A stretch of DNA of 64,000 nucleotides, taken from positions 3,092,340 through 3,156,339 of the forward strand of contig CBDDED010000003.1 in the NCBI GenBank assembly GCA_965226825.1, read 5' to 3'. Below the pieces are notes generated by a model that was not told the DNA's origin, searched no databases, and saw only the letters and a list, made by a program, of their open reading frames with translations. This document shows, one piece after another, positions 1-64,000 of the stretch (position 1 is the stretch's first letter; the number at the start of each line of letters is the position of its first letter). The translations under genes and the position numbers were made by a program. Origin of the DNA: Dehalococcoidia bacterium. GTDB lineage: Bacteria > Chloroflexota > Dehalococcoidia > Lucifugimonadales > UBA3495.

Positions 1-528
1 GCCCTGGAAGTGCGCCGCCGGATTTCGGATGTCAGGGACATTGTCGAGGTCAACATTGAGACCCTGGAGCAGGCGGTCAATATCATGGCCGGAGACCCGG
101 AGAAGTGGCGGCCCGCAAACCGGGAGACGGCGGACCATTCCATGCCATACACGGTGGGCGTGGCGTTGACCCACGGATCGGTGGAAGAGCGGCATTTCGA
201 CCCGGTATACCTGGGCGATGAGGACTTGCTGGACCTGGTGGGCCGGGTCAAAGTCAAGGTCTCGGAAGAAGCAAACCGGCGGGCGCCGGAGGCCATGCTG
301 TGTCGCCTGGAGGTGGTGATGGCATCGGGCGAGCGGTTTTCTTCCGAGGTGGCCTACCACAAGGGCCACTACAAAGACCCTCTCTCCGATGCCGAAGTCA
401 GCGAGAAATTCCGGCGCCAGTGCCGCGGGATTTTGTCCGAATCCCGCACCAATGCTCTCTTGGACCGCTTATGGCGTCTGGAAACCGTGGAAGAGATGGG
501 GGATATCCTCCGGCTGGCCAAAGTTTAG
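1..528 (+). CDS. MmgE/PrpD family protein, C-terminal part (5' end outside window)
   Basis: RETADHSMPY and KGHYKDPLSDAEVSEKF motifs typical of the PrpD C-terminus. Confidence 0.8.
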   Translation, partial: ALEVRRRISDVRDIVEVNIETLEQAVNIMAGDPEKWRPANRETADHSMPYTVGVALTHGSVEERHFDPVYLGDEDLLDLVGRVKVKVSEEANRRAPEAMLCRLEVVMASGERFSSEVAYHKGHYKDPLSDAEVSEKFRRQCRGILSESRTNALLDRLWRLETVEEMGDILRLAKV

Positions 529-610
529 CCGGTCCAGACCAGATCTTATCGCCGGGCCTGTTGGGTCTCACCGTTGGGCCGGTTGGGGTCCCCGGCCGGA
601 GGCCGCGCCA

Positions 611-1021
611 TTAACCCGCGGGGTCGGGATAGTTGCCGGAGTGGTCTTCGAAAGCGCCGGAGGCGGGGAAAATTTGTTGGTACAGTCCCCGGGCCCGCTG
701 CCGGATATGGGGCGCCGCCGCCTCTCGGAGCTTGCTGGGACGGGCGCGTTGGGCCAGGTACATCTCGCTTTCCAGCGGTGAAGCATCCTCCAGTTCCCAG
801 ATGCAGAGATACTGTAAAACCCCTTCACCCTCCTGCAGCTTGAACCGGCGGGCGCTGACGTAGCCGGGTATTTCCAGGCGCTCGGGCAGGTGTTCGTCGT
901 TGTACCACCGGTTGAAGGCTTCCTCGTGCCCTTCGTCCACTTCCATCATCACAACCAGAATCGTGCCGCCGACGTGCTGGCTGGGCTGCTGGTCGGATGC
1001 CCGTTCCTTGGATGCCGTCAT
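611..1021 (-). CDS. EthD/DUF4286-like dimeric alpha-beta barrel protein
   Basis: FNRWYNDEHLPERLEIPGYVSARRF motif; GGAGG RBS upstream. Confidence 0.7.
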   Translation of the reverse strand: MTASKERASDQQPSQHVGGTILVVMMEVDEGHEEAFNRWYNDEHLPERLEIPGYVSARRFKLQEGEGVLQYLCIWELEDASPLESEMYLAQRARPSKLREAAAPHIRQRARGLYQQIFPASGAFEDHSGNYPDPAG

Positions 1022-1351
1022 GAGTGTCCCTCCATATCATTAGCACAATCGGACCCGGAAAATAAACGGACCCGGCGGGGCGGCTACCCTATAGCCGAAA
1101 CAGTGTAGGAGCAACCGGCGGAAGCTTCCTGCCAAGGCTGGGAGACTCGCCGCTGGGGGGCGCGCCGCAATGCGGCATCGCTTGCGCAGAGGCAGGATAT
1201 GGGTTCCGGTAATAACATTTATGCAGCAATTCGGCGGCTTGTGCGTGGGTAGCCGGTAGTATAACATTGGGAAGGTTTGGGCTCCGCTCCAGGGGTCGCG
1301 AATCGGCCCGTATTGGGCTTCTATGCTATGGGGGTTTGCCACGGGAGTGCG

Positions 1352-1831
1352 ATGAATCAGCAGGTCCGGTTTAAAGTCAACGGCGGCGACTATGAGTTGG
1401 AAATCCCCGCGCGCCGCCTATTGTTGGATTGTCTGCGGTTTGATCTTGGATTGACCGGCGCCAAAGAGGGTTGCAGCGTGGGCGTGTGCGGCGCTTGCAC
1501 CGTTTTGGTTGACGGGGAGATGTATGCGTCTTGCATTACCCTGGCCGCGGCGGTGGACGGCGCTGAAATCACCACTATTGAAGGCATTGCACAGGAAGGC
1601 CGGTTGCATCCGGTGCAGCAGGCGTTTATCGACAATGGCGGGTTCCAGTGCGGAATTTGCACACCGGGCCAGGTGGTGGCCGCAAAAGCGCTGTTGGACC
1701 AGAACCCCGATCCCAGCGAGGAAGAAATCAAGGCTTGGATGATGGGCAACCTGTGCCGGTGCACCGGGTACTACGGAATCCTGAATTCCATTGTTGAGGC
1801 TGCCCGCTCGGCCAAAGGCGGCACAGCGTGA
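1352..1831 (+). CDS. coxS: (2Fe-2S)-binding small subunit of a molybdenum hydroxylase (CoxS/XdhC-like)
   Basis: GCSVGVCGACTV, QCGICTPG and NLCRCTGY Fe-S motifs; start placed at MNQQ after GGGAG. Confidence 0.9.
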   Translation: MNQQVRFKVNGGDYELEIPARRLLLDCLRFDLGLTGAKEGCSVGVCGACTVLVDGEMYASCITLAAAVDGAEITTIEGIAQEGRLHPVQQAFIDNGGFQCGICTPGQVVAAKALLDQNPDPSEEEIKAWMMGNLCRCTGYYGILNSIVEAARSAKGGTA

Positions 1832-2703
1832 ACGATTTCGAGTTTCATAGTCCCACCAGCTTGGCGGAAGCATTCGATTTAATGGACCGCTACGGTGACG
1901 ACGGCCGGGTGATGGCCGGCGGGACCGGGCTGGTGCTGCAAATGAAGCAGCGGTTGTCCCAACCGGGGCACGTGATCGGCTTGAAGAAGATTCCGGGTCT
2001 GGACTCTATTAAATCCGAGTCCAACGGCAACGGCGGCCCCGTCGAGGTTGGCGCTCTGTGCACCCACCACCGGCTGGAGACTAACCCGGTGATGCGTCAA
2101 TACTTCCCCTTGGTGGTCCAGACCTACGAACACGTGGCCACCACGCGGATCCGCTCCATGGCCACCGTCGGCGGGGGCCTGGTTCACGGCGATCCTAACG
2201 AAGACCCGCCGCCCACGCTCATTGCTCTGGGAGCGTCGGTGGAGCTGACATCCGCCAGCGGAAGCCGGGTAGTGCCCGTAGAGGGTCTGTTCCTGGACTA
2301 CTACGAGACCGACGTCCAACCCGGTGAAATCTTGACCAGTGTGACGATACCTCCGATGCCGGCGGTATCGGGTGGTGTCTACATCAAGTTTCTCCCCAAG
2401 ACCGCTGACGACTACGGCACGGTGTCGGTGGCTGCAATCGTAACACCGGACGAAAACAACCTGTGCCGGGACGTGAAGATTGTCCTGGGCTCGGTGGGCA
2501 TGACTCCCGTTCATGCCACCGGCGCCGAGGAGATTCTCAGAGGCAGGCCTTTGACCGAGGAAAATATCGCCGCCTGTGCCGCCGCAGTAAAAGATGCGGT
2601 GGACCCGTTGGATGATTTCAGGGGGTCCGCGGACTACAAAAGGGATATGGCGGAAGTCTTCACCCGGCGGGCCATCCGTCAGGCGGTGGCAGGGGCTTCC
2701 TAG
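1828..2703 (+). CDS. coxM: FAD-binding medium subunit of a molybdenum hydroxylase (CoxM-like)
   Basis: AGGTGL, IRSMATVGG and DFRGSADYKR motifs; GTGA overlap with coxS. Confidence 0.9.
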   Translation: MNDFEFHSPTSLAEAFDLMDRYGDDGRVMAGGTGLVLQMKQRLSQPGHVIGLKKIPGLDSIKSESNGNGGPVEVGALCTHHRLETNPVMRQYFPLVVQTYEHVATTRIRSMATVGGGLVHGDPNEDPPPTLIALGASVELTSASGSRVVPVEGLFLDYYETDVQPGEILTSVTIPPMPAVSGGVYIKFLPKTADDYGTVSVAAIVTPDENNLCRDVKIVLGSVGMTPVHATGAEEILRGRPLTEENIAACAAAVKDAVDPLDDFRGSADYKRDMAEVFTRRAIRQAVAGAS

Positions 2704-2720
2704 GCCCGGCCTCAACGCCC

Positions 2721-3182
2721 ATGAGATTGGAGAATAGCTGCCTGATACCCACCGACCCGGCGACCGCTTGGAACCTTATCATGGACATCCCCGAAGCCGC
2801 CGTATGTGTCCCCGGCCTGAAGGAGATAACCCCCGAGGGGGACGGCCGTTATTCGGCCTCCCTGCAGGCGCGAGTGGGTCCGATGAGCCTTAACTTCTCC
2901 GGGACGGTGTCGGTGCTGGAATCGCATGCAACTCTCCGGGAAGCCAGGGTTCTTGTGGAGGCATCCGACCGCCGGGTGGGCGGGTCCATCAAGGCCGATA
3001 TGACGATTACCGTGACGGAACATGAGCCCGGACAGACCCGGCTGGGCATAGTGACCGAGACGGCTTTCATGGGCAAGCTGGGGGAATTGGGCCAACCCTT
3101 GATGCATCGCAAAGCCAGGACTACCGTTGAGGAGTTTGCCAAAAACTTGGCGCGGTCTATTCAGCGCCAAATCGGAGAGTAA
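2721..3182 (+). CDS. coxG: CoxG/SRPBCC family protein
   Basis: W...D.PE.A.CVPG N-terminus and GKLGELG; context with coxSM. Confidence 0.8.
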   Translation: MRLENSCLIPTDPATAWNLIMDIPEAAVCVPGLKEITPEGDGRYSASLQARVGPMSLNFSGTVSVLESHATLREARVLVEASDRRVGGSIKADMTITVTEHEPGQTRLGIVTETAFMGKLGELGQPLMHRKARTTVEEFAKNLARSIQRQIGE

Positions 3183-3598
3183 AACCATCTGCCGGTTGAC
3201 CCTTAACCGCACGGACGCCTCCATTGGCCTGGCTTTTCAACCTGCCGCCCCCTTGAATCTACCCCGGGGCTCCCGGTTCGGCCGATGGCTATAGGCGCTG
3301 CCCCAGGGCTGCTGAGAAGCGGCCCCCAATTTGTCCTTCCGGGGATTCCGCGCCCGGGGTTGAACGCGTGCCGAATATCCCCAATCCGAACTAACACTGG
3401 GCGGCTGGGGCCGGAGCGAGCTCAATGCTCCGACCGGTCTGGGCGGGAACGGGCTTGTCGGGTTGCGGTGAGCTTGTGGTTCCACTCTCAAGGATGGCTC
3501 AGCATGCTTGAGTTTTGCGCCAACACACCGCCGGCAATCAAGGTCCGTAATAGCTTGGCGTGGTTTTGGCGGTGTTGCCGACCAAGCCGGAGGTTACT

Positions 3599-5485
3599 TT
3601 GTGCGGAATAGTCGGGTACGTTGGGAACGAGCCCGCTTGGCCCATCATTCTGGAAGGGCTCCAGGGGTTGGAGTACCGGGGGTATGATAGCGCCGGAGTC
3701 GTCGTAGTCGACGATGATGGACAACTTCAGTTCCGCAAGACGGTCGGTAAAGTGCGGGGCCTTGGTTCTCCATCCAGCCCATACCCTCTCCTGGGCGCCA
3801 CCGGGCTGGGCCACACCCGTTGGGCGACCCACGGGCGGCCGTCCCATGCCAATGCTCATCCGCAGACCGACTGCCACCACCGGGTGGCGGTGGTGCACAA
3901 CGGGATTGTCGAAAACTACCTGGAACTTAAGCGACAGTTGCTCGCTGACGGGCATACTTTCTCCTCCGATACCGACACTGAGGTCATCACCCACCTGATT
4001 GAAGCTGGCATCGACCGGGGAATGAACCTGGAAGATGCCGTGCTGGACATGGCCCATGCCATCCGGGGCTCACAGGCAATCACCGCGATGCTTCATGGGT
4101 CGGAAGGCAAGATTTGCGCAGTGCGGTTGGGCCATGCGGGAGGCATTGTGGTCGCCCACAAGGATGGCCAGGGCATCGTGGGCAGCGACTTACCGGCGGT
4201 CCTCCCCCTGCTGCGAAGGAATTCCAACGGGTCTCATGGCAGCCTTCCTTCCGGGTTCCCGGTGGGCTTTTTGGACGCAGGGGAGATGGCGGTGGTTACT
4301 GAAGAAGGTGTTGAGTATCGCGATTTGGAAGGCAACCCCTTGACCAAGGTTCTGCGCGCCGTTTCCCAGGAGGACGTGGTAGTGGACAAGGGAGGGCGCC
4401 GCCACTTCATGCTCAAGGAGATATTGGAACAGCCCCAATCGGTGGCGAGCGCCCTGGCAGGCCGGGTTGACTTTGAGGCGGGCCAGGTGGCGCTGCCCGA
4501 GTTGTCTGTCATTGAGGAGCGGCTAAAGGACGTACAGCGGGTGGTGCTGATTGGCTGCGGCACCAGCATGCACGCTGCCATGATCGGCCGTCACCTGGTG
4601 GAGAGGTTGAGCGGGTTGCCGGCGGAAGCGGAAAGCGCGTCTGAGTACCGGTATCGCGACCCCTACGTCGACAAACACACGTTGGTTGTTGCTATCGGTC
4701 AGTCGGGAGAGACCGCGGATACCATTGCCACGATGCAAATGGTGAAAGAAAAAGGGGCGGTGCTGGTCACGATATGTAATTCCGAAAGCAGCCAGGCGTC
4801 CCGGTTGGCCGACGTCACGCTGTACATGCGCGCCGGAATAGAGATCGGCGTGGCGAGCACCAAGACCTTTGTGGCTTCGCTGACGATCCTGAACCTTCTG
4901 GCAACCTACCTGGGCCAAGCCAGGGGGTTTTTGACGCCGGAACAGACCCGGTCGGTGGTGGACGCGTTGGCCCAGTGCCCAAGGCTGGTCGGTGAATTGC
5001 TGGCCGATGTATCCCAGTATCAGGATTTGGCCCGGCGGTTTTCCGGATACAACGACTTCCTATTCCTGGGCCGCGGCATTCACACTCCGGTTGCTTTCGA
5101 GGGAGCGCTTAAACTAAAGGAAATCAGTTACATCCACGCCGAAGGATGTTCCGCTGGAGAGATCAAGCACGGTCCGATTGCCCTGATCGACTCCCGCATG
5201 GTGACCCTGGCGCTGGCGCCCAAGGACCAACTGTACGAAAAAGTAGCGAACAACGTGAAAGAGGTCAAAGCCAGGGACGGCGTGGTTCTGGCGGTTCTAA
5301 CCCGAGGAGACACCGAGTTGTCCGCAGAAGTTGACCACGCTCTCTATATCCCCGAAGTGCCGGAGCACCTGAGCCCCATCATCGCCTCGGTGCCGCTGCA
5401 GTTACTGGCCTACCACATCGCGGTCCAGCGCGGCTGCGACGTGGACCAACCCCGCAACCTGGCCAAGTCGGTGACGGTGGAGTAG
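3599..5485 (+). CDS. glmS: glutamine--fructose-6-phosphate aminotransferase
   Basis: TTG start giving MCGIVG after GGAGG; LEYRGYDSAG, GHTRWATHG and C-terminal PRNLAKSVTVE. Confidence 0.97.
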   Translation: MCGIVGYVGNEPAWPIILEGLQGLEYRGYDSAGVVVVDDDGQLQFRKTVGKVRGLGSPSSPYPLLGATGLGHTRWATHGRPSHANAHPQTDCHHRVAVVHNGIVENYLELKRQLLADGHTFSSDTDTEVITHLIEAGIDRGMNLEDAVLDMAHAIRGSQAITAMLHGSEGKICAVRLGHAGGIVVAHKDGQGIVGSDLPAVLPLLRRNSNGSHGSLPSGFPVGFLDAGEMAVVTEEGVEYRDLEGNPLTKVLRAVSQEDVVVDKGGRRHFMLKEILEQPQSVASALAGRVDFEAGQVALPELSVIEERLKDVQRVVLIGCGTSMHAAMIGRHLVERLSGLPAEAESASEYRYRDPYVDKHTLVVAIGQSGETADTIATMQMVKEKGAVLVTICNSESSQASRLADVTLYMRAGIEIGVASTKTFVASLTILNLLATYLGQARGFLTPEQTRSVVDALAQCPRLVGELLADVSQYQDLARRFSGYNDFLFLGRGIHTPVAFEGALKLKEISYIHAEGCSAGEIKHGPIALIDSRMVTLALAPKDQLYEKVANNVKEVKARDGVVLAVLTRGDTELSAEVDHALYIPEVPEHLSPIIASVPLQLLAYHIAVQRGCDVDQPRNLAKSVTVE

Positions 5486-5740
5486 GGTCTGGCCTCGTGA
5501 TTGGACCGAGTGCGACGAGCGGGGTGGAGCGTTCAAAACCCCTGCGGCTTCCGGTATGCCCTAACCTAACCGCCCAAACCCTGTTGAGCTTGCGCCTTTC
5601 GAAAACTGCTCAAAGAATGGTCGGAAATGGTCTTGTGTTTGGACAACAAGAGTGAAATCATGCTAGCGCCAATGGAATTCGACGATCGGGTCGAAGTTTC
5701 GGGAGGAACTTGGCCAGTTCTAAAGAGGGTCTGCCCATAG

Positions 5741-7108
5741 ATGTTCGTTAAATTGGACCATTCTGCTATATCCAAGGATGCCTACCTAGATATCGTGTCC
5801 CCCAATCTGGCCTATGAGCTCACTGCCCTGGCCGAGGAACTCCGCCACCTGCGAGTGGTCCATATTAACAGCACCGCCACCGGTGGCGGCGTCGCTGAAA
5901 TCCTTCAATCCATGACGCCCTTGATGAATGCCCTGGGATTGCACACGGAGCGGGTGGTCATTGATGGCGCTCCCGAGTTTTTCCAGGCGACCAAGCGAAT
6001 TCACAACCTGCTCCAAGGGGCGGAAGGGTCCCTGTCGGCAGCCGAGTTTGAGACTTATTTGCAGACCAACCAGCGTGTCGCCGATGATTTTCAACGGCAA
6101 GGACTGGAGGCCGACGCCTGGTTTTTCCACGATCCCCAGGTGTTGCCTCTGGCCGGCATGTTGCCTCACCGGCACGCCGAGGTGAGGAACTGGATTTGCC
6201 ACATCGATTTAACTGCGCCCAGCGAATCGGCCATGAACTCCCTGCTGCCATTCACGCGGGACTACGACAATCTGTTCTTCTCCCACAACGAGTACGTGCC
6301 TGCGGGATTGGAAAACGCGCGGGTGCACATTACCCCTCCGGCGATCGACCCCATGAGCGTGAAAAACACGGCGCTGAGCGACCGGGACGCCGCCTCTATG
6401 GTGGCCGCTATGGGCATCGACCCGGACCGCCCATTGGTCACCCAGGTGTCGCGGTTTGACCTTTGGAAGGACCCCATCGGAGTCGTGGACGCCTACCGAC
6501 TGGCTCGGGAGGAGGTTCCAGGGTTGCAACTGGCCATGTTGGGCCTCAGCCAGGCCATTGATGACCCGGAAGCCCTCAATGTCCTTAACGCAGTGGAAAA
6601 TCACGCCGGCGGAGACCCGGATATCCACCTGTACTTTTATCCCGTAGACCTGCCCGGTTCCATAGACCAGGTGGTGAATGCGTTTCAGGTCGCTTCCCAG
6701 GTGGTGTTGCAAAAGTCCACCCGGGAAGGGTTTGGGCTGACTGTCACCGAAGCCATGTGGAAAGGGAAGCCGGTCATTGGCGGCAACGTTGGCGGCATCC
6801 GGGTCCAGATCGAAGACGAAATAAGCGGGTATCTGGTGGACTCTCCGGAAACCTGCGCCCGGCGCATAGTCCAGTTGATGAAAGACGCGGAGCTTCGTCA
6901 ACAGTTGGGCGACGCGGCCCACGAGTCCGTCCGCCAAAAGTTCCTGTTGCCCCGGCTGACCGCGGACTACCTGCGGGCGGTCAAGGCAGGCTTGAGCTCC
7001 AATGGCAGCAACGGGACTAACGGGAGCAGCAGCGGCCATGCCAACGATGCCTTCGAAGGGATGACCGGCGAAGTCGGCGCTCCGCCAACCCCAGTGCTTG
7101 GCGATTAG
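5741..7108 (+). CDS. treT: GT4 glycosyltransferase, trehalose synthase TreT-like
   Basis: HINSTATGGGVAEIL, QVSRFDLWKDP and QKSTREGFGLTVTEAMWKG motifs. Confidence 0.8.
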   Translation: MFVKLDHSAISKDAYLDIVSPNLAYELTALAEELRHLRVVHINSTATGGGVAEILQSMTPLMNALGLHTERVVIDGAPEFFQATKRIHNLLQGAEGSLSAAEFETYLQTNQRVADDFQRQGLEADAWFFHDPQVLPLAGMLPHRHAEVRNWICHIDLTAPSESAMNSLLPFTRDYDNLFFSHNEYVPAGLENARVHITPPAIDPMSVKNTALSDRDAASMVAAMGIDPDRPLVTQVSRFDLWKDPIGVVDAYRLAREEVPGLQLAMLGLSQAIDDPEALNVLNAVENHAGGDPDIHLYFYPVDLPGSIDQVVNAFQVASQVVLQKSTREGFGLTVTEAMWKGKPVIGGNVGGIRVQIEDEISGYLVDSPETCARRIVQLMKDAELRQQLGDAAHESVRQKFLLPRLTADYLRAVKAGLSSNGSNGTNGSSSGHANDAFEGMTGEVGAPPTPVLGD

Positions 7109-7322
7109 GGCGTTCCAACCGGCCACCGTAAGCGGAGGAGACGACGGTCCAGGTCCGGGATAGGACCCAGTTCCGCCCGCCTGACGTCCGCGGTTCTCTC
7201 CGGATATAACCAGGCGGCGGGCCTCTATCTTGCCTTGGTTTGGTGGATAGGATACAGTCTACCCCGATTCGGGTTGCCCCGGTCTGTGATAGTCAAAGCT
7301 TGGGATCCTTGGTGGTCTTGGA

Positions 7323-8423
7323 ATGCAATCAACAACTGTCCTGATGGTAATCGACGGTCTGGATCCCGAGTATCTAGCCGCTTCACCCGCAACTAACTTG
7401 GCTCAACTGGCCAAAGACGGGTTCCGCGTTGATGCCTCGGCGGTTATGCCGACGGTGACCAACGTCAACAACGTTTCTCTGATTACCGGAAGCTATCCGG
7501 AGGTCCACGGGATCAATTCCAACTTTTGGCTGAACCGCAGCTCGGGCGAGGAAGTGTACACCGAGTCCGCGGAATTCATCGGTTGTGAGACCATGTTCCA
7601 GAGGGCGGCGCAACAAGGGGCGCGTACGCTGCTGGTCACCGCCAAGGATAAGCTCAGAACATTGCTGGGGGATGGAGCCACCCTGAGCGTTTCATCAGAA
7701 TGCCCGCCCGCGTGGGTGGTAGAGGGAGTGGGCGAGCCGCCGCCCATTTACTCGGTGGAGGTGAACCAGTGGGTGGTGGACGCCGCGCGGTTCATTTTGA
7801 GCAACGAGCCCTATGACCTGGCCTACGTAACCACCACAGATTACGCCATGCACACCTTCGCGCCGGAGGAGTCGGAATCCCAACGCCACATGGAGTTGTT
7901 GGACCAGGCGGTAGGCAAGCTGGTTGAAACATTGCCGAGTCCCCAGGTCTTGATTACGGCGGACCATGGCATGTCGGAAAAGAGCGCAATGGTCCACTTA
8001 CCCGAGGTGCTGGCGGCCCATGGCATCGAGGCCCGCGCCGTTCCCATCATCAAGGACAGGTACACCGTTCATCATTCCAACCTTGGCGGATGTATCTACC
8101 TCTACCTCTCCAGGGACCAGGTTGAGCCGGCCCTGGCGGTTCTGGCAGAGACCGATGGCGTGGATGAAGCCCTGGACCGGGAACAGGCAGCAGTTCGTTT
8201 TCACCTCATGCCGGACCGCATCGGAGACATTATGGTGATGGCCGGTCCCCGCGTGGTTTTTGGAGACCACCAACAGGTGGACTTGCCCCCGCGCTTGAGG
8301 TCCCACGGCTCCCTCCATGAGGCAACCGTGCCGATAATCGGCTGGGGCGGCTCGTTCCACGGGCATCAGTTTCGGGAGAACGTCGATTTAGGCCGCTACG
8401 TGTTTCAGCACGTGCTGGCCTAG
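7323..8423 (+). CDS. phnA: alkaline phosphatase superfamily protein, phosphonoacetate hydrolase-like
   Basis: IDGLD, MPTVTNVNN, TADHGM and LRSHGSLHE motifs. Confidence 0.7.
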   Translation: MQSTTVLMVIDGLDPEYLAASPATNLAQLAKDGFRVDASAVMPTVTNVNNVSLITGSYPEVHGINSNFWLNRSSGEEVYTESAEFIGCETMFQRAAQQGARTLLVTAKDKLRTLLGDGATLSVSSECPPAWVVEGVGEPPPIYSVEVNQWVVDAARFILSNEPYDLAYVTTTDYAMHTFAPEESESQRHMELLDQAVGKLVETLPSPQVLITADHGMSEKSAMVHLPEVLAAHGIEARAVPIIKDRYTVHHSNLGGCIYLYLSRDQVEPALAVLAETDGVDEALDREQAAVRFHLMPDRIGDIMVMAGPRVVFGDHQQVDLPPRLRSHGSLHEATVPIIGWGGSFHGHQFRENVDLGRYVFQHVLA

Positions 8424-8484
8424 AACAAATCACAGGCTATTCCTCACGTAGTAGACAAAGTCCGCACCGCTTTCCACACCTGAG

Positions 8485-9432
8485 ATGACTGACAACCGGA
8501 TTACAGTACTGGCCCCCGGCACCACGGCTAACCTGGGCCCCGGATTTGACTGCCTGGGCATGGCGTTGGACATTTGGAACCGCCTGGAAGTGGTCGTTGG
8601 AGACGCTGAATCGACCACGGGGCCGGCAGCTTCCGGGGACTCCGCTGCTGATGTTGTGGTCATTGGGGAAGGAGCCGGGGAGCTCAGCTCCGGGCGGGAT
8701 AACCTGGTTTACCAGGCCATGGAGTTTTTGTTCCACGAAGCCGGGGAAGACATGCCTCCGGTGCGGCTCAGATGCCAAAATGAAATTCCATTGAAACGGG
8801 GACTGGGCAGCAGCGCTGCCGCCATTGCCGGTGGGTTGGCGGCGGCCAATGCGTTGGCCTCAACCCGCTTCTCCAGTAATGAACTCCTGGAAATGGCCGT
8901 AACCATAGAAGGGCACCCCGACAACGTTGCGGCGGCAGTGATGGGCGGGCTCCAATTGGTGGTGGCGGACGGCAACCGGATTCTAACGGCACAGATCAAC
9001 GTCCCGCCGGAGATTCACGCGGTTTTGTTCGTTCCTTCTATGAGAATCTCTACCTCCGATGCCCGGGAGGTCCTGCCTGAAACGGTGCCGCGGGCGGATG
9101 CGGTTTTCAACATGAGCCGGGCCGCCCTGTTGGTGGCCGGAATGACCGGCAATCATCCCGAGTATCTTGCGGAAGCCACCCGGGACAGTCTGCATCAGCC
9201 CTATCGCCAGCCGCTTTTTCCGGCAATGAAGCTGCTTTTCCAGGCGGCCCTGGATGCGGGGGCCCTGGGCGCGTTTCTGTCCGGCAGCGGCTCGACAGTG
9301 CTGGCGCTCACCCAGGGCCGGGAGATGACGGTGGCCTATGAGATGGCCGAGGCAGCCAAGCAGATGGGTGTGGAGGGCCAGGTCAGGGTGACCCTGCCGA
9401 CTTTTCAGGGCGCCCATGTAATCAACGGCTAG
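8485..9432 (+). CDS. thrB: homoserine kinase
   Basis: TTANLGPGFD, GLGSSAAA, EGHPDNV and LSGSGST motifs. Confidence 0.95.
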   Translation: MTDNRITVLAPGTTANLGPGFDCLGMALDIWNRLEVVVGDAESTTGPAASGDSAADVVVIGEGAGELSSGRDNLVYQAMEFLFHEAGEDMPPVRLRCQNEIPLKRGLGSSAAAIAGGLAAANALASTRFSSNELLEMAVTIEGHPDNVAAAVMGGLQLVVADGNRILTAQINVPPEIHAVLFVPSMRISTSDAREVLPETVPRADAVFNMSRAALLVAGMTGNHPEYLAEATRDSLHQPYRQPLFPAMKLLFQAALDAGALGAFLSGSGSTVLALTQGREMTVAYEMAEAAKQMGVEGQVRVTLPTFQGAHVING

Positions 9433-9473
9433 AGCAAGGACCGGGACGTAATACCCGATATGGAATCCAATTG

Positions 9474-10736
9474 ATGGCGCTGGTTGTTCAAAAATACGGA
9501 GGATCGTCGGTTGCCGACGCCGAAAAGATACTGGGCGTCGCGCAGCGCATCGCGCGGGCCAAAGAGTCAGGCCAGGACATAGTGGCAGTGGTTTCGGCCA
9601 TGGGTGACTCCACCGACGACCTGCTTCGATTGGCCCAAACCGTCTCCACCGCTCCCGACCCCAGAGAACTTGACCTCCTCCTTTCCACCGGTGAGTTGGT
9701 CTCTTGTACGCTGCTGACTATGGCGTTGCGGGGCATGGGACTCCCGGCGGTCAGTCTCAGCGGCTTTCAGGCCGGCATACACACCGATACGATGTACGGC
9801 CGGGCAAGAATCCACCGCATCGATCCAAGCCGTATAGAACATGAACTGAATAAAGGGCGTCTGCCGGTCGTGGCAGGCTTCCAGGGCATAACAGAGGACC
9901 AGGACGTCACCACGCTGGGCCGGGGTGGGTCCGACACCACCGCGGTGGCTTTGGCGGCGGCCCTGGAGGCGCACCGGTGCGAAATATACACCGACGTGGA
10001 TGGCATCTTTTCCGCCGACCCGAGGGTGGCGCCACTGGCCCGGAAGCTGGATGAGATCAGCTATGAAGAAATGCTGGAAATGGCTTCCTACGGGGCCAAG
10101 ATGCACCGCCGGTCAATCGAGTTGGGCGCGGCCTACAAGGTGCCCATCTACGTGGCCTCAACTTTCGGGAACGCCACGGGAACACTCATTCACGACAAAC
10201 CCGAATCAACGCCGGTGAACGATATGTCTCACAATTTGTCTATGGAAGATCGGATCAGGGCCACCGGTATCGTCGGCACCGGCAACGTGGCCAAAATCAC
10301 CGTGCGGGCGTTGCCGGACCGTCCCGGTGTGGCCGCCGCTCTGTTCGAACCTCTGGCCCGGGTGGGTATCAGCGTGGATACCATTGTCCAGAACACCAGC
10401 CTGGAACGGACCACCGATATCAGCTTCACGGTCTCGCGCACCGATTTGCCGGCTGCCTTGCAGGAGGTCGAGCAGGTCTTGCCTCAGCTCGGAGCCGAGA
10501 CGGTCATCAGCGACTCCAACCTTGGGTCGGTGAGCGTCATTGGTTCCGGTATGCAGAACAACCCCGGGTTTGCGGCCAGGATGTTCCGCATTCTGGCTGA
10601 CGGAAACGTCAATATCGACATGATCACTACGTCGGAGATCAGGATCTCCTGCATAATCAACGAAAGCCAGGTGGGTGAGGCGGTCCGTTTGCTCCACACG
10701 GGGTTTGAATTGGACGGGGACCCGGAAACAGCTTGA
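9474..10736 (+). CDS. lysC: aspartate kinase
   Basis: QKYGGSSV and TTLGRGGSDTTA motifs; two ACT domains. Confidence 0.95.
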   Translation: MALVVQKYGGSSVADAEKILGVAQRIARAKESGQDIVAVVSAMGDSTDDLLRLAQTVSTAPDPRELDLLLSTGELVSCTLLTMALRGMGLPAVSLSGFQAGIHTDTMYGRARIHRIDPSRIEHELNKGRLPVVAGFQGITEDQDVTTLGRGGSDTTAVALAAALEAHRCEIYTDVDGIFSADPRVAPLARKLDEISYEEMLEMASYGAKMHRRSIELGAAYKVPIYVASTFGNATGTLIHDKPESTPVNDMSHNLSMEDRIRATGIVGTGNVAKITVRALPDRPGVAAALFEPLARVGISVDTIVQNTSLERTTDISFTVSRTDLPAALQEVEQVLPQLGAETVISDSNLGSVSVIGSGMQNNPGFAARMFRILADGNVNIDMITTSEIRISCIINESQVGEAVRLLHTGFELDGDPETA

Positions 10737-10765
10737 GCCGCCCATTCTTGTAAGAGGAAAATATC

Positions 10766-11503
10766 TTGGCTCGGCCCTTCCTTTCAGTGGTGATACCGAC
10801 CTACAACGAAGAAAGCCGCATACAGCGGACTCTGGACCGGATCACCCAGTATTTGGCGACCCGGGAGTACCAGTGGGAAGTGGTCGTGAGCGACGACGGT
10901 TCCACCGATGGGACATCCCGGTTAGTGGAAGAAGCTGTGGCGGTCAATCCCAACGTCAAGATGTTGTATCTGGCACATCGGGGCAAGGGTTGGGCGGTCA
11001 AAAATGGTATTCTGGCTGCTTCCGGCGAGTACCGACTGTTTTGCGACGCAGATCTTGCGGTGCCGATAGAGCAGGTGGAGCGCCTCCTTCCCCCAAGGCT
11101 GCAGGGCGTGGACGTAGCGGTGGGCTCCAGGGAACAACCAGAGTCCTTCCGCATCGGTGAACCGGGGACGCGCCGTTTGATGGGCCGGTTATTCAACTGG
11201 CTGGTCCGAGCGGTTGCCCTGCCCGGCCTAAGCGACACCCAGTGCGGCTTCAAGTGCTTCAGGGCAGAGATAGTTCCCCTGCTGTTCCAGAGGCAGCATC
11301 TGGACGGGTTTACGTTCGATACCGAGTTGCTGTTCCTGGCCAGGAAGATGGGTCTCACGATCCAAGAAATAGGCGTCGAGTGGTACTACGGGGACGGCAG
11401 CAAAGTCCGCCCGATCAAGGATTCCCTGGCCATGACGCGGGACTTGTTCAAGATTCGGCGGTTACATTTCAGAGGATCTTATTCCCGGGAACACCGGCAA
11501 TAG
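10766..11503 (+). CDS. GT2 glycosyltransferase (dolichyl-phosphate beta-glucosyltransferase-like)
   Basis: VVIPTYNE, DDGSTD, DAD and DTQCGFKCF motifs. Confidence 0.88.
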   Translation: MARPFLSVVIPTYNEESRIQRTLDRITQYLATREYQWEVVVSDDGSTDGTSRLVEEAVAVNPNVKMLYLAHRGKGWAVKNGILAASGEYRLFCDADLAVPIEQVERLLPPRLQGVDVAVGSREQPESFRIGEPGTRRLMGRLFNWLVRAVALPGLSDTQCGFKCFRAEIVPLLFQRQHLDGFTFDTELLFLARKMGLTIQEIGVEWYYGDGSKVRPIKDSLAMTRDLFKIRRLHFRGSYSREHRQ

Positions 11504-11557
11504 CCGGGAGTGGGAATTATTCCCCCGGAAATGACTCGAAAATGCCAGCAAAACGTA

Positions 11558-11585
11558 TTGACCGCCCGTTTGCTTTTGATGTAAT
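11558..11585 (+). promoter_or_regulatory. putative sigma70 promoter upstream of a long structured region
   Basis: TTGACC-N16-TGTAAT. Confidence 0.35.
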
Positions 11586-11967
11586 TACTATTGGTCAATT
11601 TAGCAATCATGTTGCACTGGTGAACAGATTGCGGTTTAGCTCAACAAAAGTTGAGGAAGTTCCCGGTCGGTTCCAGTGCCGAACAGCAGCAATAACCAAT
11701 GTAAGCCAACGTTTGATTGGCAAAAGGCGATCCCTTTAGGGCTGGAGGGAGGAGGAAGTGTTGGGGCCCGAGCGCCACTGCGCCGCGGAATCGAACTTTC
11801 CGCAGACCCGCCTGTCGATGCGGCAGTGGTCAGTGTTCGTCCTTTCATCATCTTGTATAAAGCGACGCCGTAGATAGGCGCGCATTTGGAGTTTTCAAAT
11901 GATGGATAGTCAAGTGAACGATAACCAGACCCTTGTCGGGGACAAGCCCGGAGACAGGAAAAAGGAA

Positions 11968-12738
11968 ATGTCGGCAAACTCTTCCAGGCTGGAGCGCAAT
12001 CTCTCCCGTGAAGCCGTTGCTCTAGCGCTGCGGGGGGAATGGGAACGAGCCACCGAGGTAAACCGCGCTATCCTCGAGTTGTTTGAGGATGACGTGCCGG
12101 CTATGAACCGGCTGGGCAAGGCCTTGATGGAACTGGGCGATTACGCCGAGGCGAAGGAGGTCTTCGACCGGGTTGTGCGCATCGCTCCCTACAACAACAT
12201 AGCCAGGAAAAACTCCGTCCGCTTGGACCGTTTGGTCGCGACCCCGGTTGCTGCCAAACAGGTGCGCAAAGGCGGCGCCGCCCCCCAGCTTTTCCTGGAG
12301 GAAAGCGGCAAATCCGGCACCACGCTACTGCGGAAACCGGCCCAGGGCCAGGTTACGGAGCGGATCGCCCCAAGCGACCCTGCCGACCTGGTGGTAGAGC
12401 AGGATTCCATCAAGGTCTACACTCGCCAGAGCGAGTACTTGGGGCAGATTGAGCCTAAGCTGGCGCGCCGGCTCATCAGGCTGATGTGCGGGGGCAATGC
12501 CTACGACGCCGCAATTCTGGGGAGCAACGACCAGGGCATCTCGATCATCATCCGGGAAACCCACCGCGCCCGCTCCCTCAACGACGTATCCTCCTTCCCC
12601 ACCAGAATCAAGGAGGGGCGCCGCGTCTACCTGGACGACACCCTTGCCAGGTGCAACGGCGACGACAACTTCGAAGACGAGGACAGCCCGGCTATTGATG
12701 AGGAAGCCATGTCCACCGATTGGAACGACGGGGAGTAA
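11968..12738 (+). CDS. tetratricopeptide repeat protein with acidic tail (start uncertain, 11899-11968)
   Basis: TPR-like AMNRLGKALMELGDYAEAKEVFDRVVRIAPYNNIA; AAGGA RBS before 11968. Confidence 0.75.
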   Translation: MSANSSRLERNLSREAVALALRGEWERATEVNRAILELFEDDVPAMNRLGKALMELGDYAEAKEVFDRVVRIAPYNNIARKNSVRLDRLVATPVAAKQVRKGGAAPQLFLEESGKSGTTLLRKPAQGQVTERIAPSDPADLVVEQDSIKVYTRQSEYLGQIEPKLARRLIRLMCGGNAYDAAILGSNDQGISIIIRETHRARSLNDVSSFPTRIKEGRRVYLDDTLARCNGDDNFEDEDSPAIDEEAMSTDWNDGE

Positions 12739-12922
12739 CCACCGGCCTTAGCGCCCCAGCCCGCCGCCTAAAATCATAGCCCGTGAGTCCCGCATCCGAG
12801 GGACTCACGGGCTATTTATACGCGTCACACGGCCCAAGAGCCGGGATCCCGAGAGTACCTGGAGCGGCTGGCTTTGGCAGGGCAATCACATTTAAAACGC
12901 CGATACTCGGGCAACCCCCACC

Positions 12923-13103
12923 CCCGTCTTTCTCGCCGCAGCGGGAATCCAGAGCCCTTTCCCACGCGCAAATACGTGGTGCAACGTAGGAGTGGTCCAC
13001 ACCGGACCGGTCTACTTGGCTGAGAGGCGAGGCTTCCTGCGTATCCCGACCAAGTCTATTGAGATAAAGGGCTCTGGATTCCCGCTGCGGCGAGAAAGAC
13101 GGG
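12923..13103. repeat. REPIN/MITE-like REP doublet with perfect 38-bp inverted arms
   Basis: cccgtctttctcgccgcagcgggaatccagagcccttt (12923-12960) and its exact reverse complement (13066-13103). Confidence 0.9.
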
Positions 13104-13287
13104 AGTGGGTTGTGCTCTCATTCTGACGTCTCCCGGCCGGGGGCAAGAGGACATTCCGGACGCACTAGCCGCAGTTCGTAATGCGATTGCCGCGTGATGG
13201 CTATGCAGGCTGGGCTTGGCTCCCCGCGTTTTCCCCGTCGATTCCGGTATGGAATCGCCGCGTGATGGCGAATCAGGACCGGTTTTG

Positions 13288-13659
13288 TTAGATGGCTCGG
13301 GCCAGGAGAATGCCCGCGTAGGCTAAGGCCAATCCCAGGATTACGTTGGCCGCGAGGCTGCCAATCGCGGCGATGGGCGAATTGGTTTCCAGCAGTTGGA
13401 CGGTTTGGTAGCTGAGGGTGGAAAAGGTGGTGAATCCGCCCAAGAGCCCGACGGTTAGGAAGATGCGGACCTCGGTGGAGACTGGGAAGCGGACCAGAAG
13501 CAAGGTTATCAGGAATCCCAAGATAAAGGACCCGGCCAGGTTTACCGCCAGGGTCCCCATCACTGTTTCCGGCCCGGCATAGTTGGCCGCAATCCGTTGC
13601 GCTCCGTATCGGAGGACTGAACCCAGTCCTCCGCCAACGGCCACCATCAACCAAGCCAC
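13288..13659 (-). CDS. crcB: fluoride efflux channel FluC/CrcB
   Basis: GGGLGSVLRY, GTLAVNLAGSF and GLLGGFTTFST motifs. Confidence 0.95.
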   Translation of the reverse strand: MAWLMVAVGGGLGSVLRYGAQRIAANYAGPETVMGTLAVNLAGSFILGFLITLLLVRFPVSTEVRIFLTVGLLGGFTTFSTLSYQTVQLLETNSPIAAIGSLAANVILGLALAYAGILLARAI

Positions 13660-13711
13660 AGTCCAGCCTCCCGAACCGAGGAGCGTGGCCCATTAACCAA
13701 AGCGCGGCCGA

Positions 13712-14635
13712 TTAACCATAGGATGTTGCCCGGGCAGCCCCGTGGACCGGAACACCCGGTGTCTTCATTCGCATGGTATATACCGAGTTGCGGGCGGTGA
13801 AAAGCATGGTGCGGTTATCCGGGCCTCCCCATGCGCAGTTGGCCGGAATTTCCGGCAGCACTATGGTCCCCAGATGGGCGCCCGAGGAATCAAATACCCA
13901 GCAGCCGCCGGCCCCGGTGGAGAAGACCCGGCCCTCGGCGTCAACTTTCATGCCATCGGGAACGCCGTCCCCGGAGGATGGCAGTTCAGCGAAGACCCGG
14001 TTGTTGGTGAGCGATCCGTCCGAGGCAACGTCGAAGGCGCGGATTATCTGGTGTGGGCAAACTTCCCCTCGAGCCTTCTCCTCAGCGCATCCATCATCCC
14101 TCCGGGTAATGGTTACGTACAGGATGCTCTCGTCGGGTGAGAACCCCAGGCCATTAGGGTATTCGGTCTCCCTGGTTGCCGTGGTGACCGAACCGTCGGG
14201 AGAAACTCTATGGACGCCGAAAAAGTCCAACTCCCGCTCTTCGGCCGGCAGGCGTCCGCCGGGATCCGTGAAGTAGAGGCTGCCATTGCTGTGGCAAACG
14301 ATGTCGTTGGGCCGGTTGATGCGTTTGCCATCCACCCGGCTGGCGATGGGGGTTATCCCGCCGCCGGGCTCCATCCGTGCAATCTGCCGGTTGTCCCCTT
14401 CGCACATCACCAAGCGGCCCTGGGCATCGAAAGTCAGGCCGTTGGAGCCGCCGCTGTTGTCGCGAAAGACTTCGGCCTCGCCGCCGGGAGTCAGGCGGTG
14501 AATGATGGCGGTGCGCACGTCCACAAACAACCAGTAGCCCTCGGGGTGCCAAAGAGGGCCCTCGGTGAACACGAACCCGGTGGCCAACTGCTCGTTGGCG
14601 TTGGATTCAACAATTTGGTCCAAGCTGTCGGGCAT
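13712..14635 (-). CDS. SMP-30/gluconolactonase/LRE family protein
   Basis: FTEGP, RPND, PNGL and PDGMKVD motifs. Confidence 0.92.
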   Translation of the reverse strand: MPDSLDQIVESNANEQLATGFVFTEGPLWHPEGYWLFVDVRTAIIHRLTPGGEAEVFRDNSGGSNGLTFDAQGRLVMCEGDNRQIARMEPGGGITPIASRVDGKRINRPNDIVCHSNGSLYFTDPGGRLPAEERELDFFGVHRVSPDGSVTTATRETEYPNGLGFSPDESILYVTITRRDDGCAEEKARGEVCPHQIIRAFDVASDGSLTNNRVFAELPSSGDGVPDGMKVDAEGRVFSTGAGGCWVFDSSGAHLGTIVLPEIPANCAWGGPDNRTMLFTARNSVYTMRMKTPGVPVHGAARATSYG

Positions 14636-14761
14636 ATCTCTCTCCTGCTGGTAAACCGGTTAACTGTCCCGGTCAACTTAGCGGCAACCGGGACTCGGAG
14701 TACTCGATGGGTACTCAATAGGTGGACAGGAGACCGTCGCCTCTACGGTGACGGTCCAGGC

Positions 14762-15679
14762 TTATTCGGACATGTGGGCCAGGTACTGGGCGACGTAGTC
14801 CATCCCGGCAATATCGGAAAACGCCCCCATCAACCTTTGCGTGATAGGGCCGGGGATCTCGCCGTCAGCCACCTGAGCTCCGTTTATCGAAGACACCGGG
14901 CAGATGCAAAGGCTGGTGGAGGTCAAAAACGCCTCGTCGGCCGTGTAGGCGTCGAACAGGTCGATGTCTTGCTCGGCAGTCGGAATGTCCAGCCCCGAAG
15001 CCAACCCCAAAACCGTGTTCCTGGTAATTCCCTCCAGGACGAATTGGCCCCTGGGGGTGCTCAACTGCCCGTCCTTGACCAGGAATATATTGGACCCCCG
15101 GCCTTCGGTGAGATTGCCGTTTTCGTCCAACAACACCGCCCAAGAGCCCGGCTCAACGCCCTGGGCTTCCAGGTCTCCCAACACCAGGTTCAAGTAATTA
15201 TGGGTCTTGGCCCTGGGGCTCATAAACCTGGGTGGAGTCCGGGGCACCGAAGGAGTTCTGACCTTGGCGCCGTCGCGGTAGAGGGGAGCGCGGCTGGCGA
15301 ACGGTATGGCGTGGCTTTCGATCAACACCGTGGCATGGTTGGCCTCTCCGGGCTGGGTAGACTCCACACCGCGGCTGATACGCTGCATCACCCACATATC
15401 CTGGTTGGGAGGCAGCAACGGGTAGTTGTGGGCGACCACCTCCAGGGACCAATGCTCCATAGCCTCCGGGTCCAAGCCCGGGTCGATTCTCAAATAACGG
15501 AGCGAATCGTACAACCGGTGGATGTGCTCCCGAAGCTTGAACGGAGCGCCGTTGAAGGTGCGGGTGGCGTCGAAAACCGCGTCGCCGTAAAGATAACCCC
15601 GGTCCCGGATAGAAATCCCCACCTCGCTTTCCAGTTTGAGGCTGCCATTAAAAAATACTACAGGGTTCTCAGTGGCCAT
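14762..15679 (-). CDS. class IV aminotransferase (BCAT/D-amino acid/ADC lyase family)
   Basis: DRGYLYGD, AKTHNY, EGRGSNIF and LEGITR motifs. Confidence 0.9.
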   Translation of the reverse strand: MATENPVVFFNGSLKLESEVGISIRDRGYLYGDAVFDATRTFNGAPFKLREHIHRLYDSLRYLRIDPGLDPEAMEHWSLEVVAHNYPLLPPNQDMWVMQRISRGVESTQPGEANHATVLIESHAIPFASRAPLYRDGAKVRTPSVPRTPPRFMSPRAKTHNYLNLVLGDLEAQGVEPGSWAVLLDENGNLTEGRGSNIFLVKDGQLSTPRGQFVLEGITRNTVLGLASGLDIPTAEQDIDLFDAYTADEAFLTSTSLCICPVSSINGAQVADGEIPGPITQRLMGAFSDIAGMDYVAQYLAHMSE

Positions 15680-15711
15680 AGATGCACCTCGTTTGGGCTT
15701 GGGAAGATAGA

Positions 15712-16017
15712 TTAGTCCCGGAAGGCGTTGGCGCCGGTTACCAAGCCGGGCATGCCGCCCATAATAAATGCCACACCCACGGTCTCGGCGATTTCTTCTT
15801 CGCTCGCGCCGGCGGCTCTAGCCCGCTGGGCTATGCCGGCAACGCCGTCCGGATGGGCGAGAATCGCGTCGCATAGCATGGTCATGAGGATTTTGACTTT
15901 CAGAGGCAAGGCGCCTTCAGTCAAAACCGATTCCCGCACTTTGGAAATGTCGCCGAACAGCGCCGGCGCGTTTTTCTCAAGGGCGGCTTGCCAGGGGGGT
16001 ACCTGGGCTTGCGTCAT
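15712..16017 (-). CDS. carboxymuconolactone decarboxylase (CMD/AhpD-like) family protein
   Basis: GALPLKVK and ARAAGASEEEIAE; AGGAGG RBS before ATG at 16017. Confidence 0.8.
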   Translation of the reverse strand: MTQAQVPPWQAALEKNAPALFGDISKVRESVLTEGALPLKVKILMTMLCDAILAHPDGVAGIAQRARAAGASEEEIAETVGVAFIMGGMPGLVTGANAFRD

Positions 16018-16235
16018 GTTCTCGCCTCCTCTCAAATGGAAAGGGATCTGGGTATCAGCGGCAAAGAGCCGCAGGCTGGAATGATACCAAGGAGGAGGGA
16101 CGAGGGCAATTAACGGCCAAAGGATGAGGACAGCGTGCCAAGCGCCCAATTGGACACTTGCCAGGGCGCGGCCCGAGAGGAATCCGCGAGGAAACGTGTA
16201 CCGAACCAGAGAAATATGGTTTAGCCGGTCACGGT

Positions 16236-16470
16236 GGCTGCAATAGACCCAGAACCGGAGTGAAGACGCTGCCGGAACTGGATCCGACAGTCACAAGCAC
16301 CTTACAGGCCCTGATCGCCTGCTTACTCTGGCGTAACTAAGCGGGTCGTGTTGCCGTCGGTAACCCGACGGACACTCGGATGGAATCACCACCCGACCCA
16401 CTTAGAGTATGGCCCACTGCCTGGATCCCCAGTTGCGCCTGGGCCGGTACCTGACAGCAGGAATAGCCGA
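16236..16470 (-). ncRNA. candidate large structured non-coding RNA of unknown family
   Basis: Nested complementary segments (16337-16348/16394-16405, 16354-16360/16365-16371, 16324-16329/16404-16409, 16280-16291/16416-16428); the non-canonical pairs are G-U on the minus strand. Confidence 0.6.
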
Positions 16471-16493
16471 GGATTAATTCGAGGGGATTCCCG

Positions 16494-16637
16494 CTATACG
16501 GCAGCGCCGATGCGGAAAACCTTGGTCCCGCAGGCGGGACAGATCCCGGACGTGGCGGGCTTGCCGTTTTTCATCGTGATGGCCTGAGGATCCTTGATTT
16601 CCATCTTGGACCTGCATTTGACACAATATGCTTCCAT
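16494..16637 (-). CDS. 47-aa DUF5679-like zinc-ribbon protein (absent from the ORF track)
   Basis: Manual translation MEAYCVKCRSKMEIKDPQAITMKNGKPATSGICPACGTKVFRIGAAV; two CxxC motifs; AAGGAG RBS. Confidence 0.88.
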   Translation of the reverse strand: MEAYCVKCRSKMEIKDPQAITMKNGKPATSGICPACGTKVFRIGAAV

Positions 16638-16681
16638 GAGAGAACTCCTTACCCATAGAGTGTTGGCCTAAGAGTAGCTAC

Positions 16682-16710
16682 ATCCTATATATGACAGGCA
16701 CGGATGTCAA
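16682..16710 (-). promoter_or_regulatory. sigma70 promoter for the DUF5679 gene
   Basis: TTGACA-N17-TAGGAT on the minus strand. Confidence 0.7.
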
Positions 16711-16953
16711 TATATTGTATGCTCGAATCTCAAAATTCTTCAGGATAAATTAGACGCCCGGCGCCAGCGGCGGCTCTGTAACCGCGAGTGTCCTCGCAAC
16801 TAACATTCTCTGTACTCCCGCCGGGGCGTGACCCGGATATGCCGGGGCGGTCTCTCTGGTACAATCTTCCGGCGGGGCCGTCGGCTTTACCGGTTGGGTT
16901 CCGGGCTACTCAAAATTCCTTGGTTAAATTCCTTGGTTGTGGATACCGTCGTC

Positions 16954-17625
16954 ATGGGAAGATTTCTCATAGTTCGCCACGGCGAGACTGCGTGGAACGC
17001 CGAAGGGCGGATTCAGGGGCACTCGGACACACCGTTGTCCGTGCATGGCATTCGGCAGGCGCGGGCCGCGGCCAGTCGATTAGCTGATACTGCAATCGAC
17101 GCGGCTTACAGCAGCGACCTTGTACGGGCCTCGGAGACCGCCAGGATGCTGTTGGAGGGCCGCGACACGCCGCTGGTCCGCACCGCAGAGCTTCGGGAAC
17201 GGTACTATGGGGTCTTCGAAGGGCTGACCGTCGATGAGCGCCGCACCCAATATCCTGAAATGTTTGCCGCGTCCCTGGTGAAAGACCTGGACTTTGCGCC
17301 CTCCGGGGGCGAGAGTGCCCGCAAAACCCTGGACCGCATGGCGGCGTTCGTAGGCGAAATCAAAGAAAAACACCTGGAGGAAACGGTTCTCCTGGTTGGC
17401 CACGGCGGGTCGCTGAGGTCACTGATTTTGGCTGTGATGGACCTGCCGCCGGAGGCTACCTGGAAATTTGTGATGGCCAATTGCAGCCTTACCATAATCG
17501 ATACCTACTGGGACAACGCCGTGCTCCGGCTCTATAACGACACATCCCACCTGATCCATTTGGGCCAGGTGGGCGTTACGGCTGCCGGCAACGCGAGCGC
17601 CGATACCGGTCATGCCCCGGCTTAA
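16954..17625 (+). CDS. cobC: histidine phosphatase, alpha-ribazole-phosphate phosphatase CobC-like
   Basis: RHGETAWN, SSDLVRA and VGHGG motifs; adjacent to cobQ/cobU. Confidence 0.7.
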   Translation: MGRFLIVRHGETAWNAEGRIQGHSDTPLSVHGIRQARAAASRLADTAIDAAYSSDLVRASETARMLLEGRDTPLVRTAELRERYYGVFEGLTVDERRTQYPEMFAASLVKDLDFAPSGGESARKTLDRMAAFVGEIKEKHLEETVLLVGHGGSLRSLILAVMDLPPEATWKFVMANCSLTIIDTYWDNAVLRLYNDTSHLIHLGQVGVTAAGNASADTGHAPA

Positions 17626-17709
17626 CGCGGGGCACAGCCGTGTTGGTGGTTGCTGTTGGGGCCGTCGGTTGCCTGAGCCGGACGCCGGTGAACGCAGGAG
17701 ATTGAGCCG

Positions 17710-19287
17710 GTGACCGGGCGGGTCTTAATGGTGCAGGGGACCGCTTCCCACGTTGGCAAGAGTGTGCTCGTGGCGGCGCTTTGCCGCATCTTCCGCCAGG
17801 ATGGGTTCCGGGTGGCCCCCTTCAAAGCCCAGAACATGTCCAACAATTCCTACGTGACCCGGGACGGAGGAGAAATTGGCCGCGCCCAGGCAGTTCAGGC
17901 CGAAGCCGCCGGAGTGGAAGCCCGGGTGGAGATGAACCCGGTGCTGCTGAAACCCGAGGCTGACCATACATCGCAGGTGGTGTTGATGGGCCGGCCCCTG
18001 CAGACGGCGGGTTCCAGGGACTACTTCAAGTTGAAGCCTCAGCTTTGGGAATCCGTCAGCAGTTCGCTGGACCGCCTCAGGGACTCTTATGACCTGGTTA
18101 TCGCCGAAGGGGCGGGAAGCCCGGCGGAGATCAACCTGAAGGCCACCGAAATCGTCAACATGCGGGTGGCTCGCTACGCCGACGCCCCGGTGCTCCTTTG
18201 CGGAGACATAGACCGGGGCGGGGTTTTCGCTTCTCTCGTGGGCACCCTGGAATTGCTGGAACCTGAAGAGCGGCAGACCATCAAGGGGTTCGTAATCAAC
18301 AAATTTCGGGGCGACGTCAGCCTGCTCACCGACGGCCTGACCTGGCTGGAGGAACGCACCGGCATTCCCGTGGTAGGGGTTGTGCATCATTTCCGGGATA
18401 TACACATCCCGGAGGAAGACTCGGTGTCCCTGGAGCTACCCGCCCCGATGACGGCCCATCCGGTGTTGGACATAGCCGTGGTCCAGCTTCCCCATATTTC
18501 AAACTTTGATGATTTTGACCTGCTGGCCCGGGAGCCCGGCGTCTCCCTGCGGTATGTCACTTCCCAGGTTGAATTGGGCAAGCCGGACCTGGTGATTCTT
18601 CCCGGCACCAAGACTACCATCCCTGACCTGGCCTGGATGAATGGCCGGGGACTGACCCAGGCCATCCAGGACCTGCACCTACGAGACGGCGCGGCGGTGG
18701 TGGGAATCTGCGGTGGGTACCAAATGTTGGGCGCCAGGGTCTCAGACCCCCATAAAATCGAATCGAGCATGGAAGAAATTGACGGCTTGGGTCTGCTTCC
18801 CATCAGCACCGTGTTTTCCGGGACCAAGGAGACCCACCGCATCCGAGGCCGGGTGGGCAATGCCCTAGGTCTGCTCTCGGGGGCTCAAGGGTGCGACGTC
18901 CAAGGTTATGAAATACACATGGGCCTCACCAGCGTCATGGCCGCTTCGACGCAAACGGCCCCGTTTCTGATTGAAGACCGGTCCGACGCCGCGGTGTCGC
19001 CGGAAACCGCAATGGATGGATGCATGGACCCAACCGGACGGGTGTTGGGCACCTACATCCACGGGCTGTTCCACAACCAAGGCGTGCGGACCGCGATGCT
19101 GAGGCAACTGGCTGACGCCAAAGGCGTGGCTCTGCCGTCGTCGGAGTTTGACCCGTCGATGGAGCAGGAGTTTGACAAACTGGCGGATTGGGTCAGGAAC
19201 AGCCTGGACATGGACCTGGTGTACCGGATGGCCGGGCTTTCGCAGCACCGGGACGCCGGCGAACCCGCAACTCCGGGCCTGTCCTGA
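17710..19287 (+). CDS. cobQ: cobyric acid synthase
   Basis: QGTASHVGKS, PFKAQNMSNN, EGAGSPAEIN, GICGGYQMLG and GTYIHGLF motifs. Confidence 0.96.
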   Translation: MTGRVLMVQGTASHVGKSVLVAALCRIFRQDGFRVAPFKAQNMSNNSYVTRDGGEIGRAQAVQAEAAGVEARVEMNPVLLKPEADHTSQVVLMGRPLQTAGSRDYFKLKPQLWESVSSSLDRLRDSYDLVIAEGAGSPAEINLKATEIVNMRVARYADAPVLLCGDIDRGGVFASLVGTLELLEPEERQTIKGFVINKFRGDVSLLTDGLTWLEERTGIPVVGVVHHFRDIHIPEEDSVSLELPAPMTAHPVLDIAVVQLPHISNFDDFDLLAREPGVSLRYVTSQVELGKPDLVILPGTKTTIPDLAWMNGRGLTQAIQDLHLRDGAAVVGICGGYQMLGARVSDPHKIESSMEEIDGLGLLPISTVFSGTKETHRIRGRVGNALGLLSGAQGCDVQGYEIHMGLTSVMAASTQTAPFLIEDRSDAAVSPETAMDGCMDPTGRVLGTYIHGLFHNQGVRTAMLRQLADAKGVALPSSEFDPSMEQEFDKLADWVRNSLDMDLVYRMAGLSQHRDAGEPATPGLS

Positions 19288-19847
19288 TGGCGGATCGGGG
19301 GCCGGAGGTGCATCTCATATTGGGCGGCGTCCGGTCGGGCAAAAGCGCGTTTGCCGAAGGGTTGGCAACCTACCTGGGACTCCACACGGTTTACCTGGCC
19401 ACGGGCCAAGCGTTGGACGAAGAGATGGAGGAACGAATCCAAATCCACCGCCGGCGGCGGCCCGTCGAGTGGGACACATTGGAAGAGAGTCTGAATTTGC
19501 CCGAATGCCTGCAACAGTACCTGGAATCGAGGAGCGGACCCACGGCGGTTATTGTCGAAAGCATCGACGGGTGGCTGGCCAATATCCTGCTGAAACATGA
19601 AGACCAGCCCGCCGGTGACGTTGAAACCCTGGCGCTGTGCGCCGCCGACCGTCTGTTGGACGTTGGCCGGAAAGGAGCGCGCGCGGTCTTTGCGGTCAGC
19701 GCTGAGGTTGGACTGACGCTGACGCCGACAACTCCCCTGGGACGGCGTTTCCAGGACCTGTTAGGATTGGTGAACCAGAGGGTAGCCGGGTCCGCCGACC
19801 GCGTCACCCTGGTTGTTGCCGGCCTGCCGGTGGCGATCAAGAAGTAG
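19287..19847 (+). CDS. cobU: adenosylcobinamide kinase/phosphate guanylyltransferase
   Basis: GGVRSGKS P-loop, YLATG and RIQIHRRRRP motifs; ATG overlaps the cobQ stop. Confidence 0.9.
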   Translation: MADRGPEVHLILGGVRSGKSAFAEGLATYLGLHTVYLATGQALDEEMEERIQIHRRRRPVEWDTLEESLNLPECLQQYLESRSGPTAVIVESIDGWLANILLKHEDQPAGDVETLALCAADRLLDVGRKGARAVFAVSAEVGLTLTPTTPLGRRFQDLLGLVNQRVAGSADRVTLVVAGLPVAIKK

Positions 19848-19879
19848 ACCGCGCCGGCGCCAGCGGCCCGGTTTGCCTG

Positions 19880-20854
19880 GTGAGTGAGTTGATCGAAAAA
19901 CCCCTTAATCCTCCAAGTCATCAGCCAACCTTGGAAACCGTCGGTGACGGAGAAGTCCGCACTGCGACGGTGCGGGTGCCCGGCTCCTGCGGAGAACTGG
20001 TGCAGGGCATCAACCAGGACGGATATTTCCTGGTTTCCTGCCCGGTGGATTTCCACTCTCGGGTCACGGTTACAGTCGAGCGTGGCGTTTCCGCGCATGG
20101 GGCCAATCACGTCAACGCCCCTGAAGGGTTAAGCAAGGCGGGGGAAGCCGCCCGCTATGCCATGGACCACCTTCAAGCGGTTGGCTTCACCGCTTGCGTG
20201 GAAGTAAGCAACCCTATTCCCAAGGGTAAGGGTCTGGGAAGCAGCAGCGCCGACGTGGTGGGGGCCATCGCCGCCACCGGGCTCGCGTTGGGTCATGAGT
20301 TGCCGCCGGCGGAAATAGCCCGTCTTGCGCTCAAGGTGGAACCCACTGACGGCGTGATGTATCCGGGAATCGCCCTCTTCGACCATCGCGATGGAGCGGT
20401 CATGGAATCCCTGGGCCCGCCTCCGCCGCTGGAGATAGTGGCCCTGGACTTTGGGGGCACGGTGGACACCGTTGATTTCAACCGGACCGACCGCCGTTCT
20501 CTGTGGGAATCGGTGTCGGTAGACACGTCCCGGGCGTTGGAACTGGTGCGCCGGGGTGTGGCGGGCGGCGACCCGGTTTTGCTCGGAGAGGGCGCCACCA
20601 TCAGCGCGTGGACCGGGCAGAAGGTGTCTCCCAAGCCTCAATTACCCCCAGTCTGTGATTTCGCCCAGGCTGTGGGAGCCGTGGGTGTGAACGTGGCCCA
20701 CAGCGGCGCGCTCATCGGCGTGCTGCTGGATGCCCGACAGCGGCGAGGCCTGTCGGTGTTTCGGAAAGCCAGGGACGCCTTTCCCCAGGCGGAGATGGTC
20801 TATCACTTCCGGCTTTTGGGCGGAGGCGTACGGCGGGTTACAGGCGGAGCGTAG
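19880..20854 (+). CDS. pduX: GHMP kinase, L-threonine kinase PduX/BluE-like
   Basis: PGSCGELVQG, PKGKGLGSSSAD, EPTDG and NVAHSG motifs; cob context. Confidence 0.85.
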   Translation: MSELIEKPLNPPSHQPTLETVGDGEVRTATVRVPGSCGELVQGINQDGYFLVSCPVDFHSRVTVTVERGVSAHGANHVNAPEGLSKAGEAARYAMDHLQAVGFTACVEVSNPIPKGKGLGSSSADVVGAIAATGLALGHELPPAEIARLALKVEPTDGVMYPGIALFDHRDGAVMESLGPPPPLEIVALDFGGTVDTVDFNRTDRRSLWESVSVDTSRALELVRRGVAGGDPVLLGEGATISAWTGQKVSPKPQLPPVCDFAQAVGAVGVNVAHSGALIGVLLDARQRRGLSVFRKARDAFPQAEMVYHFRLLGGGVRRVTGGA

Positions 20855-20912
20855 CAGGAGCCCACTGCCCCGTTGGACCCACTCGCAAATCAGGTCAAAG
20901 GGTGTAGAAAGC

Positions 20913-21986
20913 ATGTCGGAATATAAACTGGCGGTTATCGCCGGAGACGGCGTTGGACCCGAAGTCATATCTGAGGGCCGCAAGGTGCTGGACGCTCTGG
21001 CCGGTTCCCCAGACGACCCCCAGTTCCAATGCACCGATTTCCCCTGGGGGTCGGATTACTACCGGGAGACGGGCCGGTTGATGCCGGAAGATGGTTTGGA
21101 GCAGCTTGAGGCTTTCGACGCCATTCTGTTCGGCGCCGTGGGCGACCCGCATATCCCGGACCACGTGACGCTCCACGGCCTGCTGTTGCCCATGCGGCGC
21201 ACCTTCGATCAAGGAGTGTGCATCCGTCCGGCCTATTTGTACCCGGGGGTCGAATCCCCCCTTGCCGGCAAGCGGGCCGGCGATATCGATCTGGTGATTT
21301 TCCGGGAAAACACCGAGGGGGAGTATGCCCCCATTGGCGGCCGCCTTTACCCGGCCACCGCCCACGAAACGGTGATCCAGACCAACGTCTTCACCCGCCG
21401 GGGTACCGAGCGGATTATCCGGGCCGCTTTTGAGTTCTGCGAAAGAAGGGGCCGGAAAAACAAGGTTACCTCCGTCACCAAGTCCAACGCCCAGGCTTTC
21501 GGCATGGTGTTCTGGGACGAGGTTTTCCAGGAAGTGGCTGCCGAGTTTCCAAACATACAGACTGAATCTCTGTTGGTGGACCGTGCGTGCATGGACTTCG
21601 TGCGCTGGCCGGAGGCTTTCGATGTGGTGGTGGCGTCGAATCTCTTTGCCGACATTCTTTCCGACATTGCCGCCGTGGTCACCGGAAGCATGGGCCTGGC
21701 ACCCAGCGCCAACATCAACCCCGAACACATCCACCCTTCCATGTTTGAACCGGTGCACGGCGCCGCTTTCGACATCACCGGGAAGGGCATCGCCAACCCC
21801 CTGGCCACCATCTCCGCAGTTGCCATGATGCTGGAGCACCTGGGCGAAAGGGGGGCCGCCGACAGGGTGGACCGGGCCGTAGCCCAATGCCTGAGCGAAC
21901 GCAACGTCTTGACGCCGGACCTGGGCGGCACCGCAACCACGTCCCAGGTAGCGGATGAGGTGGTGCGGTTATTGAGGGATGGGTAG
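20913..21986 (+). CDS. tartrate/D-malate dehydrogenase (isocitrate/isopropylmalate DH family)
   Basis: GDGVGPEV, RENTEGEY, SNLFADILSD and MFEPVHGAAFDI motifs. Confidence 0.88.
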   Translation: MSEYKLAVIAGDGVGPEVISEGRKVLDALAGSPDDPQFQCTDFPWGSDYYRETGRLMPEDGLEQLEAFDAILFGAVGDPHIPDHVTLHGLLLPMRRTFDQGVCIRPAYLYPGVESPLAGKRAGDIDLVIFRENTEGEYAPIGGRLYPATAHETVIQTNVFTRRGTERIIRAAFEFCERRGRKNKVTSVTKSNAQAFGMVFWDEVFQEVAAEFPNIQTESLLVDRACMDFVRWPEAFDVVVASNLFADILSDIAAVVTGSMGLAPSANINPEHIHPSMFEPVHGAAFDITGKGIANPLATISAVAMMLEHLGERGAADRVDRAVAQCLSERNVLTPDLGGTATTSQVADEVVRLLRDG

Positions 21987-22231
21987 GGGTTGATGCCGGA
22001 AATGTTACTATTGAGACCCTTAGACAGGCCTCCAACAGCCGCCTTGAGTCCCGGCGCCTAACAACCGTGAAATAAAAATTACCTGAAGCCAGCGCGGGTC
22101 GATTGTGCGGACCGACGGTAATGTGCTCACCCGTCGGCGGTAGGAAATCGTGGCTTTTGCTATCATCGTCATTACCTTAATCAGGAAAACAGGGACAAGA
22201 AACACAAGCGCGGCGCCCAGGAGTTCCCGTT

Positions 22232-22921
22232 ATGACAACAAAACCAACTTACCAAATTCTATCGGTCATCGACTACGCCAACCTGGACTTTGACCCCAAC
22301 GAGTCTGAGCCGCTGCCGGAGGGTATGGAACAGAACCCGACTATCCTGAGAATCATTGGCATGATAGACGCCCACCTTAAATCCCTGTACCCGCCCGAAG
22401 AGGTTTTCATCGACACGAACACGCCGGTGTGCTACAACCGCGATAACCTGAACGACCGGGTCATGCCGGACATCTACATCGCATTCGACGTGGACGCGCC
22501 GGCCATCGGGCAAAGGAAACTGTACCTCCCCTGGGAAGCGGGCAAGCCCCCCGACTTCGTGCTTGAAGTCGGCTCGGAGAGCACGTCCCAAAACGACCTG
22601 GGCCCCAAACGCGATCGGTACGCCCAAATCGGTGTCCTTGAATACTGGCGCTTTGACCCCAGCGGCGGCGGCCACTACGGCCAACCGTTGACTGGAGAGC
22701 GGCTGGTTAACGGCGTTTACCTGCCCATTGAACTTACCACAGAACCGGACGGCATTCTGAAAGGGCACAGTCCGATACTGGGGCGAAGCCTGTGCTGGCA
22801 GGACGGGATACCGGAACTCTACGACCCCAATTGCAACACTTACCACCGGGACCTGACCCAGTCTGAGGCCAGAATCCGGGAATTAGAAGAGGAAATCCGG
22901 CGCCAACAAGGCGGAAACTAA
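22232..22921 (+). CDS. Uma2 (DUF820) family endonuclease-like protein
   Basis: MPDIY, PDFVLEVGSEST and KRDRYAQIGVLEYWRFDP motifs; coiled-coil tail. Confidence 0.88.
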   Translation: MTTKPTYQILSVIDYANLDFDPNESEPLPEGMEQNPTILRIIGMIDAHLKSLYPPEEVFIDTNTPVCYNRDNLNDRVMPDIYIAFDVDAPAIGQRKLYLPWEAGKPPDFVLEVGSESTSQNDLGPKRDRYAQIGVLEYWRFDPSGGGHYGQPLTGERLVNGVYLPIELTTEPDGILKGHSPILGRSLCWQDGIPELYDPNCNTYHRDLTQSEARIRELEEEIRRQQGGN

Positions 22922-23036
22922 TTGCTGCTAGGGAAGAACGGGGACCAGCGAGGGATCGGTCAAATCATGGGATCCCCCTGCGGGCCTTGTTCCAAAGATT
23001 AACCACGAGGTAGCCAGACGGCAGAGGGCCGGCCGG

Positions 23037-23453
23037 ATGACCAGTGAACCGCGTTGGAAACTCCGATTCAATAGCTTCTCCCGCGCATACGCGTTGTTGC
23101 GGAGCGCCCTCGATTCCGGCGTAGGACCGCTCAACGAGTTGGAGCGCGAGGGAGTAATCCAACGTTTCGAATATACCTTTGAGTTAGCCTGGAACACTCT
23201 CAAAGATCGGTTGGAATACGAGGGAGTCACCCTGCCCGCGGTCACCCCGCGAAATGTCATCCGACAAGCGTTTCAGGCGCGACTTATTGAAGACGGCGAC
23301 GCCTGGCTCGACATGCTCACTGACCGGAATTTGAGCTCACATACTTATGACGCGGCCGGCATCGAGGCTGTGCTCAAAAACGTACATGAACGCTACCTCG
23401 CAGTATTAAACGGCTTACACTTGAGATTGACCGAGGACATGGTGGAGCAGTGA
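23037..23453 (+). CDS. HEPN/HI0074-family nucleotidyltransferase substrate-binding protein (putative toxin)
   Basis: GVIQRFEYTFELAW and Rx4H motif RNLSSHTY. Confidence 0.9.
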   Translation: MTSEPRWKLRFNSFSRAYALLRSALDSGVGPLNELEREGVIQRFEYTFELAWNTLKDRLEYEGVTLPAVTPRNVIRQAFQARLIEDGDAWLDMLTDRNLSSHTYDAAGIEAVLKNVHERYLAVLNGLHLRLTEDMVEQ

Positions 23454-23764
23454 AAGCGCCCTGCCTCTCCAAGAAAACCATGAATGCGCTGGCTCAAGTG
23501 TTCACTCGCTACCCCGAACTGACCCAAGTCCTGCTCTACGGATCCCGGGCCAACGGCAACGCGACGCCCCGTTCGGACATCGACCTTGCCACCCGTGGCA
23601 TCCTCGATTCCCACCGCCTTGGCCGCCTCGTCTTAGACCTGGAGGAGTCCGACATCCTCCAGAAATGCGACGTGCACGCCTACGAGCGAATCAGTAATAC
23701 TGGGCTCAAGGCCTACATAGACTCGGAGGCCATCTCCATCTACGAGAGGAGTGCGGGTGGCTAG
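23450..23764 (+). CDS. minimal nucleotidyltransferase (MNT) antitoxin
   Basis: LYGSRANG...SDIDLA (GSx10DxD); GTGA overlap with the HEPN gene. Confidence 0.88.
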   Translation: MKAPCLSKKTMNALAQVFTRYPELTQVLLYGSRANGNATPRSDIDLATRGILDSHRLGRLVLDLEESDILQKCDVHAYERISNTGLKAYIDSEAISIYERSAGG

Positions 23765-24380
23765 CCTGCGGTTTTTCCATCCAAAGGGGAGTGCAAAACT
23801 TTCGAGTTAAGACAGTCAATCGAATGACGGAAAGGCAACTGTTCAGAGTGTGGATGTTGGATTGCCCGAACACTTCTTCATAGACACCAGCCTGAACGTC
23901 GGCAACAAGGTTTAACCCATCAAAATCGGGCGGCTTGACACTCGGCTCCCTTCAACGCTGGATTGTTACGCTCGTGAACGTTGGCATCCATTTTTTCGCC
24001 CCCACTATTCGTTTCCCCGAGGGAACGAATAAGGAACGAATCCCCCTGGACCGAACCAACCCTTCGACGAGGTCAGGATGAAAGACGGGCGACGTCAGTT
24101 GGTGTCACCCCAGGTTGGCTCGGTGTTCTCCGGCGCAATTTCGGATCGTTTATTGCTCAATATTGTAGAGAGATGTAACCGCAGCGGGGAGGAGAGAAAT
24201 GTCACCAGGGGATTGCGTTTTGCTCCAGGGACTGACAGGTTTCTTCGTCGCAAGCCTGTCTCGAACCAGGTGAAGAATGCACTTCCCTTCAGATCTGAAC
24301 AGATACACGGAAAGCCTTCAAGGGGAGTCCGCCGCCGTATCTACTGAGCGTCCGGGCTGCCGAGCAAAGGTTGGTCCTAG

Positions 24381-24593
24381 GACAAACGGCGAGGCATTGC
24401 CAATCCCCTGGCTGCCATCTCCGCCGCGGCCATGATGCCGACTACTTTGGTGAGGCCTAAGCCCCCCTGGAGGGTAAACTAAGCGGTGGCTCGGTGTCTC
24501 AGGGAAGCGCGGGTACTGCCACCGGATTTCGGTGGCAGAAACTCCACTTCCCAAGTAGCCAAGGAGGTCGTGCAATTGCTGAGCGGCGGGTAG
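24381..24593 (+). pseudogene. decayed duplicate of the 3' end of the dehydrogenase at 20913-21986
   Basis: Translates GIANPLAAISAAAMM/frameshift/DYFGEA*APWRVN*AVARCLREARVLPPDFGGRNSTSQVAKEVVQLLSGG*, aligning with GIANPLATISAVAMM...TSQVADEVVRLLRDG*. Confidence 0.85.
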
Positions 24594-24680
24594 GAAGCGA
24601 ATCAAGGCACAAGTATATTTATCCTCGCCTCCTTCCCAGAGGGGACTTTCGAGCGGCGACCAAGGCCATGCTCCATTCAG

Positions 24681-25103
24681 CTATTCTATTCGTATATCTC
24701 CCAAGCATCCAGCTTCAATTTCCTTCCCGCACTCGTAACAGTAAAGCCCTTGAAGTCCACCGGGTGTACCTTCACTCCTTAAGTGAACAAGTTTATCGTC
24801 CTGAGCTAAAAATACTTGGTAGGTATCCAAGTCGCTTCTAAGTTGTACCGACCCGCATTCCCGGCAGGCGCACTTGGGTAGATTCCCTTCATCCTCGGGG
24901 GAGTGGTTTTCGGCTGTCTGTCCTCTTAAGCGATTTGATCCATCATTGATTCGCGGGGAGGCTGAATCAAGATGCACAGTGATGGGTCTCAGACTGGCCA
25001 ACCCATTTAACACCACTTGAAAAGAAATGCTACCAAAGGTTTCCTGTTCGATTTCGGACATATCAATCCAGATCCTCTCGGTCAAGTATTGGATCGGGAT
25101 CAT
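24681..25103 (-). CDS. hypothetical protein with two CxxC pairs (start uncertain)
   Basis: CRECG and CYECG motifs in the C-terminal half; the N-terminal half is doubtful. Confidence 0.35.
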   Translation of the reverse strand: MIPIQYLTERIWIDMSEIEQETFGSISFQVVLNGLASLRPITVHLDSASPRINDGSNRLRGQTAENHSPEDEGNLPKCACRECGSVQLRSDLDTYQVFLAQDDKLVHLRSEGTPGGLQGLYCYECGKEIEAGCLGDIRIE

Positions 25104-25164
25104 TGATCGTAATCATTCGGCTGTCAATGCCTACAGCGGCCTCCTATATGGGAGGTTTATGGAC

Positions 25165-25950
25165 TCATCCTGTTATTCGGTAACGCCCGCGGTCCAGGAA
25201 ATCCAAAATTCTCCCGCGGCGCAAAACCTGAAGTTGTTGGCGGATTTTGGCTTCGATGTTGTGGTTCTCCGGGTGCCGCCGGGATAAATCGTCGACGAAG
25301 CGAAAATAAAAGTCTTGTAGAGTAAATTCCCGTTCCCCAGTTATATTCTGCAAGTCACGGACACATGTGAGAATTTCTGCGCCCCAACCTCCGGAGGCCT
25401 GAGCGTCCGAACCTAGGAACTCGAACTTCTGCCAATCTGACCTAACGTCGGCAACCTTCCGCGCTATGCCGTCGTTTACCACCGGAACCTGTCCTTCTGG
25501 CGGTAAATCTTTCAGCAGGATTTTCGAGCCAATCCAACCGCTTCTCCGGGCGTGCTTCGGAAGCGGAGGCCGCTGTTCGATTACGGCCAAGGTGATGAAA
25601 TGACTGGGAACGACGAATAAATCGGTAACGCTCCACTGCGGTTTGGCATACCGTAGGAATACGTAGTGGGGTATCCGACCTTCGCGTATGGCCTCTACCT
25701 TCCGTCCATAGGCCGAGTTTGAGACGGATCGACCAAACCTGCGCTGTTGGCTCTTTAACTGGTAGCCTGCGCCGCAGTCGGGGCAACTGAAATCTCGGAC
25801 GGGCGTGTTAGGGGGCTCGGTGGATAAACAGCCAGATTGGCAGGCCAAGCAGAACAGATTTCTGGAAGCCCAATCTTCGCTGACTCGCCGAGAAATTTGG
25901 GAATTGCTGGAATACCCTTCGGCTAACGCCGAATTCATTTGTAGGTTCAA
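25165..25950 (-). CDS. DpnI-like (Dam-replacing family) modification-dependent endonuclease
   Basis: YSSNSQISRRVSEDW, two CxxC Zn pairs, ARRSGWIG and winged-helix HPENHNIEAKIRQQLQVLR. Confidence 0.88.
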   Translation of the reverse strand: MNLQMNSALAEGYSSNSQISRRVSEDWASRNLFCLACQSGCLSTEPPNTPVRDFSCPDCGAGYQLKSQQRRFGRSVSNSAYGRKVEAIREGRIPHYVFLRYAKPQWSVTDLFVVPSHFITLAVIEQRPPLPKHARRSGWIGSKILLKDLPPEGQVPVVNDGIARKVADVRSDWQKFEFLGSDAQASGGWGAEILTCVRDLQNITGEREFTLQDFYFRFVDDLSRRHPENHNIEAKIRQQLQVLRRGRILDFLDRGRYRITG

Positions 25951-26058
25951 AGAAACGAAACCGGATAGAGTAGACCGCGTGTATCAGGAGATTCATCGCC
26001 CCTTGGGCGCCGCGAAATCCACATCTTCAGGAGGCGTCCCCAAACAAGTTGCCGTCTC

Positions 26059-26673
26059 CTACCCCGCCCCCAGAATCACCTTTACCATGCGTTTTTCCAG
26101 GGTCAGGCCCAGTTGGGTGGTCAGGTCCAGGCGCGTGTGGTCGCCGATGGTGGCTACGAACGCCACGCCCAGTAGGCGGCCAACCCGGAAGTCGATTATG
26201 GTGGATGACACCAGGCCCGATGATCCGCCTTGGACGACCTTGAGGGCCACGGCTTCGTCGTAGAATCCCTGGGGCTCCAACCGGGTTGCCGACACCAATT
26301 GGTGGTCGTCCCCAACCCTTTCGCCCACGTTGTCCTCAAAGTCCTTGATGAAGATATCGGTCATCCATCCGGGCACTGAGGCCGGGTCGTCGAACAGGTG
26401 CGCGACCGTCGCGGCCAGAAAGTCGAACCCATCGGCGCTTGGCATGTTGCTGGTGGGGCCAAACTCGCGAAGGAATCCGGTTACCCGCCCCACATTCCGG
26501 ATTTTCTCTTCTGTGTTGCCCGGAAATCCCTGTTGGGCCATGGTGGCGTTGTCCAGCAAGCCCTCCCGGACCAGTTGGTGGCCCGCAAAATCCGATGGCA
26601 GGTCGGATTTCTCCAGGACCATGAACTCCAAGGCGTTGTCGGTGACGCTGAAAGTTGCCCGGTTGATTGCCAT
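26059..26673 (-). CDS. hypothetical protein
   Basis: 204-aa ORF with GGAGG RBS and coding-like codon usage; no family recognised. Confidence 0.65.
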   Translation of the reverse strand: MAINRATFSVTDNALEFMVLEKSDLPSDFAGHQLVREGLLDNATMAQQGFPGNTEEKIRNVGRVTGFLREFGPTSNMPSADGFDFLAATVAHLFDDPASVPGWMTDIFIKDFEDNVGERVGDDHQLVSATRLEPQGFYDEAVALKVVQGGSSGLVSSTIIDFRVGRLLGVAFVATIGDHTRLDLTTQLGLTLEKRMVKVILGAG

Positions 26674-26757
26674 CGTGGTGTTTGTATCCTCCGTTTTGGG
26701 GTGAAGCCGCGCGTTTCGAGGTGAAGCCGCGGCGGCCAGTCTAATGGCCTTGTAGGG

Positions 26758-27834
26758 TTATCCGCACACCATGGGATAGACGTGATTCGTGCGCGACATT
26801 TCCACCGGTATCTGGCTCTTGGTCCAAGTGTTGCCCTGGTCGCAGCTGCTATAAACCAGGCCGTCCCTGGTGCAGCAGTGGACGCTGGACGGCGCTGCCG
26901 GATCAACGGCGACCTGGAACATTCGGCTTGGGGGCGTCTCGCCCAGGTCCATACGTTCCCAGGACTCGCCCATGTCCCGGGTGCACACCAGCGCCCCGGC
27001 CTCCTGGGTTCCCGGAGGAGCGCCGCCGCCGCCGGCGCCGGCGGCGAGGTACATTGTCTTGGGGTCATCGGGGGCCACGGTCAGTCCTCGGCAATAGGAG
27101 CCGCCGGGGAACATCTCTTCCAGGGGGACCAACTCCCAATGATGTCCCCGTTGGCGGCTGCGGAACATGGCGATTTGGGTGATGATGAACACCAGGCCCG
27201 GCGCAGATGGGTTAACCTGTACGCCGTGAAGGTCGACCGGGCTGGTGCTGGTGTAGTGTCCGTCGGTTGCCGACACCCAGGTCTCCCCGCCGTCCCTGCT
27301 GGCCACCAGCCCGCCCACTTCCACCGCGCCGTAAACGTCGTCGGGATTGCCCGGGTCCACGGAGATTCCGATTACGCGCTTGACGATTTCCCTGGGATGC
27401 ATAGTGATGTGGGGGAAGACCACGTTGGCGGTGTTCATCGGTTGCCAGGAGTCCCCGGCGTCCACCGAGCGGCAGATGACGCTGCGGTCATACCCGGCGA
27501 ACATTACGCCAGGGTCATGGGGATGGGCCGCCAGCGACCAAACGTCTCCCCGGGGCGAGTCCTGTCTTTCCCAACGCTCTCCCCGGTCGTCGCTTCGGTA
27601 AACCCCATCGTGGGTCCCGGCGAAAATGACTCTCGGGTCTTGGGGGCTGACCAACAGCGCCCTGACCTGGGGGTGGGCGGGAAGTCCCTGAGAGAGGCTG
27701 TCCCAGGTCTCGTCGCCGTCTCCCCGGCGATAAAGACCTCCCTGGTCCAGAGCCGGGCCGTCGGAGCCCACCAGAAGGGGACTTTCTCCGCCGAGTCCGA
27801 CGTAAACGTAGCTCTTGTGCTGTGCTTCAGACAT
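26758..27834 (-). CDS. BNR/Asp-box beta-propeller protein
   Basis: Repeated SxDxGxxW motifs; AGGAG RBS. Confidence 0.85.
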   Translation of the reverse strand: MSEAQHKSYVYVGLGGESPLLVGSDGPALDQGGLYRRGDGDETWDSLSQGLPAHPQVRALLVSPQDPRVIFAGTHDGVYRSDDRGERWERQDSPRGDVWSLAAHPHDPGVMFAGYDRSVICRSVDAGDSWQPMNTANVVFPHITMHPREIVKRVIGISVDPGNPDDVYGAVEVGGLVASRDGGETWVSATDGHYTSTSPVDLHGVQVNPSAPGLVFIITQIAMFRSRQRGHHWELVPLEEMFPGGSYCRGLTVAPDDPKTMYLAAGAGGGGAPPGTQEAGALVCTRDMGESWERMDLGETPPSRMFQVAVDPAAPSSVHCCTRDGLVYSSCDQGNTWTKSQIPVEMSRTNHVYPMVCG

Positions 27835-28028
27835 GGCCTGCTCCTGTTGGGGGCGTCGTGGTTATATTGGTCGTGGTTATATTGAATGCCCGGATGCCAT
27901 TGTCGCATACATTAGGAGAGAGACCGCGCGGGATGGCGAATTGCCCTGGGCAAACGCATTCCAATGCAACGGGAGAATCTGGCGTCCAAACTGATGCCAG
28001 ATCGCCATTTATCCAACCGCCCCCACCT

Positions 28029-28222
28029 CCTGTCATTCTCGCCGCAGCGGGAATCCAGAGCCCTTTCTGTGCGGCGACACGCTTGTCCCAACGAGGAAAC
28101 GCCAGGTGTGGGCAGGCCGGGCTCCTTCCGTTGCCCTTGCCGCACGACCATGCCTTGGACACCGAAGCCTGTTTAAAGGTTGAGAGGAGCTCTGGATTCC
28201 CGCTGCGGCGAGAATGACGGGG
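28029..28222. repeat. REPIN/MITE-like REP doublet
   Basis: gtcattctcgccgcagcgggaatccagagc at 28032 and an inverted copy at about 28189-28220. Confidence 0.88.
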
Positions 28223-28573
28223 GATGGGTTCCGCCAGGACCGTAGCGCCAACGCTTTTGTATGATCGGTTTCCCCGAGTCCTCCGGTTTTTAAAATGCGA
28301 TAGCCGTGGTCAATCCCAGCCTAACCTATGTCGTTGGTTTCGCGGGTGACGGGGATCGCCCGTCGTAGACCCCTGAACACTGCCGGAGCAGCCGCAGAAG
28401 CCATTGGGAATTGTTCGACGAATCGCCAACCTTGTCAAGGCCAGCGTTGTTAAGGCCAACGTTGTCAACGGTTTAAGTCCCCGCCACAGGGCCGCATCCG
28501 TTGCCGGCTCTGGCAAGGGATTCCGCTGTAAGGTAGTATGGGAGAAACGCAAGGGGCTCAGGAGATACGGAAT

Positions 28574-29272
28574 ATGCAAAACAAGGTCTTCGCCACCTTT
28601 GACGAGGCGGTGGCCGACATTCCCGACGGCTGTACCGTGGCCTTTGCAGGGTTCGGCAACGTCGGATTTCCTCGCAACCTCATCGCCGCTCTGCACCGGC
28701 AGGGCGCCACTAACATGGAGGGCATTTCCAACAACGCGGGGGCCCTGGACGACCGAGTGGATGTGGGCTTGCTGGTAGGGGCCGGCCGCTTTAGAAAAAT
28801 GACTTGCGCCTTTACCGCTGCCACGCACCCTTCAAGGATCACGGACTTCGTGAGGATGTACAACGACGGCGAAATTGAGGCGGAGACAGTCCCCCAGGGG
28901 ACTTTGGTGGAGCGGCTGCGAGCCGCCGCCTACGGCATCGGCGGGTTCTTCACTCCCACCAGCGTGGGGACTGAGTTGGCGGAAGGCAAGGAGCACCGGG
29001 AGATTGACGGCCGCACCTACGTGCTGGAACATCCCCTACGGACCGACTACGCTTTCATCCGGGCCTGGAAGGCCGACACCTTCGGCAATTTGCAGTTCCG
29101 CCTGACTCAGCGCAACTTTAACCCCGTGATGGCGATGGCGGCCACTACCACCATCGTGGAAGTGGAAAACGACATTGTGGAAATTGGCGGACTGGACCCG
29201 GACCACATTCACGTGCCCGGAATATACGTCAACCGGGTGGTGCGGATTCCGGAAGACGGAATCTGGGATTAG
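28574..29272 (+). CDS. 3-oxoacid CoA-transferase subunit A
   Basis: AGFG.VGFP, SNNAG, PQGTLVERLRA and RNFNP motifs. Confidence 0.92.
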   Translation: MQNKVFATFDEAVADIPDGCTVAFAGFGNVGFPRNLIAALHRQGATNMEGISNNAGALDDRVDVGLLVGAGRFRKMTCAFTAATHPSRITDFVRMYNDGEIEAETVPQGTLVERLRAAAYGIGGFFTPTSVGTELAEGKEHREIDGRTYVLEHPLRTDYAFIRAWKADTFGNLQFRLTQRNFNPVMAMAATTTIVEVENDIVEIGGLDPDHIHVPGIYVNRVVRIPEDGIWD

Positions 29273-29390
29273 AGGAAGATAGGCGGGCGGCTCCGCACTC
29301 GACGCGGAGCCATATAGGCCCGGCGTTCTCGGTATAGGCGGGAAACACGTAGAGCAGAGAAACCCGGTATCAACAACCCGGAGGATTTCT

Positions 29391-30065
29391 ATGGCGGAAA
29401 AAGCTAGGCTAGACCGGCAGGCCATGTGCGACCGGCTGGCCATGGAGTTTCAGGACGGATGGGTGGTCAACCTGGGGATTGGTATACCGACCTTGTGTTC
29501 CAATTACGTTGACCCCAGCCGGGAGACTATCAACCAGTCCGAAAACGGCGTAATCGGTTATGGGCCCCTGGCTGCCCCCGGTGAAGAGGACCGGCACCTG
29601 GTCAACGCCGGCGGTCAGCATGTGACCAGCCTGCCGGGTATGGCCATAGTCCACCACGCAGATTCCTTTGGAATTATCCGGGGTGGGATGGTTGACGTAA
29701 CCGTGCTGGGCGCTTACGAGGTGGCGGAAAATGGCGACTTTGCCAACTGGCGACTGCCCAACCAGAAGGGCGGCGGAATAGGCGGGGCCATGGACCTGGC
29801 GGCCTGCGCCAAGCGCGTCTTCATCGCCATGGAACACTGCACCAGGGAAGGAGGGCCGCGGCTGCTCCGGCGGTGCAACCTGCCCATCACCGCCCCCGGC
29901 GTGGTGAAGATGGTGTCTACTGACCTGGGTTTCTTCGAGGTAACATCGGAAGGGTTTGTGCTGCGGGAACGCGCGCCCGGCTGGACTCCCGAAGAGATTC
30001 AGGAACTGACCGAAGCCAAGCTAATCATCCCCGACGAAGTTCTCGAGGTGCGGCTGCGGGACTAA
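29391..30065 (+). CDS. 3-oxoacid CoA-transferase subunit B
   Basis: VNLGIGIPT, SENG and GGAMDL motifs. Confidence 0.92.
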   Translation: MAEKARLDRQAMCDRLAMEFQDGWVVNLGIGIPTLCSNYVDPSRETINQSENGVIGYGPLAAPGEEDRHLVNAGGQHVTSLPGMAIVHHADSFGIIRGGMVDVTVLGAYEVAENGDFANWRLPNQKGGGIGGAMDLAACAKRVFIAMEHCTREGGPRLLRRCNLPITAPGVVKMVSTDLGFFEVTSEGFVLRERAPGWTPEEIQELTEAKLIIPDEVLEVRLRD

Positions 30066-30086
30066 CATTGAGGCAATTAGGAAGTC

Positions 30087-30395
30087 GTGAGGGACCTCCA
30101 ACAGGTACGCATTCAGCTATCTGAAGGTGGGTTCGAATTCTCTCGCCACGCCCTCCGGCGTGTAGTGGAGAGAAATATCAGCGGACAGGAAATCAGGCAA
30201 GCCGGACTGAGAGCGATGATCATTGAAGAATATCCGGCTGACAAGTACTCTCCGAGTTGCCTGCTCCTGGGTTTCACTGACGCCGGGAGGCCACTGCACG
30301 TCCAGGTATCCATGACGCGAAACCGGCCCGTGAAAATAGTTACACTGTACGAGCCAAATCTGGAAGACTGCAGCGGCTACTCCGAAATGAGATGA
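30087..30395 (+). CDS. DUF4258 family putative toxin
   Basis: FSRHA, IIEEYP.DKYSPSCLLLG, GRPLHV and VTLYEP motifs. Confidence 0.85.
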   Translation: MRDLQQVRIQLSEGGFEFSRHALRRVVERNISGQEIRQAGLRAMIIEEYPADKYSPSCLLLGFTDAGRPLHVQVSMTRNRPVKIVTLYEPNLEDCSGYSEMR

Positions 30396-30397
30396 AT

Positions 30398-30630
30398 ATG
30401 TTTAGTTGCGTGGTCTGCGGCGCCAAGGAAAGCAGCGATGAAGTGGTAGACGAGGTCTTCTGCGTGGGTGGGCAATATGTCTTGGTTTGGGAAATCCAGT
30501 TGTCGTATGCACCCGGTGCGGCGAGCAATCCTTTAGCTCGGAATCGGCGGAAAGGGTCCGGTTGATGGTTCACGGCGAGGCTAAGCCGGACAAGGCTGTC
30601 CCCATGCAGGTCTACGATTTCGCCCCCTGA
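30398..30630 (+). pseudogene. YgiT-type zinc-finger antitoxin, frameshifted
   Basis: MFSCVVCG...QYVLV, then the shifted frame continues PVVVCTRCGEQSFSSESAERVRLMVHGEAKP...; the 233-nt span is not a multiple of 3. Confidence 0.8.
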
Positions 30631-30680
30631 CCGACCGCGTTGCCGTTCGCTCCCCCTCCGCCGTCCGGCTACAGCCCCCG

Positions 30681-31433
30681 TCAGAAGTAGGCCGATCCTC
30701 CGTTGACGTGAAGGGTTTGCCCCGTCACGAACCCGCCATCGTCGGTGACCATGAACAGGATGGCCGACGCAATTTCGTTGACGTCTCCTTGACGCCCCAT
30801 CGGAATTCCGGAAGCAGTGGGCGGCCGGTTCGGATACCACTGAGGATTCTCACGCGAAGTGTTTATGCTTCCCGGCGCGATAACGTTGGCCCGGATGTTG
30901 TGGGGTGCGAACTCCGACGCCAGCCCCCGCGCAAAGCCAACCAACCCCATCTTGGCCGCCGACACATGGGAACGCTCCGCCGTACCGGCCCAGGCGCCGC
31001 CTCCTGCCAGGAATACCAAGCGCCCGAACTGGTTCTTCACCATCGACGGTATCACGGCGTGGGCACAGTAAAACGCCCCGTCCAGGACCACGCCCCGCAC
31101 CCGCTCCCAGTCCTCCAGCGTGAGGTCCATAAAGGGCTTGTGGGGCCTGATTGCGGCATTGCTGATCAGCACGTCAATCTGCCCGAAATGGTCCATAGCC
31201 TGGGCCATCATGTTGTTGACCTGGTCCCGGTCGGCCACGTCGGCCAGAATCGCCAGGGCGTCCACGCCCAATTCCCGGGCTTCGCGGGCGGTCGACTCGG
31301 CTTCCTCCCGGTTGGCGCGGGCGTTGACCACCACGTTGGCCCCTTCCTCTGCCAGTTTCAAAATGGTGGCCCGGCCGATGTTCCGTCCAGATCCGGTCAC
31401 CAAAGCAACTTTTCCTTTTAGCCGGTCAACCAT
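30681..31433 (-). CDS. SDR family oxidoreductase
   Basis: TGSGRNIG, SNAAI and NVIAPG motifs. Confidence 0.92.
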   Translation of the reverse strand: MVDRLKGKVALVTGSGRNIGRATILKLAEEGANVVVNARANREEAESTAREARELGVDALAILADVADRDQVNNMMAQAMDHFGQIDVLISNAAIRPHKPFMDLTLEDWERVRGVVLDGAFYCAHAVIPSMVKNQFGRLVFLAGGGAWAGTAERSHVSAAKMGLVGFARGLASEFAPHNIRANVIAPGSINTSRENPQWYPNRPPTASGIPMGRQGDVNEIASAILFMVTDDGGFVTGQTLHVNGGSAYF

Positions 31434-31512
31434 AATCACACCTCTTTGAGCCTTGCCCGAGCTTGTTGAACGGGAGGGATTTCGCCCGAGTATAACACGG
31501 GCTGGTGCTGCT

Positions 31513-31938
31513 TCACTCCAAAACCATCCCGCTCAGGGTCACCACGGCTCCGCCGTGCTCCGTGCCCGCCAGTGCATTGGCAAATCGCTCGTCCGCGGTT
31601 ACCAGGGTGGCGCCAATCCGGTTCGCCAAGGCCAAGTAGACACAGTCGTAAACCGACCGGTCCAAGGCCACTGCCAAGCGGACCGCATCAGCGCTGATTG
31701 CTTCATCGTCGCTCCAATGGACACCCATCTCGGGTATGGCTGCAGCCAACGCTCCGGCAAGACTTCGTTCTATTTCCCCCATTTTGGCTTTCCGCCACAG
31801 GGTGTTGCCCACCTCTGAGGCCATCAACCGGGGCGCATGCAGCTCATGCCGTCCATCCAGTATGTTGTCGGCGGCCTCCGAGTATTCTTCCTCGACCAAC
31901 CACTTGACCGCTACGCTGGCATCCACTACTAACCGCAT
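31513..31938 (-). CDS. PIN-domain VapC-like toxin
   Basis: VVDASVAVKW, YDCVYLALA and LVTAD motifs. Confidence 0.9.
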   Translation of the reverse strand: MRLVVDASVAVKWLVEEEYSEAADNILDGRHELHAPRLMASEVGNTLWRKAKMGEIERSLAGALAAAIPEMGVHWSDDEAISADAVRLAVALDRSVYDCVYLALANRIGATLVTADERFANALAGTEHGGAVVTLSGMVLE

Positions 31939-32195
31939 CAGGCAGGCCAGTGCCCGCTATTCCTGTCTGCCCTAACCAGAACCTGGGAGGGGGTTTGATA
32001 CCGGCCCTTGGTCTGTTGCCTTAAACCCTGGGCCAAAGCCCGGAAGACCCCGACCTTTTCTTTCATCTCGTCCTCGGCGGCCCGCTCCAATATGTCCCGG
32101 ACCTCGCTTTCCAGGGAACGGTTGTTGTCCGCAGCCCGTCGCTTAAGCCGCAAAACCAATGCCTCGTCCAATCGCCGCACAATGATAGTCGCCAT
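31938..32195 (-). CDS. FitA-like ribbon-helix-helix antitoxin
   Basis: MATIIVRRLD...LKRRAADNNRSLESEVRDIL; overlaps the PIN gene start. Confidence 0.88.
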   Translation of the reverse strand: MATIIVRRLDEALVLRLKRRAADNNRSLESEVRDILERAAEDEMKEKVGVFRALAQGLRQQTKGRYQTPSQVLVRADRNSGHWPA

Positions 32196-32807
32196 GCCTT
32201 TCCCTCAACGTATCGCTATCGAAATGATAGCACATGATGCCGATGAGTCTCCAGCCGGGCGCTTGGCATCTTTGGGCCGGGGGGGCGGGGCGCTCAGTGG
32301 GGGACTGGGGCCAAGATAGCCAGGACCTATTGCAGGGGTGAGCCTGCGGCCAAGAGCGGCCAATAAGGGCCAGACAGATAATAGAGTAGGAGGGAGCCAC
32401 CCTGTTCAGTACGGAGGAACTGTCAGTCAGGAAGCAGGGCCAACGGCTGAAATGGGGATGGTTTTGTCTGGGCCGCGCAAGGGGATGGTGCGGTGAGCGA
32501 TTGGTTTGGCCCCGGAGGCGAGGATGTCGTCGAGGCGGGCTTTTTCTCTGGAAAGCGGGCAGACGGGCAACCATAGCAAGGGGGTGATGATGTTGAGGGG
32601 GCAACCACCGCCGGCGCGCCTATTGGCTTTGGGGCATTCGATAATTCCTTTCGGAAAGGGGACAATCTGTAATCCTTAGCATGCACAGCCGGGCGACCCG
32701 GGCCCAGCGCTAGGTCCAGCCAATACATGGGTTGACACCCAGAGGTCGCACCCTACAATGGAATCCCAGCAGGCGTTTTTGGCTGTTCTCAACAAGGGAG
32801 GCTGACT

Positions 32808-33995
32808 ATGATTACAAAGTTCGATACTCTCTACGCGGGCCACGTCGACATGGACGATGTGGGCTACGCCGGAACTCCGGTCAACGACCGCGTTTTCTCC
32901 AACGCTCATCTCGCTACTGCCTTCGACAAGGCCGAGGCCATTGCAACCCTGGTGGACAGGCTGGGGTTCGACACTTTTTGGATGGCCGAACACCATTTTC
33001 AGCTCGAAGGCTACGAGTGTATCCCCAACCTGTTGCTTTTCAACGTCCACCTCGCCCACCTGACCTCGAATGTGAGACTGGGGTGCGCCTTCAACATTGC
33101 GCCGATGTGGCATCCACTGCGACTCGCCGAGGACTTTGCCACCGCCGACGTGCTCACAGATGGCCGGGTCGTGTTTGGCGTGGGCCGGGGGTACCACACC
33201 AGGGAGGTGGAGACCTTTGGAGCGCCTTTGTTGGACCAGAACGCCAACCGGGAACTGTTCGAAGAGCAGGTTGAAGTAATCTTCAAGGCGTTTAACGAAC
33301 CGTCCTTCTCCCACCACGGCAAATATTACGACCTGCCGCCGGACGTGCCGTATCGGGGCTACCAACTGAAGGACATCTCGTTGGTCCCCCGGCCCAAACA
33401 CCTGCCGGTGGAATGCTGGCAGCCCATTCAGGGCGGCACCCAGCGGGCCCTCGACTTCATGGCCAAGCATCACATCAAGGGGATCATCGGCGGCGGCGTT
33501 GCCGAAGGCGGCGTGATGGACGACGTGATGGTCAATTACCGCGGCGCCCTTGCCAGGCACGGTCGGGAGACGGAGGTCGGCGGGGACCTGAGCGTGGGGT
33601 TCCATTGCTATCTTGCCGACACGCAGGAAGAGGCCATCAAGGCAGCCTCGGCTTACTACGAGGAAAACGTCAAGATGTTCGGCCCGCTGCGGCTCCACCG
33701 CGGCCTGACCGAGCAGCAGATGTTGGACATCGCAGACCGGACGCGCGCCCCTCTGGCCGGCCTTCCTTCCATGGAGGCTGCGGTTAAACAGGGCGCTTTC
33801 CTGGTGGGCCCGCCGGAGCGGGTTATCGAACAGTTGAAGGCCGTGGAGGAGAACTATCCGGGCCTGGAAAGGATTGAGGTGGGCCACCCCATGGGCACCC
33901 CTCAAAGGGTTATTCTGGAGCAACTGGAATGGTTCGCCAAAGAGGTGATGCCGTCGTTCAAAGGCAGGGTAGAGACCGCGGTTCCCGCTGATTAA
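32808..33995 (+). CDS. LLM class flavin-dependent oxidoreductase (luciferase-like)
   Basis: WMAEHHF, HPLRLAED and FGVGRGY motifs. Confidence 0.92.
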   Translation: MITKFDTLYAGHVDMDDVGYAGTPVNDRVFSNAHLATAFDKAEAIATLVDRLGFDTFWMAEHHFQLEGYECIPNLLLFNVHLAHLTSNVRLGCAFNIAPMWHPLRLAEDFATADVLTDGRVVFGVGRGYHTREVETFGAPLLDQNANRELFEEQVEVIFKAFNEPSFSHHGKYYDLPPDVPYRGYQLKDISLVPRPKHLPVECWQPIQGGTQRALDFMAKHHIKGIIGGGVAEGGVMDDVMVNYRGALARHGRETEVGGDLSVGFHCYLADTQEEAIKAASAYYEENVKMFGPLRLHRGLTEQQMLDIADRTRAPLAGLPSMEAAVKQGAFLVGPPERVIEQLKAVEENYPGLERIEVGHPMGTPQRVILEQLEWFAKEVMPSFKGRVETAVPAD

Positions 33996-34234
33996 TGCTC
34001 CGGTTGGCGAATGCCGACCCAAACCAGCCGATTTGAGATAAACACACCCGGCAATCCTGGCCGGGTGTGTTTACGTCTGAGGCCGGGACTTGGCCCCCGG
34101 GCTCTGAACTGTTACCCCACGGGCCTGAGCGTTGACACTGGACTCGCCCCTGCTTACACTCGCTTAGACCCCCGGTGGCAGCGGCTCCCACCTGCGCCCG
34201 GGGCCGGGACTCGAAAGAGCCACGACGAGGAGCG

Positions 34235-35272
34235 ATGACCCTTTCTCCGGCAATGGCGGAAGCCATGGAACTGATGTACGAAACCGGATGGACCGACGGC
34301 CTTCCGGTGGTGCCGCCTACCGGCGACCTGGTTGAAGCGTTTGTGGACGCGTCCGGCCGGTTCCCGGATGAGCTTGTCGCCGAGTTGCCGCCGCTGGGAG
34401 GCCGCGCCACCGTGGAGCGCATCGCGGTCAACGCAGTCATGGCTGGGTGCCTTCCGGAGTACATGCCGGTGGTAATCACCGCGATTCAGGCTCTGATGGA
34501 CGACCGGTTCAACCTGCAGGGCGTTCAGTGCTCGACGGGCATCCACTCACCCCTGGTCATTGTCAACGGGCCGATCGTCAAGCAGTTGGGAATCAACTCG
34601 GGATACAACTGCTTCGGCCAGGGATGGCGGGCCAACGCCACCATTGGCCGGGCGGTAAAACTTGCGCTGGTGAACCTGGGCGGCGCGGCTCCGGGGGATG
34701 CCAACAAGGCTACCTTTGGGCATCCCGGGGCCTACACCTACTGCGTCGCGGAAAACGAGGACGCCAATCCCTGGGAGCCATATCACGTGGAGGCCGGTTT
34801 TTCCTCGGAAGACAGCACGGTCACGGTTTTCCCCGGAGAAGCGCCCCACAACGTGATGTATCACGCGGTCAACGCCAGGAATTTCCTAACGGTGTTGGCC
34901 GATACCATGTGCGCTTTGGGCAATGTCCAAATGTACGTGATGGGCGACACCATGGTGTTCCTGGGCCCCGAGCACGCCCGCCTGCTGGCGGAGGCCGGGT
35001 GGCGGAAGCGGGACGTTAAACAGTTCCTGTTCGAGCATGCGCGCCGGCCCGTCGGCCTGCTGCGCCGGGGCGGCCCGGCCCAGGGGGACGACCGGCGGGA
35101 AATGCTCTGGCCGAAGTTTGTGGACCACAACGACGACCAGGAAATGGTTCCGGTGGTGCGCCGGGTGGATGACATTCACATTTTTGTCGCCGGCGGCGCC
35201 GGAGGTCCCCACTCGGTGTGCGTGCCCGGCTGGGGTTCCCGGCGGGCCATCCGCAGGATCGAGATTTCCTAG
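34235..35272 (+). CDS. conserved hypothetical protein, partner of UGSC-family proteins
   Basis: GWTDGLPVVPPT, IAVNAVMAGC.PEY and RANATIGRA motifs. Confidence 0.8.
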   Translation: MTLSPAMAEAMELMYETGWTDGLPVVPPTGDLVEAFVDASGRFPDELVAELPPLGGRATVERIAVNAVMAGCLPEYMPVVITAIQALMDDRFNLQGVQCSTGIHSPLVIVNGPIVKQLGINSGYNCFGQGWRANATIGRAVKLALVNLGGAAPGDANKATFGHPGAYTYCVAENEDANPWEPYHVEAGFSSEDSTVTVFPGEAPHNVMYHAVNARNFLTVLADTMCALGNVQMYVMGDTMVFLGPEHARLLAEAGWRKRDVKQFLFEHARRPVGLLRRGGPAQGDDRREMLWPKFVDHNDDQEMVPVVRRVDDIHIFVAGGAGGPHSVCVPGWGSRRAIRRIEIS

Positions 35273-35320
35273 AGGCCCAAGCCCCAGATAGGTTTTTCAG
35301 CGAGGTTGCAGCGAGGTAGT

Positions 35321-35914
35321 ATGGTAATTGCCCCCACCAAGGCTCCGGCGCGGAGCATCGAAGAGAGGCTGAGCGCCCTGGGGATTCGCAGCCCCATAGA
35401 CCCCGAAATGGGCCCCGAAGCGGCCACCCGGTGGCGCGCCGCGCCGAGGCTCACCAGCCTGGACGGGAAAGTCGGCGGTTTCCTGGGCAACAGAAAGGCC
35501 AATGCGGAAGTTTTGCTCAGGGACGTACAACAGATAATGGCCCAGCGGTTCGGACCTGCCGACGGCATTGCCCTGGACAAGTTCATCTACTCCAGACCCG
35601 CCGCCGATGACATCATCGATACTCTGGCTGACCGCTGCGACTTTGTGGTGACGGCAATCGCCGATTGAGGGTCCTGCACCTCGTGCAGTGTGCACGATGC
35701 AATGACCCTGGAAAATCGGGGAATACCCACGGTGGTTATCTGCACCCAACCCTTCCTTAATTCAGCACACGTTCACGCGCGTACCTTTGGCCGCCCGGGA
35801 TTTCGGCCTGTGGGCATCCCCCATCCTCTGGGCGGGTTGCCCGGAGCGCTGGTTTTGGAACGGGCCGAGTCGATTGTGGATGATGTGGTCGCGGCCCTGA
35901 CCCTGGATCCCTAG
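35321..35914 (+). CDS. UGSC-family selenoprotein (TGA at 35666-35668 read as Sec)
   Basis: ORFs 35306-35668 and 35690-35914 are in frame; readthrough gives TAIAD-U-GSCTSCSVHD...ENRGIPTV. Confidence 0.85.
35681..35697 (+). promoter_or_regulatory. putative bacterial SECIS hairpin
   Basis: tcgtgca-GTG-tgcacga 7-bp stem; the loop G is the 20th nt after the UGA. Confidence 0.6.
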
Positions 35915-35962
35915 CCGGATGGCCGGCTCCACTAAACTCCACTCACCTGAAGGAGACTAAAG

Positions 35963-36841
35963 ATGGCGACGGTAGGGACCGGGAAATACACTTATGAGAT
36001 CGTTGAAGGCTGGGGCTCACTCCCCCAGGGGTGGGAGTTGGGCCAGACTGCCATTGTTACCGATTCCCAGGACCGGGTGTACCTGTTCAACCGCAGCGAC
36101 CACCCGTTGATAGTGCTGGACCGGGACGGGAATTTTCTGTCGGCGTGGGGCGAAGGGGTTTTAACCGATGCCCACGGCATGTTTATCGACGCCGAAGACA
36201 ATCTGTACCTCCCGGTCAAGAACAATCACGTGGTGCTCAAGTACAGCTCCCAGGGCAACCTTCTGATGTCCCTGGGTACGCGGGACCAACCCTCGGACAC
36301 CGGTTGGTCGGGCAATATCTCCGATCCGGTGCAGCGAGCCGCGCCGCCGTTCAACCGCCCCACCGACGTTGCCCTTTCTCCCGATGGAGACCTGTATATT
36401 TCCGACGGTTATGGCAACTCCCGGGTCCACAAGTTCACCGCCGGGGGTGAGTTGCTCTTTTCGTGGGGTGAGCCGGGGAAAACCGGTCCCGGAGTGTTTC
36501 ACGTCCCCCATGGGGTATGGGTGCACACCGACGGCAGGGTCTTTGTGGCCGACCGGGAAAACGACCGGGTCCAGATTTTTGACCTTGATGGCAATTTCCT
36601 GGACCAGTGGACCGATTTTTCCCGTCCCTGTGATATCTACATCGACCAGGACGAGGTCCTTTTTATTCCCGAGTTGGACGCGTTCATGAGCGTTGTTTCA
36701 ATAGATGGAGACCTATTGGCCCGGTGGGCGGGGCCGACCGACGCCGGAGCTCACGCCATCTGGTTGGACTCCCGCGGTGATCTGTACATCAACCAGAACC
36801 TGGAAGGCCAGCGCCTGCTCAAGTATCGCAAAGTGGGTTAA
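35963..36841 (+). CDS. NHL-repeat protein (peptidylglycine alpha-amidating lyase-like)
   Basis: FNRPTDVA, SDGYGNSRVHKF, FHVPHGV and VADRENDRVQIF motifs. Confidence 0.88.
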   Translation: MATVGTGKYTYEIVEGWGSLPQGWELGQTAIVTDSQDRVYLFNRSDHPLIVLDRDGNFLSAWGEGVLTDAHGMFIDAEDNLYLPVKNNHVVLKYSSQGNLLMSLGTRDQPSDTGWSGNISDPVQRAAPPFNRPTDVALSPDGDLYISDGYGNSRVHKFTAGGELLFSWGEPGKTGPGVFHVPHGVWVHTDGRVFVADRENDRVQIFDLDGNFLDQWTDFSRPCDIYIDQDEVLFIPELDAFMSVVSIDGDLLARWAGPTDAGAHAIWLDSRGDLYINQNLEGQRLLKYRKVG

Positions 36842-36954
36842 GCGCCAAGGCTGGATTTACCACAGAGTGCGCAGAGAACACAGCGGTTTTATTATGGGCG
36901 TCGGGTTCGTACACTGGCGCCGCGCTTACAACTACAATTGGTAGGGGTTGCTCG

Positions 36955-37842
36955 TTGAAGATTGGAGCTATTTTTCCGCAAACCGAAATCTCCGCGGACC
37001 CGGCGGAGATTAAAGACTTTGCCCAAGCGGTCGAGGGCATGGGATACGACCACATTTTCATTGCCGACCATGTTTTAGGGGCCGACCCGCGGCACCATAG
37101 ACATCCGTCGCTGCAGACCTACAGTCATGAAAGCGTGGTGCACGAAATCATGACTACCATGGGGTATTTGGCGGCGGTCACCAAGACCGTCGGATTGGCG
37201 TCGGGAATCTTGATTCTACCCCAGCGGCAGACAGCGCTCGTGGCCAAGCAGGCCGCGGAAGTGGACGTCCTGAGCGGCGGCCGCCTGCGCCTCGGCATCG
37301 GCGTGGGCTGGAACGACGTAGAATACCAGGCCCTCGCCCAGGACTTTCAGAATAGGGGCAGACGCAGCGAAGAGCAGATCGCGTTGATGCGGGCCCTGTG
37401 GACCAAAGAAGTGGTCAATTTTGAAGGGCGCTGGCACCGCGTCAGCAACGCCGGAATAAATCCCCTGCCCGTCCAGCGTCCCATTCCCGTTTGGCTCGGC
37501 GGCGGCACCCAGGGAGCAGGACCTGTGCTTCGCCGCGTAGCCGCCATCGCCGATGGCTGGTGTCCTGGTTTCGGCCCCGATGCCGCGGGTCAAGCGTTGG
37601 TCCAGAGGGTCCGGGACTACATGACCAAGGCGGGTCGCGACCCCGCAGACCTGGAATTGGAGGGGCGCATTTGGACGGCCGGCAAGCAGCCTGAAGACTG
37701 GCTGGGCGAAGCCAGGCAGTGGCAGGAATTGGGAGCCACTCACCTGGTGGTCGAAACCCGCAAGGGTGGGCTGGAGTCTATGGATGGGCGGCTCAGCGTA
37801 ATCCAGCAGTTCAAGGAAGTGGTTGGGACGTTGGCGGACTGA
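36955..37842 (+). CDS. LLM class (probably F420-dependent) oxidoreductase
   Basis: IADHVLG, ILPQRQTALVAKQAA and GRLRLGIGVGWN motifs. Confidence 0.9.
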   Translation: MKIGAIFPQTEISADPAEIKDFAQAVEGMGYDHIFIADHVLGADPRHHRHPSLQTYSHESVVHEIMTTMGYLAAVTKTVGLASGILILPQRQTALVAKQAAEVDVLSGGRLRLGIGVGWNDVEYQALAQDFQNRGRRSEEQIALMRALWTKEVVNFEGRWHRVSNAGINPLPVQRPIPVWLGGGTQGAGPVLRRVAAIADGWCPGFGPDAAGQALVQRVRDYMTKAGRDPADLELEGRIWTAGKQPEDWLGEARQWQELGATHLVVETRKGGLESMDGRLSVIQQFKEVVGTLAD

Positions 37843-37856
37843 CCGCTCCCACCTCG

Positions 37857-38044
37857 CGTCATTCTCACCGCAGTGGGAATCCAGAGCCCTTTCCGTGCGC
37901 CGACATGCCCATGATAACTGGGAAACACCTGGTGCGGGCAAGCCTGCCCCTCCCTTCGTCCTTGTCGCTACATCATCCCTGGACACCGGAGCCGGGTTAA
38001 AGAATAAAAGGGGCTCTATGTCCCACTTCGGCGAGAAAGACGGG
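37857..38044. repeat. REPIN/MITE-like REP doublet with degenerate right arm
   Basis: gtcattctcaccgcagtgggaatccagagccc plus inverted gggctctatgtcccacttcggcgagaaagacg; spacer alignable to that of 28029-28222. Confidence 0.85.
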
Positions 38045-38212
38045 TGATTGGCCCGGCGGATACTGTAGCACCAAAGGTTTGAGGGAAGCGGATAGACCGG
38101 TTTCAATTCGCGGTGCTAAACTGAAATCGTTCCCCCGGTTGCATCTCTCCGGTTGCAGCCCGGCGGGAGGCATTGGGATCCCGGGCTGACGGCATCACAA
38201 GGAGGCAACACC

Positions 38213-38986
38213 ATGATACAAGACACGGTCCTCTACCACGCCGAAGACGGCATTGCGGTGTTGACCTTGAACAATCCAAAGCAGCGCAACGCCCTGTCCA
38301 GCCCTACGTTGGCGCTGCTCAAAACCTACCTGGCGCAAATCGCAGACGATTCAACCATCAAGGTGGTGGTTATTCGTTCTGAGGGTCCGGTGTTCAGTTC
38401 CGGGCATGACCTTAACGAGTTGGTGGGCGGTGACCCGGAAGACTACGCTGGGGTGTTCGCCGACTGCACCGAGGTTATGGAAGCGATCCGGCTCTTGACC
38501 AAGCCCGTGATCGCCCAGGTGCAGGGTTTGGCTACTGCTGCCGGCTGCCAGTTGGTTGCCACCTGCGATCTTTCCGTGGCTGCGGACAATGCCAGATTCG
38601 CAACTCCGGGAGTCCAAATCGGTTTGTTTTGCACTACTCCCGGCGTAGCTGTTGCCCGGGCGGTAATGCCCAAGAAGGCGATGGAAATGCTGTTGACCGG
38701 CCTCCCCATCCCGGCGCAAGAGGCCCTGGAGTTTGGACTGGTTAACCGGGTGGTGCCGGCGGAGGAACTGGAACAAGAAACGATGGCCCTGGCCCGGCGA
38801 ATCTGCCAGGCCAGCTCCCGCACCATTTCCATAGGCAAGCCGGCCTTCTACCGTCAAGTGGAAATGGACCGGCCCGCCGCTTACGACCTGGCGCAGCGGG
38901 TCATGGTGGAGAACCTGCAGGACGTAGACGCCAAGGAAGGGATAACCGCGTTCTTGGAGAAGCGGGAGCCCCACTGGACCGGCTGA
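38213..38986 (+). CDS. enoyl-CoA hydratase family (ECHDC3-like)
   Basis: FSSGHDL, ATAAGCQLVA and GLFCTTP motifs; AAGGAGG RBS. Confidence 0.92.
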   Translation: MIQDTVLYHAEDGIAVLTLNNPKQRNALSSPTLALLKTYLAQIADDSTIKVVVIRSEGPVFSSGHDLNELVGGDPEDYAGVFADCTEVMEAIRLLTKPVIAQVQGLATAAGCQLVATCDLSVAADNARFATPGVQIGLFCTTPGVAVARAVMPKKAMEMLLTGLPIPAQEALEFGLVNRVVPAEELEQETMALARRICQASSRTISIGKPAFYRQVEMDRPAAYDLAQRVMVENLQDVDAKEGITAFLEKREPHWTG

Positions 38987-39072
38987 CCCGCTTCGGCTTG
39001 ACCATTCCGGTCGCCCAGCTGATTCTGGTTATCGGCCCGCCGGATTCCCGTTATCCGCGCAACGGGTTCCGG

Positions 39073-40155
39073 TTATCCAAAGGTAATCACGCTCCGTGCC
39101 ACTGCGCCCTGCTTCATATCCTCGAAGGCCTCGTTAACGTCCGACAGGTTCAACCTCTGGGACACCATCTGGTCCAACTTCAGCCGTCCCTGCAAGTAAA
39201 ACTCGATGTAACGCGGCATGTCGGTCCGGAACCTGTTGGAGCCCATGCTGCTTCCCTGAATCCGACGCTCCCGCAGGAATGACGGCCCGTCCAACTCGAT
39301 CTTGACCCCCTGGGGAATCATGCCGATTATGGTCGCGGTCCCGCCGGCCCGCAGCATGGCGAAGGCTTGCTCGGCGGTCTCCTTGGTGCCGATAGCCTCG
39401 AAAGAGTAGTCGACGCCCCCGTTGGTCAGGTCTCGGATTTTCTCCACCACGTCACCCCCAGACGCGTCTATGACGTCGGTGGCCCCGAATTCTGTGGCCA
39501 TCGTCAGCTTGGTTTCCACCCGGTCGATGGCGATGACCCGGAGCGCCCCGGCCAGGATTGCCCCCTGGATGGCGCTGAGGCCCACACCGCCGCATCCGAT
39601 GACTGCTACCGTGCTGCCGGGCTCGACCTTGGCGGTGTTGATCGCCGCGCCAACGCCGGTGGTCACCCCGCACCCGATGAGGGCAAGCTGCTCGAAGGGC
39701 ACGTCGTCCCGTACCTTGCACGTGGCGTTTTCGTGTACCAGCATCTGCTCGGCGAAAGAGGATATCTCCGCCATCTGAGTAACCCGTTCGTTGCCCTGGC
39801 GGAGCCGGGGAGGTTCTGCCGGAGACCGGACCACGTCTTCCCGGTAGCAAAGGTTCGGCCTCCCGCTGAGACACCGGTCGCAAAGGCCGCAGAAGACCGA
39901 AAGGCAGGTGATCACACGGTCACCCGGCTGCACGTAACTCACCTGGCTGCCCACGGCCTCCACTGTGCCGGCGGCTTCATGGCCGAGCACGGCCGGCATG
40001 TTGATCCGGTACTTGCCCTCGACGAAATGCAGGTCGCTGTGGCAGACTCCGGTGGCGCCGGTGCGGATCAAGACCTCCCGCGGTCCGGGGTTGTCCACCT
40101 GTACTTCTTCAATCTCAAGGGGTCGGTCCACTTCACGGAGTATCGCTGCTTTCAT
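39073..40155 (-). CDS. Zn-dependent alcohol dehydrogenase
   Basis: GVCHSD, GHEAAG, structural-Zn cysteines and GCGGVG motif. Confidence 0.93.
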   Translation of the reverse strand: MKAAILREVDRPLEIEEVQVDNPGPREVLIRTGATGVCHSDLHFVEGKYRINMPAVLGHEAAGTVEAVGSQVSYVQPGDRVITCLSVFCGLCDRCLSGRPNLCYREDVVRSPAEPPRLRQGNERVTQMAEISSFAEQMLVHENATCKVRDDVPFEQLALIGCGVTTGVGAAINTAKVEPGSTVAVIGCGGVGLSAIQGAILAGALRVIAIDRVETKLTMATEFGATDVIDASGGDVVEKIRDLTNGGVDYSFEAIGTKETAEQAFAMLRAGGTATIIGMIPQGVKIELDGPSFLRERRIQGSSMGSNRFRTDMPRYIEFYLQGRLKLDQMVSQRLNLSDVNEAFEDMKQGAVARSVITFG

Positions 40156-40416
40156 AGCTCATCTCATTTCGCGGCGGCATTGATTGCGCCGCGCGGTCTG
40201 GATTATTGGGGGAACTCAGCCCGTTTGAGTAGGGCGTGAATGTAGCACCGCGGCTTATGACGGTCAACCGAGCCGGCGCGCCGGTATGCGGCCTTGACGC
40301 CACGCAATCTGAGACTAAACTGATTAACGAAACGGCTTGGGGAAGGCCCCAACCGTTACAGCAGCCCTCTTGGCCGGCGTGTCGCCGAAATACTGAGTTG
40401 GAATTTGGAGGAAATC

Positions 40417-41265
40417 ATGGGACCAAAGTTGGTGGACCACCTGTTGTACGAACCCGAAGAATCCGGAATTCTCTGGATTAGGTTCAACCGCCCGGAGCGG
40501 ATGAATGCCCTTATTGGGTCTTCTGAGGAAAACAGTACGGTGGCGAAGGTTGGCGAGTACATGCGGGCGGGAGACGATGACCCCAACATCCGGGTGATAG
40601 TGCTCACCGGAGTGGGAAGAGGGTTCTGTTCCGGCGCGGACATGCGGCGGGACACTCCGGACGATATCAAGGGAGAGAATTCTATCGGAAACCGGAGCGA
40701 AACATCCGGACCTGACTCCAGCCGGCAGCATTTCTTCCACGGTTTCACCAAGGTGCACCGGGACATATCCCAGGTGCGCAAACCCACCGTGGCTATGATC
40801 AACGGCCCGGCGGTCGGGTCTGGCATGGATATGGCGCTGCACTGCGACATCCGGGTCGGCTGCGAAAACACCCGGTTCATCGGGTACCAGCAATTGGGCC
40901 AGATCGTTGAAAACGGCGGCAGTTACTACCTGCCCAAGATGGCGGGATTGGGCCGCGCCCTGGAGTTTGCGTACACCGGGCATCTGGATGCCCAGCGCGC
41001 CTACCAGTGGGGCCTGCTTAACCACCTGGTGGAGTCGGAGAAACTGGAGGAGACCACCAGGGAGCTTTGCGACCGCATCATGCGAACGCCTCCGATGGTG
41101 CAGTGGGTCAGCAAGCGCATCATGCGCGCCTCTTTGGACAGCACTTTGGAGAATACCATGGTCATGACGTCCAACGCCGGTGGCATTCTCAACGGGTCTG
41201 AAGACGCCGTTGAAGCCAGGCAGGCCTTCCTGGAGAAGCGGGCGCCAACGTTCCACGGCAGGTAG
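40417..41265 (+). CDS. enoyl-CoA hydratase/isomerase family protein
   Basis: FNRPERMNA, GFCSGAD and NGPAVGSG motifs. Confidence 0.9.
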   Translation: MGPKLVDHLLYEPEESGILWIRFNRPERMNALIGSSEENSTVAKVGEYMRAGDDDPNIRVIVLTGVGRGFCSGADMRRDTPDDIKGENSIGNRSETSGPDSSRQHFFHGFTKVHRDISQVRKPTVAMINGPAVGSGMDMALHCDIRVGCENTRFIGYQQLGQIVENGGSYYLPKMAGLGRALEFAYTGHLDAQRAYQWGLLNHLVESEKLEETTRELCDRIMRTPPMVQWVSKRIMRASLDSTLENTMVMTSNAGGILNGSEDAVEARQAFLEKRAPTFHGR

Positions 41266-41280
41266 CAGAGCAACCAAATT

Positions 41281-41308
41281 CCGGGCATTCCGACCGAGGG
41301 ATGCCCGG
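41281..41308. terminator. GC-rich hairpin after the hydratase gene (putative terminator)
   Basis: ccgggcattcc-N6-gggatgcccgg; no U-tract. Confidence 0.45.
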
Positions 41309-41522
41309 ACGGGCCCTCACGCCACTGAGCTTTTTGGCCGGCGTTGATTCTGTGGATGCCCTTTAGGGGCTCTTGCGCGGACGGGGCATTCCCGATAGGG
41401 CGGGAGGCTTACCCCGGAGATGCTTCCTTGCCGGGACAGTTTGAGCCCATCCTGGCCATGTGCACTGGCGCGGGCCGACGAGCGGAAGTGAGAGTGAGGA
41501 CCGTGTCTTGAGGCAAGATATT

Positions 41523-41598
41523 TGGTCGGGGTGAGTGGACTCGAACCACCGGCCTCTTCGTCCCGAACGAAGCGCGCTAGCCACTGCGCTACACCCCG
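41523..41598 (-). tRNA. tRNA-Pro (anticodon CGG)
   Basis: CGGGGTG acceptor stem, cttcg-TTCGGGA-cgaag anticodon arm, GGTTCGAGTCC T-arm, encoded CCA; TATAAT upstream (41623-41628). Confidence 0.97.
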
Positions 41599-41647
41599 AG
41601 CCTGGCAGTTTAACCAGGCGCTATTATACGCCAATCCGGGGGTCTTT

Positions 41648-41717
41648 TTACCACAGGGAGCGCAGAGGTTTTTGGTCAGTAGACGTAATCCAAAAGACTC
41701 TGCACTCTCAGTGGTAA
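41648..41717. repeat. palindromic CACAGAG-type extragenic repeat
   Basis: ttaccacagggagcgcagag...ctctgcactctcagtggtaa; related half-copy at 36857-36883. Confidence 0.6.
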
Positions 41718-41731
41718 CTTGACCGCCATTC

Positions 41732-42325
41732 CTAGCCCTGCGGTTCCAGCATCATTTGGACCTTCTCTTCCAGGACTTCCCGGTCCAGCACTCCGGTCCA
41801 CCGTTCGAAGATTGAGCCGTCGGCGTTGATGAACACCGTGGTTGGCATCCCGATCACCTTGTAGTTCGGGATTACGTCGGCGTCGTTAGTGAATCCGGCA
41901 GGGTAGGTGATATTCAAATCCCGCAGCAGGTTTTCCGCGTCGCCCTGGGAACCCAACCCCATGAATTGGCCGATGTCCACGCCCACCAGCGTTGCATCCT
42001 CCTTGTTCTCGTCGTAAAAGGCCTGCAGGTCCGGCATTTCTGCCCGGCAAGGGGGACACAAACCGGCCCAGAAATTCAGCACCACCGGTTTGCCTTTGAG
42101 GTCGCTAATTTGGAGTTCGTCACCCGCTGGAAAGCCTTCACCTTGGAATAGCGTAAATGCTAAATCGGGAGCCGGTTCCCCGGGACTGCTGCACGCCAAC
42201 GCCAGCATCATCATCAGAGCGCCCAAGGCGGGTAGGACGATCCAGCGTTTCCGGTACTCCAGGGGTTGCCTGGGGACATTGACATCAATCCAAGTATCTG
42301 GGCGTCCTGAGGACGGTCCGGTCAT
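41732..42325 (-). CDS. TlpA/ResA-like thiol-disulfide reductase lipoprotein
   Basis: LNFWAGLCPPCRAEMP motif; lipobox LALAC. Confidence 0.88.
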   Translation of the reverse strand: MTGPSSGRPDTWIDVNVPRQPLEYRKRWIVLPALGALMMMLALACSSPGEPAPDLAFTLFQGEGFPAGDELQISDLKGKPVVLNFWAGLCPPCRAEMPDLQAFYDENKEDATLVGVDIGQFMGLGSQGDAENLLRDLNITYPAGFTNDADVIPNYKVIGMPTTVFINADGSIFERWTGVLDREVLEEKVQMMLEPQG

Positions 42326-42407
42326 ACTCGCTGCTCTCCCTGTGTGAAGGTATGCGCCGCCGTTGGGTAACCGGCGGATACCCCGGATAGCTTCACGTCA
42401 GATAGCC

Positions 42408-45400
42408 TCACGTTCTCGGGGCTACGGCCAGGTCCTTGAGGCTCTGTTGAAACACCTGCAATCGTTCGATGACCAGGGTCAGCCTGGACAGCCACTGCTT
42501 TCCCAACTGTCGCATGGACAGGTGAATCTGCTGATTACCGACTTTGGCTGCCGGGCCGAGGGCTTTTTCCAATGGAATCCTTGCTCCTCCGATTGGTACG
42601 GCCAGGGAAAGGGCAATGGATTCACTATCATGAGTTATCGACTGGATCCCCACCGAGCCGGCCAGCGCCCGCAGGGCGGCCAACTTCAGGAGCGATTCCG
42701 TTTCATCCGGCAGCGGGCCGAACCGGTCGCGAAGCTCCTCCTGAAGCGCCTTTACCTCGCCGCGGCCCCTTATCTTGGCGATCCTTTGGTACACCGCCAG
42801 CCGCGTGGGGAGATGCGCGATGTAGCTTTCCGGAATCTGGGCCGGTTCCGGCAGTTCCACCCGGGGGAACCCGGATTCCTCCGTTGTGGACGGCTGGGGC
42901 CCCTGTTCCTGCGACGCTTTCAGCTGGTCGACGGCCTCTTGCAGCAACTGGCTGTAAAGACTGAGGCCCACGTCATAAATGTGGCCGCTTTGGGCGCCGC
43001 CCAGCAGGTTCCCCGCCCCTCGAATTTCCAGGTCTCGCATGGCGATGCGGAATCCGGACCCCAACTCGGATGCTTCCAGGATTGCCTGGATGCGCCTTTC
43101 GGCTGCTTCGGTGATGCGGCGGCCCTTCGGCAGCAACAGGTAGGCGTAGGCCCGGTGCTCTCCTCGCCCGACTCGACCCCTTAGCTGGTAAAGCTGGGAT
43201 AGGCCGAACCGGTCGGCCCGGTCCAGAATCAGGGTGTTGACGTTGGGCATGTCCAGGCCGGACTCGATGATGGTGGTGCACACCAGGATGTCGGCCTCGC
43301 CCGCAGCAAAGGCCATCATGACGTCTTCCAGGTCCGACTCAGGCATCTGGCCGTGGCCGACCAGGATCCGGGCTTGCGGCACCAACTCGGCCAGTTGGGC
43401 TGCGGTTTGCCCGATGGTTCGTACCCGGTTATGCAGAAAGAACAACTGCCCGTTTCGTTCCAGTTCCCGGAGAATCGCCTCCTTGATAACGTCCTCGCTG
43501 TACTCGGAGGCGAAGGTCTTGACCGGAAGCCGCGCCTCTGGAGGCGTGTCCATGGTGCTCAAATCTCTTATGCCGGAAAGGGCCTGGTTCAGCGTTCGGG
43601 GGATGGGCGTTGCGCTCAGCGTCAACACATCCACCTCCCGGCGCAACTGAACCAGTCGTTCTTTGTGGGCCACGCCAAAGCGCTGCTCTTCATCCACCAC
43701 CGCCAGGCCCAGGTTCTTGAAACCAATGTCCTTTTGCAGCAACCGGTGGGTGCCGATCACAATATCTACGTCGCCGGACTTGAGGCCCGCAACCACTTCT
43801 TCCTGTTCCTTGGGCGTTCGGAAGCGGCTGAGGACCTCCACCCTGACCGGGTAGGGGCTGAGACGCTCGCTGAACGTGGCGTAGTGCTGCTGAGCAAGGA
43901 CGGTGGTCGGCACCAGGATCCCAACCTGAAACCCATCATTAACTGCCTTGAACGCCGCCCTCAGGGCCACTTCGGTTTTTCCATAGCCAACGTCGCCGCA
44001 GATCAGGCGGTCCATGGGCTTGGCCTCTTCCATGTCGGTTTTGACCTGGTCGATGGCCCGGGATTGGTCCGGGGTCTCTTCGAAGGGAAATGCGTCTTCC
44101 AACTCTTGCTGCCAGGTGGTGTCGGGGCTGAAGTCGTGACCTTGTGCGGTCTGGCGAGCGGCATGGAGTTTCAACAAGTCCTCGGCCAGTTCCCGGGTTG
44201 CGCCCTTGACCTTTTCTTTGATCCTGGCCCATTCTGCCGTGTTGAGCCGGGTCAACGCTGGGGACTGGTCTTGAGCGCCGATGTAGGAAGAGACCCGGTC
44301 CAGGTGGTCTGTGGGCACGTACAGCTTGTCTTTGTCGGCGTACTCCAGGACCAGGTACTCTTTGTCGTCGGAGTCTCCGGATGTCAGGTCGTCCCCGAGG
44401 CGCGTCGTCCCGGCGAACCTGGCCACCCCGTGGTCCACGTGGACCACGAAGCTGCCCGGGACCAGGTCCGAAAGCACGATATCGGGCCCTCCCTCAGCTT
44501 TCCTGGTGCGGCGGTAGCGGCGTTCTTTAACCGTCCCGAACAATTCCGCGTCGGTGAGCAGGGCCAGGGAGCGCAACCCGTCCCCGGCCTCCCCGGGAGC
44601 CGGACTGGTTTCCTGGGCGCCATTCAACTGGACTACCCATCCTTCGGGCAGGGAACCGGCCAGGACGCGCATAACGCCGGGTTCTACGGGCTCCGCAATG
44701 TCTTCGGTGATGGTGGCTCCGACCCCTTGCTGCTCCAGGATGTCGGCCAGCCGGCGGGCGTGCTGGGTGACTGCAACTACCGACGCGCCTTCAAGCTGAT
44801 ATCGACGGACGTCGGCGGCCAACTGCTCCAGCCTGCCATAGTAGGGCGGAGAGGGCTGGAAAATTTGGTCCTCACTTTCGTGGACCCAACTTTGCAGGGA
44901 AATGCGCCGGTGGCCCTCCATGGTGTCCTGAAACCGGTTCCACGGTTGATACGGCGGGGGGAAATTGCCCGGCAACTCACCGCGCTCCTCCCGTGTTTCC
45001 CGCATCCGTTGGAACCTGTCCTCCAATTCCAGGGCTTCGGCCTCGACCTGCCCGGCCCTTTCCAGGATCAGGAATCCGTTGGCCGGCAGGTACTCCAACA
45101 GGCTCGACTCGTTTAGCAGCCCGTTGTAGAACGACAGGGTTTCCGAGTTGGGCGCTGAAGACAGTGAAGCCAGCTCGTCTTCAATTCGGTCCCGGGTCTC
45201 GCCGGAACAGCGCGCGTAGTCCAGCCGCGCGATGCGCGTCTCCAGGGAGGCCGCGTGGACCAACCCCGGCAATTGCTCCCGGGCGGGAATCAGGGTCACC
45301 GAGCCGGCGTCGGCTACCGAACGCTGAGTGTGGGGGTCAAACGTCCGGATTGTGTCCACCTGGTCGTCCCACAGTTCTATCCGGAAAGGCAAGACTGCGT

Positions 45401-46031
45401 CGGTAGGAAAGACGTCGATGATCCCGCCCCGGTGGCTGAACGAACCCGGCGATTCCACCAACGCCTCGTGCCGGTAACCTAGTTCGACCCAACTATTAAG
45501 CATTTGGCCAAGGCCGATTCGCTGCTCCAGGGACACGCAAGCGGTGGCCAAGGGGTTGCCGGCAGACACCGGGCTTGCGTTCAAACCGGGGTTGAAAACG
45601 GAAGGCGGCAGGGTCAACCGGAGGGCAGCGCCCACCGAGGCGACTACCAGCGGCGGCGATTGAGTCGGGCCGACCTCTCCGTCCGGGGAGCCGGCCAAAG
45701 CGGCCAGGGCGGCCAGCCGCTGGTTGCCGGTATGGGCGTCTACGGACAGCCGTTCAAAGGGAAGCACCTCGGGTTCCGGCAGCAGGTAGGTCGGGGAGTC
45801 CTCTCCCAGATAGGTTTGAAGGTGGTCGTGGAGACGCCGGGCGTCTTCCGGCCTGGGCGTCAGCACCAGAATCGGGGCTCGCAGAGTGCGCCAGAGGGAC
45901 CCGATGTAGGCCGGTCTGGCCCCTTGGCGAACGGTAATGGGAGAGGGATCTTGGAGACTGGTGAGGGTTGCCACATGGCGGCGGAACGCGGGATGGGCAC
46001 CGATCACCGGCAGAATTCCGGATAAAGACAT
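42408..46031 (-). CDS. mfd: transcription-repair coupling factor
   Basis: GDVGYGKT, DEEQRFG and QLRGRVGR motifs; CarD-like and TRCF domains. Confidence 0.97.
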   Translation of the reverse strand: MSLSGILPVIGAHPAFRRHVATLTSLQDPSPITVRQGARPAYIGSLWRTLRAPILVLTPRPEDARRLHDHLQTYLGEDSPTYLLPEPEVLPFERLSVDAHTGNQRLAALAALAGSPDGEVGPTQSPPLVVASVGAALRLTLPPSVFNPGLNASPVSAGNPLATACVSLEQRIGLGQMLNSWVELGYRHEALVESPGSFSHRGGIIDVFPTDAVLPFRIELWDDQVDTIRTFDPHTQRSVADAGSVTLIPAREQLPGLVHAASLETRIARLDYARCSGETRDRIEDELASLSSAPNSETLSFYNGLLNESSLLEYLPANGFLILERAGQVEAEALELEDRFQRMRETREERGELPGNFPPPYQPWNRFQDTMEGHRRISLQSWVHESEDQIFQPSPPYYGRLEQLAADVRRYQLEGASVVAVTQHARRLADILEQQGVGATITEDIAEPVEPGVMRVLAGSLPEGWVVQLNGAQETSPAPGEAGDGLRSLALLTDAELFGTVKERRYRRTRKAEGGPDIVLSDLVPGSFVVHVDHGVARFAGTTRLGDDLTSGDSDDKEYLVLEYADKDKLYVPTDHLDRVSSYIGAQDQSPALTRLNTAEWARIKEKVKGATRELAEDLLKLHAARQTAQGHDFSPDTTWQQELEDAFPFEETPDQSRAIDQVKTDMEEAKPMDRLICGDVGYGKTEVALRAAFKAVNDGFQVGILVPTTVLAQQHYATFSERLSPYPVRVEVLSRFRTPKEQEEVVAGLKSGDVDIVIGTHRLLQKDIGFKNLGLAVVDEEQRFGVAHKERLVQLRREVDVLTLSATPIPRTLNQALSGIRDLSTMDTPPEARLPVKTFASEYSEDVIKEAILRELERNGQLFFLHNRVRTIGQTAAQLAELVPQARILVGHGQMPESDLEDVMMAFAAGEADILVCTTIIESGLDMPNVNTLILDRADRFGLSQLYQLRGRVGRGEHRAYAYLLLPKGRRITEAAERRIQAILEASELGSGFRIAMRDLEIRGAGNLLGGAQSGHIYDVGLSLYSQLLQEAVDQLKASQEQGPQPSTTEESGFPRVELPEPAQIPESYIAHLPTRLAVYQRIAKIRGRGEVKALQEELRDRFGPLPDETESLLKLAALRALAGSVGIQSITHDSESIALSLAVPIGGARIPLEKALGPAAKVGNQQIHLSMRQLGKQWLSRLTLVIERLQVFQQSLKDLAVAPRT

Positions 46032-46194
46032 TGACTAGGCTATTACTCCCGGTACAAAACAGTCGGTGCAATTCGACGGTTTCAACGGTAAACTCGCAAA
46101 GGGGCTCGCCGTCAGCGGCAGCCCCGTGCAAGTAATTGTACTAGTCACCGGCATTTTCGCACAAGGAGCCTCCGGCTTTGCCTCCTATCTCGCG

Positions 46195-46203
46195 TGCTAT
46201 AAT
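46195..46203 (+). promoter_or_regulatory. extended -10 promoter for proBA
   Basis: TGcTATAAT. Confidence 0.55.
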
Positions 46204-46293
46204 GATGGCCGGCCAGCCAAACCCCTCATCGCATGACTAGTCTGTCAAATTGCCCGCCCCTTGGTTATCCCTCGCTCGTCTGCTGAAAGCGCC

Positions 46294-47472
46294 ATGGCTT
46301 CAAAGGCCCCCTCTCTAAAACCGATTTATCGCCGCGTCGTGATCAAAGTCGGCACCAGCTTGTTGACGTTGGGGTCCGGCGACCATGGCCTTAACCGGGA
46401 AATAATCGCCGACCTGGTCCGCCAGATATGCCTGCTTCGAGACCAGGGCGTCGAGGCGCTGCTGGTGACTTCGGGGGCCGTCGCCGCCGGGCGGGAAGCC
46501 CTGGAATCTAGGCCGCGAAGCTCAAGCTCGTCGGGCCGCAGGCGGGTTCTGGCAGGACATGACATCCGCTCCCGGCAGGTGATGGCCGCCGTGGGGCAGA
46601 GCAGATTGATGCATGCCTACCAGGAGATGTTCGGTGGCCGGGGCCACATGGTGGCGCAAACCCTGCTGACCATCAATGACCTTACTGACCGCCAGGCCTA
46701 CCTCAACGTGGGAAACACCCTGACCGGATTGCTGGAACTGGGCGTAATTCCCATTCTGAACGAAAACGACGTTGTGGCAGTGGACGAGATCGGCGAGGTT
46801 TTCGGGGACAACGACCGCTTATCCGCCCTGGTCGCCAACCTGGTGGATGCTGATCTCCTAGTCATTTTGACCGACACCGACGGTCTTTATACCGCCGATC
46901 CCAATCTGGACCCCTCCGCCGAGTTGATACCCGAAGTCAACCGGGTGAATGAAGACATCATGGCGTTGGCTGGCAAGAATTTTAACCCCTGGGCCAGGGG
47001 CGGCATGCCGACCAAAATTGATGCCGCCCGGTTGGTCACGTCTTCCGGGATGGCAATGGTGATGTGCCGCGGTTCCGCGGAGGACGCAGTGTTGAAAGCA
47101 GCGCAGGGGCAGCCCATCGGCACCTTGTTCCACCCGGCCGCAGGAAAGCTGGAAGCCCGGAAACGCTGGATGTTGGGAGGAATCACCGTTCGCGGTGAGG
47201 TGGTGGTGGATGTGGGAGCCGCCCGGGCGTTGGGCCAGAAGCACGGCAGTCTCCTGCCCGCGGGCATAAAATCGGTCAATGGGAGTTTTCAACGCGGCGA
47301 CATCGTATATATTCTGGGCCCGGAGGGCGGCCGCATTGCCTGCGGAATCGCCAACTACCAATCGGCGGACGTTGCCCGCATCCAGGGCGTAAAATCGGAC
47401 AACATCCTTCCCATACTGGGTTACCACTACGGTGAAGAAGTAGTGCACCGGAATAACCTGGTGCTGTTGTAA
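46294..47472 (+). CDS. proB: glutamate 5-kinase
   Basis: VIKVGTS, NENDVV, FGDND and GGMPTK motifs; PUA domain. Confidence 0.95.
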   Translation: MASKAPSLKPIYRRVVIKVGTSLLTLGSGDHGLNREIIADLVRQICLLRDQGVEALLVTSGAVAAGREALESRPRSSSSSGRRRVLAGHDIRSRQVMAAVGQSRLMHAYQEMFGGRGHMVAQTLLTINDLTDRQAYLNVGNTLTGLLELGVIPILNENDVVAVDEIGEVFGDNDRLSALVANLVDADLLVILTDTDGLYTADPNLDPSAELIPEVNRVNEDIMALAGKNFNPWARGGMPTKIDAARLVTSSGMAMVMCRGSAEDAVLKAAQGQPIGTLFHPAAGKLEARKRWMLGGITVRGEVVVDVGAARALGQKHGSLLPAGIKSVNGSFQRGDIVYILGPEGGRIACGIANYQSADVARIQGVKSDNILPILGYHYGEEVVHRNNLVLL

Positions 47473-47606
47473 ACAGCGTTCCCCTGGGGGATTGGAAGTT
47501 AGCAATCCCACAGAGTCTAATCACAGGTTGATTTCTAAATGTCAGCCGGCGTACCGGTGATATCGGCCCGATGGCGGAAACCCGCCGGAAGTCTTACAGG
47601 AGCGAA

Positions 47607-48881
47607 ATGGCCACCACCGTCGAAGAACTTATAGTCATGGGGCAGGCGGCCAAGGCTGCGGCTCGGCAACTGGCCAGAACGCCCACCCAGGTCAAAAACC
47701 AGGCGTTGCTGAACATCGCCGACGCCCTGGAACTCAACCAGGGAAAGCTGCTGGTTGAGAATGAGAGGGACTACCAGGCGGCCAAATCCGGCGGCCTCAG
47801 CGAGGCGATGCTGGACCGGCTACAGCTTACTTCCGGCCGCATTGATGGCATGGCCCGCGACCTGCGGCAGGTGGCCGCGCTGCCGGACCCGGTTGGCGAG
47901 ACCATCGAGACCAGTAACCTGCCCAACGGATTGCGCCTCGACCGGCGGCGCGTCCCCCTGGGAGTTATCGGCAGCATTTATGAAAGCCGTCCCAACGTTA
48001 CCGTGGACATTGCCGGGTTGGCGCTGAAATCCGGCAACGCGTGCATTCTCAGAGGCGGGCGGGAGAGTATCTGGTCCAACCTCGCTCTTTCCAACCTGAT
48101 CCGTGAAGCAATCGGGCAGGCCGGGGTTGTCAAGGATGCCGTTCAGGTCGTGGACAATCCGGACCGGGCTTTGGTGGACGCCATGCTCCAGATGAAGGAG
48201 TACATCGACCTCCTGGTTCCCCGCGGCGGGGCCGACCTGATCCGGTTGGTGCGGGAGAGGGCCTCCATGCCGTCGGTTACCGGGGGAATAGGGGTTTGCC
48301 ACACGTACGTGGATGCCGCCGCCGACCTGGAGCAGGCCTCCGCCATTGTTTATAACGCAAAAGTCCGGCGCCCCAGCATTTGCAATGCTTTGGATACACT
48401 GCTGGTCCATTCAGACGTGGCCCCCCGCTTTTTGCCGCTGGCCGCCCAGGGACTCGCCGCGGCCGGTGTGGAGTTGCATTGCGACCACCGGGCATTGAGC
48501 ATGCTAGGCCCGCAGCACGGTCTGAACGCCGTCCCCGCCGGCGAGGACGACTGGGGCCGGGAATTCCTAGCCTTGATAGCCGCTGTTAAGGTGGTTGACT
48601 CGTTGGACGAGGCCCTGGCCCACATCGAGGAATATGGCTCGGGGCATTCCGAGGCCATCGTCACCGAGGACTACTCCGCTGCCATGCGGTTTGTCGACGA
48701 GACCGATGCGGCGGCGGTTTACGTGAACGCCAGCACCCAGTTCACCGATGGCGGGCAGTTCGGTATGGGCGCGGAAATCGGTATCAGCACCCAAAAGTTC
48801 CATGCCCGCGGCCCCATGGGACTGAAGGAACTGACCTCTTACAAATGGGTAGTCATGGGCAACGGGCAGGTCCGGGAGTAA
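47607..48881 (+). CDS. proA: gamma-glutamyl phosphate reductase
   Basis: IYESRPNVT, CNALDT and GAEIGISTQKFHARGPMG motifs. Confidence 0.96.
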   Translation: MATTVEELIVMGQAAKAAARQLARTPTQVKNQALLNIADALELNQGKLLVENERDYQAAKSGGLSEAMLDRLQLTSGRIDGMARDLRQVAALPDPVGETIETSNLPNGLRLDRRRVPLGVIGSIYESRPNVTVDIAGLALKSGNACILRGGRESIWSNLALSNLIREAIGQAGVVKDAVQVVDNPDRALVDAMLQMKEYIDLLVPRGGADLIRLVRERASMPSVTGGIGVCHTYVDAAADLEQASAIVYNAKVRRPSICNALDTLLVHSDVAPRFLPLAAQGLAAAGVELHCDHRALSMLGPQHGLNAVPAGEDDWGREFLALIAAVKVVDSLDEALAHIEEYGSGHSEAIVTEDYSAAMRFVDETDAAAVYVNASTQFTDGGQFGMGAEIGISTQKFHARGPMGLKELTSYKWVVMGNGQVRE

Positions 48882-48895
48882 TCGGGAGGCGGGTA

Positions 48896-49204
48896 TTGGC
48901 CGGTTTTAGATTCGAAAGGGAGGTCAGGACGCCTCACTCCGAGGCGTACACTATCCACGAGCAGGACCGGGCCGTCGGCCGGGTTGACATCCACTTTACC
49001 GAGGATCTGGTTCACGTGGCTGTGGCGGTGGACGAGAGCCTGACCCAGGACTCCATTCAGGAGATCATCGACAGTATCGACAAAGACCTGCTGGACGCCG
49101 TGGGAGTCACCCGGGAGGGTTTCGTGGTCCACGTATTCCAGGGAAGGGAAACCGGCGTATTCAGTGATGATGAAAGGTTCGGAGAAAACGGCAGCGAGGG
49201 TTAG
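48896..49204 (+). CDS. small acidic hypothetical protein downstream of proA
   Basis: TTG start after GGAGG; RTPHSEAY...GRVDIHF. Confidence 0.65.
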   Translation: MAGFRFEREVRTPHSEAYTIHEQDRAVGRVDIHFTEDLVHVAVAVDESLTQDSIQEIIDSIDKDLLDAVGVTREGFVVHVFQGRETGVFSDDERFGENGSEG

Positions 49205-50151
49205 CCGCTCTTGCGTTTCAGCGCCCTTTCCGCCGCGTCGCGGACGCCCTCAGCGGTGAGGCCCGCTTTCGCCATTAGCTCTTCAGGCTTGCCCGACTCG
49301 GCATAACCCCTCAGCGCCACCATCTCCAGCGGAACTGGATGACCCTGGCCCAGCGCCTGGCCCACGATGCTGCCCAGCCCGCCGTGAATGTAGTGTTCCT
49401 CGGCGGTAACGATGGCTCCGGTCTCCCTTGCCGCGGTCAGAATGGTGGCCTCGTCGGCGGGAGCAAGAGTGTGCATGTTAATCACCCTGGCCTGAATTCC
49501 GGACTGGGCCAACAAGTCGGCGGCATCCAGGCTCACCGAAACCATTACTCCGGTGGCGATGAGAGTGACGTCATTCCCTTGTCGCATAACCTCGGCGCGG
49601 CCCGGTGTGAACACGTAATCTCCGTCATGGACCACCGGCGTAGCCGCACGGGGCAGCCGGATGTACATGGGGCCGTCCAACGCCGCCGCCGCTCGCACCG
49701 CCTGGGCGGTTTCCACCGAGTCGGACGGGCAAATCACGGAAAAGCCCGGCAGCGAGCAGGCCAATGCCAGGTCCTCTATGCCCTGGGCGGACATTCCGTC
49801 TTCGCCGGTCAGAATCCCGGCGTGGGTGCAAACAAGCTTGAGGTTGAGGTGTGGTTGGGCCACCAGCACCCTGAGCTGATCGAAGGGGCGTCCCACGCCG
49901 AATACGGCAAAGGTGCTGACGAAGGGGATCTTGCCGGAGGCGGCCAGGCCGGCCCCCACTGCGATCAGGTTTTGCTCCGACGGGCCGAAGTCAAAGAACC
50001 GGTCAGGGTGTTGGTCCCGCCAGAGATGGGTGAAAACGGAGACGTTTAAATCGCCTCCCAACACCACGATGTCCGGGTGGTCCTCGGCCATGTCCAGCAG
50101 GGTCCTACCGTAGGTCTCCCGGTTAGAGACCATCTCCCTGGCGGCCGCCAT
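49201..50151 (-). CDS. transketolase, C-terminal subunit
   Basis: SEQNLI, THAGI.TGEDG and TAEEHY..GGLGS motifs. Confidence 0.92.
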   Translation of the reverse strand: MAAAREMVSNRETYGRTLLDMAEDHPDIVVLGGDLNVSVFTHLWRDQHPDRFFDFGPSEQNLIAVGAGLAASGKIPFVSTFAVFGVGRPFDQLRVLVAQPHLNLKLVCTHAGILTGEDGMSAQGIEDLALACSLPGFSVICPSDSVETAQAVRAAAALDGPMYIRLPRAATPVVHDGDYVFTPGRAEVMRQGNDVTLIATGVMVSVSLDAADLLAQSGIQARVINMHTLAPADEATILTAARETGAIVTAEEHYIHGGLGSIVGQALGQGHPVPLEMVALRGYAESGKPEELMAKAGLTAEGVRDAAERALKRKSG

Positions 50152-51029
50152 TAGGCTAACTCCTGCATGGCCCGGTCAAATTCTTCCTGGTTGGGGGCCC
50201 TTCCGTGGAAACCCGGGTTGTTTTCCATGAAAGAAACTCCCTTTCCTTTGATGGTGTGGGCGATGATTACGGTGGGGCGGGTGCGTCGCTTTTGCGCCTT
50301 GCCCAGGGTTTCCAACATCGACGTGAAGTCGTGCCCCGGGGTTTCCAGGACCCTCCAGCCGAAGGCCCGCCATTTCGCCGCCAGAGGCTCCAATTTCATC
50401 ACGTCATCGGTGAAACGGTCGTTTTGGATGCGGTTCCGGTCCACCACCGCGATCAGGTTGGTTACACCGTGGTGCGAGGCAGCCATTGCGGCTTCCCAGA
50501 TCTCGCCTTCATCACATTCGCCGTCACCCAAGACGGCGTACACCAGGTAGTCCTTTTGGCTGAGGCGGGCGGCCAGGGCACACCCCAGCGCGAATGACAG
50601 GCCCATACCCAGGGAGCCCGAGTTCATCTCTACGCCTGGGGTCATTGGGTGCGCGTGACCCTGCAGTCGGCTGTTTAGTCTTCGGAAAGTGGATAACTCT
50701 TCCCTGGGGATGTAGCCCGCCCTGGCGAGCACCGCATACAGGCCTGGAGAGGCGTGGCCCTTGCTCAGGATCAGCCGGTCCCGGTCTGGCCAGGCGGGGT
50801 TGCTCGGGTCGTGGCGCATTACGCGGAAGTACAGGGAAATCAGAATTTCCATCTCGGAAAGAGAGCCGCCCGGATGACCGCTCCCCGCATCAAAAATCGT
50901 CTTGATGGCGTCGCGGCGAATTTCCCGGGCCATGGTTTCCAACTCTGGGATGGTAAAACGGGGCGCTCCGAAGCGCCCGTTGAAGGTGGACGAAGTCATT
51001 CCGGCAACCGGCTTGGAGGATGTCGCCAA
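50151..51029 (-). CDS. transketolase, N-terminal subunit
   Basis: SGHPGGSLS, SKGHA and GDGECDEG motifs; TTG start after GGGAGG. Confidence 0.92.
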   Translation of the reverse strand: MATSSKPVAGMTSSTFNGRFGAPRFTIPELETMAREIRRDAIKTIFDAGSGHPGGSLSEMEILISLYFRVMRHDPSNPAWPDRDRLILSKGHASPGLYAVLARAGYIPREELSTFRRLNSRLQGHAHPMTPGVEMNSGSLGMGLSFALGCALAARLSQKDYLVYAVLGDGECDEGEIWEAAMAASHHGVTNLIAVVDRNRIQNDRFTDDVMKLEPLAAKWRAFGWRVLETPGHDFTSMLETLGKAQKRRTRPTVIIAHTIKGKGVSFMENNPGFHGRAPNQEEFDRAMQELA

Positions 51030-51364
51030 GTTTCCTCCCTGAACTGAGAAATTTGGGCAGCGGCCCTGAAAATGCCCTACGTCCGAGAACAGCGGGATAT
51101 TTGAGGCTGGTTCCGGCGCGCCAATTATATTCCTGAGTCCTTTGGAGTGTCTAGCCAAGCCGGTTGCATTCCAAGAGTATTCGACGGCCGTACCTCGTCG
51201 TTACCGACACGAAGTGAAAGGCGGGGCTGTGGGAGTTCTTGGTTCACCGTTGGTACGGGAACGATGGCTGGATGGGGCCAAGGTCCCGACTCCATAGCGT
51301 TGTGTCATTTTGCGTCACGCGGGGATGAAGGGAAAAATGAGAAGTGCCCAGAAAATTGTCGTGA

Positions 51365-51393
51365 TTGGCATCGCGGGGCGTTGTTTCTATAAT
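51365..51393 (+). promoter_or_regulatory. sigma70 promoter, likely giving a leaderless mRNA
   Basis: TTGGCA-N17-TATAAT with ATG 8 nt downstream and no SD. Confidence 0.65.
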
Positions 51394-51401
51394 CAGTGGT
51401 C

Positions 51402-52247
51402 ATGGGCCCGGTGATCGACAGCCATTGCCATATCTTCCCCGGCGATTTCTCCGAGAGGCGCTCTGAATTGCTGGCGCGGGACGTCACCTTCGCCGAACTG
51501 TTTTCCAGGGGCCGGGCGGCGTTGGCGACTGCGGAGACCCTGGTTGAAGCGATGGACCGTCATGGGATTGACCAGGCGGTGACGATGGGAGTGGGCTGGA
51601 ATGACCTCGCCCTGGCCCGGGAGGCCAACGATTACCTGATGGAGGCCGTCGCGGCCTATCCCGGACGGATTTCGGGTCTATGCTCGGTTAACCCCCGCTG
51701 GGGCAAGGCGACGCTGGATGAAATGGAGCGTTGCGCCGAGGGCGGCCTGATCGGGATTGGAGAATTGCACCCAGACACCCAGGGATTTGCCCTTGACGAC
51801 CAGGCCACCCTGGCCCCACTGATGGATTTAACCCGACGGCTGGGCTGGCCGGTGCTGGTCCACTGCTCCGAACCGGCTGGGCATGACTATCCGGGCAAGG
51901 GATCAACCACCCCTGGAAAAGTCTACCGGTTCATAGCAAATTTCCCGGAAGCCCGGATCATTTGCGCCCACTGGGGCGGCGGGTTGCCCTTCTACACACT
52001 GATGCCCGAGGTTCCGGCAGTGCTGGAAAATGTCTTTTTCGATACCGCGGCTACGCCGTTCCTCTACCGACCGGCGGTGTACCGGACCGGGGCAAGTCTC
52101 GCAGGGGCGGACAAGGTCCTCTTCGCCACCGATTTTCCGCTGATCGGGTACCCCAGGGCTTTGGGCCAGGTCGAAGAATCCGGGCTGCAGCCCGGGGACC
52201 GGGAAGCCATCTTGGGAGGCAATGCCGCCCGCCTATTTGGCCTGTGA
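51402..52247 (+). CDS. amidohydrolase family 2 protein
   Basis: IDSHCH, GIGELHP, AHWGGG and FATDFP motifs. Confidence 0.9.
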   Translation: MGPVIDSHCHIFPGDFSERRSELLARDVTFAELFSRGRAALATAETLVEAMDRHGIDQAVTMGVGWNDLALAREANDYLMEAVAAYPGRISGLCSVNPRWGKATLDEMERCAEGGLIGIGELHPDTQGFALDDQATLAPLMDLTRRLGWPVLVHCSEPAGHDYPGKGSTTPGKVYRFIANFPEARIICAHWGGGLPFYTLMPEVPAVLENVFFDTAATPFLYRPAVYRTGASLAGADKVLFATDFPLIGYPRALGQVEESGLQPGDREAILGGNAARLFGL

Positions 52248-52578
52248 TGCTTCGCGGGGTCTGTGGGCAATGGACCGGATTGAAACCGGGTTCTGGAGGA
52301 CTTGGAAAGCCTCGTGGGGGAAGACGTAGGGTCTTTCGATTATCATCGAATCCCCCGTGGCTCTTGCCGCAACGGGAAGCTGGAGCCCATTTTGACTCCT
52401 ACTCCTGTCATTCTCGCCGCAGCGGGAATCCAGAGCCCTTTTCCCCATCCAACCTGGTGCGTGTCTGCAGGAATGTTCCAGGTGGGACGTCGACCTGTCC
52501 ATCCGGCGCGTCTTAGTTGGCATAAAAGTCTTGGCACATAATCAGGGCTCTGGATTCCCGTTGCGACAAGAATTGCCA

Positions 52579-52771
52579 TGGCCTTGTCCAGGCCACACAT
52601 GAGGATGAAAATGGGACGGCGTCGGCTGGCAGAGTAGGCGGTTGTCATTGGCGCCTTGAGCCCGTGCGAGAATTTGCCTCGGTGACCTGCAGGCACCCAT
52701 GATTGTAGCCCCGCGTTGGCGGTGAGCACGAATAGTAACGTCTTGAATTTTAAGGTCGCCCGCCGGCTGGC
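52579..52771 (+). ncRNA. putative bridge/seek RNA of IS110 element 1
   Basis: Stems covary with element 2; loop segments ttgtcatt (52642-49) and gcgagaat (52666-73) match the REP target, atagtaa (52732-38) matches its own right end. Confidence 0.8.
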
Positions 52772-52794
52772 AGCATTCGAATTGGAGCTTGGAG

Positions 52795-54003
52795 ATGGAC
52801 AGCATCATAGAGAGGTGTTGCGGCCTGGACGTGCACAAGAAGTCGGTGGTGGCTTGCGCCGTCACCCCCGAGGGCCAGGAAGTCCGCACTTTCCGCACCA
52901 TGACCAAAGACCTTCCGGAATTGTCCGACTGGCTCAAGGACCACCGGGTGACCCACGCGGCCATGGAGAGCACCGGGGTCTACTGGAAGCCGGTCTACAA
53001 TCTGTTGGAGGCGGACTTCACCGTCTGGGTGGTCAACGCGCACCACATGAAGGCGGTGCCGGGGCGCAAGACCGACGTGAAGGATGCCGAGTGGATCGCC
53101 GATCTGCTGCGTCACGGTCTGTTGCGGCCCAGCTTCATCCCGGACCGGCCCCAGCGGGAACTGCGGGAGCTGACCCGCTACCGGCGGAGTCTGATCCAGG
53201 AGCGCACCCGGGCGGCGAACCGGATTCACCAGGTGCTGGAGGGGGCTAACATCAAGCTGGGATCGGTGGCCTCCAACGTGCTGGGGGTATCGGGACGGGC
53301 CATGCTGGCATCGCTGGCGCAGGAGGAGGAAGACCCCAAGGCATTGGCCGACCTGGCCCAGGGGAAGCTCCGGGATAAGATTGGCGAACTGGAGGAGGCG
53401 CTGCGGGGTGTAATAGGCCCGCATCAACGCTACCTGCTGAGCCGCTTGCTACGCCACTTCAGTTTCCTGGACGGGGAAATCGATGCTCTGAGCGAGGAGG
53501 TGGCCCAGCGGGTGGACCCTTTTGAGGAGACGGTGGCGGCGGTGGACGCCATTCCGGGGGTGGGGCGGCGTACTGCCGAGGTGGTGGTCGCGGAGATGGG
53601 CACGGACATGAGCCGGTTTCCCAGTGGGGGTCACCTGGCTTCCTGGGCCGGGGTGTGTCCAGGGAACAACCGGAGCGCGGAGAAGCATAAGCGCGCTCCC
53701 ACCAAGAAGGGCAACGGTTGGCTCAAGGCGGCTTTGGTGGAGGCGGCCAGGTCCGCAGCGCGCACCAAGACCTATCTGGGTGCCCAGTACCAGCGCCTCG
53801 CCCGGCGCATCGGGGCCAACCGGGCGGCCATGGCGGTAGCCCACTCCATCGCGGTCATCCTCTACCAGGTCATCAAGACCGGAAAGCCCTTCTTAGACCT
53901 GGGCCAACAGTACTTCGAACAACGCCAAGGCGCCGCCGCCACCCGCCGCTATGTCCGCCAACTCGAACGCCTCGGCCACCAAGTCACACTACAACCAGCC
54001 TGA
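52795..54003 (+). CDS. IS110 family DEDD recombinase/transposase
   Basis: GLDVHK, MESTG, KTDVKDA and PGNNRSA motifs. Confidence 0.96.
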   Translation: MDSIIERCCGLDVHKKSVVACAVTPEGQEVRTFRTMTKDLPELSDWLKDHRVTHAAMESTGVYWKPVYNLLEADFTVWVVNAHHMKAVPGRKTDVKDAEWIADLLRHGLLRPSFIPDRPQRELRELTRYRRSLIQERTRAANRIHQVLEGANIKLGSVASNVLGVSGRAMLASLAQEEEDPKALADLAQGKLRDKIGELEEALRGVIGPHQRYLLSRLLRHFSFLDGEIDALSEEVAQRVDPFEETVAAVDAIPGVGRRTAEVVVAEMGTDMSRFPSGGHLASWAGVCPGNNRSAEKHKRAPTKKGNGWLKAALVEAARSAARTKTYLGAQYQRLARRIGANRAAMAVAHSIAVILYQVIKTGKPFLDLGQQYFEQRQGAAATRRYVRQLERLGHQVTLQPA

Positions 54004-54030
54004 ACACGCTATTTTCATAGTAATTGCGGA

Positions 54031-54223
54031 TGGCCTTGCCGAGGCCACGCATGAAGAATGAAAATGACCCGGCGCCGGCCGGCACTATGGGCGGTCGTCA
54101 TTGGCGCTGTGAGCCCGCGTGGTAATTTGCCCTGGTGACCGCCAGGAACGCCTGAATGTCGCCCCGTCCTGACGGGAGCACGCATAATAAAGTCTCGATT
54201 ATTTCGGTCACCGGCCAGCCGGC
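54031..54223 (+). ncRNA. putative bridge/seek RNA of IS110 element 2
   Basis: Same fold; loop segments tcgtcatt (54095-102), gtggtaat (54119-126) and cataataa (54183-190). Confidence 0.8.
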
Positions 54224-54260
54224 AGCCCGCCCAGGGAGACTGAAGATAGGGGGACGCAAG

Positions 54261-55484
54261 ATGGAGAGCATTATCGAGAGGTGCTGTGGGCTGGACGTGC
54301 ATAAGAAATCGGTGGTGGCCTGTGCCATCACGCCGGAGGTCCAAGAGGTCCGCACCTTCAGGACCATGACCAGGGACCTGCTGGCGTTGGCCGATTGGCT
54401 TAAGGACCACCGGGTGACCCACGTGGCCATGGAGAGCACCGGCGTCTACTGGAAGCCGGTCTACAACCTGTTGGAGGACGAGTTTAGCGTCTGGGTGGTC
54501 AACGCCCATCACATGAAGGCCGTGCCGGGGCGCAAGACCGACGTGAAGGACGCCGAATGGATTGCCGACCTGCTGCGCCACGGTTTGTTGCGTTCCAGCT
54601 TCATCCCGGACCGGCCCCAGCGGGAACTGCGGGAGTTGACTCGCTACCGGCGCAGCCTGGTTCAGGAGCGCACCAGGGAGGCCAACCGGATCCAAAAAGT
54701 GCTGGAAGGGGCCAACGTCAAGCTGGGGTCGGTGGCCACCGACGTGCTGGGGGTATCGGGGCGGGCCATGCTGAAGGCCCTGTCCGAAGGGGAGGAGGAC
54801 CCGAAGGCGCTGGCGGAGTTGGCCCGGGGGCGGCTGAGGGAGAAGCGAGAGGAACTGGAGGAGGCCCTGCGGGGCCTGATGGGGCCGCATCAGCGCTTCA
54901 TGCTGGCCATCCAACTGGACCGCCTCAACTGCCTGGACGGGCAGATCGAGACCCTGGATCTGGAGGTGGGCCGGCGGGTGGACCCTTTTGAGGAGACGGT
55001 GGCGGCGGTGGACACCATCCCGGGGATCGGACGGCGCACCGCCGAGGTCATCGTGGCGGAGATGGGCACGGACATGAGCCGGTTTCCCAGTGGGGGTCAC
55101 CTGGCTTCCTGGGCCGGGGTGTGTCCAGGGAACAACCGGAGCGCGGAGAAGCATAAGCGCGCTCCCACCAAGAAGGGCAACGGTTGGCTCAAGGCGGCTT
55201 TGGTGGAGGCGGCCAAGTCCGCAGCGCGCACCAAGACCTATCTGGGCGCCCAGTACCAGCGCCTCGCCCGGCGCATCGGGGCCAACCGGGCGGCCATGGC
55301 GGTTGCCCACTCTATCGCCGTTATACTGCACCAAGTCATCAAGACCGGAAAGCCCTTCTTCGACCTCGGCCAACAGTACTTCGAAGAGCGCGACCGCGCC
55401 GCCATCACCCGCCGGTCGGTCCGCCAACTCGAACGCCTCGGTTACAAAATAACTCTGGAAGTCCCTACCCTCCAAGCCGCCTGA
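54261..55484 (+). CDS. IS110 family DEDD recombinase/transposase
   Basis: Same catalytic motifs; start MESIIER aligns with element 1 MDSIIER. Confidence 0.96.
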
Positions 55485-55587
55485 ACCATATTTTCATAAT
55501 AATGACGGGGTAGGAGTCAAAATGGGCTCCAGCTTCCCGCTGCGGCTGGAATGACGGGGGACAATAGAAAGACCCTGATCCGCCGGG

Positions 55588-55971
55588 TCAACCGCGGACC
55601 CGGTAGATTTCCACGGCGGCATGGTCGATTACCGACCCACGGATGGGCGGGTGCGGCTTCTTTACTCTGATACCCACTGCCCGCACCGGAAATTTTTCCA
55701 AAACCCTGCTGGCGATTGCCTGGGCTGTGGACTCCAGCAAATTCCGCGGATCGCCTTCCACCACATCCCGAACTTCCCGGTAAAGACCGGAGTAGCTGAC
55801 CGTGTCTTCCAGCTTGTCCGAGTCTCCGGCCCGGCTCAAATCCAACTCAACGCTGAGGTCAACCAGGTACGATTGCCCCAGGACCCGCTCTTCTTCGTTG
55901 ACGCCGTGAAAGCCGTAAAACTGCATCCCTTCCAGGATGATTCGGTCCGACGGCGGCAGGGCTTCAGCCAT
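55588..55971 (-). CDS. folB: dihydroneopterin aldolase
   Basis: FYGFHGV..EER..GQ, TVSY, NLLE and KPHPP motifs. Confidence 0.95.
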   Translation of the reverse strand: MAEALPPSDRIILEGMQFYGFHGVNEEERVLGQSYLVDLSVELDLSRAGDSDKLEDTVSYSGLYREVRDVVEGDPRNLLESTAQAIASRVLEKFPVRAVGIRVKKPHPPIRGSVIDHAAVEIYRVRG

Positions 55972-55977
55972 CCGGCT

Positions 55978-56856
55978 TCACGAATCGGCCTGCCGGACCT
56001 GCTCCGCAATGGCCAGCAGGTTCCGGGCTCGTTTGACCACCGGAACGTCGATCATGCGCCCATCCAGCGAAAGAGACCCCCGGCCCTGCGCCTCAGCCTG
56101 GTCCCATGCGTCCACCACTCGCTCGGCATAGGCAACTTCATCCGGGGCCGGTGCAAAGGCTTCGTTGATTGTGGGAATCTGGGCAGGATGAATCGCGAAG
56201 CGTCCGGTGAATCCCATACGCCGGCTGATTTGAAGGTCGCGCCGCAGGCCGTCTTCGTCCCGGAATTGAACGAATGGGGTATCCAGCGACCCAATCCCGG
56301 CCGCCCTGGCGGCGACGGCTACAGTGGCGCGCGCAAATTCCAATTCCTCCCCGGCATCGGTGCGCTGTATCCCCATGTCGTCGGTATAGTCCTCGGCCCC
56401 GAAGGCGATGGCCTCAATGCGGGGAGAACTGGTAGCCAGTTCCAGGGCCGTCAGCACTGCCCTGGCGTTTTCGATCCAGGGAATCACTTTTATCTGTCCA
56501 GGAGGTAAGCCCGCCGCCGATTCCGCGTTTGTGATGATGCGGTCAACGTCTTTCAGGTCAAAAACTGTTTGGGACTTCCCGATGCTGATCCCGGCGAGGT
56601 CCGGGCTTATCAGGGCCTCCAACTCGCCTCGGGTGAGCCCGGTGTCGAACGAGTTGACCCGCGCCATCACGCGTTTCCCTGCCTTCGCCAGCCTGGGCGC
56701 CCACTCCAGCGCGGTTGCCAGTGCTGCCGGCTTCTCTCCCGGCGGCACCGAGTCCTCCAGGTCGATCATTATCACGTCGGCCTTGAATTCCAAGGCCCTT
56801 TCCAGCATCCTGGCCTGGTTGCCGGGGACGAATATCAGGCTGCGCAGTAGGTTCAT
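55978..56856 (-). CDS. CitE/malyl-CoA lyase (HpcH/HpaI) family protein
   Basis: RSLIFVPGN, DLEDSV, FGAEDY, AIHPAQ and MIDVP motifs. Confidence 0.9.
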   Translation of the reverse strand: MNLLRSLIFVPGNQARMLERALEFKADVIMIDLEDSVPPGEKPAALATALEWAPRLAKAGKRVMARVNSFDTGLTRGELEALISPDLAGISIGKSQTVFDLKDVDRIITNAESAAGLPPGQIKVIPWIENARAVLTALELATSSPRIEAIAFGAEDYTDDMGIQRTDAGEELEFARATVAVAARAAGIGSLDTPFVQFRDEDGLRRDLQISRRMGFTGRFAIHPAQIPTINEAFAPAPDEVAYAERVVDAWDQAEAQGRGSLSLDGRMIDVPVVKRARNLLAIAEQVRQADS

Positions 56857-56870
56857 AACGCCGGATTCAC

Positions 56871-57230
56871 CTATAACAGATAAGGAGGATACATTTCGTC
56901 GTCCGGAACCTTTTCGATGTCGTGGGTTACGGTGTTGACCCGGCACCTCAGGTTCTGCAACAACTCGTAGCCCAACAAGGGGGTGGCCGATGGCACGGCA
57001 ACCCCGGCAAATCTCTGCCCGCGAAGGTCACCAATAACAGTGTAGGTCTCTACGTCAACAGGGCCGGTGGCGCTCATCAGTCGTACCGTTCCACCACTGG
57101 GCCGCAGCCCCAACGAATCGATCTCCTCCTGGGGCAGGGCCACGTAAGTGGACCCGGTATCCACCAAGAAAGTATATTCCCGCTCCTCCTGTCCCCCGAA
57201 AATCTTTGCCTGTACTTGAGTTACTCCCAT
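56871..57230 (-). CDS. retropepsin-like (clan AA, AF_0612-type) aspartic protease
   Basis: FLVDTGS and PLLG motifs. Confidence 0.8.
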   Translation of the reverse strand: MGVTQVQAKIFGGQEEREYTFLVDTGSTYVALPQEEIDSLGLRPSGGTVRLMSATGPVDVETYTVIGDLRGQRFAGVAVPSATPLLGYELLQNLRCRVNTVTHDIEKVPDDEMYPPYLL

Positions 57231-57234
57231 CCCG

Positions 57235-60027
57235 CTACTCCATGTCTCCCCAATTGTCGCCCCATTTGACGTCCACCTTCAGGGACACGTCCAGGTCGAA
57301 GTATCCGTCCAGAGCGGCGGGCATTTCATCCAACACCACCTGCTGGATTGAGTCAAGCTCGTCTCTGGGACATTCGAAAACGAGCTCGTCGTGAACCTGT
57401 AGGAGCATCTTGGTCTTGAGAGCGTCCCGTTCCAAGCGCCGGTGCACCCGGATCATGGCCAGCTTCATGATGTCGGCCGCGGTGCCCTGGATCGGCATAT
57501 TGATCGCCATTCGCTCGGCCGCGCCCCGGACGTTGAAATTGGAGGCGTTGATTTCCGGAGCGTAACGTCGCCTGCCAAGCAGGGTTTCCACGTATTGAGT
57601 CTCCCGGGTCTTGGCTTTGACGTCTTCCAGGTACCCGCTGATTCCAGGGTACTTGGCGAAGTACGTATCTATAAATCTGGCACCCTCTTCCCTGGAAAAC
57701 TCGGTCTGTTGGGAGATGCCATGGGCGGACAGGCCGTAGATTACGCCGAAGTTCAACACCTTGGCGATACGCCGCTGCTCCGAACTCACCTGGTTCAGCG
57801 AAACATCGAACATGAGAGACGCGGTCGATGAGTGGATGTCCTCGCCCCGCCGGAAGGCATCCAGCAATTCAGGATCTTGGGACATATGGGCCAAAACCCG
57901 CAACTCAATCTGGGAATAATCGGCGGAGAACAGCGCCCAATCCGGCGCAGATTCGGCCACAAACGCCCGGCGCACCTGCCTGCCCGCATCGGTGCGGATG
58001 GGGATATTCTGCAAATTCGGGTCGCTGCTGGAAATGCGCCCGGTGGCCGACCCCGTCTGGTTGTAACTGGTATGAATCCTCCCGGTTCTTGGATTGATTA
58101 ACTCCGGCAGGGAATCCACGTAAGTTGACTTGAGCTTGGAGATCTGGCGGAATTCCAGGATTTTGTCTATGACCGGATGGCGACCTTTCAACCCCTCCAG
58201 GGAGTTGGCATCGGTGGAGTAGCCGGTTTTGGTCCTTTTGGTGGTTGGGAGGCCTAGCTCTTTGAACAGCAAGTCGCTCAACTGCTGGGGAGAGTTGATG
58301 TTGACCCGGTGGCCGATAGAGCCGTACAAGTCCATCTCAACTTCATGCATCTGCTCGTTCAGGTCCCGGGACATTTCGTGGAGCACACCGGCGTCCAGCT
58401 TGATTCCGTGGCGCTGCATCGAAACCAGGACCGGCACCAGCGGCACTTCCACCTCCCACATCAGGTGGTTCAACCCCTGGCCCTTCACCGGCGCTTCAAA
58501 GCTTTCCCTCAGGCGTCCGGTCATGTCGGCGTCCGCGGCCGCATATTGGACCGCGGGTTCAACGGCTACCTGATCGAAGGTAATCTGTTTGCGACCCGTG
58601 CCAATAAGTTGGGATATGGGCGTCATTTCCAGCCCCAAAACATCCAGGGAAAGGCTCTTCAGACCCAGGTAGGCCTTGCCCAATAGGTGCGCCGCAATCA
58701 TGGTGTCGAAGTCCACGTTGCAGCACTGGATACCATGATTGGCCAGCACCGTGACGTCGTAGTTGGCGTTGTGGGCGCACTTGGCCAGGTCTTCCGACTC
58801 CATGAGGGGCCTGACGCGAGCCAGCACCTGCTCCAGCGGCAACTGTTCCCCTTCCTTGTGCCCGACCGGGACGTACCAGGACCGGCCCGGTGAGGTCGAG
58901 AAACTCATGCCCACCAACTCCGCTTGCATGGCATCCAGGCTGGTGGTCTCAGTGTCAAAGGCAAAGCCACCATTCTCCTGTATTGCGGCCAGCATGGCGT
59001 CGAATTGCTCAGGAGTCTGCACCGGCTGGTAATCCAGTTCGGCCGCCGGATCCGGAGTCTCTTCCGCGGAAGCCTGCTCGCTCGCGCCGGATTCGGTGAC
59101 GGGCAGGCGCGGGATGACGCTGTAGAACTCCAACTCGGTCAGCAAGCTCACCACGTCCTGGCGCTCATACGAGCCAAAGCGGCATGCGTCCAGGTCAAAT
59201 TCCACGGGCACATCCCGTTGGATGGTGGTTAGAAACCTGTTTTCGAACGCCAATTCCCGGCTTTCGGCCAGGGAGCTTTTGACACTGGGGGGCTTGACCG
59301 ATTCCAGGTGCTCGTAGATACCCTCCAGCGTTCCATATTCATTGAGGAGGCCAATGGCCCTTTTTTCGCCGACTCTTGGGACACCGGGAATATTATCGGA
59401 AGAATCCCCTAGCAAAGCCTTGAAATCGGGCTGTTGCGCTGCGGTGAGACCGGAATACCGGGCAATCAGTTCGGCCTCATCGTAGGTCTTGCGGTCCTGG
59501 ATGCTATGGAACATGTCCACACGGACGCTGGGAGATATCAACTGAAAGGTGTCGCGATCGCCCGTTAGAATCACCGTGCCTACGCCCTGCTCCTCGGCTC
59601 TGAGCGATAAGGTCCCGATCAGGTCGTCGGCTTCGTAGCCGTCCAACTCAAACACAGGCACGCCAAACCCAGTCATCAACTGCTTGACCCGGTCGAACTG
59701 GTGCCTGAGTTCCTGGGGTGTTGCCTCCCGTTGCGCCTTGTACTGTTCAAAACGCTGGTGTCGAAAGGTCGGTGCGCGGGTGTCGAAGGCAATGGCGCAG
59801 TGGGTGGGGTTCCAGTCTTGCAGCGCTCGCAGGAAAACGTTGAGAAACCCGTAAACGCCCGTAGTGTCTTCACCGGTGGCCGAAACCGAAAGGTGCCGCT
59901 GGACTGAAATGGCCCGGAAGGACCGGTGCACCATGGCGTGCCCGTCCATCAGCATCAACAGAGGGGGGTTATCAGTCTTCGGCTGTGAATCGAACAACAT
60001 CGTAGACTGTTCCGGGGATTGGGCCAT
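57235..60027 (-). CDS. polA: DNA polymerase I
   Basis: 5'-3' exonuclease YEADD, 3'-5' exonuclease FDTET, DYSQIELR and QVHDEL motifs. Confidence 0.97.
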   Translation of the reverse strand: MAQSPEQSTMLFDSQPKTDNPPLLMLMDGHAMVHRSFRAISVQRHLSVSATGEDTTGVYGFLNVFLRALQDWNPTHCAIAFDTRAPTFRHQRFEQYKAQREATPQELRHQFDRVKQLMTGFGVPVFELDGYEADDLIGTLSLRAEEQGVGTVILTGDRDTFQLISPSVRVDMFHSIQDRKTYDEAELIARYSGLTAAQQPDFKALLGDSSDNIPGVPRVGEKRAIGLLNEYGTLEGIYEHLESVKPPSVKSSLAESRELAFENRFLTTIQRDVPVEFDLDACRFGSYERQDVVSLLTELEFYSVIPRLPVTESGASEQASAEETPDPAAELDYQPVQTPEQFDAMLAAIQENGGFAFDTETTSLDAMQAELVGMSFSTSPGRSWYVPVGHKEGEQLPLEQVLARVRPLMESEDLAKCAHNANYDVTVLANHGIQCCNVDFDTMIAAHLLGKAYLGLKSLSLDVLGLEMTPISQLIGTGRKQITFDQVAVEPAVQYAAADADMTGRLRESFEAPVKGQGLNHLMWEVEVPLVPVLVSMQRHGIKLDAGVLHEMSRDLNEQMHEVEMDLYGSIGHRVNINSPQQLSDLLFKELGLPTTKRTKTGYSTDANSLEGLKGRHPVIDKILEFRQISKLKSTYVDSLPELINPRTGRIHTSYNQTGSATGRISSSDPNLQNIPIRTDAGRQVRRAFVAESAPDWALFSADYSQIELRVLAHMSQDPELLDAFRRGEDIHSSTASLMFDVSLNQVSSEQRRIAKVLNFGVIYGLSAHGISQQTEFSREEGARFIDTYFAKYPGISGYLEDVKAKTRETQYVETLLGRRRYAPEINASNFNVRGAAERMAINMPIQGTAADIMKLAMIRVHRRLERDALKTKMLLQVHDELVFECPRDELDSIQQVVLDEMPAALDGYFDLDVSLKVDVKWGDNWGDME

Positions 60028-60273
60028 CACGGCACCTCTGCAACCTGAGACCGGGCTGACTTAGCTAGGGAATAGGCGTGCTGGCAGCATTATACAACAG
60101 GGATGCACGGAGGCTCGGCCACGGCCTTTGTCCTCCCGGTTCCACGGCTTCGAGTTAGCTCCGAATCCCCGGGCGCCATGCTACAATTGCGGCTGGAATT
60201 TGACTATGCCCCAACCCTGGCCGAGCCGCCAAGCCCGTCTACCAAGCCCATCTGATTTAAAAGGATTGGACAC

Positions 60274-61260
60274 ATGACCGGTCCCGAAGGATTAGTCCTC
60301 TCGTGCCACGACTCGCTGATCAAGTGTTTGCAAGCGGTGGTTGACCACTGTCCCAACTTGCCCGCCGCGGCCCCGTTGGTCCAACGTTTGGGCGATTTGG
60401 TTCCGGCGCACCAGGCAACCCTGTCTCCGCCATTTTCCCCACCCACCGACCCCCCGGCCCTGGAAGAAATCCTGGCCCTGCTGGCTAACGCCCAAAGTCA
60501 GTTGCGCACGTTGCATCGGGCCGGGTCCGCCAACCCGGTGGGCGCCGAGCAGTATCAGGCATTGTCGGAAACGATGGACGCCCTGTCCTCCGCGCTTGGT
60601 AGCGAAGTTCGGGCTCGCCAGGCCGGCCGGGTCCGCGGCCTGTACGTCATCATTGACCCGGAAGTGACCGGCGGCCGTGAGCCCCTGGAAATCGCCAGGG
60701 CGTCGGTCCGCGGCGGGGCCAGAATGCTCCAACTGCGGGACAAACTGCGCGACAAGGGCGAGATATTACCCCTGGCCAGGGACATCCAAGAACTATGCCT
60801 GGCCAACGACGTGCTACTGATCATCAACGACCACGTGGACCTGGCCGCAGCGGTGGGTTCCGGTGGCGTCCACGTCGGGCAGACTGACTTGCCTGTCACC
60901 GAGGCCCGCAAGGTGTTGGCGCCCCACCAGGTGTTGGGCCGTTCCAACCGGGAGATCGATCTCATCATCCAGTCCCAGGAAATGGGAGCCGACCACGTGG
61001 CCTTTGGCGCCATCTACCCGAGCACCACCAAAGGCGGAGGCAGGGGCCCCCAGGGCATTGAGCCGCTGCGCCGGGCCCGGGAAGCCGCCAAGGTCCCCCT
61101 GGTGGCCATCGGGGGCATCAATGCCGGCAATGCCGCGCCCGTGGTTGAAGCCGGGGCCGACGCCATTTGCGTCACCGCCGCAGTGGCCTCCGCGCCGGAG
61201 CCGGAAGCCGCGGCGGAACGCCTGGTCAACGTTATCCGCCAAGCTGGAGGCCGGGTGTAA
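60274..61260 (+). CDS. thiE: thiamine-phosphate synthase with N-terminal extension
   Basis: LYVI, QLRDK, IINDH, GVHVGQTD, STTK and AIGGIN motifs. Confidence 0.88.
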   Translation: MTGPEGLVLSCHDSLIKCLQAVVDHCPNLPAAAPLVQRLGDLVPAHQATLSPPFSPPTDPPALEEILALLANAQSQLRTLHRAGSANPVGAEQYQALSETMDALSSALGSEVRARQAGRVRGLYVIIDPEVTGGREPLEIARASVRGGARMLQLRDKLRDKGEILPLARDIQELCLANDVLLIINDHVDLAAAVGSGGVHVGQTDLPVTEARKVLAPHQVLGRSNREIDLIIQSQEMGADHVAFGAIYPSTTKGGGRGPQGIEPLRRAREAAKVPLVAIGGINAGNAAPVVEAGADAICVTAAVASAPEPEAAAERLVNVIRQAGGRV

Positions 61261-61913
61261 TGCCAACTCCATACAGCGACGACCTGGCCGACATCGCAGC
61301 CCGGGCCCGTGAACACCTGGAACTCCGCAACCGGGCCCGCGAGCAGGCGCTCCCCATATCCCGGGAAGTGGTCAGGTTGTCGGCCAACGCCATTCGAGCG
61401 GTGCACCGGGGTGATTTTCAAGAGGCACAAAGCCTTCTGGGACGGGCGGATGAGAGGCTCAAAGAGACGGCCAACATCCGGGAAGAGGCCCCGGAGATCT
61501 ATTACGCCGGTTTCCTAAATGACGCCCGTAAGGAGTTCAGCGAGGCCCACGTCACCCTGGCCGTGCTTTCCGGCCAAAAAATTCCCCAACCCGCCGACCT
61601 CGGCGTGGAGCCTTCGACGTTTCTCAATGGGATGGCCGAAGTGATCGGGGAGTTGCGCCGGTACATCCTTGATGCGCTGCGGCAGGACACGGTGGACCGC
61701 TGCCAGGAATTCATGGGCGTCATGGACGAGATCTACGGCATTCTGGTCACCATCGACTACCCGGAGGCGGTCACCGGCGGCCTGCGCCGCAGCACTGATC
61801 AGATGCGCGGCGTATTGGAGCGTACCCGCGGCGACCTGACCATGGCCCTCAGGCAGCACCGGCTGGAGGCCCAGTTGGCCCGGTGGGAAGGCCGCCAGGC
61901 CAACCCGGACTGA
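61260..61913 (+). CDS. translin/TRAX family protein
   Basis: SREVVRLSANAIRAVHR, KEFSEA and GMAEVIGELRR motifs; overlaps the thiE stop. Confidence 0.85.
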   Translation: MPTPYSDDLADIAARAREHLELRNRAREQALPISREVVRLSANAIRAVHRGDFQEAQSLLGRADERLKETANIREEAPEIYYAGFLNDARKEFSEAHVTLAVLSGQKIPQPADLGVEPSTFLNGMAEVIGELRRYILDALRQDTVDRCQEFMGVMDEIYGILVTIDYPEAVTGGLRRSTDQMRGVLERTRGDLTMALRQHRLEAQLARWEGRQANPD

Positions 61914-62005
61914 GACCGTCACCCTCTTACGGGCTCAACGTCCGCCGCTAGCGTCTCCCCAACTTACCCGGACTAGACCACCGTAGCCGAATGGAGGATT
62001 GCAAC

Positions 62006-62821
62006 ATGGCGGGGGTCAAAATTAGCTTTCTCGGCACCGGAGCCGGCGCCTCGATACACGCGGCCCACACTGCGATTGTGCTGGATAGCCCCGACGGGAC
62101 CAAGGTGTTGCTGGACGCCAGTTCCGGCAACTCGGTCTTTCGCAACTCGGCTTCAATCGGCATGGCTCCCGAACAATTCCGCCACGTGCTGCTTTCCCAC
62201 GACCACGCCGACCACATGCTGGGATTGCCCTTGATTCAACTGGTCCACTCCAGGGCCGACCCCGACGGGCCGCCACTGGAGGTCCACAGCGGTCCTTCTA
62301 CCCTCGAAAACGTACGGTTACTATGCCGCGCCGCAACCCCGGAACTCTCCATAAACGGCGAAGGCGCCACCAACCGCCGGGACCAAAGGGTCTACAAGTG
62401 GCATCCCAGCGTTGCCGGCCAAACCGCCCAATTGGGCCCCGCCACCAAAGCCGCCTGCTTTCCGGTAGACCACATCCCGGGGTCAATAGGCTGGCGAGTG
62501 GACTGTGACGGCATTCCCGTGGTGTTTTCCGGGGACACGGTTTTCAGCCCCAGCCTCGTAGAGGCGGCAATGGGCGCAAGGGTGTTGATCCACGAAGCCT
62601 TTGGGACCGAAGAGGACCGGGAGCGGGCGGATGAAGCGGCCCATTCCGTGGCCGGGGACGTCGGGAAGGCCGCCAGCCAGGCCGGTGTTGGGGAGCTGAT
62701 CCTTACCCACCTGACCGGCCGGTACCACGAAAATCCCGAGCCCTTGTTGGACGAGGTCCGCCGGTATTACAACGGCCCCGTATCCGTGGCCCATGACCTT
62801 TACCAGGTCGAGATTAGCTGA
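62006..62821 (+). CDS. MBL-fold hydrolase, RNase Z/BN-like
   Basis: FLGTGA, SHDHADH, FSGDT, HEA, AHS and LTH motifs. Confidence 0.85.
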   Translation: MAGVKISFLGTGAGASIHAAHTAIVLDSPDGTKVLLDASSGNSVFRNSASIGMAPEQFRHVLLSHDHADHMLGLPLIQLVHSRADPDGPPLEVHSGPSTLENVRLLCRAATPELSINGEGATNRRDQRVYKWHPSVAGQTAQLGPATKAACFPVDHIPGSIGWRVDCDGIPVVFSGDTVFSPSLVEAAMGARVLIHEAFGTEEDRERADEAAHSVAGDVGKAASQAGVGELILTHLTGRYHENPEPLLDEVRRYYNGPVSVAHDLYQVEIS

Positions 62822-62875
62822 CTAAATCCCCAGGCAGCAGAACCCGAGGGCGCTCCCGTTGAATCCCGAGTGCCA

Positions 62876-63304
62876 TCACACTTTATCCTGGAAGCGGACC
62901 ACGAAGCCAGCCTCACCCAGTGGAGCGCCGTCCAACAGAATAGCCGCCACGTGTTCTCCCTCAGCCTGGACGGGTATTCGAAAAACCTTGATCCACCGTT
63001 GAAACAGAATGCCTTCCTCCCACTCTATCTGCTCCGGAGGTGTGGGATCCAATGGGGCGCCCGGCGCCTTTATCGCTACCAACAGGCGGTGCGGGCCGGG
63101 GGCAACTCCCCCAATGCAAAGGACCAGGTTGACGTCCACCTCCGCCAAAACCGGGTTGGGCGGGTCCTGTTCTACCGAATCCGGTTTTGGAAGGTCCACC
63201 AGGTCGATGACGCCTTTCAGCACTAGGTCATCGTCAGGTGTTTCCTCGGTGTCGCGGCAGAAGAGGGCGTATTTCAGGTAGGGCTTGCGTTCTTGATCTG
63301 ACAA
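62876..63304 (-). CDS. hypothetical beta-sandwich protein (DUF6941-like)
   Basis: YALFC...LKGVID and GEHVAAILLDG pattern. Confidence 0.6.
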   Translation of the reverse strand: MSDQERKPYLKYALFCRDTEETPDDDLVLKGVIDLVDLPKPDSVEQDPPNPVLAEVDVNLVLCIGGVAPGPHRLLVAIKAPGAPLDPTPPEQIEWEEGILFQRWIKVFRIPVQAEGEHVAAILLDGAPLGEAGFVVRFQDKV

Positions 63305-63591
63305 ATAGGATTGAAGACCTTTCTATGCTATCCGGAGCCGCCTTTATCTGGGCCATCCAATTCTAGCACGGGGTTCAGGCCGGGCAAACAACGCCCGCTG
63401 GCGCGCCCAGGGCAATCGCATCTTAATTCTTGACCGCATCCTTCAAACGTGACTCCTCGCAAAATCCGGAGTTGACGAGCACCAGGAACACGGCATTGCG
63501 ACCTCTGTTAACGCTGAGCCCGGATAAGATGCGATTGACCTCCTCCGGCGTACAGAGCCTTGCCAGCAGTCATTGAATCTCCCCCACCCCC

Positions 63592-63897
63592 CGTATTCTC
63601 TCGCAGTGGGAATCCAGAGCCCTTTCGATGCGCCAACACGGATACGGCAACGAAGAAACGACCGTCATTCTCACCGCAGTGGGAATCCAGAGCCCTTCCG
63701 ATGCGCCAACACGGTAACGGCAACGAAGAAACGACCGTCATTCTCACCGCAGTGGGAATCCAGAGCCCTTTCGATGCGCTAACACGGTCATGGCAACGAA
63801 GATTCCACAAGGCGGCGGACCGGCCTTCCCACTTGGACGATTCCTCAGGACCCGCACCAGGCTCAATGTCAGAATTGGCTCTGGATTCCCGCTGCGA
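63592..63897. repeat. three tandem 73-bp REP units plus one inverted REP
   Basis: cagtgggaatcc at 63604, 63677 and 63750 with near-identical spacers; inverted ggctctggattcccgctgcg at about 63878. Confidence 0.88.
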
Positions 63898-64000
63898 CGC
63901 GTATGACAGGAGACAACCAAAAGACCCCGGAACCGCCGTTTCTCCCCTACTCATCACCCTATGGATGTGGTACTTTGGCTTGGTTCGGGCGGCCCGAGTT

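Follow-up and report, generated by a model that had tools for sequence, protein, structure and literature searches.

The window analysed here, a stretch of 64,000 nucleotides (G000:C3:3092340-3156339), contains two related elements of the IS110 family, el1 and el2, which are arranged head to tail inside one and the same REP. According to the reading of the junctions, the insertion sequence el1 extends over 52573..54023 on the plus strand, including its right-hand copy of the AA core, and has its left AA core copy at 52571-52572. The second element, el2, directly adjoins it at 54024..55502 on the same strand, the AA at 54022-54023 being common to both, and the DNA of the two elements is 83.6% identical. 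[quoted passage not shown] The three junctions read …GGGCTCTGGATTCCCGTTGCGACAAG-AA / TTGCCATGG… at the entry into el1, …TTTTCATAGT-AA / TTGCGGATGG… between el1 and el2, and …TTTTCATAAT-AA / TGACGGGGTAGG… at the exit from el2. The AA core is found at 52571-72, 54022-23 and 55501-02, and beyond this core a target duplication is absent.

An empty REP has the sequence GCGAGAATGAC (GCGAG-AA-TGAC), which is the commonest REP variant and is present in the genome as 147 free exact copies of the 11-mer; among the 681 genomic sites ending in AATGACG, 132 have GCGGCGAG in front. Of el1-type elements the genome has three copies, about 96% identical, and el2 is present once. The three el1-type copies have the same ends and are each located within a REP (GCGAG-AA / ... 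/ AA-TGACGGGG), the copy in the window having the REP variant ACAAG-AA as its left flank. Due to this variant its fit to its own guide, to be described below, is poorer than that of copies B and C. The REP position of the el1 copies (GCGAG-AA / … / AA-TGACGG) is also taken by several mini-elements of about 58 nt, which consist of two ends only.

The recombinase genes are located at 52795..54003 (el1, 402 aa) and 54261..55484 (el2, 407 aa), both on the plus strand. Their products have the same domain order, with an N-terminal DEDD RuvC-like domain (Pfam DEDD_Tnp_IS110, PF01548; E 2.9e-40 in el1 and 2.3e-39 in el2) and a C-terminal Tnp domain (Transposase_20, PF02371; E 7.7e-22 and 8.7e-23, respectively). 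The el1 protein can be aligned to the IS621 transposase 8wt6_A (E 2.2e-19), and by a hand count on this alignment its residues D, E, D, D and S face D13, E62, D104, D107 and S243. The numbering of that chain is shifted by +2 relative to D11, E60, D102, D105 and S241, which the text of PMC11208158 gives as the catalytic residues of IS621. The source names of homologous proteins and of plasmid matches give "IS110 family transposase" alone. The two recombinases share 84% amino acid identity and the RNAs proposed for them differ in the left-target and right-end guides, in agreement with the first-pass annotation, which had described a natural pair of related programmable recombinases.

In the el1-type layout the right end is about 20 nt past the stop codon, and the RNA region is upstream of the gene. 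The left end starts with a terminal hairpin at 52578..52598 on the plus strand (CATGGCC-TTGTCCA-GGCCAC), followed by a conserved ATGAAAAT at 52605-52612. The latter forms an 8-bp pair with ATTTTCAT at 54012-19, which is conserved in homologs, the left copy being about 32 nt inside the end. When the first 34 nt of distinct left ends were folded, 44 of 45 MFE structures had at least five paired bases, a threshold that was set by ourselves and that is independent of any one fixed hairpin position. Inspection by eye places a hairpin 3' of CATG in most left ends, with varying stem sequences, and shuffled sequences folded more weakly in most cases. The terminal hairpin of the left end is kept in the mini-elements.

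Between this hairpin and the recombinase gene, in the long non-coding end of each element, a structured RNA gene with two internal loops is predicted. In el1 a closing stem of 10 bp, three of them G-U, is formed by GTCGGCTGGC at 52621-52630 and GCCGGCTGGC at 52762-52771; in el2 the equivalent stem (54074-83 / 54214-23) has one C-A mismatch. It encloses two hairpins. The stem of hairpin 1 is AGGCGG (52636-41) with TTGCCT (52674-79) in el1 and GGGCGG (54089-94) with TTGCCC (54127-32) in el2, by which an A-U pair is replaced by G-C. The stem of hairpin 2 is GGTGACC (52681-87) with GGTCGCC (52754-60) in el1 and GGTGACCG (54134-41) with CGGTCACC (54205-12) in el2, by which U-G becomes U-A and one pair is added. 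Except for the C-A in the closing stem of el2, the differences between the two elements preserve pairing. The stems, loops and guide motifs that the first-pass annotation had named were all recovered at their positions, and the hairpin covariation that it had noticed is borne out by these replacements.

Folding of the single sequences of el1 and el2 gave structures no better than those of shuffled sequences (MFE z = +1.09 and +0.69), as can be expected for G+C-rich sequence. Since single-sequence folding was uninformative, 80 homologous loci were gathered that encode relatives of the recombinase with 45-70% amino acid identity, from many phyla. A covariance model (R1) with five helices was built from el1, el2 and the homolog L001; these helices are the closing stem (P1), the stem and inner hairpin of loop 1 (P2 and P3) and the stem and inner hairpin of loop 2 (P4 and P5). 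The model matches 72 of the 80 loci on the plus strand, directly upstream of the open reading frame, along with two weak minus-strand matches within open reading frames (E 0.89 and 0.90) that we take as chance. The predicted core of the bridge RNA, taken as the extent of the match on the plus strand, is 52617..52776 in el1 (180.7 bits) and 54070..54228 in el2 (178.9 bits). In the alignment 93.3% of the cells are paired, against 64.4% in shuffles and 34-44% when partners are slid by 1-3 columns, and the covariation score is 0.672, against 0.185 and 0.05-0.09, respectively. Changes on both sides of a pair, i.e. compensatory ones, occur in 35 of 36 pairs, a count taken from an alignment fitted to the model and for that reason biased towards the structure. 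From this model-fitted alignment RNAalifold predicted four of the five helices again (P1, P3, P4 and P5), with 30 pairs of which 28 are compensatory; from a plain MAFFT alignment of 20 sequences it recovered the inner hairpin of loop 1 alone, so a structure-aware alignment is needed. A scan of 51500-56500 against Rfam with E values up to 1 gave zero matches, also with the IS621 model. Pairs of the G-U type are frequent in the homolog alignment (e.g. in 49 and 59 sequences at two pairs), and since these would read C-A on the opposite strand, the plus strand is the RNA strand. The first-pass annotation had reached the same orientation from the G-U pairs of the two elements, had suggested a covariance model over homologous elements as a check, and had assigned the structure to a bridge RNA of the IS110 family with target- and donor-binding loops; the protein domains and the structure of the homologs are in line with that assignment.

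In three metatranscriptome runs, contigs extend over 52582-52988 with one mismatch and also over most of both genes. Such contigs from RNA libraries report presence only, in which carry-over of DNA may have a part, and they are silent on ends, strand and level. A circle junction was not seen in the contigs of these three runs and one DNA run; the joints present in them belong to other genomic copies and to a mini-element. A scan for promoters and terminators found no promoter on the plus strand, and ATGAAAAT was considered as a -10 box, for which no conserved -35 box speaks. A plus-strand promoter being absent from the scan, one could think of the conserved structure as a 5' leader of the recombinase mRNA that acts on translation or stability, or as a binding site at the DNA level, instead of a guide RNA. 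The structure is indeed directly upstream of the ribosome-binding site, with the closing stem ending 11 nt before the GGAG at 52783-86. A leader would not need loop segments that vary in step with the flanks and right end of each element, however, and this is what is found over dozens of loci; moreover, the two-module architecture of stem, guide, hairpin and guide matches that of the solved IS621 RNA (PMC11208158). We therefore regard a leader or DNA site as very improbable, and continue with the guide RNA.

For identification of the guides, the four single-stranded segments between the helices were cut out and compared with each locus's own flanks. In el1, loop 1 contains GTCATT (52644-49) and GCGAGAAT (52666-73). 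The first of these, on the 5' side of the target-binding loop, is the right-target guide g1 (GUCAUU, 52644..52649, plus strand), which is complementary to AA-TGAC of the top strand, i.e. to core and right flank. The second, on the 3' side, is part of the left-target guide g2 (GCGAG-AA followed by UU, 52666..52674, plus strand), which equals left flank, core and the initial two bases of the left end. Being identical to the top strand, its GCGAGAA would pair with the bottom strand. Across the homologs g2 likewise consists of left-flank sequence, core and the first one or two bases of the element, and g1 is the reverse complement of core and right flank, shorter and with a spacer of 0-1 nt. A g2 10-mer is matched at at least 9 of 10 positions in the 130-nt left window of its own locus in 31 of 57 cases, compared to 25 of 3531 for non-cognate combinations; for g1 a run of at least 5 nt from the core is found in 13 of 41 cognate and 47 of 1636 non-cognate comparisons. 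The boundaries used for g2, as well as those for the donor guide g4 discussed below, were located with the guides themselves, for which the comparison of cognate and non-cognate values controls in part. In 27 of 31 loci the two RNA bases past the core in g2 are those with which the left end begins, an extension into the element's own end that is like a handshake, by analogy with the extension that the text of PMC11208158 describes after the 3' guide of the target loop in IS621. The two guides of the target loop are predicted to read opposite strands of the target and to overlap at the core. The proposal that loop 1 spells a REP target is thus upheld, the target GCGAG-AA-TGAC being the sequence with 147 free exact copies.

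In the donor-binding loop the guide on the 3' side is clear. The right-end donor guide g4 of el1, AAUAGU-AA (AAUAGUAA), is located at 52731..52738 on the plus strand; its ATAGTAA (52732-38) is identical to the element's own right end (54015-23), where this motif occupies 54017-54023. In el2 the guide CAUAAU-AA (CATAATAA) at 54183..54190, plus strand, is identical to 55495-55502. The right-end guide thus changes from el1 to el2 together with the right ends, which is the covariation of guide and donor that had been reported from the two elements alone. Across the homologs g4 always appears as ACG, six nucleotides and the core, the latter two being identical to the element's final six bases with the core; in the DNA of the right end the matching sequence is preceded by a conserved ATTTTC. 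A full 8/8 match in the own right window is found for 27 of 61 cognate guides, compared to 8 of 3732 non-cognate combinations.

The 5' side of the donor loop (g3, 52689..52707, plus strand) holds a candidate left-end guide, with AUU at 52702-04 opposite AAT and GGCA at 52692-95 opposite TGCC at 52574-77, and would read the core and left end weakly and discontinuously. A conserved YU in g3 can pair with the core in 40 and 31 of 42 loci for its two positions, and in 29 of 42 the A that follows can pair with the first T, matches that say little since these positions hardly vary. In a subset of loci a distal 4-mer of g3 matches positions 1-5 of the left end with differing sequences: GGCA/TGCC in el1, GTAT/ATAC in L040, GGGA/TCCC in L017, AGGT/ACCT in L001 and AGAAC/GTTCT in L046. 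The longest match of g3 has a mean length of 3.7 nt for cognate and 3.6 nt for non-cognate combinations, and a column-by-column comparison of g3 with left ends gave a weak diagonal signal. Copy B of el1 has TACC for TGCC in its left end without a compensating change in the RNA, and g3 of el2 is out of the register seen in el1. The homologs are therefore as equivocal on the second donor guide as the window was for the first-pass annotation, in which it could not be identified convincingly. For the positions of the donor loop that could form a handshake, a match to the right flank is found in 0 of 39 loci.

The length of the core deserves attention, as a 3-nt AAT core and a corresponding IS110 subtype had been proposed. 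In favour of a trinucleotide crossover region, each of the three junctions contains AAT (52571-73, 54022-24 and 55501-03) and the el1 target guides GUCAUU and GCGAGAAU each span its three bases. The donor guides, on the other hand, read AA and face the T with C in el1 and with A in el2, and in 39 confidently bounded loci the homologous guide columns show a family core of two nucleotides, AG in 31 and AA in 8. Left end and right flank agree in the base past the core in 10 of 39 loci, which is about chance, and in L001 the shared sequence is AA alone. The U that follows AA in the left-target guide finds a better explanation in the extension by 2 nt into the left end that was found in 27 of 31 loci. 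Because of the 2-nt family core, the donor guides that mismatch T, the chance-level sharing and this extension, the core is most likely the dinucleotide AA; a core of AAT is quite improbable, and its earlier assignment was probably wrong.

The order of these guides is of importance for the polarity of the recombination site. In IS621 the left-target guide (LTG, A50-U58) is 5' of the right-target guide (RTG, G77-G80), according to the text of PMC11208158, and in the texts of PMC11208160 and PMC11208158 LD stands for the right end and RD for the left end, with the left donor guide on the 5' side. In the present clade, the guides that equal left flank plus core and right end plus core are both on 3' sides. 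The swapped guide order, together with an AG/AA core that is the reverse complement of CT/TT, implies that the site is inverted with respect to the genes. From the viewpoint of the RNA the predicted geometry is as in IS621; from that of the element, the site is turned round with respect to the genes for RNA and recombinase. This supports the reversed reading of the target that had been noted in the first pass, where it was attributed to a subtype; it is a trait of the whole clade and not specific for el1.

The arrangement of el1 and el2 can be understood from the target loop of el2. Its right-target guide CGUCAUU (54096..54102, plus strand) pairs with AA-TGACG in the right half of the REP (55501-55507). 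The left-target guide (CGUGGU-AA followed by UU, 54118..54127, plus strand) fits the right end of el1, CATAGT-AA-TT, with six of eight bases identical and two rG:dT wobbles, followed by TT. When this guide (CGUGGUAA) is compared with the left half of the REP (GGCGAGAA), four of eight positions agree, whereas CATAGTAA gives six of eight plus two wobbles and CATGGTAA (CATGGT-AA-TT) a still better fit of seven of eight plus one wobble. A search with the first 240 nt of el2 (left end and bridge RNA region) in 61 genomes, i.e. the genome of the window and 60 relatives, yielded two more full-length el2-type copies, in G003 and G009, which are 97-98% identical over the query. All three full-length copies are located directly behind TTTTCAT(A/G)GT-AA, two having the left-target guide CGUGGUAA and the third GGUGGUAA, and their upstream partners are a full el1, a mini-element and a right-end-like remnant. 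Another el2-type left end in the genome of the window (near C3:2953000) is behind the CATAGT-AA of a mini-element. In the family at large, seven of 48 distinct, confidently bounded left junctions are right-end-like (TTTTC, 5 nt and the core), compared to 0 of 48 at a control offset 25 nt farther upstream, and six of these seven elements have a right end of their own that is different from the one upstream. An eighth match to the pattern, at L075, has no TTTTC motif and was dropped as chance.

These data suggest that el2 is a case of natural re-programming, in which the right-target guide would have kept AA-TGACG and the left-target guide would read an el1-type right end, so that the element lands at a right junction and builds a head-to-tail array. 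Target loops such as that of el2 are apparently programmed to the right junction of another element. The reverse order of events can also be envisaged, with el2 entering the REP first and el1 being inserted later at the left junction of el2 (GCGAG-AA-TTGCGG), a site matched by halves through the left-target guide only. The left-target guide of el1 with its UU matches GCGAG-AA-TT, which with the flank ACAAG-AA found here amounts to AA, TT and three of five flank bases; there are also el2-type mini-elements directly within a REP (L109); and half-match recombination and repeated insertion into occupied IS110 loci are reported in two 2026 preprints (10.64898/2026.08.31.748434, 10.64898/2026.08.14.744561). 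However, the right-target guide of el1 would mismatch TTGC, and the left-target guide of el2 agrees with right-end sequences far better than with the left half of the REP, as the counts given above show. The three el2-type copies have three different upstream partners, and what is conserved among these is the right-end-like sequence. Since a half-matched insertion of el1 also leaves the guide of el2 unexplained, we consider this order of events unlikely, and arrival of el2 at a junction made by an el1-type element is the reading that we adopt.

Taken together, el1 and el2 can be described as mobile elements of the IS110 family that would use RNA-guided recombination at an inverted site, el2 being retargeted to el1-type junctions, a reading to which we assign a probability of roughly 0.88. 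The left non-coding end would encode an RNA of about 160 nt on the coding strand, consisting of the closing stem and two modules of stem, internal loop and hairpin. By analogy with IS621, the element may excise as a circle in which the right end is connected to the left end through AA; the recombinase, with its DEDD RuvC-like and serine Tnp domains, would then together with the RNA bring about synapsis of the circle junction with the REP GCGAG-AA-TGAC, and strand exchange would take place at the AA dinucleotide. The existence of the RNA, its binding by the recombinase and the activity of the system are things that we infer from sequence.

Bridge RNAs are of wide interest as guides for programmable recombination, and the el1/el2 pair offers guide rules that can be read directly and are backed by some 70 homologs. 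The inverted polarity of the site bears on which strand is exchanged first and on the relation between the IS110 and IS1111 layouts. If el2 is indeed aimed at a junction of another element, this would provide a simple explanation for ordered IS110 arrays: an insertion sequence would chase the insertions of its relatives, which would give rise to ordered tandem arrays alongside a population of end-only mini-elements. The known mechanism of bridge recombination is left unchanged by these findings.

The RNAs of el1 and el2 belong to a known kind of system, with a guide order that is reversed as compared to the textbook example. With IS621 and ISCro4, as described by Durrant et al. 2024 (PMC11208160) and Hiraizumi et al. 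2024 (PMC11208158), they have in common the two protein domains and the conserved catalytic residues, an RNA gene upstream of the recombinase gene in a long left end, two modules that each consist of stem, guide, hairpin and guide, loops that would each read both strands with overlap at a 2-nt core, a REP as target, and a handshake-like extension past the 3' guide of the target loop. The protein similarity is distant (E 2.2e-19), however, and the proteins differ in size (402 aa here, 326-341 aa there). Furthermore, the guide for left flank plus core and the right-end guide are on the 3' sides here and on the 5' sides in IS621, the core on the coding strand is AG/AA here and CT in IS621, the longer guides are the 3' ones, and the donor loop differs from that of IS621 in its handshake match (0 of 39 loci). 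The canonical IS621-like layout, with left guides on 5' sides and CT as the coding-strand core, is accordingly not that of the el1/el2 clade.

With the IS1111 seekRNA (Siddiquee et al. 2024, PMC11187229) the clade shares the order in which the complement of the top strand precedes that of the bottom strand; the text of that paper gives top-strand complement first for IS1111 seekRNAs and the reverse for its IS110 example. A conserved inverted repeat near the ends, here ATGAAAAT / ATTTTCAT, recalls the sub-terminal inverted repeats of 7-17 bp in IS1111 elements, yet the left copy of this 8-bp pair, about 32 nt inside the left end, makes it asymmetric. The RNA is upstream of the recombinase gene, unlike IS1111 elements, which have the guide RNA downstream of the gene in a long right end, and the donor loop is a simple internal loop, which is a further difference. 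With its upstream RNA and top-strand-first order, the clade thus combines the RNA position of IS110 with the guide order of IS1111. In the running text of the literature consulted, no statement was found of a left-end-encoded RNA with IS1111-like guide order; this layout may already be depicted in Extended Data Fig. 10c of PMC11208160 and in Fig. S12 of the 2026 preprint 10.64898/2026.10.21.760802. The latter survey comprises 86 covariance models and 32,190 bridge RNAs, many with structures deviating from IS621, and it probably already contains this family or layout. We put forward only tentatively, and with somewhat more doubt than conviction, that the clade, with recombinases of about 400 aa and thousands of members, represents a distinct bridge layout in which the site is inverted relative to the genes and the CT core is on the non-coding strand, and in which some elements, such as el2, have been retargeted to the junction of another element's right end and flank.

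Comparison with tandem loci finally brings out what is particular about the pair. End-only modules are reported for ISPpu9 (PMC12288879) and tandem growth for IS110 loci (10.64898/2026.08.14.744561), and the present locus resembles both, in the presence of end-only non-autonomous modules for which the recombinase acts in trans, and in the head-to-tail accumulation of IS110 modules and non-coding units in a REP. A target guide programmed to the right end of another element was not found in the literature text. Unlike the known cases, the two full elements are diverged (83.6% identity) and not duplicated, and one target guide of the downstream element fits the right end of the element in front of it. 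This divergence and the guide of el2 point to programmed insertion at a junction, and not to duplication or a half-matched accident.

The REP in which the two related IS110-family elements (element 1 and element 2) lie head to tail is accompanied by additional REP copies on either side of the insertion, at window positions 52394-52440 and 55525-55560. These flanking copies occur as two variants, …GTCATTCTCGCCGCAGCGGGAATCCAGAGCCC and …GTCATTCCAGCCGCAGCGGGAAGCTGGAGCCC, and in the genome the pattern GGATTCCCG[CT] was counted 377 times.

The same position of the REP is also used by mini-elements of about 58-75 nt, which consist of ends only and carry neither the RNA module nor an ORF. They are composed of the left-end hairpin followed by ATGAAAATGG, CC and TATTTTCAT(A/G)(G/A)TAA, and are frequently arranged in head-to-tail chains. 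Examples outside the window in the source genome (G000) are found at C3:1680345-1680385 (minus strand), C3:2367273-2367313 and C2:471226-471266; further sites are present in this genome, as well as in the relatives L086-L110. In one type the left end begins with TGACGG and resembles the right half of the REP.

The left-end hairpin itself directly follows CATG in element 1 (window 52578-52598). When the first 34 nt were folded, at least five paired bases were obtained for 44 of 45 distinct left ends; judged by eye, most of them form this hairpin, their stems being unrelated in sequence. The structure may form the 5' end of a longer RNA as a stem-loop, or act in cis as a DNA feature, since the mini-elements retain it.

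Of the three element 1-type copies in the genome, copy C (C3:2992631-2994080, outside the window) is 1 nt longer, and its longest open frame spans 366 aa, whereas copies A and B each have a stop-to-stop frame of 418 aa; copy C probably contains a frameshift.

The right-end guide of element 1 (52731-52738) could pair with the right end of element 2 (55495-55502) via one rG:dT wobble, whereas the guide of element 2 would mismatch the right end of element 1; on the basis of these pairings, cross-mobilisation between the two may be one-directional. In the homolog from a Chloroflexota MAG (L012), the left target guide (GGTACCAA) is almost identical to the right-end guide (CGTACCAA), and a second junction of right end and left end lies about 70 nt downstream. 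The target of L012 seems to be the right junction of the element itself.

Both elements possess an 8-bp inverted repeat, at 52605-52612 and 54012-54019 in element 1 and at 54058-54065 and 55490-55497 in element 2, which is kept among homologs. Its left copy, ATGAAAAT, is located in the left end immediately 5' of the closing stem of the bridge RNA, and its right copy, ATTTTCAT, immediately internal to the right end. The repeat may serve as a recombinase site or a promoter element, or may be a sub-terminal repeat like that of IS1111.

Follow-up and report, generated by a model that had tools for sequence, protein, structure and literature searches.

We examined a 64,000-nucleotide stretch of Dehalococcoidia DNA (the window) that contains two intact IS110-family elements, arranged head to tail within one REP, each with a 5' bridge RNA. 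All of the features described here lie on the plus strand. Element 1 has as its left target the left part of the REP that the tandem disrupts (gggctctggattcccgttgcgacaagAAT, 52545 to 52574, core AAT included); the final letters of this REP half are ...GCGACAAGAAT, with the last base at 52574. Element 1 (52575 to 54024; 1450 bp including the terminal AAT; three full copies in the genome) starts with TGCCATGG and ends with TTTTCATAGTAAT. It is followed directly by element 2 (54025 to 55503; 1479 bp; a single copy in the genome), which starts with TGCGGATGG and ends with TTTTCATAATAAT. The right half of the REP (GACGGGGTAGG...), the right target of both elements, comes next and is followed by a second REP unit (55504 to 55560 in all). 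Each junction of the tandem has only one AAT. The terminal 8-mers of the two elements are ATAGTAAT (54017 to 54024) and ATAATAAT (55496 to 55503), within the right ends tattttcatagtAAT (54010 to 54024) and tattttcataatAAT (55489 to 55503).

Pfam analysis of the two recombinase genes (element 1, 402 aa, 52795 to 54003; element 2, 407 aa, 54261 to 55484) gave matches far over the cut-offs to DEDD_Tnp_IS110 (PF01548; E values of 2.9e-40 and 2.3e-39, respectively) and Transposase_20 (PF02371; 7.7e-22 and 8.7e-23). From the left end to the ATG, the non-coding stretch is 220 nt long in element 1 and 236 nt in element 2. Judged by their sequences, a DEDD plus Transposase_20 recombinase and a long 5' guide-RNA region, both elements belong to the IS110 group. 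An Rfam 15 scan of positions 52000 to 56000 returned no match at E values up to 1, and the library may hold no model for such an RNA. We also considered whether the neighbor's right end supplies element 2 with a junction promoter. A promoter scan revealed no plus-strand sigma-70-like site at the junction between the elements, and the idea is thus without support.

The bridge RNA region of element 1 (52628 to 52790) was delimited from the consensus fold of 14 relatives, and that of element 2 (54078 to 54256) was delimited from a guide alignment and the consensus fold of relatives. The fold, obtained with RNAalifold from 14 sequences, has a target loop between stems at columns 72-77:110-115 and 85-90:96-100 and a donor loop within stem 118-124:203-209, and compensatory changes are present in 11 of its 43 pairs. 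This places the target guides in an internal loop flanked by two stems. In element 1, the right target guide (RTG) is ttgtcatt (52642 to 52649), the left target guide (LTG) is GCGAGAAT (52666 to 52673), and the left donor guide (LDG) is aatagtaa (52731 to 52738). The corresponding guides of element 2 are tcgtcatt (54095 to 54102), GTGGTAAT (54119 to 54126), and cataataa (54183 to 54190).

Comparison of guides with flanks revealed a rule that holds across the family: the LTG has the same sense as the left flank and the RTG the opposite sense to the right flank, and the guides take in the core. The orientation is identical to that described for IS621 (PMC11208160). Over 15 lineages, guides and their own flanks shared 67 of 90 positions, compared with a shuffled mean of 41.7, and 0 of 100000 shuffles reached 67, a significance that is overstated because the lineages are related. 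The RTG covaries with the right flank, as in L004 (AATGCTA with GCTACC) and L093 (AATGACAA with GACAAG), and the right REP half in the window is complementary to the RTGs of both elements (AATGACAA, AATGACGA). In element 1, the LDG is identical to the right end of that element (AATAGTAA and ATAGTAAT); LDG and own right end also match in element 2 (CATAATAA and CATAATAAT) and in L004 and L005 (CATGGCAA and CATGGCAAT). Of the right donor guide (RDG), only 3 to 5 nt, core included, lined up by eye with the first bases of the left end; the strand of this guide instead shows a same-sense likeness to the subterminal left end. A scan of metagenome contigs for the scaffold pattern with a non-G base before AAT gave one match, the distant element L054, whose guide GAAGCAAT is the same as the ordinary, non-IS sequence on its left. 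L054 supports the guide rule but adds no further right-end targeter.

Element 1 has the guides of a REP-targeting element. Its LTG, GCGAGAAT, is identical to the REP, and the left flank was a REP in all six element-1-type copies in the genome. The three full copies are 96 to 100% identical, and the two outside the window lie in bare REPs (unit GGGCTCTGGATTCCCGCTGCGGCGAGAAT), with GCGGCGAGAAT to the left and GACGGGG to the right; GCGAGAAT equals the left flank of both. In the window, the guide and the actual flank, ACAAGAAT, differ at positions 1 and 3. The genome has 147 exact GCGAGAATGAC sites.

The guides of element 2 point to a different site. A sequence-only reading of the locus, whose coordinates and letters for the tandem all agree with the sequence, had proposed that the first guide is common to the two elements (ttgtcatt and tcgtcatt) and that the second differs at aligned positions (GCGAGAAT and GTGGTAAT), and we find the same. 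Compared with the right end of element 1, ATAGTAAT, the LTG of element 2 differs at positions 1 and 3, where the guide has G over A. These are the two positions at which element 1 departs from its own flank, as the earlier reading had noted in proposing G:T wobbles. Over 8 nt, the LTG and left flank of element 2 thus share six identities and two rG:dT wobbles, with no mismatches, and the right guide (AATGACG) also fits, so that both target-loop halves match the junction. Against the host REP (GGCGAG), the 9-nt guide has two mismatches plus two wobbles among six variable positions. The 3.87-Mb genome has five sites that fit the element 2 guides (RTRRTAATGACG), and all five are IS110-type right-end junctions; no unrelated GTGGTAATGAC-like sites, the case that was to count against the proposal, exist in the genome. 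Both element-2-type left ends in the genome have a right end as their left flank. If plain identity is scored, the 9-nt guide CGTGGTAAT fits CGCGGG, a REP variant of other genomes, and CATAGT equally (4 of 6 variable positions each), and discrimination therefore rests on the base before AAT and on the acceptance of G:T wobbles. Mismatch tolerance was low in the IS621 screens (PMC11208160). The window fit of the predicted guide needs two such wobbles, and we count this against junction targeting.

These observations suggest that element 2 is a member of a small IS110 (bridge-recombinase) lineage in Dehalococcoidia genomes whose target-binding loop reads not an intact REP but the hybrid junction left by a relative's insertion into a REP. 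The left guide (GTGGTAAT, or ATGGCAAT or ATGACAAT in relatives) would pair with the relative's right end and the AAT core, and the right guide, tcgtcatt, would pair with AAT and the right REP half, GACG. In the window, the predicted target is the right end of element 1 joined to GACGG (55504 to 55508). A circle of element 2 would recombine at the AAT core of this right end-AAT-GACGG site and, because it does so there, would end up precisely behind the resident element in head-to-tail order. We put the probability that the lineage reads a relative's junction and inserts behind the resident at roughly 0.7. We infer that RNA-guided recombination made the junctions and that the REP-programmed element 1 arrived first and element 2 after it, with the tandem neighbors then swapping sequence by gene conversion. 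The earlier reading had also placed element 1 first. That order would follow if a full guide match is required, and the half-match recombination described in recent preprints relaxes the requirement.

All 203 genomes of the family were scanned. Elements with right-end-type LTGs (GTGGTAAT, ATGGCAAT, ATGACAAT) were present in five of them, with seven copies in four genera (one each in G000, G003, and G009 and two each in G210 and G155). Tabulation of left flanks had been set beforehand as the test of right-end targeting. In six of the seven copies, what adjoins the left end is not a bare REP but an IS110-type right end, joined through a single AAT. Together with the five junction sites in the genome, these comparative data support the proposal that element 2 is aimed at an IS right end, AAT, and a REP half. 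The guide matched the left flank at 8 of 8 positions in L089 (G210) and at 7 of 8 in both G155 copies. Element 2 has relatives of 97% identity in G003 and 93% in G009; its recombinase gene differs from the G003 copy by 30 synonymous and 12 non-synonymous codons, and both frames are intact. Between the flanks of the copies in G000, G003, and G009, no gene-level similarity was found. The left flank of the seventh copy, L086, is a REP. L086 and the mini next to its sister copy L089 have identical left ends, a state that would fit a collapsed tandem. By comparison, no right end precedes the element at 22 of the 26 loci whose guides are REP-type (6/7 versus 4/26; Fisher's exact test, p = 0.0012, with copies that are kin and not independent). 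The four exceptions (L032, L033, L038, and L050, in another genome) are copies of one composite mini pair that lies behind a right end despite its REP-type guide, and tandems can thus exist without a matching left guide.

These mini pairs bear on the possibility that any family element can insert beside a resident copy by a half match, since its LDG recognizes the resident's right end and its RTG recognizes the REP half; the left target guide would then be irrelevant to site choice, and its likeness to right ends would reflect drift or a later adjustment that aids excision from the tandem. Such adaptation after insertion is conceivable because the LTG and RDG are the guides that pair with the left junction in the excision complex (PMC13626964). 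Half matches are also documented: LD-only or RD-only insertions made up 47% of non-target IS621 reads (10.64898/2026.08.31.748434), and tandem duplications of whole IS110 modules with LD-only boundaries have been reported (n = 437; 10.64898/2026.08.14.744561). In the window, the LDG of element 2, CATAATAA, is one base off the right end of element 1. However, a half match leaves unexplained why it is the right-end-type lineage that sits behind right ends, and why none of the six element-1-type left ends in the same genome does so despite free junctions and an equally matching LDG. Nor would drift yield three guide variants that all fit right ends, one of them at 8 of 8 positions. Where a half match predicts an internal boundary fitting one donor half only, both target-loop halves fit at the junction of elements 1 and 2. 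We regard this explanation as unlikely.

A second alternative is that a neighbor and element 2 travel as one circle, bounded by the neighbor's left end and the right end of element 2, which a REP-programmed guide such as that of element 1 would set into bare REPs with the internal junction inherited. Circles of ISPpu9 arise from more than one pairing of ends, IS plus MITE among them (PMC12288879), and the mini pair (A+B; L032, L033, L038, and L050) behaves as such a unit, with the B guide, GCGGGAAT, fitting the outer REP flank. The outer flanks of the window tandem likewise fit the guides of element 1. What makes this explanation improbable is the variety of the left neighbors, which differ between loci and comprise one full element (element 1), minis with four different left ends (GACGGATGG, CACCATGTCC, TGCCGATGG, and TGCTGATGG), and one right-end fragment. 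It is also silent on the origin of the first tandem and on the fit of the guide to the neighbor's end.

The minis of G003 also argue against a copied unit. Nine of the ten element-2-type left ends in this genome (one full element and eight minis) lie behind another mini's right end. The right partners are 76 to 97% alike, and their left neighbors, apart from one near-identical trio, are only 62 to 83% alike; near-identical right partners thus stand beside strongly diverged left ones. For L061 and L023, the own sequences are 95% alike and the left neighbors 74%. Since the own sequences are more alike than the left neighbors, the insertions appear to be later and independent. The similarities of right and left partners gave a Mantel r of 0.38, which 519 of 10000 permutations reached. 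The element-2-type minis of G003 would fit the MITE-type hitchhiker class. In G026, two of six element-2-like left ends lie behind right-end-like sequence, and no master element with such a guide was found there; we count this against junction targeting as well. An order-level scan of 401 genomes for the element 2 donor loop returned only REP-type elements, with the LDG CATAGTAA. Twelve genomes fitted a looser guide pattern, from which the matches in G074, G076, G028, G162, and G164 and the second G015 site were dropped; neither a left end nor an RNA context accompanied them, and they were taken to match by chance.

The recurrence in five genomes with three guide variants makes it very hard to credit that the tandem came from some unrelated process, for instance a local duplication whose copies then diverged, and that the 8-mer matches, with wobbles, by chance. 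We estimate the chance probability of a five-position, wobble-allowing match at about 0.01 to 0.03 for a single case. Moreover, a duplication would have to accommodate elements that are just 83.6% identical outside a converted tract. This tract (53590 to 53846 in element 1) is near-identical to positions of about 55055 to 55311 in element 2. In alignment columns 1100 to 1300, the two elements are 100% and 97% identical, and the window copy of element 1 is just 87 to 91% identical to its own sister copies, compared with mostly 97 to 99% beyond columns 1000 to 1300.

Phylogenetic analysis gave two different pictures. In a bridge-RNA tree with the guides masked, the right-end targeters form one clade (support, 0.93), in which element 2 groups with the G155 and G210 elements. 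In the recombinase-gene tree they are not monophyletic, and element 1 groups with element 2 (support, 0.92). We attribute the discord to recombination because the bridge-RNA tree recovers the clade and the converted tract is visible.

A broader reading of all of these data is that an RNA-guided IS lineage is a parasite of its own relatives, with a target loop set for their scar junction; taking its parts jointly, we give it somewhat better than even odds. The guide would track the right-end variants of local neighbors (GTGGT, ATGGC, ATGAC), and the right end of element 2 itself (ATAAT) would have drifted from the guide's best match, limiting self-stacking. The earlier suggestion that arrays could extend found no support: none of the six intact right junctions of the clade carries a second clade member. 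Mixed tandems would allow recombination of modules, of which the gene conversion seen in the window is an instance, and perhaps joint travel. Insertion would regenerate a target, for a different lineage, which would qualify the statement of Hu et al. (10.64898/2026.08.14.744561) that insertion regenerates no target. If confirmed, natural retargeting of bridge RNAs would go past host repeats to sites made by another mobile element, and mixed IS110 tandem arrays would gain a sequence-programmed origin beside the recent half-match route, with neighboring elements becoming mosaics through gene conversion. The lineage would also be a natural test of guide tolerance, with rG:dT wobbles beside the core, which is relevant to bridge editor design.

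The elements share with the IS621/IS110-group bridge recombinases (Durrant et al. 2024, PMC11208160) a DEDD recombinase, a 5' bridge RNA with target and donor loops, a sense LTG and antisense RTG that include the core, and REPs as the usual target. They differ in the core (CT in IS621; AAT or part of AAT here) and in the loop order, with the right guide 5' and the left guide 3'. The target loop of element 2 also differs in apparently reading a site that exists only after a relative's insertion. Preprints already describe IS110 elements in tandem arrays and insertion by half match: the loci of Hu et al. (10.64898/2026.08.14.744561) and Xie et al. (10.64898/2026.08.31.748434) likewise involve insertion where a site is already taken, whole modules in tandem, and retention of the resident's right end (LD) at the boundary. 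In those loci, the resident's own RNA matches the boundary on one donor side only, unlike the present case, in which a different lineage has both target-loop halves matched to the hybrid junction. In Pseudomonas putida, MITEPpu9/ssr9 lies directly downstream of the IS110-family element ISPpu9 in a REP (PMC12288879). It is termed a hitchhiking selfish element, and circles form there from alternative combinations of ends. MITEPpu9 bears copies of its host's ends and lacks a recombinase and a guide. Element 2, unlike MITEPpu9, appears to be autonomous, with an intact recombinase gene, a bridge RNA with its own donor loop and a retargeted target loop, and ends that differ from those of element 1. 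Another member of the wider family also targets the end of a mobile element, there the inverted repeat of an unrelated transposon; here, the target is a relative's end plus a shared chromosomal target half. In the accessible parts of this literature, we found no target loop with a full match to the hybrid junction of a relative, and cases might be present in Supplementary Data 2 of Durrant et al., which gives target motifs per guide bin, or in the supplementary figures of Hu et al.

The history of the locus was also sought in other assemblies. In G003, a genome of the same genus, orthologues of the left-flank gene (90% identity) and right-flank genes (94%) lie on separate contigs, with neither a REP nor an IS separating them, and no pre-insertion state could be read there. 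Short-read contigs of four runs, noisy from repeats, contained neither an element-1-only nor an empty allele, and no element 2 circle junction was identifiable in short-read contigs; the other joints in the run contigs belong to other copies or minis. The tandem junction itself (54024/54025) is bridged by contigs of X11 (record 13) and X16 (record 30) and is thus present in the short-read contigs of two other studies' runs. Contigs from an RNA library (X1) span both elements, which is not proof of transcription. Several of the runs that hold the window stretch are labeled sponge metagenome.

One REP, a palindromic repeat targeted by such elements, holds two head-to-tail IS110-family elements in the window (52575-55503). 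Element 1 (52575-54024) has the left end TGCCATGG... and the right end ...TTTTCATAGTAAT; element 2 (54025-55503) has the ends TGCGGATGG... and ...TTTTCATAATAAT. The outer flanks of the tandem are ...GCGACAAGAAT (left) and GACGGGGTAGG... (right). The elements are 83.6% identical across 1413 nt, and each has an intact recombinase gene (domains DEDD_Tnp_IS110 and Transposase_20) with a noncoding stretch of 220-236 nt upstream. The genome comprises 3.87 Mb in three contigs, and several public runs containing the stretch are labelled sponge metagenome. No pre-insertion allele of the locus was recovered from reads or sister genomes. A ~166-bp repeat (52407-52572), a longer REP-associated unit, adjoins the REP; it also flanks the other element-1 copies and lies inverted beside the element-2 copy of a second genome, G003 (87% over 166 bp).

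A consensus fold built from 14 relatives gave the two-loop architecture expected for a bridge RNA, with compensatory changes in 11 of 43 pairs; no Rfam family matched the RNA region. The 5' strand of the first internal loop reads ttgtcatt in element 1 and tcgtcatt in element 2, and the 3' strand reads GCGAGAAT and GTGGTAAT, respectively. The second loop carries a copy of the element's own right end (AATAGTAA, CATAATAA; CATGGCAA in relatives). According to the accessible text on the IS621 bridge RNA, its left and right target guides each include the core, and the sense relations between guide and flank in elements 1 and 2 are those of IS621 (PMC11208160). The 5' strand of the donor loop resembles, in the same sense, the subterminal left end, both in element 1 (52680-52700 versus 52598-52615) and in element 2 (54145-54160 versus 54047-54062), and the two covary in relatives (e.g., ACGTATGAA with ACGTATGAA and ACATAAGA with ACATAAGA). 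No simple antisense right donor guide was found in the donor loops of elements 1 and 2 and their relatives.

Elements were gathered by the conserved loop scaffold, whatever their guide, from one genome per species (23 stretches), from relatives, and from all 203 family genomes. The elements' own left flanks were identical to the guide at 67 of 90 variable positions (six in each of 15 lineages). Shuffling of the flanks gave a mean of 41.7 identities and reached 67 in 0 of 100000 shuffles, a significance that is overstated because the lineages are related. The right guide tracks the right flank (AATGCTA with GCTACC at locus L004; AATGACAA with GACAAG at L093). Element 1 follows this rule with the REP as its flank. 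The other two full copies occupy the site GCGGCGAGAAT joined to GACGGGG, and the REP is the left flank at all six element-1-type left ends in the genome (three full elements and three minis, i.e., short derivatives). The genome contains 147 exact GCGAGAATGAC sites.

The sequence-only reading was that the guide of element 2 misfits the REP and fits the right end of element 1, and the letters and wobbles bear this out. Compared with the REP (9 nt), the left guide GTGGTAAT shows 2 mismatches and 2 wobbles among the six variable positions; compared with ATAGTAAT, the final eight bases of element 1, it shows six identities and two rG:dT wobbles. The right guide fits AATGACG. Genome-wide, five sites fit RTRRTAATGACG, and all five are IS110-type right-end junctions: two element-1 copies, one element-1-type mini, one other mini, and element 2's own junction. 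The tandem and the guide observation are real, and the best-supported explanation, which we put at roughly 70%, is that the element 2 guide is set for a junction made by a relative. This is a variation within the bridge-RNA/IS110 system, for which tandem arrays and half-match insertion are already known; in the accessible literature, supplementary files apart, we found no case of a relative's hybrid junction being matched in full by a target loop.

Right-end-type guides (a pyrimidine ahead of AAT, fitting CAT[A/G][A/G][T/C]AAT) were present in 5 of 203 family genomes from four genera. Guide GTGGTAAT occurs once each in the window's genome (G000) and G003, both of genus g1, and in G009 (g4; decayed); ATGGCAAT occurs in two decayed copies in G210 (g22) and ATGACAAT in two intact copies in G155 (g27). 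As anticipated from the sequence alone, IS110 right ends rather than bare REPs lie directly to the left of six of these seven copies, with a single AAT at each such junction. The neighbors are the full element 1 in G000, in G003 a 58-bp mini that lies in a REP and ends TTTTCATAGTAAT, a mini remnant ending TTTTCATGGTAAT in G009, minis with end TTTTCATGGCAAT at L089 of G210 (guide match, 8/8) and L099 of G155 (7/8), and, at L105 of G155, two right-end fragments in inverted arrangement, ending TTTTCATGGCAAT (7/8). The exception, L086 of G210, has a REP to its left. Its left end (1400-1470) is that of the mini beside L089 (reverse strand, 1340-1460), and the locus is consistent with a tandem collapsed by recombination between the two left ends, and with deletion between the two ATGAAAATGG repeats of a tandem. 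A right end to the left was absent from 22 of the 26 loci whose guide is REP-type (Fisher test against right-end-type loci, P = 0.0012, the copies not being independent). When guides were masked, the right-end targeters grouped as a single clade by their bridge-RNA modules (support, 0.93). The flanks of the G000, G003, and G009 copies have only a REP-associated repeat in common, without gene-level similarity; element 2 of G000 and that of G003 differ by 30 synonymous and 12 nonsynonymous codons, with frames intact. It had also been proposed that arrays could extend. No second member of the clade sits at any of its six intact right junctions, and array growth by self-targeting therefore was not seen. 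On the reverse strand of L105, the left neighbor, ~95 bases upstream of the guide pattern, is a palindrome of two right-end fragments (GTCATTGCCATGAAAATAG joined to GCTATTTTCATGGCAAT); this copy's own right end is CATGGCAAT, yet its donor guide reads CATAATAA.

Element-2-type ends, minis included, lay behind another element's right end in 13 of 14 cases in genomes with a right-end-type master, or full element (G000, 2/2; G003, 9/10; G009, 2/2), versus 3 of 13 where no such master was found (G018, 0/5; G026, 2/6; G015, 0/1; G029, 1/1) (P = 0.0003; with masters left out, 10/11 versus 3/13, P = 0.0013). The right partners in G003 are 76 to 97% alike and the left neighbors 62 to 83%, except for one near-identical trio (L061 versus L023, 95% and 74%); this implies that the right partners came later and independently. 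Half-match insertion, with no role for the left guide, could also put one element behind another. Two 2026 preprints describe IS621 insertion at sites matching one donor half only (10.64898/2026.08.31.748434) and natural IS110 loci that grow as insertions recur and modules duplicate in tandem, leaving LD-only boundaries (10.64898/2026.08.14.744561). A tandem can exist without a fitting left guide: two G026 tandems have no matching master, and a tandem mini pair, present as four copies in REPs of another Dehalococcoidia genome (L033:5872-6660; also L032, L038, and L050), has no matching left guide. The second mini of this pair lacks the recombinase gene and keeps the target loop, whose REP-type guide GCGGGAAT fits the outer flank, as if the pair had moved together; a pair of neighbors can move as one unit, as described for ISPpu9/MITEPpu9 in the accessible part of PMC12288879. 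As the main cause, however, both routes are disfavored by the confinement of the association to the lineage with right-end-type guides, by the fit of all three guide variants to right ends, and by the different left neighbors at different loci. In excision complexes, the left junction pairs with the left target guide (PMC13626964, accessible text). A guide-flank fit therefore would serve excision and insertion alike, and fit alone would not separate these roles.

One class of minis, ~58 bp long, starts on the left with GACGG (or GGCGG), letters shared with the right half of the REP (L002:1441-1500 in G003; contig C3 of G000 near 1684489, 2295960 [minus strand], 2325367, 2325598, and 2952959). 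The left junction, GCGAGAAT joined to GACGG, therefore is a complete REP target again, and the circle junction would equal the element 2 target. For these minis, no master sharing the left end was found.

The recombinase tree joins element 1 with element 2, probably because of a near-identical ~250-bp tract (53590-53846 and 55055-55311, respectively). In alignment columns 1100-1300, identity between element 1 of the window and element 2 is 100% and 97%, as against only 87 to 91% between element 1 and its own sister copies. From these identities, the tract looks like gene conversion between tandem neighbors, from element 2 into element 1. At L006 of G058 (1300-1500), and likewise at L019 and L030, repeated units of left-end fragment plus REP half precede a 73%-related element, and a second right-end copy lies 38 bp downstream (L006:2900-3000; TTTTCATGGTAAT GACGG...TTTTCATGATAAT GACGG); such structures may be left over from earlier tandems. 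Outside the window, G000 contig C3 carries four tandem ~253-bp units (2863416-2864174), each with a left-end-like stretch and TTTCCATAGTAAT, which is followed in three units by CCGGAGG, not GACGG.
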